A stretch of 64,000 nucleotides of DNA. Origin: an uncultured Anaerolineales bacterium (GTDB taxonomy: Bacteria > Planctomycetota > Phycisphaerae > FEN-1346). Below, one piece after another: positions 1 to 64,000 of this stretch. Each line of letters opens with the position of its first letter. Within the stretch, counting starts at the first letter, position 1. The notes under the pieces were generated by a model. The model was given only the letters and a program-made list of their open reading frames with translations. It made no database searches and was not told where the DNA came from. The position numbers and the translations under genes were made by a program. The stretch covers positions 585 to 64,584 of the forward strand of contig CAYVAM010000001.1 in assembly GCA_964449275.1 (NCBI GenBank). The letters run 5' to 3'.

Positions 1-79
1 ACGAGGCCACCGGGAGCTTCCGCTCCCGGCTCGAAGAGGCGGCTCGAAGAGGCGGCTCGAACGATGCATGAGGTATACC

Positions 80-2980
80 ATGGCTAACGTCTACAAGAGC
101 ACGCTCAACCTGCCGAAGACGGCCTTCCCGATGAAGGCCAACCTCGTCCAGCGCGAGCCCGAAACCCGCCGGCGCTGGGCCAGGATGGACCTGTATGGGA
201 TGATCAGGGCCGCCGCCCATCCCAAGGGCCGGTACATCCTCCACGACGGGCCGCCGTACGCCAACGGCGACATCCATATCGGAACGGCCGTCAACAAGAT
301 CCTCAAAGACATCATCGTCAAGTACAAGACGATGCAGGGTTACGATGCCCCGTTCGTGCCGGGGTACGACTGTCACGGCCATCCGATCGAGCACGCCGTG
401 CGCCGCGAACTCGGCCCGAAGGCCGGGGCGATGAGCCCCGTCGAGATCCGAAAGCGCTGCGAAGCCTACGCCCGCAAGTTCATCGGGCACCAGAGCGAGC
501 AGTTCCAGATGCTCGGCGTCCTCGGACGGTGGGACCGGCCGTACCTGACGCTCGCGCCCGCGTACGAGCAGCGCCAGATGGAGACCCTCGCCCACCTGGT
601 GGACCAGGGGCTCATCCATCGGGAACTTCGAGCCATCCACTGGTGCATGCACTGCGAGACCGCCCTCGCGGAGGCCGAACTGGAGTACGAAGACGACGAG
701 GGGCCGAGCCTGTACGTCCTGTTCGTCCTCACCGAGGACGCGGCGGCGAAGTTGCCCGACCCGCTCACCGGGCAGCGCGTCCACCTCATGATCTGGACGA
801 CGACGCCGTGGACCCTCCCGGCCAATATGGCCGTGGCTGTGCACCCGGACTATCGGTACGCTTTGATTCGCTACGAGAAGGACGGCGATAAGCGCTCGGC
901 GTTCGTCGCCGAGGACCTCGTGGACACAGTCACGCAGGGCGCGGGCTTGGAGAATGTCGAGACGCTCACAACATTCACCGGCGCGGAACTCCAGGGCCTG
1001 ACCTACGAGCATCCGTTCATGGGCCCACCCTCCGGTGCCGAGTTCCGCCAGGTCTGGGCCGATCCGACCATGGTCACCCTCGAAGAGGGCACGGGCCTCG
1101 TGCACTCGGCCCCCGGCCACGGCCGCGAGGACAACCTCATGGGCCTGAGGGTCGGCATCCCGACCTACAGCCCCGTCACGGCCCAGGGCCGCATGGACGA
1201 GACCGTCCCGGACTGGATCCAGGGCAAGACCGTCTGGGAAGCCAACGATATCATCCTGGACCATCTCGCCGAGAGCGGGCACCTGGTCGCCTCCGGCATG
1301 ACGGCCCACCGGTACCCGCACTGCTGGCGGTGCCGCGAGCCGGTCATCTTCCGGGCCACCGAGCAGTGGTTCGTTGCGCTCGACAAGGCGGACGAGGGCA
1401 AGAGCCTGCGGCACCGTGCGCTGGAGGCGGTGGGCGGCGTCCACTGGGTGCCGGCGTGGACGGAGTCGCGCATCCGCGCGATGATCGAGACGCGGCCCGA
1501 CTGGTGCATCAGCCGCCAGAAGGTCTGGGACGTGCCGATCCCCGCCCTGTACTGCAAGGCGTGCGGCCAGGCGCTCCTGACGGGCGACATGATGCGGGCC
1601 GCCGCCAAGTTCTACGGCCGGCATGGCTCCGGCGCCTGGTACGAGGCCACGGTCGAGGATGTCTTCGGCCAGGCACCGACGTGCCCGAATTGCGACGCCA
1701 CCGACTGGCGCATGGAGACCGACGTCTTCGACGTCTGGCTCGATTCGGGCGTATCCTGGGCCAGCGCGTGCGAGGTCGAAGGGTTCGACGTGCCGGTGGA
1801 ACTGTACATCGAAGGCTCCGACCAGCACCGCGGGTGGTTCCAGTCGAGCCTTATCATGGGCGTGGTGGCGCGCGGACAGCCGCCGTTCCGCACGTGCATC
1901 ACCCACGGGTTCGTCGTGGACGAGGAAGGCCGCAAGATGTCCAAGAGCCTCGGCAACACCGTCAGCGTGCTGGACGAGGTGAAGCGGCTGGGGGCGGACG
2001 TGGTGCGCCTGTGGACGTCGAGCGTCGATTACGCCGGCGACATCCGGGCCTCCGACACACTGATCTCGAGCCTCCAGGACGCCTACCGCAAGATCCGAAA
2101 CACCGTCCGCTTCCTGCTGGGGAACCTGGCGGATTTCGACGCCGGCGCGCACGCCGTCCAACCCGGCGGCCTGGAGGAGATCGACCGGTGGCTGCTCGCG
2201 CGGCTGCAGCGGCTGGTGGCCGACGTGACCGCCGAGATGGAGGCGTTCCAGTTCCACCGCGTGTACCAGTTGGCCCACCTGTTCTGCGTGAACGACCTGA
2301 GCGCCTTCTACCTGGACGTGCAGAAAGACGTCCTGTACTGCGACGCGACCGGCTCGCCTCGCCGCCGCAGCGCCCAGACGGCCATGGCCCAGGTGGCCGA
2401 GGTGCTGGTGCGGCTGGTGGCGCCGATCCTGGTGCACACGGCGGAGGAGGCGTGGTCGCATCTGCCTGCCCCCGCCGAGGGCGATGCTACTCTGCGAAGC
2501 ACGAGGCGCGAAGAGAGCGTCCACCTGGCCGCATGGCCGCAGGTCGATGCCAAAGTCCTCGACGAAGAACTCCTGGCCAAATGGGAATGGCTCCAGGACG
2601 TTCGGCGCAACGCCTACGCGGCGCTCGAGGTCTTCCGCCAGGAGGGCAAGTTCGACAAGCACACCGAGGCCCGGGTGGCGCTGGCCGTGGCCGACGCCTC
2701 GGAACTCGAGCGCCTCCGCGAAGTGGGCGCCGAGACGCTCGCCGACCTGCTCCTCGTCAGTGAACTCCTGCTCGTGGCGCCCGAAGAGGCCGAGACGCTC
2801 GAAGGTGAGAGGGCGATGGGCGACGCCGCCAACGGCAAGCGGTTACACTCGGCCACGTTGCTCGTCCAGGAGTACGCCCGCTGCGAGCGGTGCTGGAACT
2901 ATCGGGCGAGCGTCGGTGAGGCCGAACCCGAAGACCTCTGCACCCGGTGCCGCCAGGTCCTCGCCGAACAGACACGTTAG
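80..2980 (+). CDS. ileS: Isoleucyl-tRNA synthetase
   Basis: The 970-aa ORF carries the class I aaRS HIGH motif (PPYANGDIHIGTA), KMSKS (KMSKSLGN) and a C-terminal Zn-ribbon (CxxC...CxxC). The start is moved to ATG 80 (MANVYK) because GAGG lies 6 nt upstream. ATG 68 has no RBS. Confidence 0.9.
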   Translation: MANVYKSTLNLPKTAFPMKANLVQREPETRRRWARMDLYGMIRAAAHPKGRYILHDGPPYANGDIHIGTAVNKILKDIIVKYKTMQGYDAPFVPGYDCHGHPIEHAVRRELGPKAGAMSPVEIRKRCEAYARKFIGHQSEQFQMLGVLGRWDRPYLTLAPAYEQRQMETLAHLVDQGLIHRELRAIHWCMHCETALAEAELEYEDDEGPSLYVLFVLTEDAAAKLPDPLTGQRVHLMIWTTTPWTLPANMAVAVHPDYRYALIRYEKDGDKRSAFVAEDLVDTVTQGAGLENVETLTTFTGAELQGLTYEHPFMGPPSGAEFRQVWADPTMVTLEEGTGLVHSAPGHGREDNLMGLRVGIPTYSPVTAQGRMDETVPDWIQGKTVWEANDIILDHLAESGHLVASGMTAHRYPHCWRCREPVIFRATEQWFVALDKADEGKSLRHRALEAVGGVHWVPAWTESRIRAMIETRPDWCISRQKVWDVPIPALYCKACGQALLTGDMMRAAAKFYGRHGSGAWYEATVEDVFGQAPTCPNCDATDWRMETDVFDVWLDSGVSWASACEVEGFDVPVELYIEGSDQHRGWFQSSLIMGVVARGQPPFRTCITHGFVVDEEGRKMSKSLGNTVSVLDEVKRLGADVVRLWTSSVDYAGDIRASDTLISSLQDAYRKIRNTVRFLLGNLADFDAGAHAVQPGGLEEIDRWLLARLQRLVADVTAEMEAFQFHRVYQLAHLFCVNDLSAFYLDVQKDVLYCDATGSPRRRSAQTAMAQVAEVLVRLVAPILVHTAEEAWSHLPAPAEGDATLRSTRREESVHLAAWPQVDAKVLDEELLAKWEWLQDVRRNAYAALEVFRQEGKFDKHTEARVALAVADASELERLREVGAETLADLLLVSELLLVAPEEAETLEGERAMGDAANGKRLHSATLLVQEYARCERCWNYRASVGEAEPEDLCTRCRQVLAEQTR

Positions 2981-3066
2981 CCGGCGGGCTTGCCCGCCGC
3001 GTGCTGCCGACCCTGCCGCGGAAGCGGCTCGACAAGACACGTTAGCCGGCGGGCTTGCCCGCCGCG
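2966..3066. repeat. Tandem duplication (63-bp period) of the ileS 3' end plus a REP-like GC hairpin, CGTTAGCCGGCGGGCTTGCCCGCCGCG
   Basis: The segment cga(a/c)a(g/a)gacacgttagccggcgggcttgcccgccgcg occurs twice, at 2966-3002 and 3029-3066. The hairpin stem is GGCGGGC/GCCCGCC. The same core recurs at 22163-22281, 28952-28984 and 47271-47306. Confidence 0.8.
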
Positions 3067-3081
3067 TTCAAGGAGTTTCGC

Positions 3082-4299
3082 ATGACCGGCGAACCACAAC
3101 CCGTTTCGCGAACCCAGGAAACCATCGACCGCTTCAACCGGTACGTCATCGGCAACTACACGCGGCTGCCCATCGTGGCGGTCCGGGGCGAGGGGCCGTA
3201 CCTCTGGGACGCCGACGGCAAGCGTTACCTGGACCTTTTCAGCGGCTGGGCCGTGACGGGCGTGGGCCACTGTCACCCGCGTCTGGTGGAGGCCATCCGC
3301 GAGCAGGCCGGCAAACTTATCTACATGCCGAACACATGGTACACCGAACCGCAGGGCCGCCTCGCCCAGTGGATCGCCGAGACGGGCTTCGGCGGCAAGT
3401 CGTTCTTCTGCAACTCCGGGACCGAGGCGAACGAGGCCGCCATCAAACTGGCACGCATCCATACGCCGCCGGGCAAGTACAAGATCATCACCTTCGAGAA
3501 CGGTTTCCACGGCCGCACCTTCGCCTCCATCACGGCGACGGCCCAACCGAAATATCACCAGGGCTTCCAGCCGCTGGTCCCGGGCTTCGTGTACGCCCCG
3601 CTGAACGACATGGAGGCGGTCGAGAAACTCGCCGACGAGGAAACCTGCGCTATCCTCGTCGAGCCGATCCAGGGCGAGGGCGGTGTCAACCTCGCTCGCG
3701 CCGAATGGCTCAAGGCGCTGCGCGACCTGTGCGACCAGCGCGGCATGGTGCTGATCTTCGACGAGGTCCAGACCGGCGTCGGACGTTGCGGCACGTGGTG
3801 GGGCTACCAGGTGCCCGGTGTCGTGCCGGACATTATGACGATGGCCAAGCAGTTGGCGGGCGGGACGGCCATCGGCGCCATGTGCGCCCGCGAAGAGGTG
3901 GCCGCCAGCCTGGTCCCCGGCACGCACGCCGCCACGTTCGGCGGCAACCCGCTTGCCGCCGCCGCCGGCTGCGCCGTCTTCGAGATCATCCGCGACGAGA
4001 ACCTCCTGGAGAACGCCAACCAGATGGGGACGTACCTGCGGCAGCAACTGCTGGAAATGAAGCAGGAGACGCCGCTCATTGCCGAGGTGCGCGGCGTCGG
4101 CCTCATGATAGGCGCGGACCTGACGCAGAACGGGGCGGACCTGGCGGCCAAGTGCCTCGACAAGGGCCTCCACATCAACTGCACGCACGAGACCGTGCTG
4201 CGGATCATGCCGCCCCTGATCATCACGCGCGAACAACTGGACGAGGGCCTCGCCATCCTGCGTGAGGCCCTGAGCGAATGGCAGGCGCAGGGCAACTAG
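3082..4299 (+). CDS. argD: Acetylornithine aminotransferase (class III PLP aminotransferase)
   Basis: Class III aminotransferase N-terminal signature (LFSGWAVTGVGHCHPRLVEA...NSGTEANEAAIKLAR) and the EVQTGVGRCG region. AAGGAG RBS lies before ATG 3082. The track's earlier start at 3055 overlaps the REP element. Confidence 0.8.
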   Translation: MTGEPQPVSRTQETIDRFNRYVIGNYTRLPIVAVRGEGPYLWDADGKRYLDLFSGWAVTGVGHCHPRLVEAIREQAGKLIYMPNTWYTEPQGRLAQWIAETGFGGKSFFCNSGTEANEAAIKLARIHTPPGKYKIITFENGFHGRTFASITATAQPKYHQGFQPLVPGFVYAPLNDMEAVEKLADEETCAILVEPIQGEGGVNLARAEWLKALRDLCDQRGMVLIFDEVQTGVGRCGTWWGYQVPGVVPDIMTMAKQLAGGTAIGAMCAREEVAASLVPGTHAATFGGNPLAAAAGCAVFEIIRDENLLENANQMGTYLRQQLLEMKQETPLIAEVRGVGLMIGADLTQNGADLAAKCLDKGLHINCTHETVLRIMPPLIITREQLDEGLAILREALSEWQAQGN

Positions 4300-4339
4300 C
4301 GCCGAGCCCGCAAGCGCCCTAACGCAGCGAGGTGACGCG

Positions 4340-5068
4340 ATGAAGCAAACCGCCAAACGCCCCGCCGACCGCCTCCGGCCCGTCAAGATCACGCCCGACT
4401 TCATCCGCACGGCACACGGGTCGGCACTCATCGAGATCGGCCGCACACGCGTCCTCTGCACGGCCACCGTTGAACAGAAGGTCCCGCCGTGGCTCAGAAA
4501 CGCCGGTAAGGGATGGGTCACCGGCGAGTACGGGATGCTGCCGGCGTCCACGGGTACGCGTAACCGGCGGCCGGGTCCCGGCCGGGTCAATTCGCGCGGG
4601 ACCGAGATCAGCCGCCTCATCGGTCGCGCGCTCCGTGCCGGAATGGACCTCGAAGCGCTCGGCGAGAACACCATCATCGTCGATTGCGACGTTCTGGAGG
4701 CCGACGGCGGCACACGCACGGCGGCGGTCACCGGCGGTTGGGTCGCCCTGGCCCGCGCCATCGCCGGGGCACGCGAGAGCGGTCGCCTGCCGGACGGCCC
4801 CGACCCCGTCGCCGAACAGGTGGTCGCCGTCAGTTGCGGCATCGTCGGCGGACGGGCCATCCTGGACCTCGATTACGGCGAAGACCGCGAGGCGGACGTG
4901 GACATGAACGTCGTCATGACTCCGGACGGTCGCCTCATCGAGGTCCAGGTATCCGGCGAGGAAGCGACGTTTCGCCGCTCGGACCTGTCGCGGTTGCTTC
5001 GCCTCGCGCAGAGCGGCTGCGAAAGGCTGGCGAAGAACCAGGCCCGCGCGGTAAAAGAGAAGCGTTAG
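4340..5068 (+). CDS. rph: Ribonuclease PH
   Basis: The 242-aa product aligns along its length to the RNase PH pattern (RPV.ITPDF...GS.L.E.G.T.VLCTA...GWVTGEYGMLP.ST..R). GAGGTGA RBS is present. Confidence 0.85.
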   Translation: MKQTAKRPADRLRPVKITPDFIRTAHGSALIEIGRTRVLCTATVEQKVPPWLRNAGKGWVTGEYGMLPASTGTRNRRPGPGRVNSRGTEISRLIGRALRAGMDLEALGENTIIVDCDVLEADGGTRTAAVTGGWVALARAIAGARESGRLPDGPDPVAEQVVAVSCGIVGGRAILDLDYGEDREADVDMNVVMTPDGRLIEVQVSGEEATFRRSDLSRLLRLAQSGCERLAKNQARAVKEKR

Positions 5069-5141
5069 CCGCCACGCTTGCCGAAGATCCGCTGCGGCGG
5101 GCGCGGCGTGTTCGACTGCGGCTGCCAAAGGGAGGAGTTAC

Positions 5142-6314
5142 ATGAACAGCCCCCTCCGCCGCTCGCGACACGTTGCGGCACAGGCCCTGACCCTCGCCGC
5201 TGTGGCCGTCCTCGCCGCCGGTTGCAGGCTGAGCGAGCAACGTAAACTCACCGTCGTCTTGGTCGAATACAAGGGGCCCGAGGCCGTCGCCAGCGCCCAG
5301 CGACTCGTCAAGGAACTCTCGGCGCAAGGCTTGCCCGACGTCTTCACCGTTGAGGGCGCCGAGTACGCCAGCGTCTGCGTCGGCCGATACAACTCGTGGA
5401 AGGACGCCGACGCCGACGCCATGCTCAAACGCGTCCGCGTCATCCGCGACGCTCGGGGGCAGTATCCGTTCGCCGGCGTCCTGCTGGTGCCGGTGCCCGA
5501 ACCGCTGCCGAAGAACCCCTGGCCGCTCGAGCAGGCCGACGGTCTGTTCACCCTCCACGTCGGCAGTTGGGAGGCCCCCGGCCGTATGGCCAGCGCCCAG
5601 CGGTACGCCGGCAGCCTGAGGTCGCGCGGGTACGAAGCATACGCCTACCACGGGCCGCGGCTCAGCATGGTCACCCTCGGCGCGTTCGGGATGCGAATCT
5701 TCGACGATCCCGGCAAGGTCGGCCGGCCGAAGGCCAAACCGAAGATCATCGACCCGAAGGTCCTGGGCCTCATCAAGAAGTTCCCGCGCATGCGTCTGGA
5801 AGGGCAGGAGACCCCGCCCGAAGCGCACGTGCAGACGCAACTGGTCAGGGTTCCGGGAAAGGAACCCGCAGGGTCCGCCGTCGCCCGGTCCAGGTCGCTC
5901 TATCGGCTCACGATTCTGTTCGTGGACACCAAGACGGGCCTGGCCCAGGGCCGCATGCGGGCGTCGGGCGTTGCGCAGGGCAAGGCTGAACTGCCGACGC
6001 TTGTCGGCGCACTCGTCAAGCAACTGATGGCCGGCCTCCCGCGGGACAAGGTCGCTCGTGTCGGCGTGGTCGGCGTTCTGGCAGCCGACCCGGCCTCCGC
6101 CAAGGACGGCGTGGACGCCACGGCACTGGAGGCCCTGAACGCCGCCCTGCGGGCCGCCGGCGCCGGCAGGATCCGCCTCTTCAGCCAGGAAGGTACGCGA
6201 CAGATGCTCGACGCGGCGGGGCTGAAGTCCGAAGACATCCTTCGCGATCCCCGACCGGTCAAGGGATTCGAAGCGCTCGACTTGCTCGTCGTCGGCTCGG
6301 TCAAGGCGTTCTAA
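5142..6314 (+). CDS. Lipoprotein with two SPOR-like (sporulation-related repeat) domains
   Basis: Signal peptide plus lipobox (LAAGC). Two roughly 70-aa repeats have a SPOR-like beta-alpha-beta-beta pattern (YASVCVGRYNSWKDADA...; FTLHVGSWEAPGRMASAQRYAGSL...). GGGAGGA RBS is present. Confidence 0.45.
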   Translation: MNSPLRRSRHVAAQALTLAAVAVLAAGCRLSEQRKLTVVLVEYKGPEAVASAQRLVKELSAQGLPDVFTVEGAEYASVCVGRYNSWKDADADAMLKRVRVIRDARGQYPFAGVLLVPVPEPLPKNPWPLEQADGLFTLHVGSWEAPGRMASAQRYAGSLRSRGYEAYAYHGPRLSMVTLGAFGMRIFDDPGKVGRPKAKPKIIDPKVLGLIKKFPRMRLEGQETPPEAHVQTQLVRVPGKEPAGSAVARSRSLYRLTILFVDTKTGLAQGRMRASGVAQGKAELPTLVGALVKQLMAGLPRDKVARVGVVGVLAADPASAKDGVDATALEALNAALRAAGAGRIRLFSQEGTRQMLDAAGLKSEDILRDPRPVKGFEALDLLVVGSVKAF

Positions 6315-6493
6315 GCGGTCTTACGTAAGTCTTTTGCTGTGGCGAGAACGGCACCCGCTCGCTTACGCTCGCGGCTAGTTACACTCGCGCCCGACCAGCC
6401 ACGTGAGAAAACCAGCCGCGCACGTAAGTAAGCGGCGCAACCCCTTGGGCTACGAGCCCAATCAGTTGTCCGCAGCCGCTCACAGGACCTGCC

Positions 6494-7090
6494 ATGCCCC
6501 GCACGCTCGTCATAGCCACACAAAACCGGAAGAAACTTGAGGAGATTGCCGCCATCCTCCGGCCGCGTGGCGTCCGGATGAAGTCACTCGAGGACTTCGC
6601 CGGCGTCCAGCCGGTTCCCGAAACGGGCGAGACCTTTGAGGACAACGCGCGGGCCAAGGCGCTCGGCTACGCCCGGGCGACGGGCGAATGGGCGCTGGCC
6701 GACGATTCCGGCCTCGAGGTGGACGCCCTCGGCGGCCGCCCGGGCACCCGGTCCAGCCGATGGGGCGGCGAGGAGGGCAACGACCGACTGAACAACCAGA
6801 CTCTCCTGCGGGCCTTGGCCGCCTACCCCAAAGAGACCTGGACCGCCCGCTACCGCTGCGTCGTGGCCCTGGCGACGCCCGACCGTGTCCTTGCCGTAAC
6901 CGAAGGCGTTTGCGAGGGCCGCATCACCGACCCGCCGGCCGGGTCGAATGGTTTCGGGTACGATCCGCATTTTTATCTGCCCGAACTCGGCCGGACGATG
7001 GCCGAACTCGCCCCCGAGACGAAGAACCGCCTCAGCCACCGCGCTCGCGCGCTGGCCGCCATGAAAACGCGGCTCGAAAAACTGTTGTAA
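6494..7090 (+). CDS. rdgB: Non-canonical purine NTP pyrophosphatase (Ham1/RdgB family)
   Basis: Ham1 motifs: VIATQNRKKLEE, TFEDNARAKA, DDSGLEVDALGGRPG, FGYDP.F..PE.G.T.AEL. It sits near rph, as usual. Confidence 0.8.
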   Translation: MPRTLVIATQNRKKLEEIAAILRPRGVRMKSLEDFAGVQPVPETGETFEDNARAKALGYARATGEWALADDSGLEVDALGGRPGTRSSRWGGEEGNDRLNNQTLLRALAAYPKETWTARYRCVVALATPDRVLAVTEGVCEGRITDPPAGSNGFGYDPHFYLPELGRTMAELAPETKNRLSHRARALAAMKTRLEKLL

Positions 7091-7202
7091 AGCCCCGCGG
7101 CACAACGTGCTACAAGCAATCGGGGATTGCGCTAACGCATCTTCAACCGCGACCTCCCCCCGCTTCTTGGGTTTAACGTCACGCCTCGACGCACTCGAAG
7201 GA

Positions 7203-9407
7203 ATGCCTATGCGTAGCGACCTCGACGGGTCTCTGCTCCGGTTGGCGCTGGCGGCTGCGCTGCTGTCGGCTGCGGCGGGGCCGTGCGCGGCACGCGGAAC
7301 GGGCGGGTTCCTGCGCGACTGGGCCGTCTGCGGCCCGATCAAAGGCACGAGGCTCGATGCGCCCGAACTGCCGGCGGACTTCGTCGGATACCCCGGCCTC
7401 TTTGCCACCGGCGCCGTGTGGCTGCCTGTCCAGGCCGAGCCGCAGGGACGCATCAACCTGCGGGCGCTCTATCCGGAGCCGCCATCCGGCACGGCTTTGC
7501 TCCACACCTTCTTCGAGATTCCCTCCGACGCCACGTACACCCTGCGGATCGGCAGCGATGACGCCGTCCGCGTCGACATCGACGGCCACACCGTTCACCG
7601 CCACGACATCAAGAGGTCGTGGTGCGCCGACGAGGACAAGGTCCGCGTGCGCCTTGCGTGCGGCTGGCACCGGATGCTGGTGCGTGTAGTCGATTACGGC
7701 GGCGCGTGGGCCGTGAGCGTTCGCGTGGCGGACGCGAAAGACCAGCCGCTCGACGTCCGACACCAGGCCGCGTGCCCGCGTGCCCTGGAGACCGAATACC
7801 GCCTGACGGAGCCGGTCGCGGCGGGCGAGCGAGCCGAGGCCGCCGGGTTCCTTGCCGATGAGGTCGCTCGCCTGATAGCCGATCTCGAGGCCGCGCTGCG
7901 ACGCCTCGCCGAGACGCCCGAAGGGTACGTCACGTTCGCCGAGTACGAGGGCGCACGCAACCTCGGCCGCATGTTCCTCGAGGCCGTGGTATCGCTCTGG
8001 CGCGGGGCCGTCGCGGAGGACCTGGACGCGGAGGCGGTGCGTGCGGCCCAGCACATGGCGGTTGAGGCGGCGCGCGGCTTCTCGGAGGTCCTGGCCCAGG
8101 AGACCGACCGAGTGGCCCGTTCCCTCGTCCGCCGACACAAGGTGTGGGAGACGCTCGCCGGCGGGTCGCTCCCGCGCCGAGAACTGGCCGCTGCCGCACT
8201 CGAGGTCGCCGAACTGGTCTCGCGGAGCCGGCGGCTGGCAACACAGATCGAAGATGAACGCATCCGCAACGCCCGCTTCGAGAACGACATCCGAAACTGG
8301 CGCCAGCGCGACCTCGTCCTGCACGTCCTCGATTCGGAAGGCAGGCCGGTGGCGGGGGCGAACGTCGAGATCGTCCAGCAGCAACACGACTTCGGGTTCG
8401 GCTGCAACCTGTTCGCCTTCCGGCAGTGGGGCGACGCGAAGAAGAACGCCCTCTACGAGCGCCGGTTCCGGATGCTCTTCAACCTGGCGACCGTCCCGCT
8501 CTACTGGTCGGTGCTCGAGAAACGCCGCGGCCGGCCGGACACCCAGCGACTCGACGCGGCCGTGGCCTGGTGCCGCGAACACGGCATCGCCGTCAGGGGC
8601 CATCCGCTGCTGTGGCAGGAAGCCGTCCCGCGATGGGCCGCTGAGTTGACCGACGATGAGGCGCCGGCTGCGGTCAGGGACCACGTGCGGCGGACCGTCG
8701 AACGGTACCGTGAGACGATCGCGTGGTGGGACGTGGTCCATGCGCCGGTCGGGCGTCTGCGCGTCGGACGGAGCGAGGTCGAGACGGCCCAGGCGCTTCG
8801 GTGGGCGGCCGAAGCCGAGCCGCGCGGCCGGCTGCTCATCAGCGGCGACGATCCTCAAACGCTCGTTGAGGTTGCCAGGCAGGTCTGCGCCGGGGAGGTG
8901 CGGCTCGACGGCATCGGCATCACGGCCCACCAGCACGACGGCGTCTGGCCGCTGAGCCGCGTCCAACAGACGCTGAACCGATGTGCGGCCGCAGGCCGGC
9001 CGATCCACGTCTCGGCTGTCACCATCCTCGGAAGGCCCGAGATGGAAGCCGAGCAGGCCGAAGCCGTCCGCCACTTCTATACGGCCGCGTTTGCCCATCC
9101 GAAGGTGGCGAGCATCACGTGGTGGGACCTGTCGGACCGGTTCGCGTGGCGGAACGCCCCGGCGGGCCTGCTGCGGGCGGACCTGTCGCCGAAGCCTGCC
9201 TACAAGGCGCTCGACCGGCTCATCAACCACCTGTGGCGGACCGACGCCGCCGGCCGCACCGACACCCGTGGCAAGGTGAAGGTCCGCGCATTCTTCGGGA
9301 CGCATCGGGTCACGGCCCAATGCGACGGCCGCAAGGCCGTCCTGGACGTTCACCTCGGCCGCGACGGGCCCGAGCAGGTCGAGATCGTCCTGCCGCCCGC
9401 AAGGTAG
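7203..9407 (+). CDS. Secreted protein with an N-terminal PA14-like domain and a C-terminal GH10-like TIM-barrel domain that may be non-catalytic
   Basis: Signal peptide (MPMRSDLDGSLLRLALAAALLSAAAGPCAA). PA14-like block (TYTLRIGSDDAVRVDIDGHTVH...WHRMLVRVVDYGG). The C-terminal half resembles GH10 (FNLATVPLYWSVLE, RGHPLLWQEAVPRW). The positions where GH10 normally has WDVVNE and ITELD read WDVVHA and SAVTI. Start is placed at ATG 7203 after a GAAGGA RBS. Confidence 0.55.
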   Translation: MPMRSDLDGSLLRLALAAALLSAAAGPCAARGTGGFLRDWAVCGPIKGTRLDAPELPADFVGYPGLFATGAVWLPVQAEPQGRINLRALYPEPPSGTALLHTFFEIPSDATYTLRIGSDDAVRVDIDGHTVHRHDIKRSWCADEDKVRVRLACGWHRMLVRVVDYGGAWAVSVRVADAKDQPLDVRHQAACPRALETEYRLTEPVAAGERAEAAGFLADEVARLIADLEAALRRLAETPEGYVTFAEYEGARNLGRMFLEAVVSLWRGAVAEDLDAEAVRAAQHMAVEAARGFSEVLAQETDRVARSLVRRHKVWETLAGGSLPRRELAAAALEVAELVSRSRRLATQIEDERIRNARFENDIRNWRQRDLVLHVLDSEGRPVAGANVEIVQQQHDFGFGCNLFAFRQWGDAKKNALYERRFRMLFNLATVPLYWSVLEKRRGRPDTQRLDAAVAWCREHGIAVRGHPLLWQEAVPRWAAELTDDEAPAAVRDHVRRTVERYRETIAWWDVVHAPVGRLRVGRSEVETAQALRWAAEAEPRGRLLISGDDPQTLVEVARQVCAGEVRLDGIGITAHQHDGVWPLSRVQQTLNRCAAAGRPIHVSAVTILGRPEMEAEQAEAVRHFYTAAFAHPKVASITWWDLSDRFAWRNAPAGLLRADLSPKPAYKALDRLINHLWRTDAAGRTDTRGKVKVRAFFGTHRVTAQCDGRKAVLDVHLGRDGPEQVEIVLPPAR

Positions 9408-9464
9408 GCATATCCCCGCACCGCCGAGAATAACCCGGACCTCCCGGTGGGGGCTCGATAAATC

Positions 9465-10757
9465 CTACACGTCCTTTTCGGGCGCGACGAGGTCGTCGTA
9501 GGTGCCGCGGCGGCGGATGAGACGGGCCTGGGACCCATCGACGAGCACCTCGGCCGGACGCGGAAACGAGTTATACTCCGACGCCATCGACATCCCGTAC
9601 GCCCCGGCGCAGAAGACGGCCAGGTAGTCGCCTCGCGCGGCCGGCGGCAGGTGGCGATCCTTGGCGAAGAAGTCGGCCGACTCGCAGATCGGACCGACCA
9701 CGTCCACCGCCTCGGTACCCGGGAATACCTCATCGCGGGTCCGCTGCTCGGGCACGAAGTCCTCGCCGGGCTCCAGTGGCCAGATGTGATGGTACGATCC
9801 GTACAGAGCCGGCCGGATAAGATGGTGCATGCCGCTGTCGCACAAGAGGAACGTGCGGTCGCCGCCCGCCTTGACGTACTGGACCTGCGTGATAAGGATG
9901 CCGGCGTTGCCGGCGATGAAGCGTCCGGGCTCCATGATGATCTTGAGGTGGCGGCCTTTGAGGATCGGGACGATGGCGGCGGCAAAGGCCCGGGCCTCGA
10001 GCGCCTGGCCGCTCTCGTAATCGGCGCCGAACCCGCCGCCGAAGTCGAGGGTCGTGATCTCGTGACCGGCGGCGCGGAGGCGGTTAATCAAGACCACGAT
10101 CTTCTCGAGCGCCTGGACGTACGGCTCGACCGTCGTAATCTGCGACCCGATGTGCGCCTGCACGCCCGTCAGGGCCACGTGCTCGCCGCCGCTTGAGGCA
10201 GCGAAATCGCCGAAGACCCGCTCGGCCCGTTCGAGGTCCACACCGAACTTGGTCTCCTTCTTGCCGGTGGCGATGTAGCGGTGCGTCTTGGGGTCCACGT
10301 CGGGGTTGACGCGAAGCGCCGCCCGTGCCGGCCGCCCCGTCTCTTGGGCCAGGCGTGCGAGGTTCTCCAGTTCGGCCTCGCTCTCGACGTTGAACAGGAG
10401 GATCCCGGAATCGAGGGCAAAGCGAATCTCGTCGTCGGTCTTGGCGACGCCGGCGTAGCAGCACGTGGCAGGGTCGCCGCCCGCCTCAAGAACCCGGTGT
10501 AGTTCCCCGCCCGAAACGATGTCGAAGCCGCTGCCCTCGTCCTTCAGGACCCGCAGAATATGGATGTTCGAGCAGACCTTGACCGAGTAGCAGATGAGCG
10601 GCTCGACGGCCGAGAACGCCGAGGCAAGTTTGCGGTAGTGCTGCCGCAGCGTGCCGGCGCTGTACAGGTAGAGCGGCGTGCCGAAGCGTCGAGCCAGGTC
10701 GGCTGCGGCGAGGTCCTCGCAATACAGCCGGCCCTCTCGATAGTCGAAACGGTCCAT
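9465..10757 (-). CDS. lysA: Diaminopimelate decarboxylase
   Basis: Fold-III PLP decarboxylase motifs (TPLYLYS, ICYSVKVCSN, DIVSGGEL, EPGRFIAG). Start is trimmed to MDRFDY after a GCAGGAGGGG RBS. Confidence 0.85.
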   Translation of the reverse strand: MDRFDYREGRLYCEDLAAADLARRFGTPLYLYSAGTLRQHYRKLASAFSAVEPLICYSVKVCSNIHILRVLKDEGSGFDIVSGGELHRVLEAGGDPATCCYAGVAKTDDEIRFALDSGILLFNVESEAELENLARLAQETGRPARAALRVNPDVDPKTHRYIATGKKETKFGVDLERAERVFGDFAASSGGEHVALTGVQAHIGSQITTVEPYVQALEKIVVLINRLRAAGHEITTLDFGGGFGADYESGQALEARAFAAAIVPILKGRHLKIIMEPGRFIAGNAGILITQVQYVKAGGDRTFLLCDSGMHHLIRPALYGSYHHIWPLEPGEDFVPEQRTRDEVFPGTEAVDVVGPICESADFFAKDRHLPPAARGDYLAVFCAGAYGMSMASEYNSFPRPAEVLVDGSQARLIRRRGTYDDLVAPEKDV

Positions 10758-10880
10758 CGGGCGCCCCCTCCTGCGGCCATCCCCCAAGTGGAAGCGCATA
10801 GTTTAGAGAGGTCGATGCAGTGTGTCAAGCGGGCGGGCCGGACTGACGGTGGCGAGATTCTTCGTGCCCGGAGCGCGGGC

Positions 10881-11020
10881 GGTTGTAGCGCCGGGCTTTA
10901 TGCCCGGTCCCGATGTATCGGGATTGGCAGCGGCGCCGGCCAGGATGCGCCGGGGATAAACCCCGGCGCTACGGCCAAACCGCAGGAAATCGTCCCATGC
11001 CGGAAAAAGTTGCCACACGC
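10881..11020. repeat. MITE-like element, copy 1. It has 23-bp terminal inverted repeats (GTAGCGCCGGGCTTTATGCCCGG ... CCGGGGATAAACCCCGGCGCTAC)
   Basis: The terminal inverted repeat (TIR) contains a small hairpin (CCGGGC-ttta-t-GCCCGG). Copies are at 10881-11020, 20089-20175 and 20176-20320 (a tandem pair) and at 43820-43897 (inverted orientation and diverged). About 40 bp of conserved sequence extends to the right of the TIR (ccgcaggaaatcgtc.catgcc.gaaa..gttgccac). Confidence 0.8.
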
Positions 11021-11042
11021 CCGTCCCGGGAGCCGGCAGAAC

Positions 11043-11070
11043 TTGACTTTGGGCCAATTGTGTGTAAACT
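11043..11070 (+). promoter_or_regulatory. Sigma70-like promoter: -35 TTGACT, 16-nt spacer, extended -10 TGtTAAACT
   Basis: This AT-rich patch (ttgactttgggccaattgtgtgtaaactt) lies in 70% GC DNA, about 175 nt upstream of the 11246 start. Confidence 0.45.
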
Positions 11071-11245
11071 TATGGTGAGGGGATATACGCACTCGGTGCT
11101 GAGTCCGCCCGCCGGCGACCCGGCCCGTTTTTTGCTGCAAGAAGGGCACGACGGCAGGCGGGTCCTCCAGTTGGACCGGCCGAACGGAGATGGAACGCGG
11201 GACACCGTGCCGCAATGGTGACCCGAGCCGTACAGGGAGGCTGAT

Positions 11246-14200
11246 ATGCGATATCGTGACGTGGCGGCCGTTATCGCCGGGGTGCTGGTGGTGGCGAGTT
11301 CGGCGGCCGCACAGACGGACTACCTGTGGATGACCGACGGCGACGGCTCGTGGACCGATTCGGGGAACTGGGCCCCTCCGGGGTTCCCGGACGGTCCCGG
11401 CGACTGGGCGCTGTTTGACCTGCCCCTGACGAGCCCGGTGACGGTCGATGTCAACGCGCCGATCACGGTCGGCCGCATCGTCCTGGCGGACTGGAACTGG
11501 GACTTGCCGCGCTTTACGCTTGCGCCGGGCCCGGGCGGCGGGTCGCTCACGTTCGACGGCGGCGGCGCCGAGGCCTCGATCGTGGGATTCGGCCGCCACG
11601 AGATCGCCGCGCCCGTTATCCTCAACGATACGCTCTGGGTCGAGAACACGGACGAGGGAGAACTGGAACTTCTGCTTTCAGGGAGCGTCGCGGGCGGGCC
11701 CGGCCAGGACCTCATCCTGGACGGCATGCGGATGAACGTCGACCTCATGGCGCCGGCCAACCCGGTCCAGGGAGCGGTTATCGTCTACCCCACCGATCCC
11801 TACAGCGAAAGGGCCGCGCTCACCCTCACCCAGCAGGGAACGGTCCTGGGAGCCTCCCATTTCGAGGCCCACCTGGGCGCCATCATCGGACTGGACAACG
11901 CCGTCACCAACGTGAACAACCGCATGGACAGTCCCCTGCGGTTGTATGGCGGGGGGCTCGGGCTGCACGGGAATGCGGCGGCAACCACCGAGACGCTTCC
12001 GCACGTGGACCTGGTCATGGGCTCCTCCAGCCTCGGCGTGAACACCTTTGTCGGAGGGGATTCGGCGACGCTTCACGTCGAGACGCTGGACCGCGCCCCC
12101 GGAGCGACCATCGAGTTCTGGGGCTGGGAGTTGATGACCACGGCGTTCATTCTGATTGGCGAACCGGCCGGCCCGACGCTCGACTGGGGCGGCCTGGTCG
12201 GTGGATGGGCCGTCGTCAGCGACTGTTCCGACCGCGATTTCGCCACGTACGCCCAGGGCCAAGGCGTCATGCCCGTGCCGGTGTATGCAAACGACATCAA
12301 CGCGGCTAACCCGCGGGACAATGTCCTGCTGGATGCGCCGGACATGCTTCTGTCGCCGAAGACGATCAACTCGGTCAAGATCGCCGGCGGACAGGCGCTC
12401 GACCTGGGCCAGAACCTGCTCAACATCGCAAGCGGTGGCGTGCTCTGCACACCGGACTCCGGCCTGCCGGCGGGCGGCCCCGTCGTCGAAGGCCAGGCCG
12501 CATCCTCTGGCGCCATCCGGAACGGACAGTTGACGGCCGGCGGCTCGTTGCCCGAGCAGCCCGAACTCATCGTCCACGTCTGGCAGGACCTGGAGATCGC
12601 CGCCGCCATCGTGGACAACGGCCTAGTCCCCGTGTCCCTGACCGTCTCGGGTTCTTCCCTTCCATGGTGGGAGTTTGCCCGGTCTTTTGACCCGGTCCTG
12701 ACCCTTTCAGGCCTTAACGCCTATACCGGCCCGACCACCATCTGCTCGGCCCGGGTTGCAGTTGATGCCGACGAGCGCCTCGGCGACCCGGCCGGCCCTC
12801 TGGTCCTTGCCGGGGGCATGGTTCAGGCCACGTCAACGTTCACGATGAACCGAGACGTCGAGGTGTACGACGGGGCCGCCTTCGAGGTTGCCCGCGACCA
12901 AACCCTGACGCTGGCCGGCGAGGTCGGCGGAGAGGCCTCCGAACTTCACGTCCGAGCCATCGACGGCGAGGACCCCGTCTCCGAACAGGGCATCGACCCC
13001 GCTGCGCCCCGCGCGACGCTTGTCCTGGCCGCGCCCAACACGTTCAAATCCAACATCGTCGTGGGTGCGGGCGGCGACGACGGACCGGTGCCCGTCCTGG
13101 AAGTCAGCGAAGATGCGAACCTCGGCGACCCGGACCAGGACATCATGCTTCGCGGCGGCATCTTCCGCGCCGCCGGGTCATTCGCCGCCCACGCCGAGCG
13201 GGTGTTCGTTATCGACTGGGCCGGAGGCGCCTTCGACGTGGACGAGGGCGAGGTCTTCTCGCTCGATGCGCCGTGGCAACTGGAAGGCGATGGTTCCGGC
13301 ATGAAGATCGGCCTCGGCAAGATGGTCGTCTCCGGATTCAATCCCCGCTACAACGGCCCGGACATGGAGGTCGCCGAGGGTGTCCTCGAACTCCGCGATC
13401 CTGCGGCCCTGAACGGGCAGCACATCACCGTGGCCGGTGGAGTGCTGAACCTGCGACACGACGCCGACGTTGAGTTCCCGGACAACGTGACCGTCCGGGA
13501 TGAAGGTGGCATCAACGTTGATGGCTCGGCGGCGGCCGACCCCGTCCTCTCGATCGCCGGCCTCGAATTGGAGGACGACGCCGAGTTGACGGTTACGGGA
13601 GGACCCGGTTACAGCCTGGCGGTCGAAGGGGATACCACCTTGCTCGGGTGGTTCGGCGTCATCCGCACCCAGACGGCCGACCTCACGCTCAACGGGACGC
13701 TGCGAATGAGCGAATCCACCGCCATGCTGATGAAGGAAGGCCCGGCCACGCTCAACGTCAGCGGCCCGCAGGCGCCGGCAGCCCTCACGAACTTCTGGGC
13801 AACGGGAGGCACAACCAACATCGACACGGACGGTGGAGGCCAGGGGGCCCCTCCTGCCCGGAACCTCACGGTCGAAGTCCATGGCTCCGGCACAGTGGTC
13901 AACTTCCGGCATAGCCAGCATCTGGCCGGTCTCAGCCTCGCCGGCGGCGGGATGGCCAATCTGACCAGCGGAGGGACAAAGACCATCGTGGTCAACGCCC
14001 TCGCGATCGATCCGGACACGCACGGCGCACCCGCGGGTACCCTCGACCTGACGGACAACAACCTCATCTGCGATTACACGGACGGCACGAGCCCGTTTGA
14101 CGCCATCGCCGGCTGGATCGCCTCCGGCTTCTGGGACGGGACGAATGGCTACTGGGACGGTCCCGGCATCACCTCGAGCGCGGCGGCCGCGCAGTCCCAG

Positions 14201-14614
14201 CGCCTGGCGGCCTTGGGCGTCATCGACAACAACGACCCCCAACTGGGCATCGGCGACCTGACGGACCTGGAGGGCGAGCCGGTGCCCGAAGATTCCGTCC
14301 TCGTCAAGTATACCTGGTGGGGGGACGCGAACCTGGACGGCATCATAAACTCCAACGACTACGACAAGATCGACACTGCGTGGCTGCTGTGGGAGAACGA
14401 AGGCCGGGAGCCTGAGGGCGGTTTCCGGTGGGCGGTGGGCGACTTCAACTACGACGGCACGATCAACTCGAACGACTACGACAAGATCGACAACGCCTGG
14501 ATCCTGAGCGGCGGCGCCCCACTCGGCGGCGGTAGGCCCGCACCGACACCCGAACCCGCCACGCTCGCGCTGCTGGCCGTCGGCGCCCTGGCCATCGCGA
14601 GCAAGCGACGGTAG
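11246..14614 (+). CDS. Giant secreted surface protein (1122 aa) with a Gly-rich beta-helix-like body, two dockerin-type Ca-binding repeats and a C-terminal PEP-CTERM anchor
   Basis: Signal peptide (AVIAGVLVVASSAAAQ). Dockerin repeats (GDANLDGIINSNDYDKID; GDFNYDGTINSNDYDKID). PEP-CTERM tail (PTPEPATLALLAVGALAIASKRR). GGGAGG RBS is present. Confidence 0.75.
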   Translation: MRYRDVAAVIAGVLVVASSAAAQTDYLWMTDGDGSWTDSGNWAPPGFPDGPGDWALFDLPLTSPVTVDVNAPITVGRIVLADWNWDLPRFTLAPGPGGGSLTFDGGGAEASIVGFGRHEIAAPVILNDTLWVENTDEGELELLLSGSVAGGPGQDLILDGMRMNVDLMAPANPVQGAVIVYPTDPYSERAALTLTQQGTVLGASHFEAHLGAIIGLDNAVTNVNNRMDSPLRLYGGGLGLHGNAAATTETLPHVDLVMGSSSLGVNTFVGGDSATLHVETLDRAPGATIEFWGWELMTTAFILIGEPAGPTLDWGGLVGGWAVVSDCSDRDFATYAQGQGVMPVPVYANDINAANPRDNVLLDAPDMLLSPKTINSVKIAGGQALDLGQNLLNIASGGVLCTPDSGLPAGGPVVEGQAASSGAIRNGQLTAGGSLPEQPELIVHVWQDLEIAAAIVDNGLVPVSLTVSGSSLPWWEFARSFDPVLTLSGLNAYTGPTTICSARVAVDADERLGDPAGPLVLAGGMVQATSTFTMNRDVEVYDGAAFEVARDQTLTLAGEVGGEASELHVRAIDGEDPVSEQGIDPAAPRATLVLAAPNTFKSNIVVGAGGDDGPVPVLEVSEDANLGDPDQDIMLRGGIFRAAGSFAAHAERVFVIDWAGGAFDVDEGEVFSLDAPWQLEGDGSGMKIGLGKMVVSGFNPRYNGPDMEVAEGVLELRDPAALNGQHITVAGGVLNLRHDADVEFPDNVTVRDEGGINVDGSAAADPVLSIAGLELEDDAELTVTGGPGYSLAVEGDTTLLGWFGVIRTQTADLTLNGTLRMSESTAMLMKEGPATLNVSGPQAPAALTNFWATGGTTNIDTDGGGQGAPPARNLTVEVHGSGTVVNFRHSQHLAGLSLAGGGMANLTSGGTKTIVVNALAIDPDTHGAPAGTLDLTDNNLICDYTDGTSPFDAIAGWIASGFWDGTNGYWDGPGITSSAAAAQSQRLAALGVIDNNDPQLGIGDLTDLEGEPVPEDSVLVKYTWWGDANLDGIINSNDYDKIDTAWLLWENEGREPEGGFRWAVGDFNYDGTINSNDYDKIDNAWILSGGAPLGGGRPAPTPEPATLALLAVGALAIASKRR

Positions 14615-14706
14615 CACCCTCGGCTGCGACCTGTCGGCCGGGCTGTCAGAAAGACAAGGACCGGGAACCTTCGCGGTTGCCGGCCCTGACGTACAGGGCA
14701 GAAGGT

Positions 14707-15276
14707 CTACTTCGTTTCGTCGCCCGTCGGTTTGGGGTTGACGATCGACGCCAACCATTCGCCGTAACGGTTGATGAGGCTCTGTGTGTTAACCGTGTTC
14801 TCGACGACCTTGGGATTGCCGGCCAGGACGTAGGCCCCTCCGGGCGTTCCGGCGACCGGTTCCATCGTCACGCGGAAGCGGAAGTACATGTGCTGCTTCG
14901 AGTCTCTCATACGCAGCCGCACCTGCCCGGCGGTGCCCAGCCATACGCGGTTCTGCCCCCCCTGTCGCACCCAACGGTACGCCGGCACGCGATCGGCCCG
15001 GAGCCACCCGTACTGCGCGCGTTCGGGCAGTTCAAAGAAGAGGTACTCGAAATCGGGGTCGGCCTCTCCGATGGGCGCGGCCGTGCGGCGAAAGAGGATG
15101 ATCTGGACCTTCCGCTGGCGGGCCAACTGGAACGTGGCCGAATCGTAGAGGACCTGTTCGTCGGGACCGCCGGTCGCGTATCGGATGCTGGCGCGCGGCT
15201 TTCCACAACCCGCCGCCACAATCGCCGCTACCGCAGACGCCGCAAGAAACACCGTTCGCAGACTCACCGTTCGCAT
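14707..15276 (-). CDS. Hypothetical lipoprotein
   Basis: The 189-aa ORF has a signal peptide plus lipobox (AIVAAGCG). No family was recognised. Confidence 0.5.
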   Translation of the reverse strand: MRTVSLRTVFLAASAVAAIVAAGCGKPRASIRYATGGPDEQVLYDSATFQLARQRKVQIILFRRTAAPIGEADPDFEYLFFELPERAQYGWLRADRVPAYRWVRQGGQNRVWLGTAGQVRLRMRDSKQHMYFRFRVTMEPVAGTPGGAYVLAGNPKVVENTVNTQSLINRYGEWLASIVNPKPTGDETK

Positions 15277-15410
15277 GCGGACACTTCCTTCTGACGCCGA
15301 CCTGTGTGGGGAAGTTTACCGCGCCCAGGTCGGTCGCGGCCACGCAAATCCGCCCAGCCGCGCGGGCGCCGGGCGCGACTGACGCAAAGACGTTCGCAGC
15401 AAATCAGGTC

Positions 15411-15439
15411 TTGCAACGACGCGGGGCTCCCGGCATAAT
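15411..15439 (+). promoter_or_regulatory. Sigma70-like promoter: -35 TTGCAA, 17-nt spacer, -10 CATAAT
   Basis: Located 52 nt upstream of the 15491 start. Confidence 0.4.
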
Positions 15440-15490
15440 GGCCGCCGATGGTCCACGACGGCGCCGGGTCGGGTTAGGTGGGGAGCCCTG

Positions 15491-16621
15491 ATGAGCGTCT
15501 ACATTAAGACGAAGCCGAGCGCCCCCGCCCAGGGTCCCTTTACCCGGACGCAACTCAAAGGCCTCGCCACGTCCGGGCAACTGAAGGCCCATTACCTGCT
15601 GTCGAAGGACATGAAGACGTGGTACCGGCTCCAGAACGTCCGAGGCCTCCTGGCTTCGCAGGGCGCTGCGGCCGGCACGGCGGCTGGACCGCCGGGCGCC
15701 GCAGCAGAAGCGACCGCGGCAGCCCCCGCCGCTGACTCGATACCCGTGGCAGAGCGGATGCCGCCCGCAGCAGGTCCGCCCGCAGCCGAGCCGGCCGGAG
15801 CGAAGCCCGACCTGATGGCAACCCTGCGAGCCAGGCCGCTGCTGCTTGCCCTGATGGCAGGCCTGGCCGGCGCCCTGCTCGTCGCGCTGATCGTCATCGT
15901 GTGCCTTCTGTTCGCCGGCGGCGGGGACGGCGGACCACCGCCCGCGCCGGCCGTCACGCCGCCGGCCGGGCAGCCGACCACGCCGACACCTCCTGCGACT
16001 ACGGCTTCGCCGCCCCAGCCGACCACCCCGGCGCCCGCGCCGCCCGCGCCGCCCCCACAGCCGCCGACGCCAACGCCCTCTGCGGTTACACCTCCCGCTA
16101 CGCAGCCGCCGCCGCCCGCGCCTCCCGCGCCCACGCCGCCGCCAACGCCTCCGGCGCCTGTGACGCCGCCTGCGACCACGCCGGCGACGCCTTCCGGACC
16201 TGTGGTTGTCCCGCCCCCTCGCGACGCCCCGACCCCGCCGCCGCCCAGGCCCAACACCAAGGCCGAGCCGGCGACGAAGCCGCAGGCGCTGGCGATCCTC
16301 ACCGTGATGTACGGCGGGCAACAAGTGCAGGCGATGGGGTCGCGCCTGTCGTTCACCCTGACGAACCGGACGGGGCTCGAGATCAAGTCGGCCAAAGGCC
16401 AAATCCGGCTGTACGACCCGTCCGGGGGCTACCTGGCCGGTCTGCCGGCCGAGATCGACGGGCCGATCAAGCGGGGCGGAACCGTGGTCAAAGAGGGCGT
16501 GTGGATGGAAGTGGGCGGCATGATCCTCGGAATGCTCAACACCTCGTCGAAGCAGATGAAGTTCAAGTTTGCCGCCGAGGAGATCACCTACACGAACGGC
16601 CGGACGGTGTCGTTCAAGTAG
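15491..16621 (+). CDS. Membrane protein with an N-terminal DUF4339/GYF-like domain, a long Pro/Thr/Ala-rich linker and a C-terminal beta-rich domain
   Basis: The N-terminus reads GPFTRTQLKGLATSGQLKAHYLLSKDMKTWYRL, a DUF4339-like pattern. A TM helix follows (LLLALMAGLAGALLVALIVIVCLLFA). A PT-rich tract is about 120 aa long. Confidence 0.5.
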   Translation: MSVYIKTKPSAPAQGPFTRTQLKGLATSGQLKAHYLLSKDMKTWYRLQNVRGLLASQGAAAGTAAGPPGAAAEATAAAPAADSIPVAERMPPAAGPPAAEPAGAKPDLMATLRARPLLLALMAGLAGALLVALIVIVCLLFAGGGDGGPPPAPAVTPPAGQPTTPTPPATTASPPQPTTPAPAPPAPPPQPPTPTPSAVTPPATQPPPPAPPAPTPPPTPPAPVTPPATTPATPSGPVVVPPPRDAPTPPPPRPNTKAEPATKPQALAILTVMYGGQQVQAMGSRLSFTLTNRTGLEIKSAKGQIRLYDPSGGYLAGLPAEIDGPIKRGGTVVKEGVWMEVGGMILGMLNTSSKQMKFKFAAEEITYTNGRTVSFK

Positions 16622-16689
16622 GCCGCGCCACTGCCTCTTCTGTCGCACGAGCCTATCCGACCGTGACGCCTGCATAGCGCGGCACAGAA

Positions 16690-16713
16690 CACGGCCGGGC
16701 AAGACCGGCCGTG
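16690..16713. terminator. Bidirectional terminator-like hairpin (CACGGCCGG-gcaaga-CCGGCCGTG) between convergent genes
   Basis: Perfect 9-bp GC stem between the 15491..16621 (+) and 16737..17912 (-) genes. There is no U-tract, which is common in high-GC genomes. Confidence 0.4.
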
Positions 16714-16736
16714 GCACATCTGTTGGGAAGGTTTCC

Positions 16737-17912
16737 CTACCCCTTCAAGCGCGAGCGCAGGTTGTCGAGGACGTTCATGAAGTTGATATAGGAATCGTAC
16801 GGCGACTCGTAGGGGTTGAAGTACTTGTGGACGTCGCCGTCGGCGAACCACTTGGTGCACATGTAGTAGAAGTGGTCGGAGGTCTGGAGCCGCCGCCAGT
16901 CGTCGAGCAGTTCGGCGTTGCCCGCCGCCTTGACCTCGTCTTCCATGCGGTACAGTTCGTGCAGGGCGTTGGACTGCATGGCGTTGCCGAGCCAGGCCGA
17001 CAGATCCCTTTCGGCATCGGCCCATGAGACCATGTGGGGGATGTCGAGTTCGGCCACGGGCTCGTATGCGGCAGCGGCGGCCGAGAGCGTCATGAAGTTG
17101 TTCTTGCCGCCGGCCAGGATGTGCTCGGGCAGGTGTTCCATGAACTCGAAGATACCCGAGTCGGCCCACTGATGCTCGCCGAACGTCTCGTAGTCCATGA
17201 ACAGGTTCACGACGTACCCGTTGCCGTTGACCTGGTCCACCCACTGGGCAAACGTCTCGGCGCGCAGCGGCCACTCGGGCCAGGACCGGTCGGAGAAACG
17301 GAACGCGATGTCGTCCGAGAGGCGATAGTTCTTCAGGAGCAGCCTGATGCCGTCGGTGCCGACGGGCCGGTACACGAAGGTCGGCGAGCGGTAGCCGAGG
17401 ATGTGGTCGGCGCCCTCGGCCGTGATGCCGGTGAAACCGAGTCCCTCGACGAAATGCGCCAAGTCGTTGTTGTAGATGAGTTCCGTGTTGCGGAACACCT
17501 TGGGGCGAACGCCGAACGCCTCGGCCATTCGGGCCGAGTGGGCCGTCACCTGCTCGCGGAACTCCTCCCGGCTGTACAGAAACGCCAGGCTGTGGTAGAA
17601 GGTCTCGGCCAGAAGTTCCACCTGCCCGGTATCCACCAGCGCTCGGAACGAATCGACCACCTCCGGCGCCCACCGCTCGAACTGCTCCAGCGCCACCCCC
17701 GTGATGGAGTAGGAGACCGCGAAATCCTTGCCGTACCGGCGCACGAGGTCCAGCATCAGCCGGTTGGTCGGCAGGTAGCAGCGAGAGGCGACCTTGCGGC
17801 AAAGTTCGGCGTTCTTGTAGTCGTCGAAGTAGTCCGTGCCGGAGTCGAACACGCTGTACCGACGCAGCCGGAACGGCTGGTGGACCTGGAAGTAGAAACA
17901 GACGCTTGCCAT
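16737..17912 (-). CDS. Glycoside hydrolase family 57 protein (alpha-glucan branching/amylase-type)
   Basis: GH57 N-terminal signature (CFYFQVHQPFRL) and an overall 391-aa GH57-like pattern. The overlapping 16588..17916 ORF is rejected as alternate-frame. Confidence 0.75.
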   Translation of the reverse strand: MASVCFYFQVHQPFRLRRYSVFDSGTDYFDDYKNAELCRKVASRCYLPTNRLMLDLVRRYGKDFAVSYSITGVALEQFERWAPEVVDSFRALVDTGQVELLAETFYHSLAFLYSREEFREQVTAHSARMAEAFGVRPKVFRNTELIYNNDLAHFVEGLGFTGITAEGADHILGYRSPTFVYRPVGTDGIRLLLKNYRLSDDIAFRFSDRSWPEWPLRAETFAQWVDQVNGNGYVVNLFMDYETFGEHQWADSGIFEFMEHLPEHILAGGKNNFMTLSAAAAAYEPVAELDIPHMVSWADAERDLSAWLGNAMQSNALHELYRMEDEVKAAGNAELLDDWRRLQTSDHFYYMCTKWFADGDVHKYFNPYESPYDSYINFMNVLDNLRSRLKG

Positions 17913-17931
17913 TCAAACGGCCTTCACGGAA

Positions 17932-17973
17932 GTTCAGAGTTCAAGGTTCAAGGTTCAAGGTTCAAAGTTCAAA
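17932..17973. repeat. Tandem heptamer array, (GTTCARR) x6, in the GH57 5' region
   Basis: The array reads gttcaga gttcaag gttcaag gttcaag gttcaaa gttcaaa. It is an inverted copy of the array at 18476-18531. Confidence 0.9.
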
Positions 17974-18027
17974 ACCAAGAGGCGACGGCAAGGGCCTGAA
18001 ACCGCGGACGGCAGCGATGCTACGGCC

Positions 18028-18432
18028 TCACGTGTACTTGCTCCCGCGCAATGGCGATCGCCGCAAGTGCTTCATCAACCCCGAGAGCATGCGACCAACT
18101 TCCAAGGCCTTGTCGTACACCAGGCGGTGTTCCGACGCGTCAATGTACCCTTGATCCAGCGCCACGCAGCAGTGGGAGCGGACCTCGCCGGAGGATCCTT
18201 TAGAGATGGCAAGGAACTGGAGAAACTCCTTGTTCCCCCCGCGCTCGAACCCCTCGGCGATATTGGCCATGGCCGAAACAGCCGCACTGCGCAACTGGTT
18301 TCGCAACGACCAGTCTTGGCCAAAAGCCGGCTTGGCCGTAATGCGGTACGCCAGCGCCACCAACTCCCTCGCTTTCTGCCAGACCTCGAGGTCCTCAAAT
18401 CGCTCGATCTTCCCCACGCCCCCACCCACCAC
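18028..18432 (-). CDS. Four-helix-bundle protein (TIGR02436-type, the family found in 23S rRNA intervening sequences)
   Basis: N-terminus reads IERFEDLEVWQKARELV...LRNQLRSAAVS...NIAEGFERGGNKEFLQFL.ISKGSSGEVRS, the family signature. The gene sits between the two inverted heptamer arrays. Confidence 0.8.
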   Translation of the reverse strand: MVGGGVGKIERFEDLEVWQKARELVALAYRITAKPAFGQDWSLRNQLRSAAVSAMANIAEGFERGGNKEFLQFLAISKGSSGEVRSHCCVALDQGYIDASEHRLVYDKALEVGRMLSGLMKHLRRSPLRGSKYT

Positions 18433-18475
18433 AAAAGGTCCAAAACTCCAACGCGAGCCTCAGGCGGTCGTTCAC

Positions 18476-18531
18476 TTTGAACTTTGAACTTTGAACCTTG
18501 AACTTTGAACCTTGAACTTTGAACCTTGAAC
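18476..18531. repeat. Tandem heptamer array, (YTTGAAC) x8, the reverse complement of GTTCAAR
   Basis: Eight units abut the GT4 stop codon. Together with 17932-17973 it forms inverted arrays bracketing the four-helix-bundle gene. Confidence 0.9.
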
Positions 18532-19856
18532 TACTTCCCGCCTTCCGTCGCATCCCGATAGACTTCCATACACGCCTGCCCGGCGTCGGTCCAGGCGAAT
18601 TTGCGGACCTCGAACGCCCCGTGTTCGCGGAGCGTTTTCTGGAGCGGCGGGTGCCGCAGCACCGCCACGATCTTGTTCGCCATCTCATGGATATCCCAGA
18701 AATCAACCTTCAACGCGTGCGTCAGAACCTCGCTCACGCCGCTCTGTTTCGAGATCAGCACCGGCACGTCGTGCTGGAGCGCCTCAAGCGGCGCCAGGCC
18801 GAACGGCTCGCTCACGCTCGGCATCACATACAGGTCGGCCATCTCGAAGACGCGGTCCAGGTCGGCGCCACGGAGGAACCCGGTGAACGTCACGCGGTGG
18901 CCGATGCCCATGGCGGCGGCCAGTTCGATCATCCGCCGGATCATGTCGCCGGAGCCGGCCATGACGAACTTGACGTTGTCCATAACCTCCAGCACCTTCT
19001 TGGCCGCCGCCAGAAAATACTCCGGGCCCTTCTGCATCGTGATGCGGCCGAGGAACAGAACGATCTTGTCGCCTCGCTCGATGCGGTTGACGCTCGTCCG
19101 GACCGGCTCGCCGTTGATGGTGATGGCGTTGTAAATGACGCGGCACTTCGACTTTGGCACGCCGTAGTGCCCGGTCACGATGCCGCGCGTCAGGCGGCTG
19201 ACGCAGATAACGCTCCGTGCCCCGTGCAGGCCGGCGCGTTCCACGTCGTAGACCCGCTGGTTCACGTGCAGGCCGCTTCGGTCGAACTCCGTGGAGTGGA
19301 CGTGCACGACGAGCGGCTTGCCCGTGAGCGCCGCCACGCTCAGGCCGGCCGGGTACGTCATCCAATCGTGCGCGTGGATGACATCGAACTCGTGCCGCCG
19401 CGCTACCTCCGCCACCAGGCGTGCGTACCGGTTGATCTCGCCGAAGAGGTCTCCCGCGTACATGTCCGGCCCGTTCGTGAGACCGAGACTGGTCGGCCCA
19501 TGGGGATCGAGGGCGGCCGCGAAGGCCTCCCCGGCGCTGGCCTGGCCGGCGTGCGTCTCGCGCCGCCGCTCTTCCCGGTATCGCGCTTCGGTCTGGTACG
19601 GGTCGAGGGCTGCGGCCACGGGGATGAGGCGGACGTGTTCCAGTCCCTCGACGGTCCAGTAAGCGGTCCGGCCCGGGTTATCGACCGCCGAGAGAACGTG
19701 GACGCGGTCGACCCGCCCGTCGGCCCCGCCGCGAGGGAGCACGAACAGGATATCCGTACCCAGATCGCTGAGGGCCTTGGTCAGGCCATAGCAGGCGGTC
19801 CCCAGACCGCCGCTTATGAAAGGCGGGAACTCCCACCCCAACATCAGGATTCGCAT
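18531..19856 (-). CDS. Glycosyltransferase family 4 (probable alpha-glucan/glycogen synthase-like)
   Basis: GT4 architecture: N-terminus MRILMLGWEFPPFISGGLGTA. EX7E region (SEPFGLAPLEALQHDVPV). Adjacent to GH57, as in alpha-glucan clusters. Confidence 0.75.
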   Translation of the reverse strand: MRILMLGWEFPPFISGGLGTACYGLTKALSDLGTDILFVLPRGGADGRVDRVHVLSAVDNPGRTAYWTVEGLEHVRLIPVAAALDPYQTEARYREERRRETHAGQASAGEAFAAALDPHGPTSLGLTNGPDMYAGDLFGEINRYARLVAEVARRHEFDVIHAHDWMTYPAGLSVAALTGKPLVVHVHSTEFDRSGLHVNQRVYDVERAGLHGARSVICVSRLTRGIVTGHYGVPKSKCRVIYNAITINGEPVRTSVNRIERGDKIVLFLGRITMQKGPEYFLAAAKKVLEVMDNVKFVMAGSGDMIRRMIELAAAMGIGHRVTFTGFLRGADLDRVFEMADLYVMPSVSEPFGLAPLEALQHDVPVLISKQSGVSEVLTHALKVDFWDIHEMANKIVAVLRHPPLQKTLREHGAFEVRKFAWTDAGQACMEVYRDATEGGK

Positions 19857-20088
19857 CTCGCCAGCCGCCTATGCCCCTCTCGCGCCCCGCCTCCGGCGAA
19901 GCGCGCCCGCAGTACAACCCCTCCGCTTTGCGTCCCTTGCACAAACCGCCACCCTGCCGGTTCACCAACTCCTATTCTATCATTCTATCCCCGGCCCGCA
20001 AGCCTGTCAAACGATAAGACACAATGGCCTCTGTCGCCCCGACCGACCCCCGGCCCGTCATGGCAAGTTTTTCTGGCGAGCGAAGGCG

Positions 20089-20320
20089 GTTGTAGCGCCG
20101 GGCTTTATGCCCGGCGGCCGTTGGCGGCGGCGCCGGCCAGGATGCGCCGGGGATAAACCCCGGCGCTACGGCCAAGGTTGTAGCGCCGGGCTTTATGCCC
20201 GGTCCCGATGTATCGGGATTGGCGGCGGCGCCGGCCACGATGCGCCGGGGATAAACCCCGGCGCTACGGCCAAGCCGCAGGAAATCGTCGCATGCCAGAA
20301 ATCGTTGCCACCCCCCCCCC
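20089..20320. repeat. Two tandem copies of the MITE-like element (20089-20175, 20176-20274) plus the conserved right-flank extension
   Basis: Same TIRs as at 10881. Copy 2 matches copy 1 at 10881 nearly base for base, including the internal tcccgatgtatcgggattggc hairpin. Confidence 0.85.
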
Positions 20321-20438
20321 TGCCCGTCGCGGCAGAATCACCTTGAACCGTCGCCGCACCTGTGGCAGGATGGCCGGAGTAACCTGACGCGGGCCGTGCA
20401 TAGCCCGATTCATCGCGAACGCTGACAGGAGGCAAGAG

Positions 20439-22163
20439 ATGAGACGCCGCCAGTTCCTTCGAACGGTGGGCCTCGGCGCCGCGGCACTCGCGGTGCCGTT
20501 GCGTCGGGTTGCCGCCGCAACGCCGGCCGCGACGCCGGGCATGTCGGGCGCCAAGCCCAACATCATTCTCATCATGTCCGACGACATGGGGTTCTCGGAC
20601 ATCGGGTGCTACGGCAGCGAAATCCATACGCCGAACCTCGACTCGCTCGCCGCCGACGGCGTCCGTTTCACCCAGTTCTACAACACCGCCCGGTGCTGCC
20701 CCACGCGGGCCAGCCTGCTGACCGGCCTGTATCCTCACCAGGCCGGCATCGGCCACATGATGGGCGACCGCCACCTGCCGGGCTATCACGGCGACCTGGG
20801 CAAAAACTGCGTCACCATCGCCGAGGCGGTCAAACCCGCCGGCTATGCCGCCTACATGGCCGGCAAGTGGCACGTCACGCCGCACACCAAACCCGACGGG
20901 CCGAAGTACAACTGGCCGCTCCAGCGCGGCTTCGACCGCTTCTTCGGCACCATCCACGGCGCGGGCTCCTTCTACGACCCCAACACGCTGACGCGCGACA
21001 ATACGCAGATCGCGCCGGACACCAAGGACTTCTACTACACAGACGCCATCAGCGACAATACCGCCAAGTTCATCCTCGACCACAAGCGCGATAAGGACGG
21101 CAAGCCGTTCTTCATGTACGTTGCCTATACCGCCGCCCATTGGCCCATGCACGCCAAGCCACGCGACATCGCCAAGTACAAGGGCCGCTACGACAAGGGC
21201 TGGCACGTCCTTCGCAAGCAGCGCTACGAGCGGATGCAGAAGATGGGCCTCCTGAAGAAACAGTGGGACATGTCGCCCCACGACAGCAAGCCGTGGGACG
21301 AGGTCTCCGACGAGGACAAGAAGTGGCACGTCCGCCGCATGGAAGTCTACGCCGCCATGGTCGATTCGATGGACGCTGGGATCGGCCGCATCATCGACGC
21401 CCTGAAGAAAACCGGCGCCTTCGAGAACACCCTCATCCTGTTCCTCGAGGACAACGGCGGCTGCGCCGAGGAGTACGGCAGCCGCGGGGCCGTCCGGCCC
21501 GACCCGTCGAAGCCGGTCAAACTGAAACCGATGGGGCCGGACGAACTCCAGAGACGGATGCAGCCCGCCGTCACGCGCGACGGCCGCCCCGTCCGCACCG
21601 GTCACGGCGTCATGCCCGGCCCCGCCGACACGTACATCGCCTATGGCAAAGAGTGGGCCAACGTCTCGAACACGCCGTTCCGCATGTACAAGCACTGGGT
21701 GCACGAGGGCGGCATCTCGACGCCGCTCATCGCGCACTGGCCGGCGGCGATTCGCCGAAAGGGCGACCTCGAACGCCAGCCGGGGCATCTCATCGACCTG
21801 ATGACCACCTGCGTGGACGTGGCCGGCGCCGAGTACCCCGCCGAGGCGGGCGGCATCAAAATCACGCCCATGGAAGGCCGCAGCCTCGTCCCCGCCTTCG
21901 CGGGCAAAACCATCCAGCGCGACGCCATCTACTGGGAGCACGAGGGCAACCGGGCCGTCCGCATCGGCAAGTGGAAACTCGTCGCACGCGGCGCCACCGG
22001 CCCGTGGGAACTCTATCGGATGGACGCCGACCGCAGCGAACTGAGCGACCTGGCGTCCGAGCAGCCCGACCGCGTCCGACAGATGGCCGCCCAGTGGGAG
22101 ACGTTCGCCAAAAAGGCTCACATGATCCCCTGGCCCTATAAAGGCAAGTACGCAGGCAAGTAA
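20439..22163 (+). CDS. Arylsulfatase, Cys-type, Tat-secreted
   Basis: Twin-arginine signal (MRRRQFLRTVGLGAAALA). Sulfatase CxPxR motif (CCPTRASLLTG). Also SDDMGFSD and GKWH. AGGAGG RBS is present. Confidence 0.85.
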   Translation: MRRRQFLRTVGLGAAALAVPLRRVAAATPAATPGMSGAKPNIILIMSDDMGFSDIGCYGSEIHTPNLDSLAADGVRFTQFYNTARCCPTRASLLTGLYPHQAGIGHMMGDRHLPGYHGDLGKNCVTIAEAVKPAGYAAYMAGKWHVTPHTKPDGPKYNWPLQRGFDRFFGTIHGAGSFYDPNTLTRDNTQIAPDTKDFYYTDAISDNTAKFILDHKRDKDGKPFFMYVAYTAAHWPMHAKPRDIAKYKGRYDKGWHVLRKQRYERMQKMGLLKKQWDMSPHDSKPWDEVSDEDKKWHVRRMEVYAAMVDSMDAGIGRIIDALKKTGAFENTLILFLEDNGGCAEEYGSRGAVRPDPSKPVKLKPMGPDELQRRMQPAVTRDGRPVRTGHGVMPGPADTYIAYGKEWANVSNTPFRMYKHWVHEGGISTPLIAHWPAAIRRKGDLERQPGHLIDLMTTCVDVAGAEYPAEAGGIKITPMEGRSLVPAFAGKTIQRDAIYWEHEGNRAVRIGKWKLVARGATGPWELYRMDADRSELSDLASEQPDRVRQMAAQWETFAKKAHMIPWPYKGKYAGK

Positions 22164-22281
22164 CGTGGTTAGCCGGCGGGCTTTGCGCGGCGGGTCAGGA
22201 GACCCGCCGCGCATAATGGGCAGCGCGTCGTCATCGAACTCGGCAAGTAACCTGGTTAGCCGGCGGGCTTGCCCGCCGCGC
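22163..22281. repeat. REP-like palindromes duplicating the sulfatase 3' end: cgtggTTAGCCGGCGGGC...CCCGCCGCG, with the nested palindrome GCGCGGCGGGTCAGGAGACCCGCCGCGC
   Basis: Copies are at 22163-22210, with a 19-bp nested insertion, and at 22250-22281. Both are preceded by a recopied ggcaagtaac stop-codon segment. Confidence 0.8.
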
Positions 22282-22305
22282 ATCTGTTACGAAAGCGAGC
22301 ATCGC

Positions 22306-24393
22306 GTGAAGCGCCGCCAGTTCCTCAAAGCAGCCGGCCTTGGCGCGGCCACGCTGGTCGCGGCCTGTGCGCGGGCCACCCGGGCCGAGACGCCCGCACG
22401 CCGGCCCAACTTCATCATCTTTCTCACCGACGACCAGGGGTACAACGACGTCGGATGTTTCGGCTCCCCCCAGATTCGCACGCCGCACTTCGACCGCATG
22501 GCCGCCGAGGGGATGAAGTTCACGAGTTTCTACGCCCAGGCGGTGTGCGGCCCGTCGCGCGCCGCCATCATGACCGGCTGCTACCCCATCCGCGTGGCGG
22601 AACCGGGCAACCGGAAGAACCAGCACACGATCCTGCACCCGCGCGAAATCACCATCGCCGAGGTCCTGAAAGGCGCCGGCTACGCCACGGCCTGCATCGG
22701 CAAGTGGCACCTTGCCGGAAGCGGTGGCGGCCGCGGACGCGGACCGTTCCCGCCGGAACTCATGCCCACGGCCCAGGGCTTCGACAGTTTCTTCGGGACG
22801 CCGCTCCACAACGGCTTTACGCGGGAACCCGACCCCAAGAGATTCGTCACCGAACTGATGCGCGGCAGCGCGGTCATCGAGTCCCCCGCCAACATGGACC
22901 TCCTGACGAAACGCTACACCGAGGAGGCGATCCGGTTCATCCGAACGAACCAGGACCGGCCGTTCTTCCTGTACCTGGCACACAACATGCCGCACGTCCC
23001 GCTGGGCGCGTCGAAGGCGTTCCGCGGCCGCTCGCCGCGCGGCCTGTACGGCGACGTCATCGAGGAACTGGACGCCGGCGCCGGCCGCGTCATCGAGACG
23101 CTCAAGGAACTCGGCCTCGACGAGCACACGCTCATCGTCTTCACCTCCGACAACGGCCCGTGGATCGAGAAACACATCGGCAATTACGCCGGCAGTGCCG
23201 ACCCGCTTCGAGGCTCGAAGATGATGACCTGGGACGGCGGCCTGCGCGTCCCCTGCATCATGCGATGGCCCGGCAAGGTCCCCGCCGGCAAAGTCAGCGG
23301 CCAAATCGTCACCACGATGGACCTCCTGCCGACATTCGCCCGCCTGGCCGGCGCCGACCTGCCCGACGACCGCACCATCGACGGGGTGGACCTCCGGCCC
23401 CTCATCACCGGCCGACCCGGCGCGGCGAGCCCCCGCGAAGCGTTCTACTACTACTGCTTCACGCACCTCCAGGGCGTCCGGAGCGGCAAGTGGAAACTCG
23501 TTCTCTCGCGCCCCGCGCGGCCGCCGTGGACCGGGTGGTCCGCACGGATGGTCGACGCCGTCCCACAGACGCAACTCTACGACCTGGAGGCCGACGTCGA
23601 AGAGAAGCATGACGTGGCCGACCGCCACCCCGAGATCGTCGCCCGGTTGACGGCCCTTGTCGAGAAGGCCCGCGACGACCTCGGCGACTACGACCGCGTC
23701 GGCAAGGGCGCCCGCTTCTTCGACGGTCCGCCCCCGGCATCGGCCGACCGGCGCGACGGACGGCGCGGGGCTCCCCGCGTCAAGGTCGTCTACGACCATC
23801 CCCCGCCCGTCGGCAACCTGCGATGGGACTTCGAGAGCGGCGACCTACAGGGCTGGAAGGTTGTCGAGGGCGCCTTCGAGGCCCTCGTAAGCGACCGCCC
23901 ACGGTTTCATCACCTGAACGGCGCCGCCAAGCACAACAAACAGGGCCGGTACTTCCTGACCACGCTCGAACGCGCCGCCGGCGGAAAGGGGAAGGACGCA
24001 CAGACCGGCGTTGTCGAATCGCCCGTCTTCACGCTCCGCGGGTCGAAGATGTCGTTCCTGGTGGGTGGCGGCCGCCACGCCGACACGTACGTTGCCCTCT
24101 GCGACGCCGCCGGCGGCAAGGAACTCATCAAGGCCCGCGGCGCCAACAGCGAGGCCATGCTGCGGGTCACCTGGGACGTCGCCCCCTACAGGGGCCGCAA
24201 ACTCTTTCTTCGCATCGTGGACGCAAACACCGGCGGTTGGGGACACGTGACCTTCGACGACTTCTCCACCGAGGGGACAATCGACGCAAAGGCGACGGCC
24301 GGGCCAAGGGTGCGGCAAGGCACGCCTTGTTCTACGGGCGAAACGCGCCTTTGCACCGTACGGACCGCGCCAAAGGCGGATATAGTGTTGTAG
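22306..24393 (+). CDS. Sulfatase (Cys-type, Tat-secreted) with a C-terminal ConA/LamG-like beta-sandwich domain
   Basis: Tat signal (VKRRQFLKAAGLGAATLVAACARA). CxPxR motif (CGPSRAAIMTG). The roughly 250-aa C-terminal extension reads GWKVVEGAFEA...FLRIVDANTGGWGHVTFDDF. The start is uncertain. GTG 22306 is chosen because the track start 22165 translates the REP palindromes. Confidence 0.7.
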   Translation: MKRRQFLKAAGLGAATLVAACARATRAETPARRPNFIIFLTDDQGYNDVGCFGSPQIRTPHFDRMAAEGMKFTSFYAQAVCGPSRAAIMTGCYPIRVAEPGNRKNQHTILHPREITIAEVLKGAGYATACIGKWHLAGSGGGRGRGPFPPELMPTAQGFDSFFGTPLHNGFTREPDPKRFVTELMRGSAVIESPANMDLLTKRYTEEAIRFIRTNQDRPFFLYLAHNMPHVPLGASKAFRGRSPRGLYGDVIEELDAGAGRVIETLKELGLDEHTLIVFTSDNGPWIEKHIGNYAGSADPLRGSKMMTWDGGLRVPCIMRWPGKVPAGKVSGQIVTTMDLLPTFARLAGADLPDDRTIDGVDLRPLITGRPGAASPREAFYYYCFTHLQGVRSGKWKLVLSRPARPPWTGWSARMVDAVPQTQLYDLEADVEEKHDVADRHPEIVARLTALVEKARDDLGDYDRVGKGARFFDGPPPASADRRDGRRGAPRVKVVYDHPPPVGNLRWDFESGDLQGWKVVEGAFEALVSDRPRFHHLNGAAKHNKQGRYFLTTLERAAGGKGKDAQTGVVESPVFTLRGSKMSFLVGGGRHADTYVALCDAAGGKELIKARGANSEAMLRVTWDVAPYRGRKLFLRIVDANTGGWGHVTFDDFSTEGTIDAKATAGPRVRQGTPCSTGETRLCTVRTAPKADIVL

Positions 24394-24492
24394 TATTATC
24401 GGACTCAGTATTTGCACAACGGGGCAACCGGCCCGGGAGGCCCACCGCGCCGGCCTGAGATATGAAATCTGCGATCCGCAGCCCGAGGTGTC

Positions 24493-26139
24493 CTACGGCG
24501 TCGTCTTTCGCACCTCTTCCTTGATCCGCTGGATGTGACCGCGGCCGAGGGCCTTGACCTCGCACCCCAGTTCAAAGTACCGGCGGATGGCCGCGTCCGA
24601 CAGGATGCCGAAGCAATCGACGACGGCCAGGGGCCCGCCGGCCCACGCGACCACGTCGTCCGGCGCCAGGTCCAGGTACGGAGCGTGCCGGACGGCCAGG
24701 ACGACGGCCTCGGCGCCTTCGATGGCGGTCTTCAGGTCCTTCTCGACCCGCAGGTTCACGAGGTCTTCCTGGTTCCGGAAGAAGCGTGCCAGCGAGCGGC
24801 CCGGCGCCGGATAGGTGTCCTGCTTCTCCAGTTCGTACCAGTGGTCCACGTACGGGTCGTGGACGTGCATCTCGGCGCCCATTTCGGTCAGTTTGCGTAC
24901 GACGAGTTCGGAGCCGGAGTAGCGTGTGTCGCCGACGTCCTCGCGGTAACTGGCGCCCAGGAGGAGGACGCGGGCGCCGGCGATGTATCGGCCCATGTTC
25001 CGCAGGCCGTCGCGCACCAGTTCCGCCGCATGCAGGGCACGCGTATCGTTGACGTCGATGGCCGTGGGGGTGATCTTGAACACGCGGTCCTGGTCCTCGA
25101 ATCCCAGGACGTGCTTGTACGCCCAGTACCCCAGGCCGCCGTCCTTCGGCAGGCAGTACCCGCCGATGCCCGGGCCGGGAAAGATGATGTTCGAGTGCGT
25201 CGGCCGCACCTTGATCGCCTTGTACACCTTGATGAGGTCCACGCCGTTGCGTTCGGCGAAGAGGCTCCACTCATGGAGGAACGCGAGGATCGTCGCGCGG
25301 TATGAGTTCTCGACGATCTTCGTGGTCTCCGACTCGATGGGCCGGTCCATGACGGTCAGCGGGAACTCGTCGGTGTTGAGGACTTCGTCGAGGAACTTGA
25401 CGACCCTCTGGCGGGCCTCGGGGGTGCACCCCGAGCAGACGCGCCAGAAGTCGCGGATGCTCTTGACGTACTCGCGGCCGGGCATCACGCGCTCGAAGGA
25501 GTGGGCCAGGACGGGTTCCGATTCGATCCCCCGCGCCCGGAAGGCCTTGCGCATGATCGGCATCGCCACGAACTCGGTCGTCCCCGGCGCGACGGTCGTC
25601 TCGATCAGGACCAGGCAGTGCGGAGAGACGTTCTCGCCGATGACCCGCATGGTGGTCTCCAGCGCCGCCATGTCGGTCTCGCCGGAGCGCATGTTCCCCA
25701 GGTCGTTCTTCAAGTAGTCGCACTGAACGTCCACGACGACGCAGTCGGCCAACCGGAGGCAGTCGCTTGCGAACGTGGCGGTCAGGGTCTTTTTTTCGAG
25801 GACGCACCGGGCGATCATCGGCTCGACTTCCGGGTCCTCCGCCTTGACGGGCGAGACCCCGCGGTTCAGCACCGGGATCTTCCAGTAACTGCGCACGCTT
25901 GGCCGCTGGCATCCGATGACGAACTTGGACGGCTTGCCGGTCGTCTTATCGACCGTGTCGGCGATGATGGCCGCCATGACGGCGCCGACGAACCCCACGC
26001 CCATGACGACGACGATCTCCTTGTCTTCGGCCCGGGCCGCCGCGACGAGCCGTTCGAGACGCTCCATCTCGGGAGCGTACTCGTCCGGACCCGGAATGGC
26101 GAACGTCTCTCCGTCGGGACTGACGGCATGGTCCGGCAT
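24493..26139 (-). CDS. Nucleotide-sugar dehydrogenase (UDP-glucose/GDP-mannose dehydrogenase family)
   Basis: Rossmann N-terminus (VVVMGVGFVGAVMAA). Catalytic Cys motif GPGIGGYCLPKD. AGGAGA RBS is present. Confidence 0.75.
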   Translation of the reverse strand: MPDHAVSPDGETFAIPGPDEYAPEMERLERLVAAARAEDKEIVVVMGVGFVGAVMAAIIADTVDKTTGKPSKFVIGCQRPSVRSYWKIPVLNRGVSPVKAEDPEVEPMIARCVLEKKTLTATFASDCLRLADCVVVDVQCDYLKNDLGNMRSGETDMAALETTMRVIGENVSPHCLVLIETTVAPGTTEFVAMPIMRKAFRARGIESEPVLAHSFERVMPGREYVKSIRDFWRVCSGCTPEARQRVVKFLDEVLNTDEFPLTVMDRPIESETTKIVENSYRATILAFLHEWSLFAERNGVDLIKVYKAIKVRPTHSNIIFPGPGIGGYCLPKDGGLGYWAYKHVLGFEDQDRVFKITPTAIDVNDTRALHAAELVRDGLRNMGRYIAGARVLLLGASYREDVGDTRYSGSELVVRKLTEMGAEMHVHDPYVDHWYELEKQDTYPAPGRSLARFFRNQEDLVNLRVEKDLKTAIEGAEAVVLAVRHAPYLDLAPDDVVAWAGGPLAVVDCFGILSDAAIRRYFELGCEVKALGRGHIQRIKEEVRKTTP

Positions 26140-26317
26140 GGTCTGTCTCCTGGGATTGAAATCTTCCGGTCTTGCGTCGCCCTCTACGCCTCGTGCATTC
26201 TATCGGCCGCCGGCGACGCCCGCCATGAGTTGGCTTGCCAGCGTTTGCCGCCGGACGGGACCGGCGCGGGACGCGCCGCGTGGACATCAGCGCCGCGCGC
26301 GGCTATGATGATGGCGA

Positions 26318-28912
26318 GTGGCCAAACCGTTTTCGAGGGGAACCGCCGTGCGCACACGAACCGCCGTCATCGTTGTGACAGTGCTTCTGCTCGCAACCGG
26401 CGCCGCCCTTGCCGCCGGGAAGCACACGGCGCTCACCATCCACTGCGAGATCGGCAGTTGGATCATCTACGACTACGTCCTGCTGACGACCGACCCCAAG
26501 CCGCCGAAACTGACGAGCGAGAGCGATACGCTCCTCGAAGAAGCCCTCGCCGGACCGATGGCCGGCGCCGGCGACATCATCTTCGCGGAACGGCCCGCCG
26601 GTCCCGACCCACACTGGTACGCCAACATCAGTTACTACGCCGAGGACGCCAGTCGCAAGACCTACGTTCCCGGCGGCCGCCTCTGCCGCATGAATCTCAG
26701 GACCGGCAAGGTCAAGGTTCTCTTGGAGGACATGCAGGGCAACGTTCGCGACCCGCACGTCCACTACGGCGGCAAGAAGATCCTGTTCTCCTACCGCAAG
26801 GGCGGCGGTGACCACTACCACCTGTACGAGATCGGCGCCGACGGCGCCGGCCTCCGGCAACTCACCCGCGGCGACTACGACGATTACGAGGCCATCTACC
26901 TGCCGGACGACGACATTATGTTCGTCTCCACACGCTGCAAGCGCTGGGTCAACTGTTGGCTCACGCAGGTCGGCGTCCTGTACCGCTGCGGGCCCAACGG
27001 CGAGAACATCCGCATGGTCTCCTCGAACAACGAGCACGACAACACCCCCTGGCCGCTGCACGACGGCACCATCCTTTACACGCGGTGGGAATACGTGGAC
27101 CGCAGCCAGGTACATTACCATCACCTGTGGATCATCAACCCCGACGGCACCGGCCAGATGGCCTATTACGGCAACATGCACGGCGGCATCGTGATGATCG
27201 ACTCGAAGCCGATTCCAGGGACAGGGATGGTCGTCTCGATCTTCTCGCCAGGCCACGGACGCCGCGAGCACGACGGGCCGGTGACGATCCTCGATCCGCG
27301 CGGCGGGCCGGACGCCCGTCCCCTGGCCCGGACGATCAGCCGGGGCTCGAACTTCCGCGACCCGTATCCGTTCTCGGAGGACTGTTTCCTCGTGGCGCGC
27401 GGCCACGAACTTCTCCTGATGAACGGTCGCGGCGCCACGACAACGCTCTTCACGCTGCCGGAAGCCGACCGCAAGGCGCGCCTCCAGTTGCACGAACCGC
27501 GTCCGCTTCGCGCGCGGCCGCGCGAGCCCGTCATCCCGCCGCGCATCGAGCCGGAAGAGCAGACCGGCCGCCTGATGCTCGTCGATGTACGCCACGGCCG
27601 CAACATGGCCGGCGTCAAGCCCGGCGAGATCACACGGCTGCTCATCCTCGAAACGCTGCCGAAACCGATCAACTTCACGGGCGGCATGGAGCCCATGAGT
27701 TATGGCGGCACGTTCACACTGGAGCGAGTCCTGGGCACGGTGCCGGTCGAGCCGGACGGGTCGGCGTACTTTGAGGCGCCGGCGCTTCGGAGCCTGATCT
27801 TCGTGGCCCTCGACTCCGGCAACCTGGCCGTCAAGCGGATGCAGAGTTTCGTCACGCTCCAGCCCGGTGAGACGACCGGCTGTGTCGGCTGCCACGAGAA
27901 CCGGACCGACCGGCCGGTGCAACTCGCGCGCCGTGCGGCGTTTCGCCGGACGCCGAGCAAAATCCGGCCCGTCACCGGCGTGCCCGACGTGCTCGACTTC
28001 CCGCGCGACATCCAGCCGATCCTCGACCGGCACTGCGTGAAGTGCCACGGCTACGAGAAGACCCAGGCCGGCGGGCCGCGCTCGGGCGGCGTCATCCTGA
28101 CCGCCGACCGCGGGCCGATGTTCTCGCACAGTTACTTCACCCTCTCGGCCCGGCGCCAGATGGCCGACGGACGCAACCTCCCCAAGAGCAACTACCCGCC
28201 GCGCGGCCTCGGCAGCGCCGCCGCGCCACTGATGAAGAGGGTCCTCACCGGGAAAATCGGCGCCAAATCCTCGGACCGCGAAAAGACGATCCTGCGACTC
28301 TGGATCGACACCGGCGCGCCGTACCCCGGCACGTACGCGGCCCTGGGAACCGGCATGATAGGCGGCTACGCGCGGAACCACCTCGACCGGTCCGATACGA
28401 AATGGCCGAGCATGGTGGCGCTGGCCGAGGTCGAGAAGCGCCGCTGCGGCTCCTGTCACACCAAGCGCCTCAGACTGCCCGCCTCGCCGTCCGACAACAT
28501 GGCCATGCCGCCGTGGGCCGTCCGATACGGTGACCCGCGGCTCAGGTTCTCCCGGCACATCCTCTACAACCTGACGCGGCCGGAGAAGTCGTTGCTGCTG
28601 CTCGCGCCGCTGGCCAAGGACGCCGGCGGGTTCGGCACCTGCAAGAACGGGAAGGAGACGGCACGCGTTTTCGCCGACACGAGCGACGCCGACTATCAGA
28701 AACTTCTGGCCGCCGTCCGAGACACCGCCAAGCGCCTGAGCGAGATCAAGCGGTTCGACATGGCAGGCTTCCAGCCCCGGCCGGCCTATCTGCGCGAAAT
28801 GAAACGCTACGGCCTGCTCCCGAAAGACCAGGCCGACGGCGTGCCGGTGGACTACTACGCCCTCGAGCAGAAATACTGGCGCTCGTTCTGGCACGAGCCG
28901 GCCGCACAATAG
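26318..28912 (+). CDS. Secreted TolB-like beta-propeller protein with C-terminal c-type cytochrome (3 x CxxCH) domains
   Basis: Signal peptide. PD40-like repeats. Three CxxCH motifs (CVGCH, CVKCH, CGSCH), planctomycete PSCyt-like. The start may instead be GTG 26348, which has a GAGGGG RBS. Confidence 0.55.
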   Translation: MAKPFSRGTAVRTRTAVIVVTVLLLATGAALAAGKHTALTIHCEIGSWIIYDYVLLTTDPKPPKLTSESDTLLEEALAGPMAGAGDIIFAERPAGPDPHWYANISYYAEDASRKTYVPGGRLCRMNLRTGKVKVLLEDMQGNVRDPHVHYGGKKILFSYRKGGGDHYHLYEIGADGAGLRQLTRGDYDDYEAIYLPDDDIMFVSTRCKRWVNCWLTQVGVLYRCGPNGENIRMVSSNNEHDNTPWPLHDGTILYTRWEYVDRSQVHYHHLWIINPDGTGQMAYYGNMHGGIVMIDSKPIPGTGMVVSIFSPGHGRREHDGPVTILDPRGGPDARPLARTISRGSNFRDPYPFSEDCFLVARGHELLLMNGRGATTTLFTLPEADRKARLQLHEPRPLRARPREPVIPPRIEPEEQTGRLMLVDVRHGRNMAGVKPGEITRLLILETLPKPINFTGGMEPMSYGGTFTLERVLGTVPVEPDGSAYFEAPALRSLIFVALDSGNLAVKRMQSFVTLQPGETTGCVGCHENRTDRPVQLARRAAFRRTPSKIRPVTGVPDVLDFPRDIQPILDRHCVKCHGYEKTQAGGPRSGGVILTADRGPMFSHSYFTLSARRQMADGRNLPKSNYPPRGLGSAAAPLMKRVLTGKIGAKSSDREKTILRLWIDTGAPYPGTYAALGTGMIGGYARNHLDRSDTKWPSMVALAEVEKRRCGSCHTKRLRLPASPSDNMAMPPWAVRYGDPRLRFSRHILYNLTRPEKSLLLLAPLAKDAGGFGTCKNGKETARVFADTSDADYQKLLAAVRDTAKRLSEIKRFDMAGFQPRPAYLREMKRYGLLPKDQADGVPVDYYALEQKYWRSFWHEPAAQ

Positions 28913-28951
28913 CGCCGTCTCGGCCGTCGCCGTGCCGGCGACGGGGTCCGA

Positions 28952-29010
28952 ACGTTGCGCGGTGGGCAGTCTTGCCCACCGCGCGGCAGGCAGGACTACC
29001 CGCCGCGCGA
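28952..29010. repeat. REP-like palindromes (acgttGCGCGGTGGGcagtcttgCCCACCGCGC plus a second partial palindrome)
   Basis: Same family as at 2966, 22163 and 47271 (core cgtt.gc.gg.ggg...ccc.ccgcg). Confidence 0.7.
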
Positions 29011-29152
29011 GGGGGGCGCCTGCATCATCCGCCCAGTACCCACACGAGACGTGGTGAATTGGACGTGAAAAGTGCCGCGAGCGGCAGATTGTTACGGATG
29101 TGGACACCGGCCCTACGGCGCCTGGCAGCATGTGGCCGCAACGCGCCGCATA

Positions 29153-29192
29153 AGCGGACGTTTGGGGACGCCCCGGCCCCAAACGTTCCGCT
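29153..29192 (-). terminator. Terminator-like hairpin (15-bp stem) just 3' of the low-GC island operon
   Basis: The stem reads AGCGGACGTTTGGGG-acgccccggc-CCCCAAACGTTCCGCT. It ends 21 nt before the stop of the 29213 gene. Confidence 0.45.
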
Positions 29193-29212
29193 TGATGCGG
29201 ATGTTAGCACCT

Positions 29213-29740
29213 CTACTGCCGGTTGAACTCTCGCAACTCCCATTGTGCCACGGAAATCTGCCCCCCCGAAGCTTCTTCTGCGGCTCTGACGAGCATCCTG
29301 TACTCTTCTATGTCATCCATGTCCGTCCAGTTGATCTTTTGGGCACAACGGAGCTTCTTTATGATCGTCCTGTCAAAGGGACAATGCGGTGGTTCGGGAA
29401 ACCCACCCCAGCACCAGAGATACTTGAGGTAGAGATTGAGAATCTTCTGCGCAACGCCCAAGCGAAGCCTCCCGTTGGCCAGTAGATCGCCGTAGTGGTC
29501 TGACGCCCATGCTGCGAGCTCGGCGATTTCCTGAGTGTGCTCGGCGGAACTGACATCGCCTTGAGCGTACTTCGACCGAACGAGTTCCCGTACTCTTCGC
29601 TTGATCGCTTCGCGGAACTTGCCCTTTGAGGCATCGGACGCTTTGGCGTTGTATACAGATGCCCGCTGGAACGCTCCCCCGAAAGTGAGAATCCAGATTT
29701 CGTTCTCAAGGTAGGCGTGCTTCGCAGACTCGATGTCCAT
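29213..29740 (-). CDS. Hypothetical protein (175 aa) encoded in the low-GC island; possible Cys/His cluster (CWGGFPEPPHCPFDRTIIKKLRC)
   Basis: Complete ORF in DNA that is about 50-55% GC, against about 69% in the flanks. It lies 35 bp downstream of the PD-(D/E)xK gene on the same strand. No family was recognised. Confidence 0.55.
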   Translation of the reverse strand: MDIESAKHAYLENEIWILTFGGAFQRASVYNAKASDASKGKFREAIKRRVRELVRSKYAQGDVSSAEHTQEIAELAAWASDHYGDLLANGRLRLGVAQKILNLYLKYLWCWGGFPEPPHCPFDRTIIKKLRCAQKINWTDMDDIEEYRMLVRAAEEASGGQISVAQWELREFNRQ

Positions 29741-29774
29741 TCAGATCTTATCTCCCGTGCTAACGACTTGGCGA

Positions 29775-30425
29775 TTAGCGGCGGCGCAAAGCGCCGTCCT
29801 GCTGCATCGCCTTGTTAGCGAGCCCCCTCTGATTCTCTGCCGCTTCTTCAACGGCTTGTTTGAGCCTGGAGAAGTTAACCGGTTCCCCGGACAGCTTCCT
29901 CAGTGATGGCAGTGTGATCGAGTGCTGACTTCGTTTTCGGTTGTCGAGTGCCGTTGTTGGTAAGACAAAAAACTCCCATTGAGCTACGTTCAATGGATCG
30001 AGAGTGTTCTGATCGGTGTGTGCGAGTAGCGCGAAGACATACACGTCCGCCTGTCGTCGGGTATCCTCGCCCTGCCGGTTAGTGTCCCTGTCCCAAGTGC
30101 GGGTCTTCGGCACGCGAAAGGAGATTCGCGAGAGTCGGTCTTGATGCCAGCTCTGAATGTAGGCCGCGGACTTAACCTCAACGCGTGTGCCATCGGATGC
30201 CTTCAGGTCGTATGCGGCCCACTCCTCGCGGACGCTGTCTCCGGCAACGCCGAGGGCTTGGGCAACAAGGTACTCCGCGAGCACCCCCCGAGTCGCATTG
30301 CTCACGACATCTGAAGAACTCCATTGCCAGAAGCTCAGCAAGTCGAAGAGCAACCTCCGGCCCTCAACGTGAAACGGCTCGTGTCCCTCGCGCCGTTTCA
30401 GCTCGATCGGTCCAAGTTCGTTCAT
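29775..30425 (-). CDS. PD-(D/E)xK nuclease-like protein (about 216 aa) in the low-GC island
   Basis: A helix carrying E (GVLAEYLVAQAL) is followed by a D...EVK core (YDLKASDGTRVEVKSAAY), typical of restriction-endonuclease-like folds. The start is uncertain. The track ORF extends to 30548. Confidence 0.5.
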   Translation of the reverse strand: MNELGPIELKRREGHEPFHVEGRRLLFDLLSFWQWSSSDVVSNATRGVLAEYLVAQALGVAGDSVREEWAAYDLKASDGTRVEVKSAAYIQSWHQDRLSRISFRVPKTRTWDRDTNRQGEDTRRQADVYVFALLAHTDQNTLDPLNVAQWEFFVLPTTALDNRKRSQHSITLPSLRKLSGEPVNFSRLKQAVEEAAENQRGLANKAMQQDGALRRR

Positions 30426-30750
30426 CCGGTTCACCGTTGGTGTCCTGCGACTGGCTAACAGTGAGTATACAGACTGCATAAGATCTCGCCACGCCTCACA
30501 ACGTGTCCGGCGGGCTCTTGACGCCATGCCCGCCACGGTTGAGCACATAGGTCTGGACCTTCGGTCACGCCCCGATCGGACGTTCCCACGTTGTCAGGCG
30601 CTTGCCGTAGTGCTGACACTCCCGCCGACGCACGATCCGGCCACCTGATGCCCAGCGTGTATAGATTACCAGGAAGTCTCTGCATCCGCAAGCGCCGGAT
30701 TCCACGCCCTTCTGGTCGGGTGTGACCACGGAAGATGGCAGGTCTGCTGA

Positions 30751-30990
30751 GGCCCATTTTATGGGCCTTTGCCCGCCGCAGGCGGGTGTAGCCCCGGCCC
30801 TCTGGGCCGGGGCCGTCAAGCGGCCTGCGTTTCCTCTTCTTGTCTTCTCTCCCGCGGTGGCCCGCCTGAGGCGGGCCACCGCGGGAGAGAAGAAGATGGT
30901 CTCTCGCCCCGAAAAGCCGGGGCCAAAGGCCCCGGCCTATACGCCGCTTCGCGGCGGCAAGGCGGCTGGAAGCCGCCTCAAACCAGTAAC
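30751..30990. other. Dense cluster of at least 7 consecutive GC-rich stem-loops, including a perfect 24-bp-stem hairpin (30844-30894)
   Basis: Hairpins: ggcccattttatgggcc; gcccgccgcaggcgggt; gccccggccctctgggccggggc; TCTTCTCTCCCGCGGTGGCCCGCC-tga-GGCGGGCCACCGCGGGAGAGAAGA; ccggggccaaaggccccgg; ggcggctggaagccgcc. Confidence 0.7.
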
Positions 30991-31136
30991 GGCAAACCGC
31001 TGCCAGAAAAATGGTCACGTCCTTCTGCTCCTTCTCCTTGGCCTGCGGCTTGCGACCCTCCGGCCGAAGAGCGAGAGGCAGCGGGGGTTGCCCATCGGCA
31101 CAACCATCCGGTACAATACGCCCCGGGAGGTGACCT

Positions 31137-33371
31137 ATGCGCACTGTAGGGCTGGTCTGCAGCGTCGTTCTTGCTGCCGCGTCACCGATGGCCGCCGAGT
31201 GGACCGCCGGCGCCGACGGTGCGCCGGAAAAGGTCCCGTACGTGCGGCCGAAGGCCGAGTGGGACCGCTTCCTCATCCTCGTCTGGCAATACAAGACCAG
31301 CGCCCCGGAGGACCTGGCGCTGTACCGCGAAGGGGGCTTTCGCGGCTTTCACATCGACCGCGGCGCCGGGCGGGCGGACCGCGTCAAGTTCGCCGCTCGC
31401 GAGAAGATGCCGTACTACAACGACCACGCCGCCGACAAAGGGTACCTCCATCTGACGGACCGCACCGGCGTGCGCAGCGTCATGCGTAAGCGTAACCTTA
31501 TCCCCCGGCCGCACAGCCTGGCCGACCCCAAGACGATGGACCTGATGAAGGGGCACTTGGCGCGCAACGTCACGGTCACGAAGGAGGGCCCGGTCGTCGC
31601 GTACGCCTTCGACGATGAGGTCAGCCTGGGCTGCTTCAACTCGCCGGCCGAGGTGGACGCTTCACCCCTATCCGTCGCGGCTTACCGCAAGTGGCTCGCC
31701 AAGACCTACGGCGGCATCGAGAAACTCAACGCCACGTGGGGCACGGCGCAGCGGGACTTCGCCGAAGCGAAACCCGTCTCGTTCGAGGACGTCCGCCGCG
31801 CCCACACCAGGCCTCCCTTCGCCAAGTGGAACCTGGCGCGCTGGATGGATTGGCGAACCTACATGGATACACAGTTCGCCGACTGTCTGGCGGAACTCGC
31901 GCGGTACACGGGCTCGCTCGACCCGGCCACGCCGGCGGGCTTCGTGGGCGGCCAGCAGCCGTCCGTCTACGGCGGGTACGATTACGCCAAGATCGCGCGG
32001 GCCGTCCAGTTCATCGAGGCGTACGACATCGGCGGCACGTGCGAGATCCTGCGGTCGCTATGGCGGTGGCCCGAGCGGCGGCCGTACGTCCAGACGTGGT
32101 TCTCGAAGGGCGACGCGCGGCTCGATGCGTGGTTCCTGTGGTACTACCTCGTGCACGGCAACCGCGGCGTCATCGCCTGGCCGGACCGCGGCGGGTCGTG
32201 GTTCCACTGGAAGGGCGGCGGCCTGGCGCCGTTCATCAAAGACAACATCGAGACCATCCGCGAAGTGCAGAGCGATGTCTCGCGGCCTATCCTCGACCCC
32301 GACGCCCGTTTCGACGCCGACCCCATCGCCGTCTTCTACTCGCACCCCAGCATCCAGGCATCGTGGGCGATGGACGCCGTCACCCACGGCGGCACGTGGC
32401 CGAACCGCTCGAGCAGCCTCGACAACTCGTCCCAGACCCTCGGCCGCAACCGCGTCGCATGGTTCAAGATACTCGAGGATTGCGGATACCAGTACAACGT
32501 GGTCGCGGGCGAGGATGTGGCGGCGGGGGCGCTTGTGAAGGACAAGTACCGCGTCCTCATCCTGAACCGGGCCGTGTGCCTGTCGGACGGTGAGGCGGCC
32601 GCCATCCGGCGGTTCGTCGAGGCCGGCGGCGCCGTCATCGCCGACCACCTGACGGGCATCCTGACGGAGCACGGCGTCGGACGGCCCAAGGGCGCGCTCG
32701 ACGACCTCTTCGGCATCACGCGCGACGAGTCGAAAGGCTACCTCGACGGCAAGTCCATCACCGAGGTCGACGGCGAGAAGTACGGCAAGCCGCTGCTTCA
32801 GCGGTTGACGTACAGCGGCGCTCTGCGGCAGGAGGGGATTGTGGTCTATGAGCGCGGCACACAGACCGACGGGAAGGAGGACGCCAAGGCGAGCGCGCGC
32901 GTCAAGGGCGCCGACGTCCTCATCAGAAAACAAACCGGCCGCGGGCGGACCGTCTATCTGAACCTGACGCCGGTGGCGTACAACGATCTCGGCTCGCGCC
33001 TGGGCGCCTTCGGCGATGCGTGGCGGGAGATCGTCTCGGGGCTGCTCGCCGAGGCCGGCCTTGCCCCTCGCGCCCGTGTCCTGGCGGGCGGCAAACCCGT
33101 GCCGATGGCCGAGACGCTCTTCTGGCGCAAGGGCAACCGCGTGGTCATCGCCCTCGTCAAGAACCCGCCGCGCGAGGCCGCCGTCTCCCACGCCGGCCGC
33201 ATCGACGGCGCCTTCGGGCGGGAAGGGCCGGTGGAGATTGCGCTGTCGCGGCCGGTCACGGCCGTCCGCAACATCCGCAGCGGCGAGATGCTGCCCGACG
33301 GCCAGGCGCTCAAGGCCTCCTGGAAACCGTGGGAAGCGCTGCTCTTCGAGGTGACCTGGCCCCAGCCGTAG
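31137..33371 (+). CDS. GH42-like glycoside hydrolase family protein (beta-galactosidase-like, with a trimerisation-type domain)
   Basis: Signal peptide. A GH42-type AAYRKWLAKTYGGIEKLNATWGT motif. A central YRVLILNRAV...FVEAGGAVIADHLTG block resembles the GH42 GATase-like trimerisation domain. GGGAGG RBS is present. Confidence 0.5.
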   Translation: MRTVGLVCSVVLAAASPMAAEWTAGADGAPEKVPYVRPKAEWDRFLILVWQYKTSAPEDLALYREGGFRGFHIDRGAGRADRVKFAAREKMPYYNDHAADKGYLHLTDRTGVRSVMRKRNLIPRPHSLADPKTMDLMKGHLARNVTVTKEGPVVAYAFDDEVSLGCFNSPAEVDASPLSVAAYRKWLAKTYGGIEKLNATWGTAQRDFAEAKPVSFEDVRRAHTRPPFAKWNLARWMDWRTYMDTQFADCLAELARYTGSLDPATPAGFVGGQQPSVYGGYDYAKIARAVQFIEAYDIGGTCEILRSLWRWPERRPYVQTWFSKGDARLDAWFLWYYLVHGNRGVIAWPDRGGSWFHWKGGGLAPFIKDNIETIREVQSDVSRPILDPDARFDADPIAVFYSHPSIQASWAMDAVTHGGTWPNRSSSLDNSSQTLGRNRVAWFKILEDCGYQYNVVAGEDVAAGALVKDKYRVLILNRAVCLSDGEAAAIRRFVEAGGAVIADHLTGILTEHGVGRPKGALDDLFGITRDESKGYLDGKSITEVDGEKYGKPLLQRLTYSGALRQEGIVVYERGTQTDGKEDAKASARVKGADVLIRKQTGRGRTVYLNLTPVAYNDLGSRLGAFGDAWREIVSGLLAEAGLAPRARVLAGGKPVPMAETLFWRKGNRVVIALVKNPPREAAVSHAGRIDGAFGREGPVEIALSRPVTAVRNIRSGEMLPDGQALKASWKPWEALLFEVTWPQP

Positions 33372-33671
33372 GGGCGAGGCATGCACGTATTTAGCGCCGG
33401 GTGGCATGGCCACGCCCGCCACGGCGGGTAAACTTGCGTGGCCATGAGCATCAATGCGCGAAAGGTCCACCATGGCCACGCAAGCGTGGCCATGCCACCC
33501 CCGATAAACGGGCTGTGTCGCCAAAGACGTGTCGAGGCATGCCTCGCCCGGACGTTTTCTTGGGCAAGAGACAGGGCGCGCCCCTCCGACGCGCCCCGGT
33601 CGGTTCGACATAATAGACCGGCCCCGGCACCCCCCATGAGGCACCGGGGCGGCCCAAACACTGCGGGTGTC

Positions 33672-34541
33672 CTACGACTTTCGTATCTCGCGCCGCCGCG
33701 CGACGTACGTCAGAAGCGACCCGACGAGCAGCATGCCGAGCGTGGCGGGTTCCGGGATATGCGGCGAATCTACGCCCTTGACGCGAATCACGTCGTTGCC
33801 GCAGCCCCACGTAATCTTGGTGGTCAGTTCGGTCGGCTCACCGAATCCCAGAACGCTCGTGTCGAACGTGTACTGGATGAGGAACGTGCCGTCCTCCTTC
33901 CCGCCGTAATCGAACGAATCGGTGTCGATGGTCGCGGCGCCGATGAGTTGGCCGGCGTCGATCGATCCGCTCACGGCCCAGGGCTCGGCGATCTTCGGGA
34001 CGGTCGCGTCCGGCCCGTAGTCGTTCTCGACGACCGCCGTGTGGCCGTAGTAACTGCGGGGCAGGTCCTGGAGTCCCTCAAGGTCGGCGTCGCCGTTGAT
34101 GCGATAGATGTTGCCGGCCGGCAAGCCCTGGCCGCCGCTGTGGGTGACGATGGCGAACTGCCGGCCGCCCGCGTGGATCATCAGGTCGCCCAGGCGCCAC
34201 GTGCTGCCGACGGCATCGACCGACGGGCCGTTGCTGGCAACCAACAGGATCTGTGTCCGGCTCTGCGTGGCGCGGGCATACATCTCTTCGAGGTCGAACC
34301 TCTCGCCCGTCGCCCCGCCGGGGCTGGGCTGGTGGCCCACGCCGCCCGGATAGTTGATGGGCGAGTAGTCGTTCTCGATGGTCAGCCAGAGGGTGCCGTC
34401 GAACGTGTCGGACAGGTTGGGCCGGCTGAAGGGCGTGATGCCCCAGTCCGGGACGTTGCCGAGCCCGTCCACGAGACCGCCGAACGCCGCGCTCGCCAGT
34501 AACAGATGAACCACGGCCGCAACAAAGAGATTCCTCCGCAT
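33672..34541 (-). CDS. PEP-CTERM domain secreted protein
   Basis: Signal peptide (MRRNLFVAAVVHLLLASAAFG). C-terminus reads PEPATLGMLLVGSLLTYVARRR. AAGGAGG RBS lies before the trimmed start. Confidence 0.7.
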   Translation of the reverse strand: MRRNLFVAAVVHLLLASAAFGGLVDGLGNVPDWGITPFSRPNLSDTFDGTLWLTIENDYSPINYPGGVGHQPSPGGATGERFDLEEMYARATQSRTQILLVASNGPSVDAVGSTWRLGDLMIHAGGRQFAIVTHSGGQGLPAGNIYRINGDADLEGLQDLPRSYYGHTAVVENDYGPDATVPKIAEPWAVSGSIDAGQLIGAATIDTDSFDYGGKEDGTFLIQYTFDTSVLGFGEPTELTTKITWGCGNDVIRVKGVDSPHIPEPATLGMLLVGSLLTYVARRREIRKS

Positions 34542-34742
34542 ATAGTCCTCCTTGGCAAAACACTTCCGCTTTTGGTCCACGTGAACGGCTTTGCCGCGTA
34601 GGGGAAAGGGTCGCCGCCGGGTGCGCCATTGCGGCGCCACCGATAACGTATGCGTAAAGGGCGTTGGGTCAAACGGCCCCGCGCAGCGGCAGCCGAGGGC
34701 GGGCCGTCTGACGGGTGTCCGGGATACCGCGGCGGGGGCAGA

Positions 34743-34777
34743 GAACGGCGATTTCCGGGCCAGGAACGGCGATTTCC
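34743..34777. promoter_or_regulatory. Tandem direct repeat GAACGGCGATTTCC x2 (21-bp period), about 200 bp upstream of the PEP-CTERM gene
   Basis: Exact 14-bp repeats at 34743-34756 and 34764-34777. The spacing of two helical turns suggests a response-regulator-type binding site. Confidence 0.3.
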
Positions 34778-35191
34778 AGCGCTTCGCCGATGGCGGCGGA
34801 GGGCTTCCCCGCAGGAGGCTAGCGGGCCGAAAAACCCCTCGGATTCCTGCGCACCGCGGCCGGAAAACGCGCGAAAAACTGCGCTCTTCCGAACGAGCCG
34901 AGCGGCCGTCGTGATGCCCCGCTCGTCATCTTGGTGCGGCTGTTCGCCGAGCGGTTAAACGCAATTGGGCCACGCGCGGGACGCAGAAACGGACCGCCGT
35001 GGTCGGGGAAGGTTTGACGACGCTCGCCTGCGGCGATAGGGTATCCGCAGGTCGAGAACCCCGGGGCGGAGGCACGCACGTGGCGGGCAAGCGAGTGACG
35101 CCACATCCAAGAACCAAGCGCGACATTCGCCAATTAGCCGCACGCGTATGCAAGCGGCTGTCACCCCTGTGATAGAAAAGGCAGGTGCCCG

Positions 35192-36391
35192 ATGAAAGCG
35201 TCTTTCTCGCTTGTGTTGCTAGGAGTTCTGTGCGTCATGGCCCACGCCAAATCCAACCATCCGCACCAGAGCGAAGAGGCGGCGCGGAAACAACTGGCGG
35301 CCTTCGCCAAGACGTATCACACGCGCCAGCAGTGGGAAGCCCGCGCCAAACGCAACCGCCAGGGAATCCTGAAAGGCGCGAACCTCGTGCCGCTGCCCGA
35401 ACGCTGTCCCCTCAAGCCCATCATCCGCGGCCGCCAAGAACGCAAGGGGTATGCCGTCGAGAACGTGGCCATCGAGAGCCTGCCCGGGTTCTTCTGCACG
35501 GGGAACCTGTACCGGCCGGCGAAGAAACTCAAATCGTACGCCGCCGTCCTGTGCCCACACGGTCACGCACGCGATGGGCGGAAGGGCGTCAAGGACTCGC
35601 TGGCTCGCGGCGGCCGGTTCCGGCCGGACCAGCAGGCCCGCTGCGCCACGCTCGCACGCATGGGGGCCGTCGTCTTCTCGTACGATATGGTCGGGTGGGG
35701 AGAATCGACACAGGTCACCCACTCCGACCCGAACGTCCTGACGCTGCAACTGTGGAACAGCATGCGGGTCCTCGATTTCCTCCTCTCGCTCGACGGAGTG
35801 GACCCGGAGCGCATCGGATGCACGGGCTGCTCCGGCGGCGGGACGCAGACGTTCATGCTCACGGCCGTCGACGACCGCGTGAAGGTCAGTGTGCCGGTCG
35901 TCATGGTCAGCGCGCACTTCTTCGGCGGATGCCAGTGCGAGAGCGGCCTGCCCATCCATAAGAGCGAGACGCACGAGACGAACAACTGCGAGATGGCCGC
36001 CATGGCCGCCCCGCGGCCGATGCTCGTGGTCTCCGACGGCAAGGACTGGACCAAGAACCTGCCCGGCGTCGAGTTCCCCTACATCTGGAACGTGTACCGC
36101 CTGTTCGGCAAACAGACGCTCGTCGAGAACGCCCACCTGCCGCACGAGGGTCACGGCTACGAGTACCCGAAGCGGCTGCCGATGTACTCTTTTCTGGCGC
36201 GGCACCTGAAACTGGACCTGAAGGCGGTCGAACTTCCCGGCGGCGGCGTGGACGAGTCGGATACGGTTGTGGAGGATCGCGACTCGCTCTGCGTCTTCAC
36301 CGACGAGCACCCGCGCCCGAAAGACGCGCTCACCGGCACCGAAGCCGTCGCCAAATCGCTCGCCGACGCGAAGAAGGCGGCGGGGAAGTAG
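35192..36391 (+). CDS. Alpha/beta hydrolase (acetyl-xylan-esterase / dienelactone-hydrolase-like)
   Basis: Signal peptide. Nucleophile elbow GCSGGG. Length and pattern fit AXE1/DLH-type esterases. Confidence 0.6.
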   Translation: MKASFSLVLLGVLCVMAHAKSNHPHQSEEAARKQLAAFAKTYHTRQQWEARAKRNRQGILKGANLVPLPERCPLKPIIRGRQERKGYAVENVAIESLPGFFCTGNLYRPAKKLKSYAAVLCPHGHARDGRKGVKDSLARGGRFRPDQQARCATLARMGAVVFSYDMVGWGESTQVTHSDPNVLTLQLWNSMRVLDFLLSLDGVDPERIGCTGCSGGGTQTFMLTAVDDRVKVSVPVVMVSAHFFGGCQCESGLPIHKSETHETNNCEMAAMAAPRPMLVVSDGKDWTKNLPGVEFPYIWNVYRLFGKQTLVENAHLPHEGHGYEYPKRLPMYSFLARHLKLDLKAVELPGGGVDESDTVVEDRDSLCVFTDEHPRPKDALTGTEAVAKSLADAKKAAGK

Positions 36392-36407
36392 ATGTTCCGC
36401 ACACCCA

Positions 36408-37373
36408 TCATGGAAGTCGAACGGGACGCTCGATCAGCATCGGGCCGTCTTCTGTTTCCATGACCCGCGGCTCTCTACTGCAACTTGCCCTGGTGAAGAG
36501 CAGGACGAGGACTACGCAGACGGTGGCGGCGATGCCGGCGGTGACCATGCTCCATCGGATGGCCCGTTTCAGCATAACGGCCGATTTGGCCTGCGCCAGC
36601 CGCCGGCACGCGATGATAAGGATCACCATCGAGGCGACGTAAACGAACGGCGCGGTCAGTGTGGCCGACAAAAACAGGAGGATGAACAGCCGCTTGGCCC
36701 ACCGAAACAGCCCTTCGCCAGGGTCCGACGTTTCGGCGGTTTCTTCCGGGGGCTCATCTTCCTCCTGCTTCTCTTCCATCTTCCGGCGCTCTGCAAGGAC
36801 AGCCCAGGCATCCTCAAGCCGCCCGTTCGGCACCAAGATGCGAATGCCTCGTGGATGCATGGCGAACTGCATGTGCCAGTACCACCCGGCCGTCGCGCCG
36901 CCTTCTACCCAGGCGGGGATGCCAGCGCCGCGGAGGACGCTGGCGATAACTTCTGCCCGCTCCAGTCCGTAGGCTGTGGCCGCGATGGCCAGACCACCAT
37001 CTTGATAGGCCTCGGGATCGGTCGGCAGGCCCAGTTGCTTGGCCCGCTCCTCAACGCGTCGGCTGTAATCCCCGTCGGTACGCCTTTGGCCGAAGGCTCC
37101 GACGGCGCGGACACCAAGCCAAAGTCCGGCGACCGAGACGGAGAGACCTATTGCCGCGACGCCCACGCGCGCAAACGCCGCCCCCGGCGCCCCTACAGCC
37201 GTAACAAGCACCCAAATGCCCACGCTCGTCAAGACCGCCGCCGCGATGCCCAGCCCCATTCGGAGCGGAATGCCCGGCCGAGATGCGCCTTCGGCAGTTG
37301 CAGTGGTCTTGCAACCGTTGGCCGGTTGCTCGGTCTGACCGTCCGTTCCCGCCCGTTCGATGTCGTCCGGCAT
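36408..37373 (-). CDS. Membrane protein with a DUF2007-like domain
   Basis: The DUF2007-like block reads AEVIASVLRGAGIPAWVEG...IRILVPNGRLEDAWAVLAE. TM helices flank it. The track's 664-aa ORF (36408..38402) is split because its 5' two-thirds is the alternate frame of the rhomboid gene. Confidence 0.5.
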   Translation of the reverse strand: MPDDIERAGTDGQTEQPANGCKTTATAEGASRPGIPLRMGLGIAAAVLTSVGIWVLVTAVGAPGAAFARVGVAAIGLSVSVAGLWLGVRAVGAFGQRRTDGDYSRRVEERAKQLGLPTDPEAYQDGGLAIAATAYGLERAEVIASVLRGAGIPAWVEGGATAGWYWHMQFAMHPRGIRILVPNGRLEDAWAVLAERRKMEEKQEEDEPPEETAETSDPGEGLFRWAKRLFILLFLSATLTAPFVYVASMVILIIACRRLAQAKSAVMLKRAIRWSMVTAGIAATVCVVLVLLFTRASCSREPRVMETEDGPMLIERPVRLP

Positions 37374-37462
37374 GAGCCCGTCCCCCCATGCGTGAAGGGC
37401 TGTGCCGGCACCATGGTACCCGGATGTGTCCGGCGTGGCCACGGCATTCGACCGCCGGTGGT

Positions 37463-38182
37463 TTAGGCCTGATGGAGGAGGGCGTGTTGTGACCGGCGCG
37501 TTTCGGGCGGCCGTTTCCGGGGCCGCGCCGCACCCGCCAGACCGAAGACGTGGAGCAGAGACATCTCGCCTTTGTACAGGGTCACCCACCCGCAGCGCAC
37601 CAGGACGATGCCGAGCCCGACGCCCGAGAGCAGCCCGGCCACGTGGGCGCCGTAACCGATGCGGCCCGCGCCGGTCACCAGGCCGTGCACGTCGAAGGCG
37701 AACCACAGGCCGATCAGAAAGAGCGAAGGAACGTACAAGACGCACCCGAAGACGTACGCGATGGTGGTGAGCAGCCTGACCCGGCTCAGGGGAAACAGAA
37801 CCACAAAGAGGCCGATGACACCGTTGACGGCAGAACTGGCGCCGACGGACCGATGCCCCGCTTCGGGCATGGCGATCAGGCCGGCCACGATCCCCAGGCC
37901 GGCGTAGAGCAGCGGGTACCACAAGTTGCCGACCCGCGAGCACACCGCGTTGCCGAAGACCCACAAGAACAGCATGTTGCCGGCCAGGTGCCAGAAGTCG
38001 GCGTGCATCCAGATGCGGCCGATAAGGCCCGACAACGACCCGTGCGTATAGATGAACGGGTGGTACTCGTACTCGAACGCCGGTCCGGTCCACAAGTACA
38101 CGATGACCGTCAGGGCGATGAGAAACGAGTTCGCGTACGGCAGCGTCCGCATCCGCACGTCGGTTGTCAGCGGAAGCATCAT
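37463..38182 (-). CDS. Rhomboid family intramembrane serine protease
   Basis: Rhomboid motifs: HLAGNMLFLWVFG, GASSAVNGVIG (catalytic Ser), AHVAGLLSG (His). Six TM segments. Confidence 0.8.
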   Translation of the reverse strand: MMLPLTTDVRMRTLPYANSFLIALTVIVYLWTGPAFEYEYHPFIYTHGSLSGLIGRIWMHADFWHLAGNMLFLWVFGNAVCSRVGNLWYPLLYAGLGIVAGLIAMPEAGHRSVGASSAVNGVIGLFVVLFPLSRVRLLTTIAYVFGCVLYVPSLFLIGLWFAFDVHGLVTGAGRIGYGAHVAGLLSGVGLGIVLVRCGWVTLYKGEMSLLHVFGLAGAARPRKRPPETRRSQHALLHQA

Positions 38183-38818
38183 GGTTCATCCCTCCCACTC
38201 GACATCCACGCCTCGCTTTCCACCAGTGATACGCTGCGGGGGAGAGGGTTATTCGCGGATTGCGCCTGGTCTGCCGGCAGGTGCGGAAACGGTACGCCGC
38301 TAGTGTTCTGTCCCACGTGAAACGGTGGGTGCCACTGGCGGCTTGTCCGCCAGTGCCTTCCTGCTGCTCGCCACACACTGGCTGACAAGCAGCCAGTGGC
38401 ACCCTGCAAATCAGCAGAGACGCGAGCCCTAGCCGTCGCCGATCCGCATAAGTTCATCCGCCGGCGCCGGAAAGGGGTACGCAGCGAAATCTCTTGACCG
38501 CCCATCGGCCGGTGCGCATCATTCCCGTCGCGGCCCTGCGGAAGGACCGACCGAAGTGTACGACGTCCACGAAGTCCGCCGGAAGCGCGGCTGCCGCAAT
38601 CCGGCGAGCCGAGACCAGCCGTGGGTGCTGCGGTGGGCCGACCCGCCGGGTTCCAAGGACCTGCGGCAGCGGACGGTCGGCCTGGGAACCGGCCAGGAGC
38701 ATCAAGGAACTGCTGCGGTGAAACGCGCCGGGCACGACCGGTTCTGCGGCGCAGAAGTGGCGCAGCCTACAGACCGGACGGCCGAAACGCGCGTAAGTCT
38801 TGCGGCCTCAACCACTTC

Positions 38819-38893
38819 GGGCCCATAGCTCAGCGGCAGAGCAGGGGACTCATAATCCCTTGGTCGCAGGTTCGAATCCTGCTGGGCCCACCA
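38819..38893 (+). tRNA. tRNA-Met (anticodon CAT). Elongator-type G1:C72. It could also be tRNA-Ile2 (lysidine)
   Basis: Cloverleaf: 7-bp acceptor stem GGGCCCA/TGGGCCC, D-arm GCTC..GAGC, anticodon loop CTCATAA, T-arm GCAGG-TTCGAAT-CCTGC, discriminator A, encoded CCA. Confidence 0.85.
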
Positions 38894-38962
38894 TTGTCAG
38901 GTAGTGACAAGTCTTGCCAAGTGGCGACACACGCGCGACTTGCGCCCCTTTCGCCCCTCGCG

Positions 38963-39244
38963 TTACCGAACACCCCGTCTTGCCAGGTGATGACAGGTTC
39001 TGGCGTACCGGGGTACCTGCGCGCTGCAAATGCGCTGAAAGAATCCGGCCGGTTTGGCCGTGAGCGGCGGTTGTTCGGTCCCCAAACGCGCCAGCCGCGT
39101 GATGTACGTGTGCCGCAGGGCGTGGAAGTCGGCCACGCCGTCCGACGTGTCGCGGTAGGGAATGCCGGCCGCCCGGGGAATCCCCCCGGCCCGGCCTGCT
39201 GGTCTCCCGACAAAAACGTCTTGCGTCAAGACTCCCGTGGACAA
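38963..39244 (-). pseudogene. Tyrosine recombinase (phage integrase) C-terminal fragment, a remnant of an element integrated at the tRNA
   Basis: The 93-aa ORF carries the box II motif DFHALRHTYITRLARLG. The N-terminal two-thirds of an integrase is missing. Direct repeats gtcttgccaRgtgRYgaca at 38909-38928 and 38968-38987 resemble arm-type sites. Confidence 0.4.
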
Positions 39245-39399
39245 TCGGCGCGGTTTCGTGCAGAATATGGCCGGTGCGGTTCCTGCAACGGGCGGCGTGG
39301 CGGGGGAACGCCCCTCGCCGGCCGAGGCGACTATCGCGACCGCACGCGGAACACGGACACAAAGTCAGCGACGGCTCTCGATCCAGGAGGAGACGAGCG

Positions 39400-40689
39400 A
39401 TGAAGACCGCAGGCGCCAAACACTTCAGCCGGAGACAGTTCTTGCGGGGGGCTGTGGCAGCGGCAGGCGGGGTCCTGGCGGCGCCGTATGTCATTCCGGG
39501 CGCCGCCCTGGGCAACAGCGGCGCCGTGGCTCCCAGCGAACAGATTACGCTGGGCGGCATCGGCATCGGCAACAGGGGTTCGTATGACCTGGGATGCTTC
39601 CTGCGGGAACCGGACGTGCGGTTCCTGGCCGTCTGCGACGTGAAAGACGCCCGCCGCAAGGCCGTCAAGAAAATGGCCGACTCGAAATACGGCAACGAGG
39701 ACTGCGCCATGTATCGCGATTTCCGCGAACTGCTGGCCCGGCCCGACATCGATGCCGTGCTCATCGCCACGGGGCCGAACTGGCACGCGACGGCCGCGAT
39801 TACGGCGGCCAAGGCCGGAAAGGACGTGTATTGCGAGAAGCCCTGCACGAAGAACATCGTGCAGAGCCTGATGCTGGCCGAGACCTTCCGCCGCACGGGG
39901 CGCGTGTTCCAGGGCGGCATGCAGCGGCGGAACCTGCCCCACGTCGCGCTGGCGGTCGAGTTGGCCCGCACCGGGAAACTCGGCAAACTCCATACCGTCC
40001 ACGCCCATCCGGGCGGCATGGGAACCGGAAGCAGCGGCTGGCTGCCGGCCCAACCCGAACCGCCCAAGGAAGAGGTGGACTGGGACCTCTACCTCGGGCC
40101 TGCGGCCTGGCGGCCGTTCAACCGGCGGCTGCTGAACGGGTTCAACTTCGAGAAAGGCGGCGGACTGGTAGGCGGCGGCGTGCTGGAATGGGGGTCCCAT
40201 TGCGTGGACCTCTGCCAGTGGGCCAACGATGCCGACGAGACGGCGCCGGTCGAATACGAGCCCCCGGTCGGCGGCCAGGCGGTTGCCCACTACGCCAACG
40301 GCGTGAAACTGGTGCTACGCGGAGGAGGCTGGCTCGGGCTCGGTTCATGCCCGGTCCGGTTCGAGGGAGACACCGGCTGGGTCGAGACGGGCGATAACGG
40401 CGACATGGTCGCCAGTTCGCCCGCGTTGCTGGCCGCAAGGGGCGCCAAGGTCGGCGGTTACCCGGCGAACAACCACATCCGCGACTTCCTCAACTGTGTG
40501 AAGACACGGGGGCTGCCCCGGGCCAACCACGACGTGACCTGTCACACCCACATTGCCTGCCATGCCGCAGGCATCGCCATATTCCTGAAGCGCAAGGTCA
40601 CGCTTGATCCCAAGACGTACAGGTTCGTCGGTGACGAGGAAGCGAACCGGTTGCGGTCGGAGGCGCTGCGCGAACCGTGGCGGCTCTAG
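39400..40689 (+). CDS. Gfo/Idh/MocA family oxidoreductase, Tat-secreted
   Basis: Tat signal (SRRQFLRGAVAAAGGVLAAP). Rossmann N-terminus (ITLGGIGIGNRG...RFLAVCDV). AGGAGG RBS lies before ATG 39400. Confidence 0.75.
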   Translation: MKTAGAKHFSRRQFLRGAVAAAGGVLAAPYVIPGAALGNSGAVAPSEQITLGGIGIGNRGSYDLGCFLREPDVRFLAVCDVKDARRKAVKKMADSKYGNEDCAMYRDFRELLARPDIDAVLIATGPNWHATAAITAAKAGKDVYCEKPCTKNIVQSLMLAETFRRTGRVFQGGMQRRNLPHVALAVELARTGKLGKLHTVHAHPGGMGTGSSGWLPAQPEPPKEEVDWDLYLGPAAWRPFNRRLLNGFNFEKGGGLVGGGVLEWGSHCVDLCQWANDADETAPVEYEPPVGGQAVAHYANGVKLVLRGGGWLGLGSCPVRFEGDTGWVETGDNGDMVASSPALLAARGAKVGGYPANNHIRDFLNCVKTRGLPRANHDVTCHTHIACHAAGIAIFLKRKVTLDPKTYRFVGDEEANRLRSEALREPWRL

Positions 40690-40735
40690 GATCGGGTATC
40701 CCGGAAGAAACCACCTGCCTGCGAGGAGAATGACG

Positions 40736-43183
40736 ATGTTCAGGATTCGGTCTTTCGCATTGTGTGCCGCTTTCGCCGCGTCGGTCCTCTGCGCGATGGC
40801 TGCCGGCCGCGCCTCGGCCGCCGCCGACAAGAATGCCGCCGACCAGAGGCAGCGCAAACTCATCGGCGTGCTCCAGTCCGACGGGCCGCCCCAGGACAAG
40901 GCCATCACCTGCAAACAACTGGCCATCTATGGGAACGAGGAAGCCGTCCCGGCGCTGGCGGCGCTCCTGCCGGACAAGGAACTTGCGTCGTGGGCGCGAA
41001 TCGCCTTAGAGGCCATTCCCGGTCCGGCCGCCGATGAGGCGCTGCGCGAGGCGATGGGCAAGGTAAAGGGCAGGCTGCTCGTCGGCGTGATCAACTCGAT
41101 CGGCGTGCGGCGCGACGCCAAGGCCGTCGGCGGGCTCGTCGAGAGGCTCAAGGACGCCGACGAGGACGTGGCGTCGGCTGCGGCCGCGGCCTTGGGCCGC
41201 ATCGGCGGCCCTGCTGCTGCCAAGGCCCTGGAGCCGTTGCTGGCCACCGCGCCGGCCGCGGTCCGCTCGACGGTGGCGGAGGGCTGCATCCTGTGCGCGG
41301 AACGGTTCCTCGCCGGCGGCAATCGCAACGAAGCCGTGAGGTTGTACGACACCGTCCGCAAGGCGGACGTGCCCAAGCAGAGAGTGCTCGAGGCGACCCG
41401 CGGGACCATTCTCGCCCGCCGGGCCGCCGGCGTGCCGCTGCTGGTCGAACAACTCAGGTCGACCGACAAGGCGTTTTTCGGCATCGGGCTTCGCACGGCC
41501 CGCGAACTGCCCGGCCCCGAAGCGACCGAGGCCCTGGCGGCCGAACTGGCGGGCGCGGCGTCGGACCGGCAGGCCCTGATGCTCCTCGCCCTGGCCGACC
41601 GCGGCGACGCCAAGGCGCTGCCCGCCGTGCTCAAGGCAGTAAAGAGCGGCGCGGTTCACGTGCGGACGGCGGCCATGAGGGCGCTCGAACGCTTCGCCGA
41701 CGCCTCGTGCGTGCCGGTGCTCCTGGATGCCGCGCTCGATGAGAATGCCCAACTGGCTCAAACGGCCAAGGCGACGCTGGCAAGGCTGCCCGGCCGGGAC
41801 GTGGACGCGGACCTTGCGGCCCGCCTGCCGAAAGAGACGGGCAGGAAACGCCAGGTCCTCATCGAAGTTGCAGGGCAGCGACGCATCGAGGCGGCCCTTC
41901 CCGCCATGGTGCGGTGCGCCGAAGACCCCGATACGGGGGTCCGCCGCGCCGCCGTTGACGCCATCGGCACCATCGGCGGCGCCAAGCAGGCCGCCGACCT
42001 CGTGAGGGTCCTTCAGAAGACCGCCGACCCCAAGGAGCAGGCGGGCATCGAGAAGGCGCTCATGGCGATCGGCGGCCGCGCGGGCACGGCGTGCGGCCAG
42101 TACCTGATGCCCCTTGCCAGGAGCGGCGCGCCCGCCCTTCGCGTGATCGGGCTGCATGCCCTGGGCTGCGCGGGCGGGCCCGATGCCCTGGCCGCCGTCA
42201 CGTCAGCGATCGACGACACCGATGAGACCGTCCAGGATGAAGCGGTGCGCACCTTGTCGACCTGGCCCAGCCGGTGGCCGGAGGACGACGGCGTGGCCGA
42301 ACCGCTTCTGGCCCTGGCCAAGTCCGCCAGGAAAGCGCCGCACCGGGTCCTGGCGCTCCGCGGTTACCTCCAGTGCATCCAGGCAACCCGGAAACTCAAG
42401 GACGACGAGAGGCTGGCCAAGGTCCGCGAGATCCTGCCGCTGATCACGCGGCCCGAGGACAAGAAACTCATGCTGGCCAGCCTGGCCAAGTTCCCTCACC
42501 CCGGCGCCCTGAAGATCGTGGAACCGCTGCTCAAGGAAGAGGCCGTCCGTGCCGAGGCCGAACTGGCCATGCTCAAGATCGCCCAGGGAATCGCCGGATC
42601 GAACCGCCAGGAGGCCCGGGCCGCCGCCGACATGCTCAGGACGCAGGCCAAGAACCCCGCCGTCCGCAAGCGGGCCGCACAGGTCATCCGGCAGATGGAG
42701 AAGTTCGAGGACTACGTGACGGCCTGGCAGGTCAGCGGCCCGTACATCAAGGGCAGCGCGTTCGACACCGCCTATCCGCCGGAGAAGGATCCCGCCAAGG
42801 CCCAGTGGAAGGTTCTGCCGCCCGGCGGGGCCAAGCAGCCCTGGATGATGGACCTCTCGGCCGCCCTTGGCGGCGAGAGCCGCGCGTGCTACGTCCGTAC
42901 CTATGTCCACTGCGACACCGAGCGGCGTGCCCGCCTCGAGTTCGGCGTCGATGACGGCAGCAAGGTCTGGCTCAATGGGAAACTGGTGCACGCCGACGGG
43001 GCAGGCGGGGCCGCCATCCCCGGCGAGCACAAGGTGCCTGTCGCCCTGCGAAAAGGCTGGAACGCCCTGATGCTGAAGATCAGCCAGGACACCGGCCCGT
43101 GGGAGTTCTGCGTCCGCATCCGCGGCGCCGACGGCGGAAAACTCGACGGCCTCAAGGTGCAGCCGCTGCCTCCCGCCGACTGA
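40736..43183 (+). CDS. HEAT-repeat (PBS-lyase-type) protein with a C-terminal PA14-like domain
   Basis: Signal peptide. Many HEAT-like repeats (...DEDVASAAAAALGRIGG..., ...VRRAAVDAIGTIGG...). The C-terminal PA14-like block reads EFGVDDGSKVWLNGKLVH...LKISQDTGPWEFCVRIRG. GAGGAG RBS is present. Confidence 0.7.
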   Translation: MFRIRSFALCAAFAASVLCAMAAGRASAAADKNAADQRQRKLIGVLQSDGPPQDKAITCKQLAIYGNEEAVPALAALLPDKELASWARIALEAIPGPAADEALREAMGKVKGRLLVGVINSIGVRRDAKAVGGLVERLKDADEDVASAAAAALGRIGGPAAAKALEPLLATAPAAVRSTVAEGCILCAERFLAGGNRNEAVRLYDTVRKADVPKQRVLEATRGTILARRAAGVPLLVEQLRSTDKAFFGIGLRTARELPGPEATEALAAELAGAASDRQALMLLALADRGDAKALPAVLKAVKSGAVHVRTAAMRALERFADASCVPVLLDAALDENAQLAQTAKATLARLPGRDVDADLAARLPKETGRKRQVLIEVAGQRRIEAALPAMVRCAEDPDTGVRRAAVDAIGTIGGAKQAADLVRVLQKTADPKEQAGIEKALMAIGGRAGTACGQYLMPLARSGAPALRVIGLHALGCAGGPDALAAVTSAIDDTDETVQDEAVRTLSTWPSRWPEDDGVAEPLLALAKSARKAPHRVLALRGYLQCIQATRKLKDDERLAKVREILPLITRPEDKKLMLASLAKFPHPGALKIVEPLLKEEAVRAEAELAMLKIAQGIAGSNRQEARAAADMLRTQAKNPAVRKRAAQVIRQMEKFEDYVTAWQVSGPYIKGSAFDTAYPPEKDPAKAQWKVLPPGGAKQPWMMDLSAALGGESRACYVRTYVHCDTERRARLEFGVDDGSKVWLNGKLVHADGAGGAAIPGEHKVPVALRKGWNALMLKISQDTGPWEFCVRIRGADGGKLDGLKVQPLPPAD

Positions 43184-43394
43184 CCCGCCGGCGCCGCCGG
43201 GCGGCCCACGGAAACCGCCGCCTGGGCCCGCGTCGCCCTCAGCGATCTGCCGCGAAAGGGTGAGACGGCGGAGTTTCGGGCCGATGACTTTCCATTCCTC
43301 ATCGCCGGCGCGGATCTGGGCCTTGGCTTCGGCCAGATGAAGATGCGCCGCGAGTTCCCCGGCCTCCGACTGCTGCTGCCTGTATCGGCGGACG

Positions 43395-43823
43395 ATGCTG
43401 GAGGACCTTCGCCTGCCGGACGGCGAACTGTACGATGAGGATTTCTTCGCCTACGCCGACGAGGCCGACGTGGGCTGGCGGGCCCGGCGGCTGGGATGGA
43501 AAAGCCTGTACGAGCCCTCGGCCTTGGTGTACCATCATCAGGTGGCCCCCTCGGGCAGCGTGAGTCCGCTGCTGGTCCGGCTGGTGGAGCGGAACCGCAT
43601 CTGGGTGGCCGTCAAGAACTTCCCGACTTGGCTCCTCGCCTGCGGGGTGGCGTGGTTGGTGTGGCGGACATTCCGGCAGGTGTGGGGTGGCCTGACGCGC
43701 CGGGGCCGGGCCGGTTGGGCGTCGGGCGGCTCCGGGAGGTCTTCCGCCGGTTCGGCATCGCCGCACGCGACATCGCTCTGCGGGACTAAGCAGGAGCAAG
43801 GAAATCTTTCCGAACAGCGGTAG
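43395..43823 (+). pseudogene. Glycosyltransferase family 2 C-terminal fragment (N-terminal catalytic half missing)
   Basis: EDFFAYADEADVGWRARRLGWKSLYEPSALVYHH is the typical GT2 C-terminal block. An in-frame stop lies at 43338. No DxD domain is present upstream. It abuts MITE copy 43820-43897. Confidence 0.5.
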
Positions 43824-43897
43824 CGCCGGGGTTTATCCCCGGCGCGGAACCGCCGTCGGCCTGACTATCCGGCCGCCGGGCATGAAGCCCGGCGCTA
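43820..43897. repeat. MITE-like element copy in inverted orientation and diverged (GTAGCGCCGGGGTTTATCCCCGG ... CCGGGCATGAAGCCCGGCGCTAC)
   Basis: Its TIRs are the reverse-complement forms of those at 10881 and 20089. Confidence 0.7.
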
Positions 43898-44014
43898 CGG
43901 ACTTGGGTGCACGCCAAGTCAGCCGCCGAATTCGGATTGACTTCATCGCTCCTGCTTAGCCATGCCGGCCATTTGGCCGCCGTGCTTGCGCAGCGCGTTT
44001 CTAAGGATATATAC

Positions 44015-45136
44015 ATGACCATCCCCGTCTTTCGGCCGAGTTACGGCGAGGGCGAGTTCGAGGCGGTCCGCGAGGTCCTGGCCTCCGGCTGGGTGGGTCT
44101 GGGTCCGAAGACCGCCGAGTTTGAGAAACGCTTCGCCGAGTATCTGGGCGTGCCCGACGCCGTCGCCTTGAACAGCGGGACGGCGGCCCTGCACTTGGCA
44201 ATGATCCTGGCCGACGTCCGGGACCATGAGGTCATCACCACGCCGGTGACCTTCGTCTCGACCAACCACGCCATCCTGTACTGCGGCGGCGAGCCGGTCT
44301 TCGCCGATGTCGAACCGGACACCGCCAACATCGACCCGGAGAGCGTCTCGCGCCTCGTGACCGACCGCACCCGGGCCGTCGTCTGCATGCACTACGGCGG
44401 CCGGCCGTGCAAGATGGATGCCCTGACGGCAATTGCCCGCGAGCACGACCTGGTGCTGATCGAGGACGCCGCCCACGGCTGCGGTGGGCAATGGCATGGG
44501 CAGAAACTCGGCACCATCGGCGACTATGGGTGCTTCAGTTTCCACGCCGTCAAGAACCTTGCCACCGGCGAGGGCGGCATGATCGTGACCGGCAATCCCG
44601 AAGAGGTGGTCCGACTCCGCCGCCTACGATGGCTCGGCATCACCAAAGATACCTGGAGCCGCGAGACCTTCACCCAGTACTCCTGGTACTACACGGTCGA
44701 GGAGGTCGGCTACAAGTACCACATGCACGATATCTCGGCAGCGATCGGGTTGGTGCAACTGGCTCGGCTGCCGGACCTGAACGCACGCCGCGCCCAACTG
44801 GCCAAGCGGTACGACGAGGCGCTGGCGGGGCTGGACTGGATCCGGCGCCCCGTTGTCGAGCCCGACACGAAGCCCGCCTGGCACAACTACGCCATCCAGA
44901 CCGACCACCGCGACGCCCTGAACCTGTACCTGGCTGAGCGCGGTATCTCGACCGGCGTCCACTACATCCCCAGCAACCACTACGAGATGTACAAGGCGTG
45001 CCGGGGCGAGACGCCTGTGGCCGAGGCCCTCTGGAAGCGGCTGCTCACCCTGCCGCTGTACCCGGACCTGACGGATGAGGACTTCGAGCGGGTTGTCGCC
45101 GCGATCGGCGACTTCGGCCGGGAACAGGGTCTTTAG
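44015..45136 (+). CDS. DegT/DnrJ/EryC1/StrS family sugar aminotransferase (PLP-dependent)
   Basis: Motifs IPVFRPSYGE, NSGTAALHLA, EDAAHGCGG, SFHAVKNLATGEGG (Lys site). AAGGA RBS lies before the trimmed start. Confidence 0.8.
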   Translation: MTIPVFRPSYGEGEFEAVREVLASGWVGLGPKTAEFEKRFAEYLGVPDAVALNSGTAALHLAMILADVRDHEVITTPVTFVSTNHAILYCGGEPVFADVEPDTANIDPESVSRLVTDRTRAVVCMHYGGRPCKMDALTAIAREHDLVLIEDAAHGCGGQWHGQKLGTIGDYGCFSFHAVKNLATGEGGMIVTGNPEEVVRLRRLRWLGITKDTWSRETFTQYSWYYTVEEVGYKYHMHDISAAIGLVQLARLPDLNARRAQLAKRYDEALAGLDWIRRPVVEPDTKPAWHNYAIQTDHRDALNLYLAERGISTGVHYIPSNHYEMYKACRGETPVAEALWKRLLTLPLYPDLTDEDFERVVAAIGDFGREQGL

Positions 45137-45164
45137 TCCCTGAGACCCGAGCCGCGACCGTAAG

Positions 45165-46154
45165 GTGTGGCGCATCCCTGCAAGCGCTGTCATGCTGACC
45201 GAAGCGAAGCATCTCGCCTGCATCCTGTGCGGTCGGCCCGGCGAACCGCGGTTCGAGAAGGCCGATAAGTTCCCTCCGCGCGAGCGGTTCCAGGTGGTCC
45301 GCTGCCCGGCGTGCGGGCTTCAATGGGTCAGCCCCCGGCCGGAATCGGAGGATCTGGCCCGCTACTACCCTGAGACGTACAGTTGGAAGCCCCCGGCTGA
45401 GGCGGAAACCGAGTCCGCCGTCCACCGCCTGGAACGCGGGTACCGGTTTCACCTGCTGCGGTTTGAGTTGCGGCAACTCCTCCGCCATGCGAACCTCTCG
45501 CCCGGCAACGCGGTGCTGGACGTCGGCTGCTCGTCCGGCGATCGGCTCCTGGTCATGCGGGGGGCGGGCCTGGAGCCGGCGGGTGTGGAACTCGGGCCGG
45601 CCGCCGATTACGCCCGCGAGCGGCTGGGCCTGGACGTCCGACGGGGCACCCTGCCGGAGGCCGGCTTCGAGGCGGGCCGATTCCACGCCGTCACGCTCTA
45701 CAACGTGCTGGAGCACCTGCCGGACCCGCGGGCCGTGCTGGCCGAGGCCCGCCGCCTCCTGGTTCCCGGCGGTCGGCTGGTCATCCAGGTGCCCAATGCG
45801 CGGAGCCTTCAGGCCCGGCTCCTCGGCCGGCGGTGGGCGGCGGTGGACGTGCCGAGGGATCTGTTCTACTGGACGCCCGCCCTTCTGGGCCGGCTTCTGG
45901 AGACGGAGGGTTTTCAGGTGACGCGGGTGGTCCATCGGACGAGCCTGCTGCACCCGCCGACCGCGGCGGTGAGCCTGGTTCCGTGGGCAGACCCGCAGCG
46001 GTTCTGGGCGGCGGAGGCGGGCGGCAGCGCCGCCGGCGGCCTCGCGCGCCGGCTCGTGTGGGCCGCCGTCACGGTGGCGGTGATGGGGCCGGCGTGGGTG
46101 GAGTCCGCCCTCGGCGCCTCGGCCATTCCCACCGCCTTTGCGCGGAAAGGATGA
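45165..46154 (+). CDS. Class I SAM-dependent methyltransferase with an N-terminal Zn-ribbon (CxxC...CPxC)
   Basis: Motif I VLDVGCSSGD, post-I GLEPAGVE, motif IV region LVPGGRLVIQVPN. The GTG 45165 start is uncertain. ATG 45192 is an alternative. Confidence 0.65.
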   Translation: MWRIPASAVMLTEAKHLACILCGRPGEPRFEKADKFPPRERFQVVRCPACGLQWVSPRPESEDLARYYPETYSWKPPAEAETESAVHRLERGYRFHLLRFELRQLLRHANLSPGNAVLDVGCSSGDRLLVMRGAGLEPAGVELGPAADYARERLGLDVRRGTLPEAGFEAGRFHAVTLYNVLEHLPDPRAVLAEARRLLVPGGRLVIQVPNARSLQARLLGRRWAAVDVPRDLFYWTPALLGRLLETEGFQVTRVVHRTSLLHPPTAAVSLVPWADPQRFWAAEAGGSAAGGLARRLVWAAVTVAVMGPAWVESALGASAIPTAFARKG

Positions 46155-46244
46155 CCTGCCGGGGCGGCGAGTCGGCTCGCGCGCGGCCGTCCGGAGCGCA
46201 GACGTTCTTACTGTCAGAATGTCCGCACGGAAGGAAATCGGGAC

Positions 46245-47252
46245 ATGAGCGAGTGGCAGATTCTCAATGCCACGGACGGTTGTGTGGAGGCGGTCTCGCG
46301 TCTGCGGGGCGCCACCATTTTCTACTCGACGCGTTGGGCGCGGGTGCTGGCCCGGGGATTCGGCTGCCCCGTCCGGGTGGTGGCGTTGGTGGAGCCTGGT
46401 GGACGGTTTTCAGCGGCCCTGCCGGCCTGTTTGCTGAAGATGGGCCCCATTCGCATGCTGTACGGTGTGTTCCCGAAGGGGAACTTCGTCGGCGACGCCG
46501 GGGCGGTTGCGGAACACATCAATGGGCTCGAGGAGATCTTCCGCCGGGAGGGCCTGCACGCGGTCCGGGTCATCGCCTGCGAGGATGCCCTCATCCGGGG
46601 TCTGCCCGGGGCCTCGCGGGCGCGGCAGATGCGGCACGTGCTGAGGATCGACGGCCGGTCGGCCGAGCAGATTTGGCGCGATTACCCCAAGAAGATCCGC
46701 CGGGACGTCCGCGTGCCGATGAAGGCCGGCTACGTGACCCGGCCGATGCGGCGGGAGGAGTTTCCGACGTTCCACAGGATGATGGGCGAGGTGTTTGTCC
46801 GCAACGCCGCCGCCACCGGGCCCCCGCCCGAGTTTTATGAGGCCGTCTGGGACGAGATGGTCGGCGACGGAACGGCCGAGTTCATCGTGGCCGACAAGGA
46901 CGGCGACGCGCACGCCGCGGTCGTTGCCATCCACGACGGGCCGACCACCTACTACTTTGCCGGGTGCAGTTGGACCGGTTCGATGCGCGATGGGGTGAAC
47001 GACCTGACGGTCCACGCGATGATTGCCTCGGCTGCCCGCCGGGGGGCTGAGCGGGTCGATATGCTCTCCAGTGATGCACGCCACGTCGGCCTGATTCGGT
47101 TCAAGGCCAAGTGGGGGGCCGACCAGTGGCCGTTCGACATCCTGGAATGGTGGTTCGCGCCGCTCCGCCATCTTCTCTGGAAGACCGGCATGGCGGTGGC
47201 GGGCACGCGCGCCGGAGCGGCCCTGATCCGCCGGCTTCGCGGACAGAGGTAG
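46245..47252 (+). CDS. FemAB-like / GNAT-fold acyltransferase (Acetyltransf_6-type)
   Basis: 335 aa with the pattern common to FemAB-family proteins in polysaccharide loci (...EFIVADKDGDAHAAVVAIHDGPTTYYFAG...). GGAAGGA RBS is present. Confidence 0.5.
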   Translation: MSEWQILNATDGCVEAVSRLRGATIFYSTRWARVLARGFGCPVRVVALVEPGGRFSAALPACLLKMGPIRMLYGVFPKGNFVGDAGAVAEHINGLEEIFRREGLHAVRVIACEDALIRGLPGASRARQMRHVLRIDGRSAEQIWRDYPKKIRRDVRVPMKAGYVTRPMRREEFPTFHRMMGEVFVRNAAATGPPPEFYEAVWDEMVGDGTAEFIVADKDGDAHAAVVAIHDGPTTYYFAGCSWTGSMRDGVNDLTVHAMIASAARRGAERVDMLSSDARHVGLIRFKAKWGADQWPFDILEWWFAPLRHLLWKTGMAVAGTRAGAALIRRLRGQR

Positions 47253-47270
47253 ATATGCCGTTGCCGGCCC

Positions 47271-47355
47271 GCGTTTCGCGCGGTGGGTCTCCGCGCCCAC
47301 CGCGTGCAAAAGGGCATTTGTCGGGCTGCGCGGCGGGTACGGAGACCCGCCGCGC
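47271..47355. repeat. REP-like palindromes (cgtttcGCGCGGTGGGtctccgcgCCCACCGCG and GCGCGGCGGGTACGGAGACCCGCCGCGC) after the FemAB-like stop
   Basis: Same family as 22183-22210 (GCGCGGCGGGTCAGGAGACCCGCCGCGC) and 28957-28984. Confidence 0.75.
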
Positions 47356-47414
47356 ACGACGTAGCATTGCAGCATTAGGTGCGCCGTTGCCGGCCGACAC
47401 CCCCGTCCTGCGCG

Positions 47415-48164
47415 TCAGCGCTTCCGGAGCCGCCAGAACGTGTGGCTCCGCAGCGGACGGGGCGTCAGGCGGACCGCCCAGCGATGCAGCCACTCCAGCA
47501 GCCGCGTCATCCGGGGGCCGGTCGGCCACCGCCAGCGGCGAAGCAGAAACGTGGCGATGGCAGGGAGCGGCATCGTGTGGTCGTAGGCAAGACGGGCGAT
47601 CGCCAGACCCGGTACCGAGGCGACGACCCGGCGGACGGCCCGCGGGCTGGTGTTCAGTATGCCCCGCTCCGGCGGGCGGACCCAGGCGAACATCCGCTGG
47701 TACGGGTTCCAGGGGTTCGGCTCGATGATGGCGACCTCGCCCCCCGTCTCCAGGACGCGGGCCATCTCGCACAGGGCAGGGCGGATCGCGTCCCGGCCCA
47801 GATGGTGCAGCACTCCCATGCAGCAGACGCGGTCGAATGCCCCGTCGGCGAACGGCAGGCGGGTGACATCGGCCACGGCCAGTCGGCGGCCGGGCCGCTT
47901 CCGGCCCTCGCGGACCAGGGCCTCCGAGAGGTCGATGCCGACGTAGTCGGCCGCGCCGGCCCGGAGGGCGGCCTCGCCCACGCCGCAGCCCACGTCGAGG
48001 ATTCGGCTTCCCCCGTGAAACATGCAGCGGTAGCGGCGTTCGGCAAGCCGGGCCACATAGCCCTGACCGAATCGCCAGCGCACCAGGGCGGCGTCGCGGT
48101 CGGAGAACCGGCTGAACCGTTCCTCGGAGGAACAGGTGGTCTGGTCGACAGCGTCGGCGTCCAT
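47415..48164 (-). CDS. Class I SAM-dependent methyltransferase
   Basis: Motif I ILDVGCGVGE. Also LPFADGAFDRV and LETGGEVAIIEPN. Confidence 0.7.
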   Translation of the reverse strand: MDADAVDQTTCSSEERFSRFSDRDAALVRWRFGQGYVARLAERRYRCMFHGGSRILDVGCGVGEAALRAGAADYVGIDLSEALVREGRKRPGRRLAVADVTRLPFADGAFDRVCCMGVLHHLGRDAIRPALCEMARVLETGGEVAIIEPNPWNPYQRMFAWVRPPERGILNTSPRAVRRVVASVPGLAIARLAYDHTMPLPAIATFLLRRWRWPTGPRMTRLLEWLHRWAVRLTPRPLRSHTFWRLRKR

Positions 48165-48180
48165 AGGAACCCGGCGTCTT

Positions 48181-49578
48181 TCAGAATGCCCCTCGGGCGA
48201 TCATCCCCGCTGCGAAAATGGCGACAATGAGGCCTGCTACCAGCGCCGCCCGCCCTGCGACGGGGCTGTGCAACTTGAACCGGATCAGCAGGAGTTTGGC
48301 GACCCACGCCGGCACCAGCGCGCCGACAAACGCCACGGAGATGCCCGTCAGGTAGTAGGCCTGGTAGAGCGGAATCGCCAGTCCGCACAGCAGGGCAAAC
48401 TTGCTCCATTCGATGCCCGTGACCCAGCGGGCCAGCCCGGAGCCGTTAAGCAGCGGGTCCAGCGCACACCGCTGGGCCTCGAAGGCCATCCCGAACGCCA
48501 AGATCGACAGCGGGAGCACCAGGTGCTGGTACTCGGGCCCGAAAATGCCCAGAAGGTGTTCGGGCAGCACCATGAACAACCCCAGGATGGCCGCGGCGGC
48601 CAGTCCGGTTCCCGTCAGTGCCCGGCGGACGAGTCCGGCCAGCACGCCGGCGTCGCGGCTGCCGTGGGCGTCGCTGACGGCCGGCAGCAGGGCGACCGCC
48701 ACCGGCCAAAGCAACACCTCATATCCGCGGGTCAGACTCCACAGCGGCACGTAATACCCGACGCTGCGATAGCCCTGCCCGTGCGGGTCCATCCACCAGA
48801 TGATGCAGATGGCCAGGTACTGGAGGATGAACGCCGCCGCCAGGGGCGTAAACAGGGCGGCTCCGACGCGCAGCCGCCGAAGCGGGCGGTACCCGGTCAG
48901 GCTCACCCTCGCGCCGCACCGGCGAAGGACGACCATCAGCAGGCCCAGGGCGAAGACCGCGGCCGAGCCGTACCAGAGGGTCCACCCGTGGACGATTTGC
49001 TCCCAAGGTCCGGCCAGAAGGGCAACGGCTGCGCAGATGCCCAGCCGCGGCAGATGGGTGACTGCGTTCTGGAGCAGGGAGTACTGCATCCGCTGAAAGC
49101 CGGCGAACACGCCGATCGTCTGCTGCATGAGGGTAGCGGCGACGACCCAGACCGCCACCAGGCGAACAAGCGGGGCCAAGCGGAGCATCTCGTCGGCGCG
49201 CCCGGCGGCCCCCACGGCCCGGGCAAGCCGCGGGAGGACCTCGGGAATCAGCAGCACGAAGGCCCCCAGCACCGCCCCGCCGACCGCCGACTGGAGCAGA
49301 CCGGCCCCGACCGCCTGGCCGGGCTTCGGTCCGCCCATCGCCGCCAGGCGACGCGAGATGAGCAGCGTGGAGGCCTGGCCCGCACCGAGGTCCGCCAGGA
49401 GCGACCCGATGCCGGAAATCAGCAGCAGCACCCCCAGTTGGCCGACCACATCGACCGAATAACGCCACGCTACGATGACCGTACTGGCGAACGAGACGAC
49501 GTTCACCAGGCCGGAGTCCACGAGCAGGAGGACGACGTTGCGGGAGAGGCGTCCGGTGATGCTTTGAAGCCTGGCCAT
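48181..49578 (-). CDS. Polysaccharide/oligosaccharide flippase (Wzx-like, MOP superfamily)
   Basis: About 466 aa with roughly 12-14 TM helices. Start is trimmed to MARLQSITG. The 5' part of the track ORF overlaps the upstream methyltransferase gene. Confidence 0.6.
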   Translation of the reverse strand: MARLQSITGRLSRNVVLLLVDSGLVNVVSFASTVIVAWRYSVDVVGQLGVLLLISGIGSLLADLGAGQASTLLISRRLAAMGGPKPGQAVGAGLLQSAVGGAVLGAFVLLIPEVLPRLARAVGAAGRADEMLRLAPLVRLVAVWVVAATLMQQTIGVFAGFQRMQYSLLQNAVTHLPRLGICAAVALLAGPWEQIVHGWTLWYGSAAVFALGLLMVVLRRCGARVSLTGYRPLRRLRVGAALFTPLAAAFILQYLAICIIWWMDPHGQGYRSVGYYVPLWSLTRGYEVLLWPVAVALLPAVSDAHGSRDAGVLAGLVRRALTGTGLAAAAILGLFMVLPEHLLGIFGPEYQHLVLPLSILAFGMAFEAQRCALDPLLNGSGLARWVTGIEWSKFALLCGLAIPLYQAYYLTGISVAFVGALVPAWVAKLLLIRFKLHSPVAGRAALVAGLIVAIFAAGMIARGAF

Positions 49579-49628
49579 GGGAGCCTTTCCCGGAACGGCC
49601 GCGGGCGGCGACCGTCGATGCGGGGGCC

Positions 49629-50312
49629 TCACTCGGCGTCGACCCGGAAGAGCATCAGGGCAACCGCCTTGCCCTGGTAGTCGACCTGGGTGATCGTCGC
49701 GCCGACCTCGCGGAACAGGACCGGATAGTCGTGGGCGAACGTGTAGTCGTTGATGCTGAACGATTTGCCGCGGAGGTCGGGGGTCCGCACCTGCTCCTCG
49801 ATGCACCAGAGCGTTCGGCCGGTTACGCGGACCAGTTCGCGGATGCCGTCGCGAACGTCGTCCGGCGGCACGTGCATCAGCACGCCGTGCGTCACGACGG
49901 TCTTGAACGCCGCGTCGGCCAGCGGCAGCCGGGTCACGTCGCCGCAGACCAGGGGGACGTCCAGGGCGAACTCCCCGTGGACCTTGCGGAGCAGTTCCAG
50001 GCTGATGTCCAGGCCGTAGAGTCGGCACGGAAGGTCCGATTCGTCGTGGAGCATCTTCAGGTTGCGACCGAACCCGCAGCCGACCTCGAACACCTCAGTG
50101 GGATGGACCTCGCGGAGCCGCTCCAGCAGCCAGCGATTCGATTCGTGGAGTTCACGCTGATACGGTTGCCGGGCAAACCGGTCGGACCACTCGTTCCAGA
50201 ACCGCTTCGGATCGTAGCCGTTGCGGAGAAATCGCAGCGTGCCGTTTCTTAGATTCACCAGCCACCGCGCCAGGCGAAAGCGTGTCAGGAAGATTTTCAA
50301 TCGGTTAATCAC
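49629..50312 (-). CDS. Class I SAM-dependent methyltransferase
   Basis: Motif I VFEVGCGFGRN. Also LPLADAAFKTVVTHGVLMHV. It overlaps the Alg13-like gene by 8 nt. Confidence 0.7.
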   Translation of the reverse strand: MINRLKIFLTRFRLARWLVNLRNGTLRFLRNGYDPKRFWNEWSDRFARQPYQRELHESNRWLLERLREVHPTEVFEVGCGFGRNLKMLHDESDLPCRLYGLDISLELLRKVHGEFALDVPLVCGDVTRLPLADAAFKTVVTHGVLMHVPPDDVRDGIRELVRVTGRTLWCIEEQVRTPDLRGKSFSINDYTFAHDYPVLFREVGATITQVDYQGKAVALMLFRVDAE

Positions 50313-50811
50313 GCGCGATATTGTCCACGAAGGCCGCTACGGTGTCAACAAGCCTCTGCTTCAGGCGGTGGGTCTGGTAGCGGTGCCCGTCGCGTCGCTT
50401 GGTGATGGCTCTCTGGAGGGCCGGTTCGAGGTCCTGGATGTCGAGCACCGTTTCGCGCATGGCCGACTCGCCGCGGATGGCCTCGCAGATCTCACACTGG
50501 TGGTCGTTGTAGCACTCGCCGTGCCGCTTCTGCCGGGGCGCGAGCACCAGCGGAATGCCCAGGCGCCGGGCGGTCAGGATCGGCCCCGCCGAGCCGTGCG
50601 CCACCGCCACGTCCGACTTGCGGAACCGGTCCTGGAAATGGGCGAACGGGGCGAACTCGAACCATTCGGCGGCGTTCGCCGGCCGGCAGGTCGAGTACCC
50701 GATTTGCATCGTCACCTCGTGCTCGGGATGCCGGCCGGCCCAGGCGTCCATGGCCCGGACCAGGCGGTCCATCGGGTAGGGCAGGCTGCCCACGGTTACG
50801 AGGATCTTCAC
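50305..50811 (-). CDS. Alg13-like glycosyltransferase C-terminal-domain subunit (GT28 family; PssE/EpsF-type)
   Basis: 168 aa, VKILVTVGSLPYPMDRL...VAHGSAGPILTARRLGIPLVLAPR. The GTG start overlaps the Alg14-like stop (GTGA). GAGGGG RBS is present. Confidence 0.6.
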   Translation of the reverse strand: MKILVTVGSLPYPMDRLVRAMDAWAGRHPEHEVTMQIGYSTCRPANAAEWFEFAPFAHFQDRFRKSDVAVAHGSAGPILTARRLGIPLVLAPRQKRHGECYNDHQCEICEAIRGESAMRETVLDIQDLEPALQRAITKRRDGHRYQTHRLKQRLVDTVAAFVDNIARD

Positions 50812-51302
50812 AGGACTCGCCCCTCGTGGCGTGCCTTGGGTCCGAACATCCGGACCTGGTGCGGCCACTGGACCAGGAACAGGTCGCTCCACCGGTAGAG
50901 CCAGTGCGCGGTCACGGTGCACTTGTGGATGCGGGTGACGGTCTCGATGTAGATGTTGCGGGTTCGCCATAAGATCTTGCCCATGATGAACGGGCCGATG
51001 GCGATCTCGCTGCCGGTCGAGAACAGGATGTCCGGTCGCTCCCGCAGGAAGATCCGGACGAATTCCAGCAGGTTGACGATGAGCGAGAGGTAGAGCAACA
51101 GGCCCCGGGCGCCGAACAGGCTCACCAGGTGCACGCGGGAGACCAGCGGGTGGGTGAACGTGGCCATCTCGCCCCGGTGCCGGTATACGACGACGACCAG
51201 GTCGGTGTCGGCAAAGGCGTCGAAGCATTCGATCGCCTCTTCGAGGTGGCCTCCGCCGGAGACGATACACAGGGTTTTCCGTCGGCGGTTGCGGTTGGTC
51301 AT
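50808..51302 (-). CDS. Alg14-like glycosyltransferase N-terminal/membrane-anchor subunit (PssD/EpsE-type)
   Basis: LCIVSGGGHLEE signature plus a hydrophobic segment. Start is trimmed to MTNRNRRRK. It overlaps the upstream methyltransferase stop. Confidence 0.6.
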   Translation of the reverse strand: MTNRNRRRKTLCIVSGGGHLEEAIECFDAFADTDLVVVVYRHRGEMATFTHPLVSRVHLVSLFGARGLLLYLSLIVNLLEFVRIFLRERPDILFSTGSEIAIGPFIMGKILWRTRNIYIETVTRIHKCTVTAHWLYRWSDLFLVQWPHQVRMFGPKARHEGRVL

Positions 51303-52132
51303 CTCGCGTTTTGTATCCGCTCGAGGGTCATGTGGAAAGAATCGTGTCGCCACGCCCGCGGTCCGAGTCGTCCGACGGCCCGGCAGACGGCCCAGGCCGC
51401 ACGGAACAGCCAAGGCGAGGTCTCGCCCTTGGCCGCGGGCAGCCGCGTTACGTAACTGTAGAGGCCAACCGAGCCGGCGACCGGCCGCAGGCCGACCCGC
51501 CGGCCGAGGGCGGCGATCCGCCCCGGCCAGAGCGCCATCTCGTTGTCCGTGAACGTCCGCTCAATGACGTCCAGGCGGGCCACCCGCTTAATCACCTGGG
51601 CCCCGCCGAACGCCAGTACGTGATACGGGTACAGCAGGCTCAACTCGCCGATGAACACCCGGCCGCCGGGCGCCAGCACCCGGGCCGCCTCCGCCAGGAC
51701 GCGTTCCAGCCCGCGAAAGAAGAAATGGTGCAGCACGTTGAACAGCAGCACCGTCCGGACCGCCCCGTCGCCGACGGCAAGTCGCGAGGCGTCCGAGGCA
51801 ACAAACCGGACGTCCAGGTTCCGGGCCTTGGCTTCGGCCCGGCCGCTCTCGAGCATGGCCAGACTCACGTCGATCCCCACGCCGGGCCGGCTGTGGGCCT
51901 CGGCCAGGTTCAGCAGATGGAGACCGTCGCAGCAGCCGATCTCCAGCACCGGCTCGTCGGGCGGCAGGAACCTGAGCCAGTCCAGCAGCCCCATTTTGCC
52001 GTAGATGGCCAGGTACTCCGCCGGCGGGAGGCGGGTCCGCCGACGGTCCGCCGCCATGCGGTCGAAGGTGGCGGCGTCCGCCTTCCAGCCGGCCGCCTTC
52101 GCTGGTGTCCGGGTCCGCCGCTTCTCAGGCAA
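51299..52132 (-). CDS. Class I SAM-dependent methyltransferase
   Basis: Motif I VLEIGCCDGLH. Also LLFNVLHHFF and LAPGGRVFIGE. Confidence 0.7.
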   Translation of the reverse strand: MPEKRRTRTPAKAAGWKADAATFDRMAADRRRTRLPPAEYLAIYGKMGLLDWLRFLPPDEPVLEIGCCDGLHLLNLAEAHSRPGVGIDVSLAMLESGRAEAKARNLDVRFVASDASRLAVGDGAVRTVLLFNVLHHFFFRGLERVLAEAARVLAPGGRVFIGELSLLYPYHVLAFGGAQVIKRVARLDVIERTFTDNEMALWPGRIAALGRRVGLRPVAGSVGLYSYVTRLPAAKGETSPWLFRAAWAVCRAVGRLGPRAWRHDSFHMTLERIQNAR

Positions 52133-53615
52133 GGTTCGCGTACTCCGTACGGTAGAGCCCGTAGAGTTTCCAGAAGTACCGAACCTCCGGCCACCCCTTG
52201 ATTTTCCGCAGGGGCCGAATGGGGTTCAGGAACTTCGTCACCCGCGAGCGGTAGAACCGTCGGTAGGCCTCGTGCATCTTGTCGGCCAGTTGTTCGCGTG
52301 TGAAGTGCTCGGTGTCGCACATGGCCTCGCTCTGGTGGCCCTGGAACTGGCGCCGCAGGTGTTCGCCCAGGTCCGGCAGCAGGCCGCGGGCGCGGTAGAT
52401 GTCGAACAGCGGTGTCCCAGGGAAGGGCGTGGCCACGAAGAACGCCGCAAAGTCCAGGTCGCTGTCCACGGCGTAGCGGATGGTCTGTTCCACCTGGTCG
52501 GGCGTCTCGAACGGGAAGCCGATGATGAATGACGAATGGGTCCACATGCCGGCACGGTTGCACGCGCGGACGATCTCATTTGCCCGGTCCAGTTTGACCT
52601 GCGTCTTGCCGATGAATCGCAGCGTCTCGAGGCACCCGGTCTCGATACCGAAGGTCACCTTGTAACAGCCGCTGGCGGCCATCTTCTTGATTAACTCGTC
52701 GCTGAGCGTCCAGATGGCCACGCCGTTCGGCGTGCACCAGTGCAGGTCGAGCCGGCGGCGGAGGATCTCGTCGCAGATGACGATCATCCGTTTCGGGTTC
52801 AGCGTCAGGTTGTCGTCCTGGAAGGCCACCTCCCGTACGCCGTACGTCTTGACGAGCATCTCCAACTCCTCGACCACGCTCTCGGCGCTGCGGGCACGAT
52901 AGCCGTTGCGCCAAATCGAGTGGATCGAGCAGAAGACGCACCGGCACGGGCAGCCTCGGCTCGTGACGACGTTGGCCCGTGGCGGGGCCATCGCCACCCG
53001 GTTCCGGTACTCCTCGGCCAGGTAGTGCGGCATGTCGACCAAATCGCGGGCGAGCGGCGGCAGGCTGTCCAAGTCCGGGATAAACGGACGCGGCGGGTTC
53101 CGGACCACACGGCCGTCGCGGCGGACGGCGGTGCCCGCCACGTCGTCAAGCGGCTGTCCGCGGAGCCGACGGTCCACGATCTCCTGAAGCGTCGCCTCGC
53201 CCTCGCCGATCACCGCCAGGTCGATGTTTGGGTCTTCGAGCACCCAGTCGGGAAGGGCGGAGACGTGGCTGCCGCCCACCACCACGGGCACGTCGGGCCA
53301 GATGCCCTTGACCACGGCTGCCGCATCGTGCACGCCCCGGGAGTGCATCGTGAACATGCTGGTCAGACCGACGACATCGGGTCTGGGCAGACTCTCCAGC
53401 GCCGACCGCAACTCGGCATCACTCATGCCCGCCTTGAAGAATCCGTCGCCGCAATCCACGTAGTCGGCCCGCAGGGTGTCGAGGATGTGGACCTCGTGTC
53501 CCCTCTCGCGCACATAGGCCGCCAGCGCCATCAGGCCGAGCGGTTCGTCCACCTGGACGTGCGCGGGACCGCCGTAACGGGTGTAGGGAGGATTGACCAG
53601 CAGGACGAACGCCAT
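52125..53615 (-). CDS. B12-binding radical SAM protein (class B rSAM)
   Basis: N-terminal cobalamin-binding Rossmann block (VLLVNPP...LGLMALAAYVRERGHEVHILD). Radical SAM cluster motif CPCRCVFC (CxxxCxxC). Confidence 0.8.
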   Translation of the reverse strand: MAFVLLVNPPYTRYGGPAHVQVDEPLGLMALAAYVRERGHEVHILDTLRADYVDCGDGFFKAGMSDAELRSALESLPRPDVVGLTSMFTMHSRGVHDAAAVVKGIWPDVPVVVGGSHVSALPDWVLEDPNIDLAVIGEGEATLQEIVDRRLRGQPLDDVAGTAVRRDGRVVRNPPRPFIPDLDSLPPLARDLVDMPHYLAEEYRNRVAMAPPRANVVTSRGCPCRCVFCSIHSIWRNGYRARSAESVVEELEMLVKTYGVREVAFQDDNLTLNPKRMIVICDEILRRRLDLHWCTPNGVAIWTLSDELIKKMAASGCYKVTFGIETGCLETLRFIGKTQVKLDRANEIVRACNRAGMWTHSSFIIGFPFETPDQVEQTIRYAVDSDLDFAAFFVATPFPGTPLFDIYRARGLLPDLGEHLRRQFQGHQSEAMCDTEHFTREQLADKMHEAYRRFYRSRVTKFLNPIRPLRKIKGWPEVRYFWKLYGLYRTEYANLA

Positions 53616-53630
53616 GATTTCGGTTGTCCC

Positions 53631-54683
53631 CTAGAGCGTCTCGATCAGGTCGGCCAGGTTCGGGTCGTAACGCTTCGGGACGGCGATGCGATACGCCTTC
53701 GTCGGGGCGATCAGTTCCCGCAGCGCCTGGCCCAGACCTCGGTCCCACCCGTGGCCGTAGGTCGATTCCGGCACGACGTAACGGTACGCCTCCAGGAACC
53801 GGCCGATGCGAAAGCCGTGGCCGACGTAGGCCGTCCGCTCCATGCGGCAGTTCAGTTCCAGGGCCTCTGCGGCCGGGCCGAGTTTGAGAGGCGCCGGCTC
53901 AGGGGCGGCTTGCCCTTCCACAGCCTGGAGCAGGACGACCCGACCGAGCGACGCCTCCGCCACGAACGCCACGCTCACGTCCCGCCGGTGATACAGGTAC
54001 CGGAGAAGACGGAGTTTATCCCACAGCGACAGGTCCTCGTCTTCCATGTTTTGGAGTTGGAACTGGAACCACCGCGGGCTCGTCGGCATCGCCAGGACCA
54101 CCGTACCGCGCGGGGGCTGGTTCCGCAAGAGGACGAAGTCGTCGCTCATCGGCTGCCAGCCCCGGCGGCACAACTCGGCCACGAGGGCCGTCTTGTTCAC
54201 CCCGCCGCGCCCGGCGATGACGACGGACCGGCCGTCGCGCTCCACCGCCCCGGCATGGACCAGCCACAGACCCCGGGCCGCCAACTCGCACTCCAGCACC
54301 GGCCAGAGGACGTACAGGTGCATGACGAGGTCCGGGAACAACCGCCACGGTATGCGCCGGCGGTTCGCCTTGCCGTGGGCGAAGCGGATCCGCAGCGGCT
54401 TGCCGGCCGGGCGGTCCAGCCCGTCAATCTCCGCCCGCCACGACAGGCCCTTGTCCGACTCCTCCAGGTACAGGTAGCCCGGCCGGACCCAGTACCGGCG
54501 GTCCAGGGCCAGGCAGCCTTCGCGCCGCGGCTCGAACGGGCTGATACGCATCTCGATATCCGCCTGCCGGCCGTCGTCGCGAATCTCGAACCAGTGCAGT
54601 TTGGCGTTGATGTCGGGCACGGCGGCGCGGCAGAGGCCTTCGACGCGTACGGCCAGCCCGCGAATGTCGTAGAGGGCGTTCAC
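53631..54683 (-). CDS. HPr-kinase-like (HprK C-terminal-domain) P-loop protein with a degenerate Walker A
   Basis: The HprK-type core reads HAGAVERDGRSVVIAGRGGVNKTALVAELCRRGWQPMSDDFVLL. The P-loop reads GGVNKT, not GxGKT. It is a paralog of the upstream gene. The GTG start overlaps the upstream stop (GTGA), and a GGGGGAGG RBS is present. The track ORF extends to 54827. Confidence 0.55.
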   Translation of the reverse strand: MNALYDIRGLAVRVEGLCRAAVPDINAKLHWFEIRDDGRQADIEMRISPFEPRREGCLALDRRYWVRPGYLYLEESDKGLSWRAEIDGLDRPAGKPLRIRFAHGKANRRRIPWRLFPDLVMHLYVLWPVLECELAARGLWLVHAGAVERDGRSVVIAGRGGVNKTALVAELCRRGWQPMSDDFVLLRNQPPRGTVVLAMPTSPRWFQFQLQNMEDEDLSLWDKLRLLRYLYHRRDVSVAFVAEASLGRVVLLQAVEGQAAPEPAPLKLGPAAEALELNCRMERTAYVGHGFRIGRFLEAYRYVVPESTYGHGWDRGLGQALRELIAPTKAYRIAVPKRYDPNLADLIETL

Positions 54684-55741
54684 GGCGCCGCCTCCCCCGC
54701 CAGGTCGGCCTCGGCCCGAGCGCGGATCATCTCGAAGACGTCCGGCGTATAGCGGCCGGGTACGGTGACGCGGCGGCAGAGGCAATCGGCCAGACGGCGC
54801 CGCAGCGCCTCGCGCGCCTCGTCCCACAGGTTTGCCAGGTGGCTGCCCGGGTTGCCGTAGCGATAGGCGAGCAACATCGCCCGCAGTTCATCGGCCTCGA
54901 ACAGCGTGTTGATGAGGACGGACTCGGCGAACGGCTCGACGGGCTGCGGGTCGGAGATCGCCGCCTCCGGTCCCTGCATCAGCAGGTACACCGCTCCGAG
55001 GGGGGCGGCGTCCACGATCTGCTCGCCGAAGACGTCCACCGGGTCGATCCGCGAGAAGAGATTGATGTGCCCGAGCGTCGCCACCGACAGGCACCGCTTC
55101 AGGACAATCTCCGACCGCTTCCGCCGGCTGAACCGGATGCCCAGCAGCCGCTGCACGTCGTAGGTGAACCGCAGGTTGAACGGCACGACGAAACTGCGGA
55201 CGCCGCAGTCGGTCAGGATGGCCGAATCGTCGCCCATGAACCCCCATCCGCGGCGGGCAAAGTTGACCGCCGTAATCGTCTTGCCGGTGCCACCCCGGGC
55301 CGGGAGCAGCAGCGCTCGGCCGCCGAACGTCACCGCCGGGGCGTGCAGCAACAGGTGCCCCCGGCGGGCGAGGCTCAGCCGGACGAGCGAGTAAATCGTC
55401 TCGCCGGGAAACACCATCCGGGCGGGCGTGTTGGAGGCGATGCGCACCCGGAGCCGGTCGCCGTCGAGCCCCTCGATCTCGGTCCGCCAGCGGCCCACTT
55501 TCAGGCGGGAGTCGTAGAGCACGCGGCCCGGGGCGACCCACCACCGGCCGTCCACCGACAGCGTGCCGGCGAGATGCGGCTCGAACGGCCCGACCGCCAC
55601 GTCGATGTCTACGTCCTCGGCGGTCGGCTCGACGCGGTAGTGGGCGAACGTGGAGTCGAGGAAACTGTCGGCCCAGGTTCGGCGGTGCCGGCGGATGCGC
55701 AGCGTGACGAGGTCGTGGAAGTTATACTGGTCGACGATCAC
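54680..55741 (-). CDS. HPr-kinase-like (HprK C-terminal-domain) P-loop protein with an intact Walker A
   Basis: Core reads LHAPAVTFGGRALLLPARGGTGKTITAVNFARRGWGFMGDDSAIL (GxGKT plus DD). Its N-terminal domain is paralogous to the downstream gene (FEP...DGRWWVAPG... against FEPRREG...DRRYWVRPG). Confidence 0.6.
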   Translation of the reverse strand: MIVDQYNFHDLVTLRIRRHRRTWADSFLDSTFAHYRVEPTAEDVDIDVAVGPFEPHLAGTLSVDGRWWVAPGRVLYDSRLKVGRWRTEIEGLDGDRLRVRIASNTPARMVFPGETIYSLVRLSLARRGHLLLHAPAVTFGGRALLLPARGGTGKTITAVNFARRGWGFMGDDSAILTDCGVRSFVVPFNLRFTYDVQRLLGIRFSRRKRSEIVLKRCLSVATLGHINLFSRIDPVDVFGEQIVDAAPLGAVYLLMQGPEAAISDPQPVEPFAESVLINTLFEADELRAMLLAYRYGNPGSHLANLWDEAREALRRRLADCLCRRVTVPGRYTPDVFEMIRARAEADLAGEAAP

Positions 55742-55765
55742 CCTCAGGGCTCTCTCGGAAAGGTT

Positions 55766-57238
55766 TCAGGTGCCGACCGGCTGGGCGCGCCGGCCGTCCT
55801 CGGCGGAGGCCAAGGTTTCGGCTCGGCGGCGCAGATCGGTCAAGAGGGCCTGGTTGTTCGAGTAATCTTTGGGCTGGATATGAAGCAGGGCCCGAGCCAG
55901 GGCCCGGTTGCTGAGAATCCGAAGGAGTTGCCTCGGCCGAAGGTAAAACCGCAGGACCGCCTTCTTCTGCCAGCGCTCCAGGTCCCGTACGCTCAAGGTC
56001 GGCGTCCGCAGCACCGGGTGTTTCTGCTTGAACATTGCCGGATTGTTGCAGAGTTGCGACGGGTCGAAGTTCGTGATGAGCCCCTCGGCCACCGCCTTCT
56101 CGAACAGTTCCGTGCCGGGGAACGGCGTCGTGATGGTGAAGATCGCGAAGTCGGTGTTCAGGGCGCAGGCATAGTCGATGGTCTGGCGGATCGTCTCGGC
56201 GCTGTCGCAGTAGTTGCCGATCATGAAGAAAGCGAGCGTCCGGATGCCGGCGTTCTGCACGATGTCGAATGCCTCGCGGGCGCGGTCCAGGTTAAGGTTC
56301 TTCCTCAGGACCTGCTGGATGTCGGGGCTGCCGCTCTCGACGCCCAGCCCCAGGTGCCAGCATCCGGCCTCGTGCATGGCCTTTGCGAGGTCGGCGTCGA
56401 CCGAGTTGGCGTGCGAGAGGGCCATCCACGTCAGGTCCAGGTTCTCCTGGTGGATCCGCTCGCAGAACTCGTAGACGCGCTGCTTGTTGGCCGTCATGTT
56501 GTCTTCGCGGAACAGGATCTCGCGGGCCCCGTAGTCGCGCATCAGGACCTTGACCTCTTCGATCATCCGGTCGGAGGAGTTGAACCGGTACCGTTTGCCG
56601 AAGATCTCGTGTGCGCAGAAGATGCACCAGAACGGGCAGCCGCGGCTTGTGATCATCACATGCACGGGCTTGCGCTTGTACACGCGTCCGTAGTTGCGGT
56701 AGAGCGACATCGGCAGCAGGTGCCGGGCCGGCATGGGGCCGTCGTCCAGGTTGGCGATCAACTCGTAGTCGGGCAGATGGACCTGCTCGCCGTCGGTCTT
56801 GTAACTCAGACCGTTGGTGCCGAACCCGTCTCGCCGGCCGCCCAGGTAAGCCTGGCAGAACTCGCTGAAACTGAACTCCGCCTCGCCGCGGAGAACGTAA
56901 TCGACCTGAGGCTGGGCGAGCACGCCCTCGGGGTCGAGTGTCGGGTGCGGGCCGCCCAGGACCACCGCCGTCTGAGGCCGGGCCGCTTTGATGAGGGCGG
57001 CGAAATCCTCCGCGGCCTGGATCTCCGGCGTCGTGGCCGAAAGGCCCACGATCTGCGGGTCGATCCCGTCGATCCGCCGGAGCGCCCCGTCGACGTCCAG
57101 GCGCTCCATGCCGGCGTCCACCACCGAGACCCGGATGCCGTCCCGCTCCAGTTGGCCCCCCAGGTACAGCGGGCCCAGCGGCGGGGTGTTGCTCCGAATC
57201 CCCGGCGGGATGATCAGCAGGACGTCGGCCTCGGACAT
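55766..57238 (-). CDS. B12-binding radical SAM protein (second class B rSAM)
   Basis: Radical SAM cluster motif CPFWCIFC. N-terminal B12-binding block (VLLIIPPG...LGPLYLGGQLERDGIRVSVVD). Start is trimmed to MSEADVLL. The track's extra 317 N-terminal aa are antisense to the methyltransferase at 57443. Confidence 0.75.
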   Translation of the reverse strand: MSEADVLLIIPPGIRSNTPPLGPLYLGGQLERDGIRVSVVDAGMERLDVDGALRRIDGIDPQIVGLSATTPEIQAAEDFAALIKAARPQTAVVLGGPHPTLDPEGVLAQPQVDYVLRGEAEFSFSEFCQAYLGGRRDGFGTNGLSYKTDGEQVHLPDYELIANLDDGPMPARHLLPMSLYRNYGRVYKRKPVHVMITSRGCPFWCIFCAHEIFGKRYRFNSSDRMIEEVKVLMRDYGAREILFREDNMTANKQRVYEFCERIHQENLDLTWMALSHANSVDADLAKAMHEAGCWHLGLGVESGSPDIQQVLRKNLNLDRAREAFDIVQNAGIRTLAFFMIGNYCDSAETIRQTIDYACALNTDFAIFTITTPFPGTELFEKAVAEGLITNFDPSQLCNNPAMFKQKHPVLRTPTLSVRDLERWQKKAVLRFYLRPRQLLRILSNRALARALLHIQPKDYSNNQALLTDLRRRAETLASAEDGRRAQPVGT

Positions 57239-57380
57239 CGTCGTGTTCCCCAGTGGCGGCTGGAGGGCAGGATTCCCGACCCCCGAAAGATAAGCCTGCC
57301 GCCCCGTCAAGTCAAGCGAAAGGGCTGCCGCTGCCGGCCCCACTTCGCCACACGCGGGCACGGCGACGGGCGGGCGGCGG

Positions 57381-57409
57381 TTGCATCCGCCCCGGTAGCC
57401 CCGTATACT
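57381..57409 (+). promoter_or_regulatory. Sigma70-like promoter: -35 TTGCAT, 17-nt spacer, -10 TATACT
   Basis: In the divergent intergenic region, 34 nt upstream of ATG 57443. Confidence 0.45.
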
Positions 57410-57442
57410 CTGCCGGTCGCGTTTCAGGTTCCGTCCCAAAAG

Positions 57443-58201
57443 ATGAGGCACGCCGAATCCGACAATCAGAAACTGAGGGGTAAGGCCCGGCTTTTCGACC
57501 GTTGGATGCCGCAGGGCGTCGAGACGCTGCTGGACGTTGGCTGTGCCTACAGCCCCATGCTGCACCTGCTGGGCCGAAAAGCCCGGCTGGCCTGCGGCGT
57601 GGAATACGACTTCGAGAAACTCCGGCAGGCCGGCCGACGGTTTCCCGAGAATTGCTACATCCGCGCTTCCGGGGAGACCCTGCCGCTCGAGAGCGAGTCG
57701 ATGGACGTGGTCACCTTCTTCGAAGTGCTGGAACACGTGGGGCGCGAGCGGCGGTTCCTGGAAGAGGTACACCGCGTGCTGCGCCCCGCCGGCCGCATTA
57801 TCCTGAGCGTGCCCAACAAGGGCTTGGCTGAACCGCTCGACATGGATAACCTGGTTTTTGCCCCGGCCTTGAAGGTCGCCAAACGCCTGGGCCTGTTTCG
57901 CCGCGTCAGCGATTACCACCTCAGGCACCACCGCCATTACAACGTTCAGGATTTGGAAAGGCTCTTCGACGGTCTGTTCCGGATCGACGCGGTCTACTAC
58001 GGGGGACTGGTGGCCAACCAGATCGGGTTCCTGATCTACAAGTCCGGCACGGTTGGTCTGCGGCTGCTGGGTCTCGCCGAGGACGCGCCGCTGATGAAGC
58101 GCATGGAGGCCTGGATGAACACGGTGACCGACTGGGATTTCGACCATACCTACGGCCCGCGGTCCGACAAATTGGCCGTCCGCGCTCACCGGATCGGGTG
58201 A
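57443..58201 (+). CDS. Class I SAM-dependent methyltransferase
   Basis: Motif I LLDVGCAYSP. Also DVVTFFEVLEHV and LRPAGRIILSVPN. It is the tail of the track's artefactual 54839..58201 ORF. Confidence 0.7.
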   Translation: MRHAESDNQKLRGKARLFDRWMPQGVETLLDVGCAYSPMLHLLGRKARLACGVEYDFEKLRQAGRRFPENCYIRASGETLPLESESMDVVTFFEVLEHVGRERRFLEEVHRVLRPAGRIILSVPNKGLAEPLDMDNLVFAPALKVAKRLGLFRRVSDYHLRHHRHYNVQDLERLFDGLFRIDAVYYGGLVANQIGFLIYKSGTVGLRLLGLAEDAPLMKRMEAWMNTVTDWDFDHTYGPRSDKLAVRAHRIG

Positions 58202-58217
58202 AGGAGCCGATGCGTTT

Positions 58218-59825
58218 ATGCCTCAGGCCTCTGCGCAACCGTCTCGAAGGTCGACCCGGAGCGGGCGTCTGTTGCCGGTCCGCGCGAGTCTGCGCGAGCA
58301 CCCGGCTGCCTGCGCCTGGCTGGTCGCCCTGCTGATCGGATTGGCCGTCTTCGCCGTCGGCGCCGTCACCGACCCGTCGTTGGGCGACGAGAATTACCAT
58401 TTCCGCAAAGCGGCCCACTTTGCCCGGGCGGGCCGGCGCCTTACGCACGATCCCGACTATGGCCCCACCGTGCCGCCGGGCATCCCGTACTATGACGGGC
58501 CGCTGTGGCACGGCCTGTTGGCCGCCGTCTGGCGCGTGACCGGACCGAGCGTCCTGGTTGCCCAAGCATACCAGGCCCTGTGGGTGGTGCTGTTTGTGGG
58601 GCTGGCGTGGACGGCGGGCCGGCATCTGGGCGGCCCGGCGGCGGCGTGGTGGACAGCGCTGATAGCGGGGACGCTGCCCGTGACGCTGTTCTTTGGCGTC
58701 GTCCTCTACGTGGAGGCGGCCATGCTGGCGCTGTTGGCCGGGTGCGCCGCACTGCTGATTCGCCGCCGCGCGCTGCTCGCGGGCATCGCCTTCGGGGCGG
58801 CGTTTCTGGCGCGCCCCGCAGTGGCGGTGGCCTACCCGGCCTTTCTGGTGGGGTGCCTGCTTCTGGAAGAGCCGGCGTGGTCGAAGCGGCTGCTGAAGGC
58901 GTTTCTCGGCAGCCTCGGCGCCGCCCTGCTCATCACGCCGGACCTCGTGTGGCGCAAGATGAACCTGGGCACCATCGGCGTGGTTTACCTGACCCGCTCA
59001 GGCGGCGACCCCCACATTCCCGAAGCCATCCGCCGGATGCTGCTTGAGAAAGGGCCTGAGACGTTCTACTGGGCGGCGAGCGTTCTCAAGCCGGCGGACG
59101 TTCTCATGCACCTTGGCCTGGTGGTGCTGGTCGGGGCGGTGCTCTCGCTCGTTCTGATCCGCCGGCTGGGTCGGCCCGCCCAGGCGCTGTGGGCCGTGGC
59201 CGTCGCATTTCTCGTGCCCCAAGTGGCCATCATGGCCGTCAACCGGTTTCCGGACGTTCGGTACCTGATGCCCGTGTTCCCCGTGTTCGTGCTGCTGGCG
59301 GGGTGGGCTGTGTCGGCGGCGCTGGGGCGAAGCGGGAGACCTGTCCTGGCCGGGCTGATTATCCTGGTAGCCGTGGCCCAGGCCGGCAGCGTGGTCGCGT
59401 TCGTGTATTATCGCCGGCAGGTGGCCCCGGAGGCGATGGAGGCCATGCGAACGCTGGGTCGGCTCGACGTGCGCCACCCGCCGGGCTTTGTGGTATGCCC
59501 GGAGGCTTCGGTGACTACCTACAGCGGGCGGCCGATTCTTTGGGCGGCCATCAACCCGGGCGCCTTCTTCTTCCGCTGGTCTCCCGAGAAGCAGTGGACG
59601 CTGCTGGACTACTACGGTGTCGAGTTCATCGCCGTGCCGCAACACCGCGTCTACGACGACACGAAGACGAAGCACACGGGCGGTTTCCCGCGGAGTTACG
59701 TCCAGCGGCTGCCGGAACTGCCGTATGTCGCCGATGGCCCGGTGGTCAATCGGGGCGGGTTGACCGTTTACCGGGTCCGCCCCCGAGGGTCGGTGCCGGG
59801 TGGGGCTTCGTGTCCGTCCGGCTGA
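58218..59825 (+). CDS. GT-C fold membrane glycosyltransferase (ArnT/PMT-like, GT39/GT83-type)
   Basis: 535 aa with about 11 TM helices. DENYHFRKA acidic motif in the first periplasmic loop. Paralogous to 59768..61588. Confidence 0.6.
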   Translation: MPQASAQPSRRSTRSGRLLPVRASLREHPAACAWLVALLIGLAVFAVGAVTDPSLGDENYHFRKAAHFARAGRRLTHDPDYGPTVPPGIPYYDGPLWHGLLAAVWRVTGPSVLVAQAYQALWVVLFVGLAWTAGRHLGGPAAAWWTALIAGTLPVTLFFGVVLYVEAAMLALLAGCAALLIRRRALLAGIAFGAAFLARPAVAVAYPAFLVGCLLLEEPAWSKRLLKAFLGSLGAALLITPDLVWRKMNLGTIGVVYLTRSGGDPHIPEAIRRMLLEKGPETFYWAASVLKPADVLMHLGLVVLVGAVLSLVLIRRLGRPAQALWAVAVAFLVPQVAIMAVNRFPDVRYLMPVFPVFVLLAGWAVSAALGRSGRPVLAGLIILVAVAQAGSVVAFVYYRRQVAPEAMEAMRTLGRLDVRHPPGFVVCPEASVTTYSGRPILWAAINPGAFFFRWSPEKQWTLLDYYGVEFIAVPQHRVYDDTKTKHTGGFPRSYVQRLPELPYVADGPVVNRGGLTVYRVRPRGSVPGGASCPSG

Positions 59826-61588
59826 GGCGCGGCGTCGCCTCGGTGGGCGGCCTGGGCCGGCCGTTCCGGTGTTTCGGGTTCCTCCGGCATCCGCCACGCT
59901 CGTGGCATTCGCTCGGGATGCACCTGGTAGACGAGGAACTTCCCCTCCGCGTCGCCGTCGTAGTCGGGCGGGTAGACCGGTTCCAGGTACGGCCGGCGGT
60001 CCAGCGTGGCGATCCAGTCGCGCGGATACTCCATGACGGGGCGGGTAGGGACGGCGGGCGGCCCCCGGCGCGTCGGGTGGACGGCGATGTAGTCGATGCC
60101 GAGCACGCTCAGTATCGTGGCCTGGGCCGGCTCCGTGGTGGTGAAAAAGAACCGTGGCAGCACCGCCGCCCAGAAGATAGGCCGGCCGGTCAGCGTCGTC
60201 AGGTTCTCTTCCAGGTACAGGAAGCGGGCATCCGGTTCGGTGTGTCGGCGAATCCATCGGTAGGCGGCAACGGTCTGCTCGGGCAACTGCCGATTGGCAT
60301 GGACAACAGCCGGCGCGGCGGCCAGTTGAACCGCGCACAGGACCACCAGCGCGCTTGCGCCGATGCGGGCGGGCCGGCGCCATCGGTCGGTCCGCGAGAA
60401 GGGGCGGAGCGCCACCAGCGCCCCGGCCAGCAGTAAGCCGGCCGGAAGCGTCACCGGTTCCAGGTACCGCACGTCGTAGGCCCTGCGAAGCATAACGACG
60501 TACGCCGCCAGGTAGAAGAGCAGCGGCAGACCGCAGACCACAATGCTCCGGGGAAGGTGGGAACCCGAGATTGCCGGTTCGTTGCCGGAGGCTTTGCTGG
60601 GCCGACGCTTCAGGAGCCGGCGAACGCGGCCGACCGGCGCACCGACCGTCACCGCGACGGCCCAGCCGAGAGCCACCAGGCCCCCGACGCCGAACATCTT
60701 GAGATCATGCGTCGGGTTGAAGATGCTGAGCGGCACGGCAGTCCGTTCGGGCACGGGCATCCGGTTGGAGGCTAGCAACAACCAGTCGGGGTAGAACGGG
60801 GTCGTGCTCACGTAGTGCCGTAACTTGATCGGTTGGCCGAAATGGACGCTCTGCCAGATCAGGTCCGGGGCCACGGCCACCAGCGTGACCGCGATCGCCA
60901 GCCCCACCCGGCCCAGGCGACGTTTCCAACTGTTCCCCATAACGAGCAGCGCCGCGACAAGGGTCGGCGGAATCAGAACCGAGGCGGTGGTCTGCTTTGT
61001 CAGGTACATGCCCGCCAAGGCCAGCCCCATCAGCACCGCCCGCCGACGCAACAGAAAATAGAAAGCGGCGGCGGCGAAGGCCAGCACCGGCACCTCCAGG
61101 TAAAACGTCATGGCAAAGAGCAGGTTCATCGGGACCGTCAGCACCAGGACCCAGGCCCACACCCCCCCGCGATGGCCGTACAGTTCCCGCCCGCACAGGT
61201 ACGTGAAGATGCCGAGGGCGAAGAGAAACGCCCCGTGATAGACCTGGGCCGCCCACAGGGCCGGCGTGCCGAGGACCTTCCACACCAGGGCCAGGCCCAT
61301 GTGCCAGAGCGCCGCCCCCCAGTAGAGCACTGCGGCGAGCCCCTCGGGCGGATACGCCGGATCGTGCGTCACGCGGAAGTCCGGCCATTGTGCCTCGAAA
61401 CAGTTGATGGCATGGCGAAAGTGCCTGGCCTCGTCGCCGAGGATCGGTTCCGTGCCGTACGTCCACGCCCCTGCGTATCCGCAGACCAGCAGCGTCGCGA
61501 GCGAGACGGCCAGCAGCCGCCGACGGTTCGACGCCGGCTCTCCGTCCGGCAGCAGGTTCGCGGGATGGTTCGAGTGCGGACGGGTCAT
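59768..61588 (-). CDS. GT-C fold membrane glycosyltransferase (ArnT/PMT-like), paralog
   Basis: 606 aa, multi-TM. GDEARHFRHA motif. Its 3' end overlaps the convergent paralog by 58 bp. Confidence 0.6.
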   Translation of the reverse strand: MTRPHSNHPANLLPDGEPASNRRRLLAVSLATLLVCGYAGAWTYGTEPILGDEARHFRHAINCFEAQWPDFRVTHDPAYPPEGLAAVLYWGAALWHMGLALVWKVLGTPALWAAQVYHGAFLFALGIFTYLCGRELYGHRGGVWAWVLVLTVPMNLLFAMTFYLEVPVLAFAAAAFYFLLRRRAVLMGLALAGMYLTKQTTASVLIPPTLVAALLVMGNSWKRRLGRVGLAIAVTLVAVAPDLIWQSVHFGQPIKLRHYVSTTPFYPDWLLLASNRMPVPERTAVPLSIFNPTHDLKMFGVGGLVALGWAVAVTVGAPVGRVRRLLKRRPSKASGNEPAISGSHLPRSIVVCGLPLLFYLAAYVVMLRRAYDVRYLEPVTLPAGLLLAGALVALRPFSRTDRWRRPARIGASALVVLCAVQLAAAPAVVHANRQLPEQTVAAYRWIRRHTEPDARFLYLEENLTTLTGRPIFWAAVLPRFFFTTTEPAQATILSVLGIDYIAVHPTRRGPPAVPTRPVMEYPRDWIATLDRRPYLEPVYPPDYDGDAEGKFLVYQVHPERMPRAWRMPEEPETPERPAQAAHRGDAAPQPDGHEAPPGTDPRGRTR

Positions 61589-61597
61589 CGTTGTCCC

Positions 61598-62227
61598 TCA
61601 GGCGTCACCCTGTTCGAGAGCGCATTTGCCGTGGCCGCCGTCTCGCGAGTCGGCTCTGTCGGACGCCGAGGGGCCTGCCTCGCCGCGGTAGCGGATGACC
61701 TGGGCAGGAACCCCCGCTGCCACGGCCTGGTCGGGTACGTCGTGGCGAACAAGGGCGGCAGCGCCGATGACGGCCCGGTTGCCGATCGTCACCCCCTTCA
61801 GCACCGTCACGCCGGCGCCGAGCCAGACGTCCTGGCCGACGTGGATCGGCTCGGCCTCGACCGGCTGTGTGGCGACCGGGGTGTTGGGGTCGGCATAGCC
61901 GTGGTTGAAGTCCACCAGGTTGGCGTGCGGGGCGATGATTGTGTCGGCCCCGATGCAGATGTCGGCGTTGCTGGTGATTACGCCGTACTCACCGATGTAA
62001 ACGTTGTCGCCGAGTTCAATGCGGCCGCTCTCGGCGGTCGAAAGCACCACCCCGCGCATCAGCCTCACGCCGTTGCCGATCACAATGGGCCGGTGTCGGG
62101 CGCACGCCAGGCAGACGCCCGGCTGGATCGTGCATCGGTGTCCGAGGCGTCCGCCGCGCAGCCGCAGCACCAGCCGCCAGAACGTGACCCGGCAGAAGTT
62201 GATCAGTCGGATTGCAGTGCCGAACAC
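61598..62227 (-). CDS. Hexapeptide-repeat (left-handed beta-helix) sugar O-acetyltransferase
   Basis: Hexapeptide repeats (IGNGVRLMRGVVL..., IGEYGVITSNADICIGADTII..., VGQDVWLGAGVTVLKGVTIGNRAVIGAAALV). Confidence 0.7.
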   Translation of the reverse strand: MFGTAIRLINFCRVTFWRLVLRLRGGRLGHRCTIQPGVCLACARHRPIVIGNGVRLMRGVVLSTAESGRIELGDNVYIGEYGVITSNADICIGADTIIAPHANLVDFNHGYADPNTPVATQPVEAEPIHVGQDVWLGAGVTVLKGVTIGNRAVIGAAALVRHDVPDQAVAAGVPAQVIRYRGEAGPSASDRADSRDGGHGKCALEQGDA

Positions 62228-62281
62228 GACTCCGGGCCTCCGCTTTCAGGCGATGCTGCCGCAGGTTGCAGTCCGGGACGT

Positions 62282-62947
62282 TTACCGCTGGCGGATCACC
62301 ACGGCCGGAACGCCCCCGGCGACGACTCCCGGAGGCAACCGGCCCGAGACAACCGCCCCGGCGCCCACGACCGTGCCGCGGCCGACGTGCGAACCCGGCA
62401 GGAGTACCGCCCGGTACCCGATCCACACGTCGTCCTCGACGGTAATCTCGGCCGTCCGGATGCCTTGGGAGATAATCGTGGCTCTCGGATCGTCGAAGAC
62501 ATGGCCGCCCGTCACCGCGCCGGCGCCGCGGGTGAACAGGACGTTGCGTCCGAGGCGAATCGTGCTGCCATGATGGCACAGCAGTTCCGCGCCGCTGTAA
62601 ACGATTGAGCCGTCGCCCACGATGATTCGCCCGTTGCCGCCCAGCGTATCGAGCGTGGCCCGGCCGATGAAACACCGCCGGCCCAGGGTCACGTTCCAGT
62701 CGATCCGGGCCAGCGGATGGATCAGCGACCGCGTCACAAGAGCCCGGACCAGGTTTACCAGTGGACGCCACAGGATGCACGTGGCCAACCCGCGCATGAG
62801 CGTCTCGCGAAGCACATGGCCGCCCACCCGTGCAAACTGCCCGTCGGTTGTCTCGTGCATCGGGACCTCGAACTCGCCCGATGAAGCACCGGCCACGGAC
62901 GCACGACGCCGGTTTGGCCATTTAACATAGGCTGTCGGTGCAGGCAT
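62282..62947 (-). CDS. Hexapeptide-repeat acetyltransferase (second copy)
   Basis: Left-handed beta-helix repeats (IIVGDGSIVYSGAELLCHHGSTIRLG..., VEDDVWIGYRAVLLPGSHVGRGTVVGAGAVV). The start is uncertain. M at 62947 or 62860. Confidence 0.6.
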   Translation of the reverse strand: MPAPTAYVKWPNRRRASVAGASSGEFEVPMHETTDGQFARVGGHVLRETLMRGLATCILWRPLVNLVRALVTRSLIHPLARIDWNVTLGRRCFIGRATLDTLGGNGRIIVGDGSIVYSGAELLCHHGSTIRLGRNVLFTRGAGAVTGGHVFDDPRATIISQGIRTAEITVEDDVWIGYRAVLLPGSHVGRGTVVGAGAVVSGRLPPGVVAGGVPAVVIRQR

Positions 62948-63004
62948 GTCAAGGATGGATGGGTCCAGTGTCGCTGTGGCGTGACAGGCGAAAAACTTGA
63001 GCCT

Positions 63005-63032
63005 TGACGGAAGGCGGCCGGTGTTATATTCT
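63005..63032 (+). promoter_or_regulatory. Sigma70-like promoter: -35 TTGACG, -10 region TGtTATATTCT (extended -10)
   Basis: In the divergent region between the acetyltransferase operon and the ArsR gene, about 55 nt upstream of ATG 63088. Confidence 0.4.
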
Positions 63033-63087
63033 AGCACCGGAATATGGTTCGCGGCGGGACTGTGCGTGTCGTATGCGGAGAGGTCTT

Positions 63088-63462
63088 ATGGGCTCTCGAA
63101 AGGCGGACGAATGGGCCAAGAAGTTGAGGGTCCTGTCGCATCCGACCCGGCTGATGATCCTCGAGGAACTTCTGAAAGGCGTCAAGTGCGTCAACGATAT
63201 GACCGAGTTGCTCGAACTACCTCAACCGAACGTCTCGCAGCATTTGATGGCCCTCCGGGAGGCTGGTCTCGCTGAGTGTCGGCGGCATGGGCTGTTTCGC
63301 TGTTACTACCTGCCGAAGCCGGCTCTGGTCCGCGGCCTGTTCGATGTTCTTGGAAAGGATTACCGCACAGGGGTTCCCTCCCGGGATAAGATCGTGGCGG
63401 CTTCGGGGCAGGCCCAGCGAAAGACGCACGCTCGGCGGAAGGTGAGGAAGCGAGGGGTTTGA
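63088..63462 (+). CDS. ArsR/SmtB family transcriptional regulator
   Basis: Winged HTH (LSHPTRLMILEELLKGVKCVNDMTELLELPQPNVSQHLMALREAGL). The canonical CVC metal site is absent (VKCVND). GGAGAGG RBS is present. Confidence 0.7.
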   Translation: MGSRKADEWAKKLRVLSHPTRLMILEELLKGVKCVNDMTELLELPQPNVSQHLMALREAGLAECRRHGLFRCYYLPKPALVRGLFDVLGKDYRTGVPSRDKIVAASGQAQRKTHARRKVRKRGV

Positions 63463-63488
63463 GCCCCGCCTCCGGCGGTTCGACCGTT

Positions 63489-64000
63489 ATGGATTTGGCG
63501 GAAAGAAGCGAAATGGTGAACGTGGCGGGTAAGACCATGAGACGTCCCGGGGTCGAGGTATTCGAGCAAGGGGCCTCGCGGTACGACGCCTGGTTCGAAA
63601 CGGCTCGCGGGCGGGCGATTTTCGCAGCCGAAGTCCGATGTCTCCGACACCTCAGCGCCGACCTTCCCCGGCCCTGGCTCGAGGTGGGGGTGGGCACGGG
63701 GCGGTTTGCCGCGGCCCTGGGGATGGATGTGGGCGTGGATCCGGCAATGGCGCCGTCACAATATGCCCGAGCCAGGGGGATAGCGGCAGCGGCGGCGCTG
63801 GGGCAGGCGTTGCCCTTTGCCGACGGTCAGTTCGGAGCCGTCTTTGTGATTGTGACTATCTGCTTTGCGGATGATCCATCCGGGTTACTGGCGGAGGCGC
63901 GGCGGGTCGTGAAAGGGGATGGCGGAGTCGTCCTGGGCATTGTGCCGGCAGGCAGTGCGTGGGCGAGGCTGTACGCGTCGAAGGGGATGTCGGGCCACCC
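63489..64000 (+). CDS. Class I SAM-dependent methyltransferase (5' partial; runs off the window end)
   Basis: It is not in the ORF track because no stop falls inside the window. The frame is open from 63489. Motif I LEVGVGTGRF. Also LPFADGQFGAVFV and VKGDGGVVLGIVP. The start may be 63489, 63513 or 63537. Confidence 0.6.
   Translation, partial: MDLAERSEMVNVAGKTMRRPGVEVFEQGASRYDAWFETARGRAIFAAEVRCLRHLSADLPRPWLEVGVGTGRFAAALGMDVGVDPAMAPSQYARARGIAAAAALGQALPFADGQFGAVFVIVTICFADDPSGLLAEARRVVKGDGGVVLGIVPAGSAWARLYASKGMSGH

Follow-up and report, generated by a model that had tools for sequence, protein, structure and literature searches.

The window, that is, the whole 64-kb stretch of DNA analysed here, contains three repeat elements, copies A, B, and C, in which REP doublets are enclosed by an outer sequence that we call the shell. 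All copies are intergenic, with copies A and B each lying between divergent genes. Copy A separates lysA from a PEP-CTERM gene and is flanked by the two predicted divergent promoters of these genes; copy B lies upstream of a predicted GT4 promoter (20010-19982, minus strand), the GT4 side being the only one for which a promoter was predicted there. Searching the window with GTAGCGCCGGGCTTTATGCCCGG (up to three mismatches) returned eight matches, at 10885, 10950(-), 20092, 20147(-), 20180, 20245(-), 43820, and 43876(-), compared to none across 100 dinucleotide-preserving shuffles of the window. These half-sites, of 23–25 nt each, form four head-outward inverted doublets of 79–88 bp, at 10885-10972, 20092-20169, 20180-20267, and 43820-43898 (doublets 1 to 4), with doublets 2 and 3 arranged head to tail in tandem around the linker GGCCAAGGTT. 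A preliminary description of this locus had reported a dispersed, non-coding inverted-repeat family with four copies including a tandem pair, which these results confirm. The starts it had placed at 10881, 20089, and 20176 are 3–4 nt ahead of the GTAG of a half-site, and its end at 11020 is the true right end of the composite element. The individual features are as follows.

10800..10828 (-): predicted lysA promoter (TTGACA, 17 nt, TAAACT), outside the element, lying about 16 nt to the left of copy A
10845..11020 (+): copy A, a single REP doublet in a shell-1 composite; left arm degenerate (GACGGTGGCGAGATTCTTCGTGCCCGGAGCGCGGGCGGTT), right arm intact and fitting the family consensus
10885..10909 (+): REP half-site with C-type stem, GTAG CGCCGGGC TTTAT GCCCGG(TC)
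10948..10972 (-): REP half-site with G-type stem, GTAG CGCCGGGG TTTAT CCCCGGCG; hairpin of -14.4 kcal/mol, z -6.2
10973..11020 (+): shell-1 right arm of copy A, closing with the terminal repeat GCCGGAAAAAGTTGCCACACGC
11043..11070 (+): promoter predicted for the PEP-CTERM gene (TTGACT, 16 nt, TAAACT), outside the element, lying 22 nt to the right of copy A
20056..20315 (+): copy B, two REP doublets in tandem within a shell-1 composite
20092..20169 (+): first doublet of copy B; its spacer of 32 nt makes it the most frequent form of the family
20170..20179 (+): linker GGCCAAGGTT, in which 7 nt from the start of the right arm are followed by 3 nt from the end of the left arm
20180..20267 (+): second doublet of copy B, with a 42-nt spacer containing a small hairpin TCCCGATGTATCGGGA, as in copy A
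43786..43959 (+): copy C, whose REP doublet sits in another palindromic shell (shell 2), bounded by CTAAGCAGGAGC...GCTCCTGCTTAG
43820..43898 (+): doublet of copy C, with the G-type REP on the left and the C-type REP (loop TTCAT) on the right, the reverse of copies A and B

Doublets 1 and 3 are 94% identical over 142 nt (10881-11022 vs 20176-20317), a common stretch that runs on for about 48 nt past the right-hand side of the doublet. The co-conserved flank of about 40 bp that had been said to follow the copies is thus present next to doublets 1 and 3, where it corresponds to the right arm of a 162-bp unit, and missing from doublet 2, which has the linker in its place, and from doublet 4, in which the spacer and flanks also differ from those of the other copies.

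Half-sites are GTAG REPs with a covarying stem

Each half-site opens with a GTAG head, followed by a stem of 8 bp around a 5-nt loop (GTAG, CGCCGGGS, TTTAT, SCCCGGCG). A GTAG head with such a stem-loop characterises the GTAG super-family of REPs, in which HH dimers are the commonest arrangement (PMC3733652, PMC2817692), and the half-sites have the features by which this super-family is defined, i.e., a terminal GTAG/GTGG tag followed by an imperfect palindrome of 20–40 bp. Instead of the terminal inverted repeats of a transposon, as initially proposed, the 23-bp hairpins are therefore GTAG REP stem-loops in HH dimers, and the actual ends of copies A and B are located outside the REPs, at GGGTGTGGCAA...TTGCCACACCC. 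As single-stranded DNA, the window doublets were predicted to fold at -34 to -37 kcal/mol (z around -5), and single half-sites formed hairpins of their own at about -8 to -14 kcal/mol. Every window doublet pairs one C-type with one G-type REP stem, which creates a mismatch in the long hairpin and points to the individual REP hairpin as the conserved structure.

Scanning a genome collection with a pattern open to all four S/S combinations yielded at least 88 loci. Across the 198 half-sites from the window and the 88 loci listed, stem positions 12 and 18 were G:C in 108 cases, C:G in 88, and non-complementary in 2. Positions 24 and 25 lengthen the stem although they lie outside the scan pattern (C in 189 and G in 172 of the 198), and three singleton stem variants display doubly compensated changes. 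The covariation score reached 0.28 on 31 distinct variants, compared to 0.088 in shuffled data (none of 500 shuffles reaching 0.28) and at most 0.05 with slid partners. Hairpin-templated correction, instead of selection by a protein, could be a partial cause of this covariation.

Doublet spacers among the loci listed measured 32 nt in 35 cases, 29 nt in 11, and 42 nt in 6, the 10-nt linker GGCCAAGGTT joined tandem doublets in eight cases, and arrays comprised from 2 to about 4 doublets (about 4 in both L062 and L067). The doublets are thus organized as REPINs, with two inverted REPs around a spacer that can fold as one hairpin, while their arrays combine the alternating REP variants, fixed linker motifs, and tandem reiteration of BIMEs. 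In copy B, the junction between doublets reads GGCCAAG/GTT, which shows that what is repeated is the doublet together with a small number of adjoining bases, in the manner of BIME-like clusters. The earlier view that the tandem pair and flank pointed to something other than a simple REP was misleading, since tandem dimer arrays are typical of REP/BIME clusters (PMC3733652, PMC2817692).

The complete element belongs to one clade, the REP alone is more widespread

Comparative data came from fragmented MAGs throughout. At least 116 half-sites were detected in 42 8-kb blocks of the sister MAG JAUVZF01, spread over many contigs, and the family is thus not unique to the window; uniqueness to the window was one of the grounds on which the preliminary description would have been refuted. 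JAUVZF01 (labelled Planctomycetota), three MAGs labelled “Anaerolineales”, a Thermoguttaceae MAG, and the window share 78–96% nucleotide identity over kb-scale coding DNA, and the named relatives of both LysA and the RAYT described below are Phycisphaerae, from which we conclude that the full element belongs to a single clade. Judging from these similarities, the Anaerolineales labels of CAZEBQ01, CAZIJC01, and CAYTJE01 (loci L002-L083) look wrong. Sharing of the whole element across phyla was rejected, as the differently labelled MAGs form one clade. Exact-protein look-ups with the sulfatase and lysA ORFs of the window returned no record, and neither the REP nor a shell end was found in 2.9 million viral contigs.

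The 23-nt REP alone, without the shell, was also identified in MAGs of 50–60% GC labelled Terriglobia/Acidobacteriota, Nitrospirota, Latescibacterota, Chloroflexota, and “uncultured bacterium” (L048, L085). At these cross-phylum loci (L003, L011, L014, L016, L019, L021, L030, L048, L053, L054, L057, L078, L081, L082, and L085), it is mostly joined in a tight heterodimer to a second GTAGCGC REP, GTAGCGCCGCCCTTTAGGGCGGC or GTAGCGCGGGGGCTTGTCCCCCGC. The usual picture of REPs and REPINs is one of vertical inheritance, dependence on a RAYT, and residence in gammaproteobacterial genomes, and a verbatim REP in several phyla is unexpected for systems described in this way.

A RAYT gene is flanked by the same REP in a sister genome

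A motif screen of all loci identified a single HUH/Y ORF, at L060 168-665(-) in the sister MAG CAZEBQ01, which is 81–89% identical to JAUVZF01 at the nucleotide level over aligned kb-scale coding stretches. This ORF matched Pfam Y1_Tnp (1.5e-12) and the NCBIfam model REP_Tyr_transpos (NF047646; 95.9 bits, above the cut-off of 80), contains the motifs HVHVV and Y-x3-NP, and has E. coli TnpA-REP (4ER8) as its closest solved structure in the PDB. It is bracketed by window-type REPs, one at 686-708(-), about 20 nt before the start, and a doublet at 91-113(+)/125-147(-) past the stop; these are bare REPs with no shell ends. At least two inverted flanking REPs, as expected around a RAYT, are therefore present in L060, and L089-L091 are arranged alike. 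The preliminary description had advised a search for a cognate transposase of the IS200/IS605 or another family, and what we found, in a sister genome, is a RAYT flanked by the same repeat: as in IS200/IS605, the protein is a member of the HUH/Y1 superfamily (Pfam Y1_Tnp), which recognises subterminal hairpins, but the repeats have no transposase gene and the protein scores below the cut-off of the IS200 equivalog (38.8 vs 55 bits) and above that for RAYTs.

Homologues of this RAYT are 57–62% (P0002, P0003, and P0004) and 67% (P0001) identical to the L060 protein. Each of the three contigs compared (P0002, P0003, and P0004, with P0001 left out) has its RAYT gene bracketed by GTAGCGC REPs (GTAGCGCGGGGG variants) with compensated stem changes, namely GTAGCGCGGGGGTTTATCCCCCGCG and a REP in which a GGGGG/CCCCC stem carries the loop CTTGT. 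In P0003 and P0004, the gene adjoins proC, which suggests a fixed chromosomal locus. No RAYT was detected within the window by motif screen or by tblastn with the L060 protein, and the genome to which the window belongs presumably encodes one elsewhere. ORFs between the REP clusters of L015 and L058 were dropped as RAYT candidates, as their translations resemble ordinary genes and were not flagged by the HUH/Y motif screen.

A 162-bp shell with terminal inverted repeats and target-site duplications

The sequence to the right of doublets 1 and 3 closes with GCCAGAAATCGTTGCCAC, the reverse complement of which resembles GTGGCAAGTTTTTCTGGC to the left of the doublets. Among the loci listed, this outer motif is paired in 28 elements of 134–415 bp, with a modal length of 154 bp between motif ends, or 162 bp with the 4-nt outer GGGT/ACCC. 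The outer ends of the 162-bp composite are 22-bp inverted repeats (GGGTGTGGCAAsnnTTTCTGGC), and conservation is even over the entire consensus, indicating that the family spreads as one unit. The notion of a composite element was thus borne out, with the doublet located inside a 162-bp unit that has ends of its own. These 22-bp ends and the 162-bp non-coding consensus fall within the ranges by which MITEs are defined (terminal inverted repeats of 15–30 bp, size of 70–300 bp), and a search of Rfam returned no family matching the elements.

Direct repeats of 8–9 bp, unrelated in sequence and matching at 8/9 positions or more, flank 17 of the 28 elements, compared to 2% of permuted left/right flank pairs, the modal layout being N8-GGGT GTGGCAA...TTGCCAC ACCC-N8. 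The target-site duplications for which the preliminary description had advised looking are thus seen at the family level and are not clear at the window copies themselves. Copy A has no convincing flanking direct repeat, copy B has imperfect direct repeats of 13 nt on either side, CCCCC(G/T)GCCCGTC (direct reading), vs the modal 8 bp of the family, and no target-site duplication was seen at copy C. The left arm of copy A matches the consensus at 12 of its last 13 nt, and at 7 of 8 in GTGGCGAG vs GTGGCAAG, and the outermost 5–6 nt at the left end of copy B are aberrant (CGTCATGGCAAG in place of GGGTGTGGCAAG). Because both are members of the shell-1 family, copies A and B most likely arrived as a whole 162-bp unit. 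Copy C is the same doublet within a second, unrelated palindromic shell, which is found in loci of two other MAGs (95.5% identity over 178 nt to L029, 90% to L012).

Shell 1 is not tied to one type of content. Within the 162-bp family, the shorter REP GTAGCGCCCGTACGGGCG can take the place of a REP, and there is also a form of the element with a 12-nt insert. Other elements have only the outer ~22 bp in common with it, their cargo consisting of different nested palindromes or other GTAG REPs, and shell-1 ends also enclose unrelated palindromic cargo without these REPs. No parent IS combining shell ends with a transposase was found in the 88 loci listed and the window (about 0.5 Mb of clade loci) or in the viral contigs, and searches of the loci and window for inverted shell ends 0.5–5 kb apart with matching 8-mers, or for generic long inverted repeats 0.7–3.5 kb apart, returned nothing credible. 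A 3.4-kb inverted pair in L067 was rejected as an autonomous IS, as it represents another palindrome family (AAAAGGTTCCWGGAACCTTTT) around ordinary ORFs. A sigma-54 promoter reading of TGGCAA-N-TTTCTGGC was likewise rejected on inspection, its GG/GC spacing being unfit.

A REP doublet as the cargo of a putative miniature transposon

These elements are probably RAYT-linked GTAG REP doublets, nested in the case of copies A and B in a 162-bp miniature transposon of a family with terminal inverted repeats and target-site duplications. Two REPs facing apart with about 32 nt between them constitute a REPIN-like unit (GGTT-GTAG...CTAC-GGCC), and, if E. coli TnpA-REP is taken as a model, a RAYT of the HUH/Y1 type fixed in the chromosome would recognise the REP hairpin and GTAG on single-stranded DNA. 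This RAYT would create, maintain, and locally amplify doublets, which would also account for the tandem pair of copy B. IS200/IS605-type Y1 enzymes yield neither terminal inverted repeats nor target duplications (PMC2817692), and we therefore infer a second, staggered-cut transposase for the shell. Specifically, the doublet would have become the cargo of the 162-bp miniature transposon (22-bp terminal inverted repeats, 8–9 bp target-site duplications), the shell of which would be moved in trans by a DDE-type transposase making staggered cuts. More tentatively, the 162-bp unit may be a chimera of two systems, in which the captured doublet spreads by a DDE-type transposase independently of the RAYT, and the shell ends generally serve to carry several unrelated palindromic modules within this clade. 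Most doublets travel in a shell with classical transposon hallmarks, and, if this is confirmed, a REPIN can escape RAYT dependence.

The whole 162-bp unit, outer ends included, could alternatively be one long hairpin copied by the RAYT alone, with the flanking repeats reflecting a target preference or a pre-existing target palindrome, a reading that we consider unlikely. The 162-bp consensus does fold into a single long hairpin that pairs the outer ends and leaves each REP hairpin intact (-61.7 kcal/mol, z -7.7), and no DDE partner was found in the 88 loci listed and the window. Di Nocera et al. (2013; PMC3733652) further described GTAG dimers enclosed by long palindromes, REP dimers of this kind of setting being known from Anabaena variabilis and Halothiobacillus neapolitanus, as well as RAYT-like genes with flanking terminal inverted repeats sharing GGGGWSAS, which is similar to GGGGTGTG. 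Copying by a Y1 enzyme would, however, leave no target duplication (PMC2817692), yet 17 of 28 elements have one, shell ends also occur around cargo without these REPs, and the RAYT gene of L060 is bracketed by bare REPs instead of shell ends. Compared to the A. variabilis GTAG-15, H. neapolitanus CGTC-1, and T. roseum GTAG-23 repeats (PMC3733652), in which HH dimers likewise lie regularly within a longer inverted repeat, the enclosing sequence here differs in having 8–9 bp flanking duplications, which are not mentioned by Di Nocera et al., and in enclosing entirely different cargo.

Conversely, the elements could be ordinary MITEs, i.e., deletion derivatives of an IS in which the GTAG hairpins are incidental and unrelated to a tyrosine transposase. 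As in bacterial MITEs such as Correia/NEMIS, RUP, Nezha, and MITEAba12, they are non-coding, intergenic, and close to promoters, measure 150–260 bp, and have 22-bp terminal inverted repeats and target-site duplications. Unlike in these MITEs, their core is the REP doublet of a Y1 transposase system, and no parent IS was found. An incidental hairpin is improbable, as the same hairpin also occurs outside shells, in the second shell, in tandem arrays, and, as a 23-mer without the shell, in other phyla; moreover, it directly flanks a RAYT that passes the curated threshold, and homologous RAYTs have REPs with compensated stem changes.

Genomic location and absence from relatives

By a crude gene call, 85 of 89 REP clusters are intergenic, outside long high-GC3 ORFs, with 16 in divergent vs 6 in convergent intergenic regions. 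Excluding clusters at the edges, 25 clusters of the clade are in shell 1 with both ends, 15 in shell 1 with one end, 9 in shell 2, and 17 in no recognised shell, the latter including the clusters at the RAYT gene. Among the loci listed, 23 clusters of the clade (17 of them in JAUVZF01) lie at the end of a locus or contig, as REP repeats break MAG assemblies.

The lysA locus was then compared across relatives. No REP and no credible shell end were found in 80 metagenome loci around lysA relatives (53–83% identical). Closer relatives, with 90% LysA identity, have kept the synteny of lysA and the PEP-CTERM gene along with both promoters, with the element missing. The strong sigma-70-like lysA promoter, TTGACA-N17-TA(A/G)ACT, is kept across L092-L100 and L173-L178, and the PEP-CTERM promoter sequence in L173-L178. 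The spacer between the two promoters is about 75 or 150 nt in relatives vs about 230 nt in the window. Intergenic DNA of the relatives is too diverged for insertion borders to be defined, and flank-joining BLAST among the loci returned no clean empty site; the missing element and the shorter spacer fit an insertion in the lineage of the window, as far as sequence comparison can tell.

These data also bear on the reading that the repeats are a host-selected structural or regulatory motif, such as a protein-binding site, promoter insulator, or RNA hairpin, spread by recombination or gene conversion. The two predicted promoters around copy A, the one on the GT4 side of copy B, and the excess of clusters in divergent over convergent regions would suit such a motif, as would the high similarity of copies between MAGs with coding DNA that differs by 4–22%. 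Divergent regions are nevertheless simply bigger targets, relatives have the same promoter pair without the element, flanking duplications are a sign of insertion events, and no Rfam family matched. Single copies may have a function, yet this would not explain the spread of the family, and we regard selection on a host motif as very improbable. Finally, the chance that the four doublets stem from one duplicated segment or from collapsed metagenome repeats is negligible: the clusters at locus and contig ends do indicate that repeats disturb assembly, but similarity stops at the element borders with unrelated genes on either side, contrary to the single larger duplicated segment that the preliminary description had considered, and copies occur on dozens of contigs from several independently assembled MAGs. 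The elements lie just upstream of the promoters of polysaccharide-related genes, which makes them useful markers in strain typing and in the detection of insertion polymorphisms.

Comparison with known REP systems

The repeats are of a known class, REP/REPIN-RAYT doublets in BIME-like clusters, in a nested variant with terminal inverted repeats and target-site duplications; such a shell around REP doublets is without description in PMC3733652 or PMC2817692. In common with the GTAG REPs and RAYTs of E. coli (REP/TnpA-REP, 4ER8) and the REPINs of Pseudomonas fluorescens, they have a GTAG head on a G+C stem-loop, form head-outward doublets with a conserved spacer, are extragenic and present in many copies, and are accompanied, in a sister MAG, by a Y1/HUH gene bracketed by the same REP, with a fixed locus suggested for such genes by the two homologues next to proC. 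Unlike in these two systems, the host is a member of the Phycisphaerae (Planctomycetota), most doublets are inside a shell with terminal inverted repeats and target-site duplications, and copies favour promoter-side (divergent) intergenic regions instead of 3′ ends. As in enterobacterial BIMEs, two REP variants (C- and G-type, cf. Y and Z) alternate in orientation, the set of linker motifs is small, and units are reiterated in tandem (copy B, and about 4 doublets in L067 and L062). The sequences are different, however, BIMEs have no outer terminal inverted repeats or target duplications, and we saw no sign in these elements of the IHF, gyrase, and Pol I binding of BIMEs. Earlier reports of GTAG REPs in R. 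baltica, a planctomycete, and in O. terrae, a verrucomicrobium (PMC3733652), are extended here by a REP/RAYT system in uncultured Phycisphaerae. The general understanding of REPs is unchanged by these elements.

Other repeats in and around the window

Several other repeats were noticed in the same DNA. A head-outward doublet of another palindromic unit, GGGTGCCACTGGCGGCTTGTCCGCCAGTG, lies at 38327-38404 of the window, 415 nt upstream of its sole tRNA (38819-38890). Units resembling GGGTGCCACTGGCGGCTTGTCCGCCAGTG are also present in clade MAG loci and, in the low-GC “uncultured bacterium” MAG CBDTZI01, directly beside a GTAGCGCC REP. A third hairpin family, GTTAGCCGGCGGGCTTGCCCGCCG, occurs in direct orientation at 2976-2999, 3041-3064, and 22255-22278 (+) of the window, with six more copies in clade loci. 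Two of the window copies straddle or follow the stop, at 2980, of the ORF at 68-2980, and one is about 90 nt 3′ of a sulfatase gene; this hairpin may be a terminator-like or REP-like unit. Two repeat families of JAUVZF01 are absent from the window: the palindrome AAAAGGTTCCWGGAACCTTTT has 44 copies in the JAUVZF01 blocks listed (e.g., L067 3200-3360 and 6510-6600, L013, and L058), the short REP GTAGCGCCCGTACGGGCG has 24 in these blocks.

Upstream of the GT4 gene, inverted arrays of the heptamer TTGAAC(C/T) at 17930-17973 and 18474-18543, about 500 nt apart, bracket a short region with weak ORFs only. Lastly, a 160-nt intergenic stretch at 6312-6472, with no Rfam match, is 98% identical to L006 5057-5217 in a sister MAG, where it abuts a REP cluster, and is probably another module of a mosaic repeat repertoire.

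Follow-up and report, generated by a model that had tools for sequence, protein, structure and literature searches.

In the window, by which we mean the whole 64-kb stretch of DNA that was analyzed, a gene of the PF05635/TIGR02436 four-helix-bundle (4HB) family lies between a gene for a GT4/GlgA-like glycosyltransferase and a gene for a GH57 glycoside hydrolase, and all three genes share one orientation on the minus strand (Table 1). Read as a transcript, the GT4 gene is followed by (GUUCAAR)x8, then by the 4HB gene, by (YUUGAAC)x6 and, 17 nt beyond the end of this second array, by the AUG of GH57. The GT4 TAG stop codon (18531-18533) shares bases with the first unit of the 5' array.

Table 1. 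Features of the locus in order of transcription (window positions)
Feature	Position	Strand	Basis
Sigma-70-like promoter match upstream of GT4, TTGACA-17-TAGAAT, 11/12	19982-20010	-	Consensus match only
Upstream host gene, GT4/GlgA-like glycosyltransferase, 441 aa	18531-19856	-	Pfam Glycos_transf_1, Glyco_transf_4, Glyco_transf_5
5' arm, (GTTCAAR)x8.4 on the sense strand; proposed cognate binding array	18474-18532	-	TRF, complementarity, covariation
5' spacer, arm to start codon	18418-18473	-	Sequence
4HB gene (PF05635/TIGR02436), 129 aa from GTG 18417	18028-18417	-	Pfam/TIGR profiles, AF2 model
3' spacer, 4HB stop codon to 3' arm	17974-18027	-	Sequence
3' arm, (YTTGAAC)x6.3 on the sense strand, reverse complement of the 5' units	17930-17973	-	TRF, complementarity
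Downstream host gene, GH57 glycoside hydrolase, 391 aa	16737-17912	-	Pfam PF03065, E 7e-71

An earlier note on this DNA had described two inverted heptamer arrays bracketing one 4HB gene between GT4 and GH57. Tandem Repeats Finder (TRF) detected both period-7 arrays, and the doublet GTTCAARGTTCAAR occurred 12 times in the 64-kb window, always within these two arrays and on opposite strands, compared with 0.04 occurrences expected from shuffles. The arms are 42-44 nt long and 91-95% complementary, which, together with the TRF result and the doublet count, confirmed the bracketing; the Pfam matches of both neighbors did the same for the placement of the cassette. The GC content of the 5' arm is 34%, as against 67% for the window. 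Like the intergenic SSRs described in other bacteria, the arrays consist of tandem 7-nt units, are intergenic, lie near the upstream ORF and form a convergent pair. No gene-less inverted heptamer pair was found elsewhere in the window, no rRNA match was found between 17500 and 19000, and the search for Rfam families in the cassette gave none, its sole match being a chance-level one to the MS2 operator (E 0.16).

On the minus strand between 16500 and 20500, the match upstream of GT4 was the sole promoter-like site, with none found inside the cassette, and it is a candidate source of a readthrough transcript. Five ORFs were scanned with Pfam between 15404 and 22283, and those beyond the host genes (15404-16717 and 20193-22283) had no match. 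The longest 4HB ORF spans 18028-18432, but the GTG at 18417 is probably the true start. Within the 5' spacer are a weak hairpin resembling a terminator (18463-18440) and a G-rich stretch that may bind the ribosome. This spacer is 94.6% identical to that of the close relative L001, compared with 84.2% for the 4HB ORF.

The TIGR02436 assignment made in the earlier note was borne out by scores of 102.3 bits for that profile (cutoff 24) and 107.4 bits for PF05635 (cutoff 33.8), the latter being the only domain found in this basic protein (pI 9.4). Each homologue search returned thousands of clusters. The AF2 model (pLDDT 89.9) has four long helices, and Foldseek aligned it with 2gsc (XCC0516; TMq 0.74-0.80, TMt 0.89-0.93, rmsd 1.3-2.0) and with 2rld (BT_0352; TMq about 0.7), so the predicted fold is an up-down four-helix bundle like that of these two proteins. 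These top matches, and likewise bAvd (4dwl) and the DGR RNP (8ube; TM 0.63-0.69 for both), were each deposited with chains A-E, and by analogy with the chain counts of these relatives the window protein would be a pentamer.

Insertion of the cassette into a tight operon junction

Comparison of orthologous GT4-GH57 loci, which the earlier note had proposed, revealed both presence and absence of the cassette. The empty junctions in L086, L087 and L090 have a gap of 1-11 nt, as against 547-618 nt where the cassette is present, and across orthologous junctions without the cassette the gaps range from -8 to +30 nt. The cassette has been inserted where GT4 and GH57 once met at a tight operon junction, and these gaps also support the idea that an inserted one-gene unit has the arrays as its boundaries. 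The related suggestion of a mobile or intervening element held in part: the insertion with arrays at its ends stood, but the comparison did not show recent mobility, the copy between GT4 and GH57 being old and passed on by vertical descent. No recent movement of the cassette was seen, no transposase domain was found there with Pfam, and a comparison by eye of occupied with empty junctions revealed no target-site duplication. The 4HB ORF has a dN/dS of 0.16-0.31 and is therefore under purifying selection.

Between co-directional genes, cassettes were oriented with their hosts in 58 cases and against them in 3 (p = 3e-14). The arms are placed closely, at a median of 6 nt past the upstream stop codon and 9 nt ahead of the downstream start codon. 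Need for a promoter of its own predicts a longer arm-to-start spacer where the upstream neighbor is divergent, and in such loci (n = 7) the spacer was no longer than otherwise. Two Nostoc plasmids carry the 4HB gene at different junctions of the same operon, and the host operons of the family include accBC, type III-B CRISPR-Cas, cas6-cas4, BREX, type II secretion/type IV pilus and alpha-glucan genes; a role in alpha-glucan metabolism is unlikely.

Of 81 related loci drawn from many phyla, 76 have complementary period-7 arrays flanking the 4HB gene, counted as those with a flank complementarity score of at least 12 (control medians, 8-9), and the repeated unit varies by locus. TRF found arrays on both flanks in 69/83 loci, and the enrichment of arrays around 4HB genes was approximately 12-fold. 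The heptamers were of more than 30 types, sharing the consensus G-T-Y-Y-N-A-R; changes in the heptamer are compensatory between the flanks, and complementarity is specific to each locus's own flank pair. The A-type arm is always at the 5' side. Exactly five in-phase GT cores was the commonest count (36/72 in each arm), although the window arms have 8-9 units (5') and 6 units (3'), and among close relatives the copy numbers (5'/3') are 8/6 in the window, 4/6 in L003 and 4/4 in L001. Gene-less arrays in related loci match the local heptamer in 40% of cases, compared with 11% in controls, and 12 of 14 adjacent gene-less pairs are inverted. The flanking arrangement also holds in distant members of the family, namely those of Nostoc, Picosynechococcus, Calothrix and Riemerella, and the accB-4HB-accC arrangement of Xanthomonas and Stenotrophomonas, with GGGAATC; in Pseudanabaena the arrays flanking the gene are direct rather than inverted.

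Covariation of a protein loop with the heptamer

The loop between helix 2 and helix 3, F-E-R-x65-G-x67-K-E-F (134-aa numbering), covaries with the heptamer of the same locus, x67 with position 3 and x65 with position 5. Asp67 occurred with C at position 3 in 33 of 33 cases and Asn67 with T in 29 of 30, Thr67 and Ser67 also accompanying T; at position 5, Asp65 was found with C (12/15) and Gly65 with A (32/41). The window protein has the loop FERGGNKEF, with Gly65 and Asn67. Mutual information reached 0.95 bit against a null maximum of 0.37, and Fitch parsimony counted 19 residue changes and 16 base changes, or approximately 16-19 independent switches on the tree. When predictions were fixed beforehand for six new proteins, 12 of 12 were correct. 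Identical loops go with identical heptamers in Calothrix and Pseudanabaena, and again in Xanthomonas and Stenotrophomonas.

Pairing between codon and heptamer was rejected as the cause of the Asp/Asn-C/T covariation, as the rule holds whichever codon is used, just 11 of 72 loci show 4-nt complementarity at the site, and no pairing logic applies to the residue-65 rule. The covariation is at the level of the protein and has recurred independently many times. Weaker signals, barely above the permutation null, linked residue 128 to position 4, residue 131 to position 5 and residue 108 to position 6. If the sense strand alone were read, the recognized positions should be better conserved in the 5' arm, but the two arms did not differ; position-specific conservation is the same in both arms, and position 7 is free in both.

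Proposed recognition of the arrays and competing explanations

The covariation of protein and heptamer, residue by base, therefore makes the arrays look like the protein's cognate binding sites, and it is most likely that they serve as such and are not merely hairpin arms. We consider it probable that the cassette as a whole is a self-recognizing module, in which the basic 4HB protein reads the heptamer of the two inverted arrays around its own gene. The protein would assemble as a pentamer, like its solved relatives, and a pentamer would bind each array with one heptamer core per subunit, and would read the strand carrying G-T-Y-Y-N-A-R, which is one strand at the first end of the unit and the other strand at the second. 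As the constraint on the two arms is symmetrical, we favor recognition of DNA, either as a duplex or as a transient single strand. A closed pentameric ring on five tandem units would nevertheless need a flexible single strand, and RNA or ssDNA would fit this better than duplex DNA; the co-orientation bias and the predicted arm duplex fit an RNA-level role equally well. The arrays may mark the two ends of the unit, as terminal inverted repeats do for the protein that binds them. Likely consequences would be autoregulation or insulation of the cassette inside its host operon, as well as upkeep of the arrays near a length of five units and, from time to time, the spreading of matching arrays, gene-less copies included, which would resemble the REP-RAYT arrangement.

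A different explanation, which we judge unlikely but the most serious of the alternatives, is an RNA element like the 23S rRNA intervening sequences (IVS): the cassette would be co-transcribed with the operon, pairing of its arrays would give a dsRNA stem of 30-45 bp with the 4HB mRNA as its loop, and RNase III would cut this stem. Pairing would then be the main reason for arm complementarity, and protein binding would be secondary, for example in competition with the stem as for TRAP. The minimum-free-energy structure of the 661-nt transcript does pair the arms (z = -5.4), with an arm duplex of -63 kcal/mol, and the cassette fills operon junctions in the 58:3 co-orientation and lacks an internal promoter-like site. 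The constant 5' placement of the A-type arm would allow the protein to bind before the 3' arm is transcribed. The Coxiella IVS is of like anatomy (428 nt, with an S23p ORF), and RNase III cuts its 28-bp terminal stem in the middle (PMC4990558); in Haemophilus influenzae, RNase III cleaves an mRNA hairpin in which a transcribed heptamer SSR makes up one of the arms (PMC12721329).

Three tests for selection on RNA pairing were negative, however. There was no wobble signature, with 64 sense G.U and 61 A.C mismatches in addition to 112 transversions; the lengths of the two arms were uncorrelated (rho 0.12); and both arms were conserved alike, the free position 7 implying a frequent mismatch every 7 bp. 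Furthermore, pairing alone leaves the residue-to-base covariation and the five-core mode unexplained, and in Pseudanabaena the flanking arrays are direct, not inverted. The earlier note's expectation of a long hairpin in a readthrough transcript is thus upheld insofar as a stem is predicted and the co-orientation fits readthrough, but not as regards pairing as the main constraint; in our model the stem can form and is treated as secondary.

The cassette shares several features with the IVS of Coxiella burnetii and Leptospira. Both have a gene of the PF05635 family (S23p), their sizes are similar (428-444 nt for the IVS, about 600 nt for the cassette), inverted repeats at the two ends enclose the ORF and can pair as a stem of about 28 bp, the element lies within a host transcription unit and is transcribed with it, and distribution is sporadic with later vertical inheritance (PMC4990558). 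The cassette differs in lying between protein-coding genes, GT4 and GH57, rather than in helix 9, 25 or 45 of 23S rRNA, in having tandem heptamer arrays as arms, and in having an ORF that is under purifying selection and covaries with those arms. A point against the proposed activity of the protein is that its homologue S23p in Coxiella was reported as probably not made in vivo (PMC4990558).

That the arrays are ordinary slippage-prone microsatellites, inverted and associated with the gene by chance or hitch-hiking, is very improbable and already contradicted: heptanucleotide SSRs are reported to be over-represented in many bacterial genomes, with slippage proposed in work cited in PMC4692102 and PMC4679880, copy number varies among close relatives, and gene-less arrays exist, but the enrichment beside 4HB genes, the complementarity specific to each flank pair and the prediction of the heptamer from the protein loop all oppose it, and the sharp five-core mode is unexpected under neutral slippage. 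The earlier note had named a ubiquitous promoter-proximal microsatellite unlinked to the gene as the finding that would overturn its proposal, and the arrays at 76/81 family loci, with their compensatory changes, contradict that case.

It is equally improbable that the gene is the Avd of a diversity-generating retroelement (DGR) with the repeats as part of that element. Among the PHROG families the protein weakly matches 'Avd protein of DGR' (E 1e-6); it also resembles bAvd and the DGR RNP in the Foldseek comparison given above, and some of its homologues have a precomputed match to PF22296 (bAvd). The neighbors are GT4 and GH57, however, with no reverse transcriptase among the five ORFs scanned; PADLOC gave no defense-system match; no relatives were found among 2.9 million viral contigs; and the repeats, being short tandem heptamers, do not constitute a template/variable repeat pair. 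Like the window protein, bAvd is a basic four-helix bundle, homologous to it and deposited as a pentamer, and it is nucleic-acid-bound in the DGR RNP, but no reverse transcriptase adjoins the window gene, no template repeat was apparent there, and the 4HB genes occupy operon junctions, flanked by heptamer arrays, rather than phage contigs. To our knowledge, the DGR Avd, which binds reverse transcriptase and RNA, is the only family member with known partners.

Another known system that the proposed module resembles in arrangement is that of the REP/REPIN elements and RAYT genes, reportedly described by Nunvar in 2010 and by Bertels and Rainey in 2011. RAYT is an HUH tyrosine transposase whose chemistry on ssDNA hairpins is known, and REP sequences are palindromes of ~20 nt. 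In both cases, a single gene is flanked by an inverted short repeat, the gene is matched to the repeat type, and inheritance is largely vertical; the many gene-less copies of REP, which form hairpins elsewhere in the genome, may have a counterpart in the gene-less arrays of the 4HB relatives. The cassette repeats are tandem heptamers instead of ~20-nt palindromes, and the 4HB protein has PF05635 in place of an HUH (Y1) transposase domain and no recognizable catalytic motif. The mode of reading might be compared with TRAP, an 11-mer ring on GAG/UAG repeats, and with the distal face of Hfq on (A-R-N)n, in that an oligomeric ring would read one tandem unit per subunit, the number of units equals the number of subunits (five cores, and five chains in relatives of the window protein), and binding could compete with an alternative RNA hairpin. 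The folds are unrelated.

The heptamer arrays described previously, GGGAATC of Xanthomonas, GGGGAYT of Nostoc and the cyanobacterial STRR, likewise have a period of 7, are intergenic, lie just past the upstream ORF, mostly comprise about four full units and often form convergent (inverted) pairs (PMC4692102). Those studies read the arrays as G-quadruplex-forming and linked them to no protein, whereas in the 4HB family heptamers that are not G-rich show the same length mode and are tied to the gene family by the residue-to-base code. The TAACTGA repeats of Beggiatoa (PMC4679880) were rejected as the same system, since they are in direct orientation ahead of start codons and unconnected with PF05635/TIGR02436. 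We found no paper linking TIGR02436, PF05635, S23, IVS or Avd proteins to heptamer arrays, in a literature that mostly excludes subscription journals, so an earlier description is possible.

More tentatively, and with less conviction than for the cassette itself, we propose that PF05635/TIGR02436 proteins in general may be programmable readers of tandem heptamers, in which a pentamer sits on five units and the helix 2-helix 3 loop supplies a code (Asp for C; Asn, Thr or Ser for T; Gly allowing A). They would be the trans-acting partners that create, size and spread bacterial heptanucleotide repeat families such as STRR and GGGAATC, as RAYT does for REPINs, with the 23S rRNA IVS and DGR Avd as special cases or offshoots. 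Such a role would give a testable activity, recognition of 7-nt repeats, to a very large family whose sole annotations are 'four helix bundle protein' and 'S23 ribosomal', which takes in both the DGR Avd relatives and the rRNA intervening-sequence ORFs, and would connect it with heptanucleotide repeats, whose over-representation in bacteria has been described again and again with neither a mechanism nor a partner protein. The code Asp-C, Asn-T and Gly-A predicted unseen loci and might be engineerable, and cassettes may affect the polarity and stoichiometry of expression in their host operons, which are of practical interest. Xanthomonas campestris, for which the structure 2gsc has been solved and about 186 arrays have been mapped, would be a tractable model. 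About 70 heptamer array pairs have been reported in Xanthomonas (PMC4692102), and the table of that paper lists the one upstream of XCC0516 as repeat #15.

Arrays, gene and operon junction

Two inverted heptamer arrays around a single four-helix-bundle (4HB) gene had been described at the GT4-GH57 junction in an earlier note, and Tandem Repeats Finder (TRF), a doublet search, arm complementarity and profile scores all bore this description out. The doublet GTTCAARGTTCAAR had 12 matches in the 64-kb window, confined to the two arrays and on opposite strands, where shuffles expect 0.04. The arms (42-44 nt) were 91-95% complementary to each other, with a GC content of 34-36% vs 67% for the window. 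The minus-strand ORF between them, the only 4HB gene in the window, scored 107.4 bits against PF05635 and 102.3 bits against TIGR02436, and its product is, judged by sequence and modelled fold, a bona fide member of this family. Homologues begin MxxIxRFEDL and have a modal length of 129 aa, which makes the GTG at 18417 its probable true start. On the mRNA, the TAG stop of GT4 overlaps (GUUCAAR)8, the 5' arm, and 17 nt separate the end of the 3' arm, (YUUGAAC)6, from the GH57 AUG; the sole promoter-like site found on the minus strand was upstream of GT4.

Features of the window at and around the cassette
Feature	Position	Strand	Copies	Method
ORF with internal tandem repeats	15404-16717	minus
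Tandem repeats within this ORF	16101-16191
GH57 hydrolase	16737-17912	minus
3' array, period 7	17930-17973		6.3	Tandem Repeats Finder
5' spacer	18418-18473	minus
5' array, period 7	18474-18532		8.4	Tandem Repeats Finder
GT4/GlgA-like glycosyltransferase	18531-19856	minus
696-aa ORF	20193-22283

Identity between the window and the related locus L001 was 94.6% in the 5' spacer, 84.2% in the ORF and 75.9% in the 3' spacer. The 5' spacer, the 56 nt from the arm to the 4HB start, may regulate the cassette as an RNA or DNA element; it contains a weak terminator-like hairpin and, after this, CCUUUUGUG (18463-18440). The nearest genome record (L003, CAZIJC010000055.1) was a MAG labelled 'uncultured Anaerolineales bacterium' by its depositor, with 4HB and GH57 proteins 96% and 95% identical. 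Neither the ORF beyond GH57, whose GC-rich CGCCGC-type repeats have periods of 6, 9, 12 and 27, nor the 696-aa ORF upstream of GT4 had a Pfam or NCBIfam match.

The comparison of GT4-GH57 loci called for in the earlier note spoke for insertion. Among 80 metagenomic loci with GH57 orthologues (60-93% identity), the gap was mostly -8 to +30 nt (11 nt in L086 and L087, 1 nt in L090), and tight adjacency is, on this comparison, the ancestral state; the gap was 547-618 nt at the cassette-bearing junctions of the window, L001, L002 and L003, and likewise in relatives L173-L179. Some junctions were in intermediate states. A 5'-truncated 4HB gene and the 3' arm remained in L091. In L084 (1637-1916) and L085 (2167-2501), whose GH57 was 90% identical, degenerate arrays (GGAGGCT/ACAGGCT x ~11 upstream, GGACTTT x 4 downstream) had no 4HB gene between them; this junction looks like a cassette minus its lost gene. 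The spacers of the two contigs differed by an indel of 55 nt. The closest relative by GT4 (L083, 98% identity) was without a cassette, and its 192-nt gap (2290-2500) held a second copy of the GT4 3' end together with an inverted repeat of 23 nt (TTAGCCGCCGGGCTTGCCCGGCG) different from the cassette arms, which may be another small repeat element at the same junction. A motif similar to this repeat was present in the L084/L085 spacer.

No transposase or target duplication was present at the cassette. Among orthologous cassettes dN/dS was 0.16-0.31, and the 4HB ORF, by this ratio, is under purifying selection. Of 61 cassettes between co-directional neighbours, 58 were oriented the same way as these and 3 opposite (p = 3e-14), with neighbour orientation taken from a simple greedy ORF call with which public annotation concurred in 9/10 cases checked. 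The median distance was 6 nt from the upstream stop to the 5' arm and 9 nt from the end of the 3' arm to the first possible downstream start. Two Nostoc plasmids carried the 4HB gene at differing junctions of one conserved operon.

The same architecture across the family

When one genome per species was scanned with a query alignment of 35 homologues, 80 loci (protein identity 47-96%) were obtained from Acidobacteriota, Verrucomicrobiota, Planctomycetota, Bacteroidota, Nitrospirota, Brocadia, Syntrophales and others. Period-7 arrays were found in both flanks at nearly all of these loci, and TRF called arrays on both sides in 69/83; array density within 200 nt of the 4HB gene was about 12-fold that of the remaining sequence of these loci. 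When the two 130-nt flanks of a locus were compared for ungapped inverted matches, the best one scored at least 12 in 76/81 loci (median 20, ~30 nt), compared with control medians of 9 for cross-locus pairs and 8 for farther flanks of the same locus. Units varied by locus (GTTCAAR, GTCCAAR, GTCCCAA, GTCTCAA, GTTTCNG, GTTTAAR, GTCCRCA, GTCGAAA and more), and at every locus of the scan the downstream array was the reverse complement of the upstream array, whose sense-strand unit was G-T-Y-Y-N-A-R with GT invariant in 72/76 loci. The flanking repeats of L049 (Candidatus Brocadia pituitae) and L066 had periods of 9 and 8. A third array was present in L030, L034, L037, L044, L052 and L061 (~2850-3600 each), in the order arm-gene-arm(same)-arm'(inverse) or arm-arm'-gene-arm'; these loci either permit alternative pairings or hold a gene-less pair beside the cassette.

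Distant members showed the same architecture with unrelated units. In Xanthomonas and Stenotrophomonas, genes of the XCC0516 family (PDB 2gsc) separate accB from accC; (GGGAATC)4 begins 4-6 nt past the accB stop and (NATTCCC)4 ends at the accC ATG. The 5' arm there holds Shine-Dalgarno-like GGAG motifs; the pyrimidine-rich 3' arm (L163 2830-2873, L166 2881-2924) abuts the ATG with no Shine-Dalgarno visible. Units were GGGAAAA and AGTCAGG in Nostoc, TTAGCTG in Calothrix and GTTYAAG in Riemerella, and cyanobacterial 5' arms (AGGAG, GGAGA) resemble 4HB ribosome-binding sites. On a plasmid of Picosynechococcus sp. PCC 7003 (L171), a cassette with a GGAGATA unit lay between cas10/cmr2 and cmr3 of a type III-B system, and on a Pseudanabaena plasmid (L172) one with very long arrays in the variant order A'-A-gene-A lay between cas6 and cas4. 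The direct arrays of the latter (1288-1969) were (AAAGCTA) x 16 upstream and (AAAGCCA) x 10 downstream, with an inverse array (TAGCTTT) farther upstream. In Dissulfurirhabdus (L180), the cassette lay between a BrxC/PglY-like gene and a PglX-like methylase gene. Such cassettes within defence operons may explain the family's appearance in CRISPR and defence-neighbourhood surveys. No relatives of the 4HB protein were found in viral contigs.

Covariation of the protein with its heptamer

We calculated mutual information between the columns of the protein alignment and the heptamer of each locus. The lone outlier was residue 67 in 134-aa numbering, within the loop AEGFERGG[D/N]KEF, with 0.95 bit shared with heptamer position 3 (permutation 95% maximum 0.37). 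Position 3 was C for Asp67 in 33/33 loci and T for Asn67 in 29/30, as well as for Thr, Ser, Pro or Arg67 in 8/9. Parsimony on the protein tree required 19 changes of the residue and 16 of the base, and the association therefore had many independent origins, in sister taxa too (L007 D/GTCCCAA, L027 N/GTTCCAA, L009 D/GTCCCAA); at the window's own junction Asn accompanied GTTCAAR in the window and Asp GTCCAAG in L002. A second rule linked position 5 to residue 65 (C for Asp65 in 12/15, A for Gly65 in 32/41), and residues 128 and 131 in the basic, conserved C-terminal tail covaried weakly with positions 4 and 5.

An origin of this covariation at the nucleotide level was ruled out, since C occurred with GAC (18) and GAT (14) and T with AAC (20) and AAT (7), local complementarity was scarce (a 4-mer in 11/72 loci) and base pairing offers no logic for the residue-65 rule; it is thus the protein that covaries. 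For six further proteins we recorded heptamer predictions before their DNA was examined, and 12/12 were correct: GGD gave GTCCAAR (P0014, P0082), GGN gave GTTCAAG (P0017) and ATTCAAG (P0083), and DGN gave GTTCCAA (P0023) and GTTACAA (P0041). Among distant members, the same loop went with the same repeat core in Calothrix and Pseudanabaena and in Xanthomonas and Stenotrophomonas, and loops that differed had repeats that differed.

An Asp carboxylate could accept from the cytosine N4 amino group, and Asn, Ser and Thr could donate to O4 of T or U; such an isosteric switch is chemically sensible and echoes the Asp-C rules of zinc-finger and TALE codes. In the AF2 model of the 4HB protein (pLDDT 89.9; helices 16-39, 41-63, 67-93 and 99-125), we infer from the up-down topology that the 64-67 loop, the C-terminal tail and the N-terminus would lie at one end of the bundle. 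The encoded protein very probably recognizes the heptamer, and this recognition code appears to be a new, class-level property. In the literature searched, which included few subscription journals, no tie between the PF05635/TIGR02436 family and heptamer repeats was found, and an earlier description may exist. The best explanation of the cassette is a self-recognising module, the protein together with its putative binding sites, that was inserted at an operon junction. Confidence is lower than for recognition itself as to which form of nucleic acid is bound, in what stoichiometry and with what biological pay-off.

Nucleic-acid form, stoichiometry and gene-less arrays

The feature is an IVS-like 4HB cassette: it has the anatomy of the ORF-bearing intervening sequences (IVS) of 23S rRNA but lies in an mRNA operon instead of rRNA, and because of this location it is not a member of the IVS class. 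The reading of the cassette as an intervening element in the earlier note was partly supported. A readthrough transcript is predicted to fold the arms into a long stem (arm duplex -63 kcal/mol), the Coxiella IVS, closely similar in anatomy, offers a precedent for processing by RNase III (PMC4990558), and in Haemophilus this enzyme has been shown to cut a heptamer SSR hairpin (PMC12721329). Three tests for selection on sense-strand RNA pairing were negative: mismatches in the family loci bore no sense-strand signature (G.U 64, A.C 61; transversions 112), arm lengths were not correlated, and no arm asymmetry was seen, conservation at positions 1-7 being alike in the 5' arm (0.96/0.95/0.97/0.85/0.90/0.92/0.69) and the 3' arm as reverse complement (0.98/0.98/0.97/0.89/0.85/0.91/0.69), with position 7 free in both. 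Of the intervening-element reading, insertion and a predicted stem stood, and selection for RNA pairing as the main constraint was not supported. Such symmetry is expected if both arms are read alike, in the manner of terminal inverted repeats and the protein that binds them, and DNA-level recognition is therefore favoured, only modestly; against it, a flexible single strand would better suit a closed pentamer that reads five units in tandem, and Avd, the DGR accessory protein of homologous fold, binds RNA/RT.

Copy number peaked sharply at 4-5 units in both arms (median 4.6), and the mode of in-phase invariant GT cores was exactly five (36/72 in each arm; control segments 1-2). As the closest structures, 2gsc, 2rld (Bacteroides BT_0352) and bAvd 4dwl, were each deposited as chains A-E, this mode suggests one GT core per subunit of a pentamer. 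Xanthomonas arrays also prefer about four full units, which has been credited to G-quadruplex formation (Rehm et al., PMC4692102); non-G-rich heptamers had the same mode, so this is not the general reason for it.

Apart from the arrays at 4HB genes, the fetched loci held 58 of period 7, among which adjacent pairs were inverted in 12/14 cases (loops 0-88 nt); 40% of the 58 matched the local cassette heptamer with at most 1 mismatch, vs 11% for the heptamers of other loci. RAYT genes are flanked by REP sequences, which recur as many gene-less REPINs, and the cassette resembles them as a gene flanked by repeats that also occur gene-less; a REP-RAYT system was ruled out because the 4HB protein is not an HUH transposase. 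A diversity-generating retroelement (DGR) was ruled out by the lack of a reverse transcriptase among the neighbouring ORFs and of support from PADLOC or the viral collection.

The cassette arrays and the heptamer SSRs of Xanthomonas and cyanobacteria are objects of one kind. X. campestris has 186 GGGAATC arrays, including ~70 convergent pairs, one of them in the groES-groEL junction (Rehm et al., PMC4692102), and repeat #15 of that study, tabulated as unpaired beside a 'conserved' hypothetical gene, corresponds to the XCC0516 5' arm. L040, a MAG contig with the label Streptomycetaceae, carried dense gene-less array pairs at 586-693, 1921-2119, 5119-5205 and 5826-5963, with up to 20 units and partly complementary arms, (GTTCAAA)n adjoining (GAACCCG)n so that 4/7 positions pair; these are explained by neither the pairing model nor a single-specificity model.

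Follow-up and report, generated by a model that had tools for sequence, protein, structure and literature searches.

What do two adjacent genes of low GC content encode in this genome, and do they form one system? The genes, here called A and B, lie within a 64-kb stretch of DNA that was analysed as a whole and is referred to as the window; their coordinates and those of the associated features are given in Table 1. The original prediction had read them as a compositionally foreign cassette made of a nuclease and a partner, serving in defence or in addiction. The two genes are indeed co-directional on the minus strand and tightly spaced, with 34 nt between them instead of the 35 bp given earlier. 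The longest open reading frame of gene A spans 29775..30548 (257 aa), with an N-terminal extension that is not conserved among homologs. Since the homologs begin at MNELGPIE, the 216-aa gene listed in Table 1 is the likely one. The Shine-Dalgarno-like GGGAG is located approximately 12-16 nt upstream of the ATG of gene B. Neither a hairpin nor a terminator-like site was detected in the A-B spacer by the hairpin and terminator scans, and the single minus-strand terminator call nearby, at 29997-29975, falls inside gene A.

Table 1. Positions of genes A and B and of their associated features in the 64-kb window.
Feature	Positions	Strand	Remarks
Stem-loop	29152..29193	minus	20 nt past the B stop; -38.6 kcal/mol, z -3.8; without U-tract
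Gene B	29213..29740	minus	175-aa all-helical protein; large family without Pfam model; candidate HhH-GPD-like modified-base glycosylase/sensor
Conserved core of B	29372..29458	minus	G95-V-A-Q-K99, helix, Gly/Pro-rich loop GGFPEPPHCPF, D123
A-B spacer	29741..29774	minus	34 nt from A stop to B start; Shine-Dalgarno-like GGGAG (read from the sequence)
Gene A	29775..30425	minus	216-aa predicted PD-(D/E)xK endonuclease, T4 endonuclease IV/DenB-like family (PF26887)
Catalytic core of A (predicted)	30171..30275	minus	E51 30273-30275; D73 30207-30209; E83-V84-K85 30171-30179
Upstream intergenic region	30426..31136		GC-rich hairpins
Perfect 25-nt palindrome/inverted repeat	30843-30893		Within the upstream region; -57.2 kcal/mol, z -10.2

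The GC content was 55.5% in B, 58.2% in A and 56.8% over the two genes together, compared with 67.2% for the window. The pair is thereby placed approximately 4.3 standard deviations below the window (standard deviation of 1,213-bp windows 2.4%) and is the lowest such stretch across all 64 kb. Similarly, GC3 was 0.676 and 0.673 in the two genes versus 0.88 and 0.91 in the two flanking genes. The foreign composition proposed for the cassette is thus borne out by both measures, and the dip is real and limited to A and B, although the earlier figure of 50-55% was slightly low. In a related genome, a syntenic copy is 92% identical to A and B and the flanks are 80-95% identical, which speaks against a recent transfer. 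A and B were acquired horizontally, probably long ago. No other defence genes were found near them in the window or in the related locus L001, where the surrounding genes encode glycoside hydrolases and enzymes of a similar kind.

Hairpins had been predicted on both sides of the pair. The upstream cluster is real and includes the perfect 25-nt inverted repeat; this palindrome has no second copy in the window, is not a dispersed repeat and did not match any known RNA family. Relatives carry PQQ-repeat and GH172 genes at the place of the upstream intergenic region, in which the promoter is presumably located. The downstream hairpin, reported earlier as a terminator at 29153-29192, is equally real as a structure (Table 1), but it has no T-run and was not called by the terminator scan. 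A canonical intrinsic terminator 3′ of B is thereby ruled out, and the stem-loop may be a terminator of the transcript or an element that stabilises it.

According to the original prediction neither protein belonged to a family that could be named. For A this was wrong. A strong precomputed match to PF26887 (Phage_T4_End_IV; E <= 1e-5 class) was present on an open reading frame identical to the A of the window (locus L180), as well as on relatives; no mention of this accession was found in the literature. The Pfam set used in the direct scan of A and B did not include the PF26887 model, and direct scans of A with Pfam, NCBIfam and PADLOC gave only a weak match to the PADLOC model mREase_II (methyl-directed REase; E 0.0027). 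The sole PHROG match of A was phrog_1360, which is DenB-like (E 0.014). A PDB sequence search with A returned nothing relevant and no match to NhoI or Eco15I, and a tblastn search of phages with A failed to retrieve T4 denB.

The nuclease core of the type helix-E / D...EVK that had been noticed in A is real, with E51, D73, E83, V84 and K85 invariant in all 59 homologs (59/59). A has an alpha/beta core carrying the E, D and (E/D)xK residues and is, by predicted fold and motif, a PD-(D/E)xK nuclease. Its predicted fold is closest to that of the BisI family of modification-dependent restriction enzymes (NhoI, Eco15I; PMC11347163), to which it has no sequence-level similarity. The core is also the only part that aligns with T4 DenB (AEYLVA/AEFFVA, YDL/WDV and RVEVKS/RVEVKT). 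Residues 45-87 of A were aligned to residues 56-106 of DenB by both hhalign and hmmsearch, with weak statistics and over approximately 55 residues only. No credible alignment was obtained beyond this core, and the C-terminus of DenB, including Ser176, is without a clear counterpart in A.

T4 DenB and A thus share the family HMM match and the E...D...EVK core, and both would be small DNA endonucleases. The known role of DenB lies in discriminating the modification state of cytosine. Its substrate is single-stranded DNA with unmodified dC, and its expression kills E. coli (PMC1635256); its Ser176 is located within the C-terminal region that determines specificity (PMC2175332). Because DenB cuts unmodified dC-ssDNA and its tie to A is limited to the catalytic core, the specificity of DenB is not transferable to A. 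DenB is moreover a phage weapon against unmodified dC-DNA of the host, whereas A is carried on chromosomes and plasmids by bacteria whose DNA is ordinary.

The A family is widespread, mobile and patchy, displays 60-80% identity between phyla and includes genes on 15 plasmids. In 77 of 80 A loci the gene is solo, with no conserved neighbour and no conserved small partner. A cognate methyltransferase does not recur either, with three N6_Mtase and one N6_N4_Mtase among 148 neighbour proteins, and no methyltransferase gene is present in the window or in locus L001. One A relative follows Mrr within a DUF499/DUF1156/SNF2 island, others are found near DarTG and PIN-FitA, and PADLOC matches are present among the neighbours of A relatives. 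In some metagenomes, recurrent proteins of 425 aa (P0028, P0029, P0031 and P0089) combine A with an Ogg2-type glycosylase domain (domain C), and the A relatives bearing this fusion are 77% identical to A. Domain C matches Ogg2 structures (3FHG, 3FHF/3KNT and 3N0U) at E 2e-6, and its invariant residues K138 and D156 are aligned to the catalytic Lys and Asp of Ogg2.

For B, the lack of a nameable family was confirmed in so far as no Pfam model exists for it. The family comprises 1,824 clusters at 50% identity and occurs in both bacteria and archaea. The gene order hsdM-hsdS-B-hsdR was found in approximately 17 of 79 B loci, often with a gap of 0-4 nt to hsdR. In Type I restriction-modification (R-M) operons, the gene of the PrrC anticodon nuclease sits between hsdS and hsdR; B fills the same slot in these loci and has no similarity to PrrC. 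The other neighbours of B include PDDEXK_4/PDC-S26, Fic, Abi_2, GmrSD, GIY-YIG, ParE and HEPN-MNT. The family is patchy and is also found apart from R-M systems, and the B of the window lies outside any R-M operon. No match to B was obtained in phages or plasmids. Among ten long members of the family, the only Pfam domain was a single response-regulator receiver, and another fused member (P0218) carries DUF7225.

Ten residues of B (G95, K99, N102, K106, Y107, W109, P117, H119, P121 and D123) are invariant in 66/66 homologs, and the invariant polar and aromatic residues also include W138, Y147 and E168. A confident model of B places a helix at residues 94-111, a loop at 112-123 and a further helix at 124-128. 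The motif formed by G-x3-K, the Gly-Pro loop and the Asp is found on this helix-loop-helix, with a K-to-D spacing of 24. The canonical spacing in HhH-GPD proteins is 18-19, and the loop of B is 5-6 residues longer than in EndoIII/OGG1. The cluster of Cys and His residues noticed earlier in B is present but not conserved, and a conserved Cys/His metal site is ruled out by C120, in place of which 9 of the 66 homologs have F or Y.

The best structural match of B is an 8-oxoguanine repair enzyme, and the resemblance is faint. Foldseek of the B model against the PDB found nothing (best E 2.1), the B profile against the PDB gave nothing relevant, and B had no match when scanned directly with Pfam, NCBIfam and PADLOC. 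Homology between B and the domain C fused to A relatives was rejected, with a null result for single sequences and an hhalign profile-profile Prob of 2%. From motif and model, B may be assigned, weakly, to the HhH-GPD-like proteins as a very divergent member that would flip out modified bases and then excise or sense them. K99 and D123 are its candidate catalytic pair.

The conserved system of a nuclease plus its partner, as originally envisaged, did not emerge from the comparison of loci. Only in the lineage of the window do A and B lie side by side (loci L001-L004, L009 and L089/L180). Outside this lineage, A was adjacent to B in 0/79 B loci and present at a distance in 1/79, and B was found in 0/79 A loci. 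An R-M cluster of Lutibacter, with the order A-hsdM-hsdS-x-B-x-hsdR, contains both genes, non-adjacent and approximately 4 kb apart. A conserved pairing of A and B is absent, and the two are not a fixed pair. Both families are patchy and have defence and mobile genes as neighbours elsewhere, in agreement with the original prediction.

Several described defence systems resemble parts of this locus. END nucleases consist of a nuclease and a sensor of EndoIII/Ogg fold, lack a methylase, occur in defence islands and were experimentally validated to restrict hypermodified phage DNA (Yee et al. 2025, PMC12191111). One of them, END-Mag, joins a PD-DExK nuclease to a sensor that resembles archaeal Ogg and restricts phages with modified guanine, and in another, END-PaCF1, the sensor is without catalytic residues (PMC12191111). 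The fusions of A with domain C have the architecture of END-Mag and match the same Ogg structures, a likeness drawn from description and not from sequence. In END nucleases the modules are parts of one polypeptide, whereas A and B of the window are separate genes and B is not detectably homologous to domain C. The END sensor is catalytically inactivated in END-PaCF1, whereas K138/D156 are retained in domain C and K99/D123 in B.

With regard to B, the small sequence-orphan HhH glycosylases Dag1-17 are encoded in low-GC mobile regions and defend against 7-deazaguanine phages, and the active site of Dag1 consists of Lys, Asp and Trp (bioRxiv 10.1101/2025.10.29.685425), which may be compared with the invariant K99, D123 and W138 of B. 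Further defence glycosylases are Brig1 (UDG fold; PMC11078745) and Brig3 (PMC13160076). The Dag and Brig proteins are small single genes, orphans by sequence, in low-GC mobile or defence contexts, with a glycosylase fold recognisable by structure only. B is likewise a small single gene, low in GC in the window and found in R-M, defence and toxin-antitoxin contexts among its relatives. Neither the accessions of B homologs nor the B motifs were found among the Dag1-17 table entries listed (Getz et al. 2025).

We give about an even chance to the reading that A and B make up a small defence islet of ancient acquisition, composed of two separable modules directed against modified DNA, and form neither an addiction cassette nor an obligate pair. 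Modules A and B, separately mobile elsewhere, would have been joined as one operon in the lineage of the window. As an orphan endonuclease without a cognate methylase, A would cut foreign DNA containing non-canonical bases in the manner of Type IV restriction, with a putative dependence on modification. B would flip out the modified base and then excise or sense it, as the Dag and Brig glycosylases do. Together they may function as a split END nuclease, B as the base sensor or glycosylase and A as the nuclease, and each would be expected to act alone as well. A more specific proposal, which we advance tentatively and hold to be rather unlikely, is that B represents a new divergent class of modified-base glycosylases or sensors that is regularly placed between hsdS and hsdR of Type I R-M operons as a backup against phages whose hypermodified DNA evades classical restriction, and that it was here recruited beside a DenB-like nuclease as a split END-type system.

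The cooperation could also be obligate, with cleavage licensed only once the B sensor has bound A and with both proteins inactive on their own. A split END nuclease of this kind would fit the single operon with its 34-nt gap, equal GC3 and single downstream hairpin, the natural fusion of the A family to an Ogg2-like domain with END nucleases as precedent, and the occurrence of A and B within one Lutibacter R-M cluster. It is nevertheless improbable, given that adjacency is confined to one lineage, that Lutibacter is the sole other locus with both genes and has them approximately 4 kb apart, that homology of B to domain C was not detected, and that both families are mostly solo. We give a similarly low weight to the view that A is a selfish homing-type or orphan restriction endonuclease and B a protein without enzymatic activity that assists or regulates Type I R-M systems, or else some helical adaptor, the two sharing a permissive spot by chance. 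Against this view, at least ten invariant polar or aromatic residues in B (among them K99, H119, D123, W138, Y147 and E168) are of the kind seen in active sites or ligand pockets, B is found outside R-M systems too, and the A family includes fusions to a base-recognition domain, an arrangement shared with modification-dependent restriction enzymes.

An addiction cassette, one of the options of the original prediction, is very unlikely; A would then be a toxic DenB-like nuclease and B its immunity protein. The lethality of T4 DenB expression in E. coli (PMC1635256), the compact operon of two genes and the toxin-antitoxin genes near relatives agree with such a module, but neither B nor any other conserved small partner is present in 77/80 A loci and A is absent from 78/79 B loci. 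The order is also atypical, with the nuclease first and then a larger, highly conserved, enzyme-like partner, and the B family is about as widespread as the A family, with unrelated neighbours. The least credible reading, to which we attach hardly any probability, is a housekeeping DNA repair pair of a base-excision glycosylase and a nuclease acting on AP sites or mismatches. Both the best structural match of B and the clear match of domain C are 8-oxoguanine repair enzymes, as would be expected of such a pair. Housekeeping genes with conserved synteny and typical GC had been named at the outset as the finding that would speak against a defence or addiction cassette; instead, GC and GC3 are strongly atypical, the synteny of A and B is conserved in one lineage only, the distribution is patchy across phyla with 60-80% identity between them, and the neighbours elsewhere are defence, toxin-antitoxin and plasmid genes.

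A and B are short and easily cloned, and the point mutants can be named, so that the hypotheses can be tested directly on existing phage panels of known DNA chemistry. A gives the T4 DenB family a cellular context, and the fusions of A with Ogg2-like domains tie that family to the principle of END nucleases, in which sensor and nuclease modules can be exchanged. Should B prove to be a glycosylase or sensor of modified bases, this would account for a gene that recurs without annotation within Type I R-M operons, and a large and phylogenetically broad family would be added to the glycosylases whose part in prokaryotic immunity has come to light recently.

The low-GC island of two genes on the minus strand, put forward in the original prediction, was borne out by ORFs, GC and GC3. 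It consists of gene A, encoding a PD-(D/E)xK endonuclease, and gene B, separated by 34 nt and with GGGAG preceding the ATG of B. Since the homologs of A are 200-220 aa long with their N-terminus at the window's Met42 (MNELGPIE), the shorter reading in the table is the likely gene. The GC content was 55.5% in B, 58.2% in A and 56.8% in the pair versus 67.2% in the whole window; the predicted dip is present, but the pair lies slightly above the approximately 50-55% proposed. It is the lowest-GC stretch of 1,213 bp within the 64 kb, about 4.3 sd under the mean, and its GC3 was 0.67 versus 0.88-0.91 for the flanking genes.

Local Pfam, NCBIfam and PDB sequence searches with A gave no match, and PADLOC gave a single weak one, a methyl-directed REase. 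Nearly all of the at least 2,549 clusters of A homologs in a large protein database bear the precomputed PF26887 tag (Phage_T4_End_IV), some together with PDDEXK_16, and on contig L180 an ORF with the same sequence as A of the window carries the tag at strong grade, so that A does belong to a family that can be named, contrary to what was first thought. The sole PHROG match of A was the DenB family (E = 0.014), in which T4 DenB itself is found (E = 4e-97). In a direct comparison with T4 DenB, the catalytic core alone aligned, with weak statistics (AEYLVA/AEFFVA, YDL/WDV and RVEVKS/RVEVKT). E51, D73 and E83-V84-K85 were invariant in 59 homologs, which upholds the nuclease-type D...EVK core predicted for A. 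Based on this core and the PF26887 and DenB-family matches, A is a genuine PD-(D/E)xK endonuclease with a restriction-enzyme fold and a distant cellular relative of DenB.

A metagenome scan revealed more than 580 confirmed loci of A, of which 80 were retrieved. One was the window itself, which has B; in two, A was fused to another domain; and 77 had neither B nor that domain. The 148 proteins neighbouring A fell into 134 Pfam families, and no recurrent partner or recurrent methylase was found among them; R-M, Cas3, Zorya, DISARM, HEPN and transposase genes were scattered there. In one DUF499/DUF1156/SNF2 island A came immediately 3′ of a gene of Mrr type, and at other loci it had a sulfatase and a permease on either side, with PIN-FitA or DarTG modules near. 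A was present on 15 plasmids of cultured bacteria, annotated as hypothetical every time, and was rare in phages and viral contigs. The GC of A genes was 58-60%, independent of the host. That members labelled Planctomycetes, Acidobacteria, Gemmatimonadaceae, Latescibacterota and Desulfarculus share 60-80% identity indicates that A spreads horizontally.

Protein B was named by no library searched (Pfam, NCBIfam, PADLOC, PHROG and profile versus PDB). Its homologs formed 364 clusters at 90% identity, and an exhaustive profile search gave 1,824 clusters at 50% identity, 704 with E ≤ 1e-30, from many bacterial and archaeal phyla. The invariant set in the alignment is unusually sharp (Y58, G95, K99, N102, L103, L105, K106, Y107, W109, P117, H119, P121, D123, W138, Y147, E168 and L169). 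The Cys/His cluster originally predicted for B is not conserved, since position 120 holds F or Y instead of C in 9 of the 66 members. B is predicted with confidence to fold, and the order of G95-V-A-Q-K99, helix, Gly/Pro-rich loop, D123 and helix resembles the HhH-GPD signature, although the loop is 5-6 residues longer. Since Foldseek against the PDB gave no match, and profile searches with B matched no HhH-GPD family, a glycosylase or base sensor is a tentative assignment that we hold at somewhat below an even chance. The closest published analogues would be the Dag glycosylases, HhH-superfamily sequence orphans from low-GC mobile regions that protect as single genes against 7-deazaguanine phages, with a Lys/Asp/Trp active site in Dag1 (bioRxiv 10.1101/2025.10.29.685425); Brig1 (PMC11078745) and Brig3 (PMC13160076) are additional analogues.

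Among 79 loci surveyed outside the window's lineage, the commonest arrangement was hsdM-hsdS-B-hsdR (HsdR in 17, HsdS in 18 and HsdM in 16), in many cases with 0-4 nt between B and hsdR. Further direct neighbours included PDDEXK_4/PDC-S26, PbeA, Fic/SoFic, Abi_2, AAA_15, reverse transcriptase, GmrSD, GIY-YIG, NYN and Type ISP. The PDDEXK_4 neighbour, PDC-S26 among the PADLOC candidate systems, is about 400 aa long and occurred with B in 5-7 Type I R-M operons. The nearest B homolog outside the lineage had a ParE toxin gene on one side and a HEPN-MNT pair on the other. B was not found in plasmids or INPHARED phages and was rare in IMG/VR, and its fusion partners were heterogeneous and uninformative.

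Coordinates of features in the window and in retrieved contigs
Feature	Location	Strand	Remarks
B ORF	29213..29740	-	175 aa, ORF reading
A longest ORF	29775..30548	-	257 aa
A likely gene	29775..30425	-	216 aa
Stem-loop 3′ of B	29152-29193		-38.6 kcal/mol, z -3.8
Hairpin cluster, GC-rich	30763-30955		Between A and GH42-like gene
Perfect 25-nt inverted repeat	30843-30893		-57 kcal/mol, z -10
Dispersed 56-nt and 142-nt repeats	10881-11022, 20121-20176, 20176-20317		
A-hsdM-hsdS-x-B-x-hsdR array, Lutibacter	L075 1285-11322	Co-directional	First x, 250-aa ORF; second x, 512-aa ORF
PDDEXK_4 gene before or after B	L033, L043, L054, L060, L081 and others		Type I R-M operons
Family C beside Type I R-M or BREX	L169 5648-6627; L172 4549-6663		C directly after DUF7662 or DUF7662-DUF6884-GIY-YIG nuclease protein

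The adjacency of A and B was confined to the window's lineage (L001-L004, L009 and L089/L180). Judging from identities of 92.1% in the cassette and 79.8-94.8% in the flanks, the common ancestor of the window and its syntenic relative L001 already had the pair. The same locus with the same flanks, and B 91% identical, occurs in L009 (CAZIJC010000194.1). Its title names an uncultured Anaerolineales MAG, seemingly at odds with planctomycete-type flanking genes, and the contig may therefore be mis-binned. In both the window and L001 the pair is surrounded by glycoside hydrolases and similar enzymes, and no defence island was found there. In L001 (4151-7315) the GH42 gene is set apart from the pair by a PQQ-repeat gene and a GH172 gene; both are absent from the window (30426-31136), where the L001 intergenic DNA survives only as scraps of 46-97 nt (30618-30714, 31021-31066). 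The GC of this GH172 gene is low as well (58.5%), so the foreign island may be larger in L001. We noticed that a 71-nt segment in the 3′ end of the flanking 864-aa gene (28778-28848) is 93% identical to L001 7052-7122, intergenic between GH172 and gene A.

The stem-loop predicted to terminate the pair is stable but lacks a terminator's U-tract. The upstream hairpin cluster was confirmed as several GC-rich hairpins including a perfect palindrome, with no second copy in the window and no Rfam match for the palindrome; it may represent a promoter, an operator or a recombination scar. Elsewhere in the window, a dispersed GC-rich 56-nt repeat with an internal hairpin (three copies) and a 142-nt repeat (two copies, 94% identity) look REP- or MITE-like, and two tandem 70-nt copies in a coding region (14320-14506), at 77% identity and a spacing of 117 nt, code for a recurring motif of NSNDYDKID type that may be dockerin-like or calcium-binding.

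In recurrent proteins of about 425 aa (one cluster with 11 members and several more clusters), a domain of the A family, 77% identical to A of the window, is fused to a C-terminal domain, family C. This family also occurs on its own, in proteins about 210 aa long, some named endonuclease III or thermostable 8-oxoguanine glycosylase by JGI, and its profile matched Ogg2-type 8-oxoG glycosylase/AP lyases (E = 2e-6), MjOgg, SsOgg, EndoIII and TmOgg. K138 and D156 are invariant, with a spacing of 18, and line up with the positions changed in crystal entries for variants of the top match. Standalone C is positioned 3′ of Type I hsdR or BREX brxL and preceded by DUF7662 or a DUF7662-DUF6884-GIY-YIG protein; family C retains its catalytic Lys and Asp. 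Family C and the adjoining protein look like another candidate glycosylase-plus-nuclease defence pair. The A-C fusions have the architecture of the END nucleases, in which a nuclease is joined to an EndoIII/Ogg-like module recognising hypermodified bases. The likeness is drawn from the published description of END-Mag, an experimentally tested PD-DExK nuclease plus sensor that restricts phages with modified guanines, the sensor being matched by its authors to the same Ogg structures as family C (PMC12191111).

Neither A nor B has an obligatory partner, which counts against both the predicted addiction module and an obligate two-component system. The only other genome found with both, Lutibacter sp. 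TH_r2, has divergent copies (46% and 35% identity). The pair is two separable modules juxtaposed in one lineage. A and B may cooperate facultatively, with B as a base sensor or glycosylase beside nuclease A, as suggested by their common operon and matching GC3, by the fusions of A to Ogg2-type domains and by the array in Lutibacter. The island is real and defence-like, as originally proposed, but not a categorically new nuclease-plus-partner system, with A in a catalogued family and the adjacency lineage-specific. Restriction of DNA carrying non-canonical bases is the most likely function, in keeping with what was published in 2024-2026 on defence glycosylases and END nucleases. The family of A is already catalogued and functionally unstudied. 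Family B, large, without a Pfam model and with a stereotyped slot in Type I R-M operons, is the most valuable lead.
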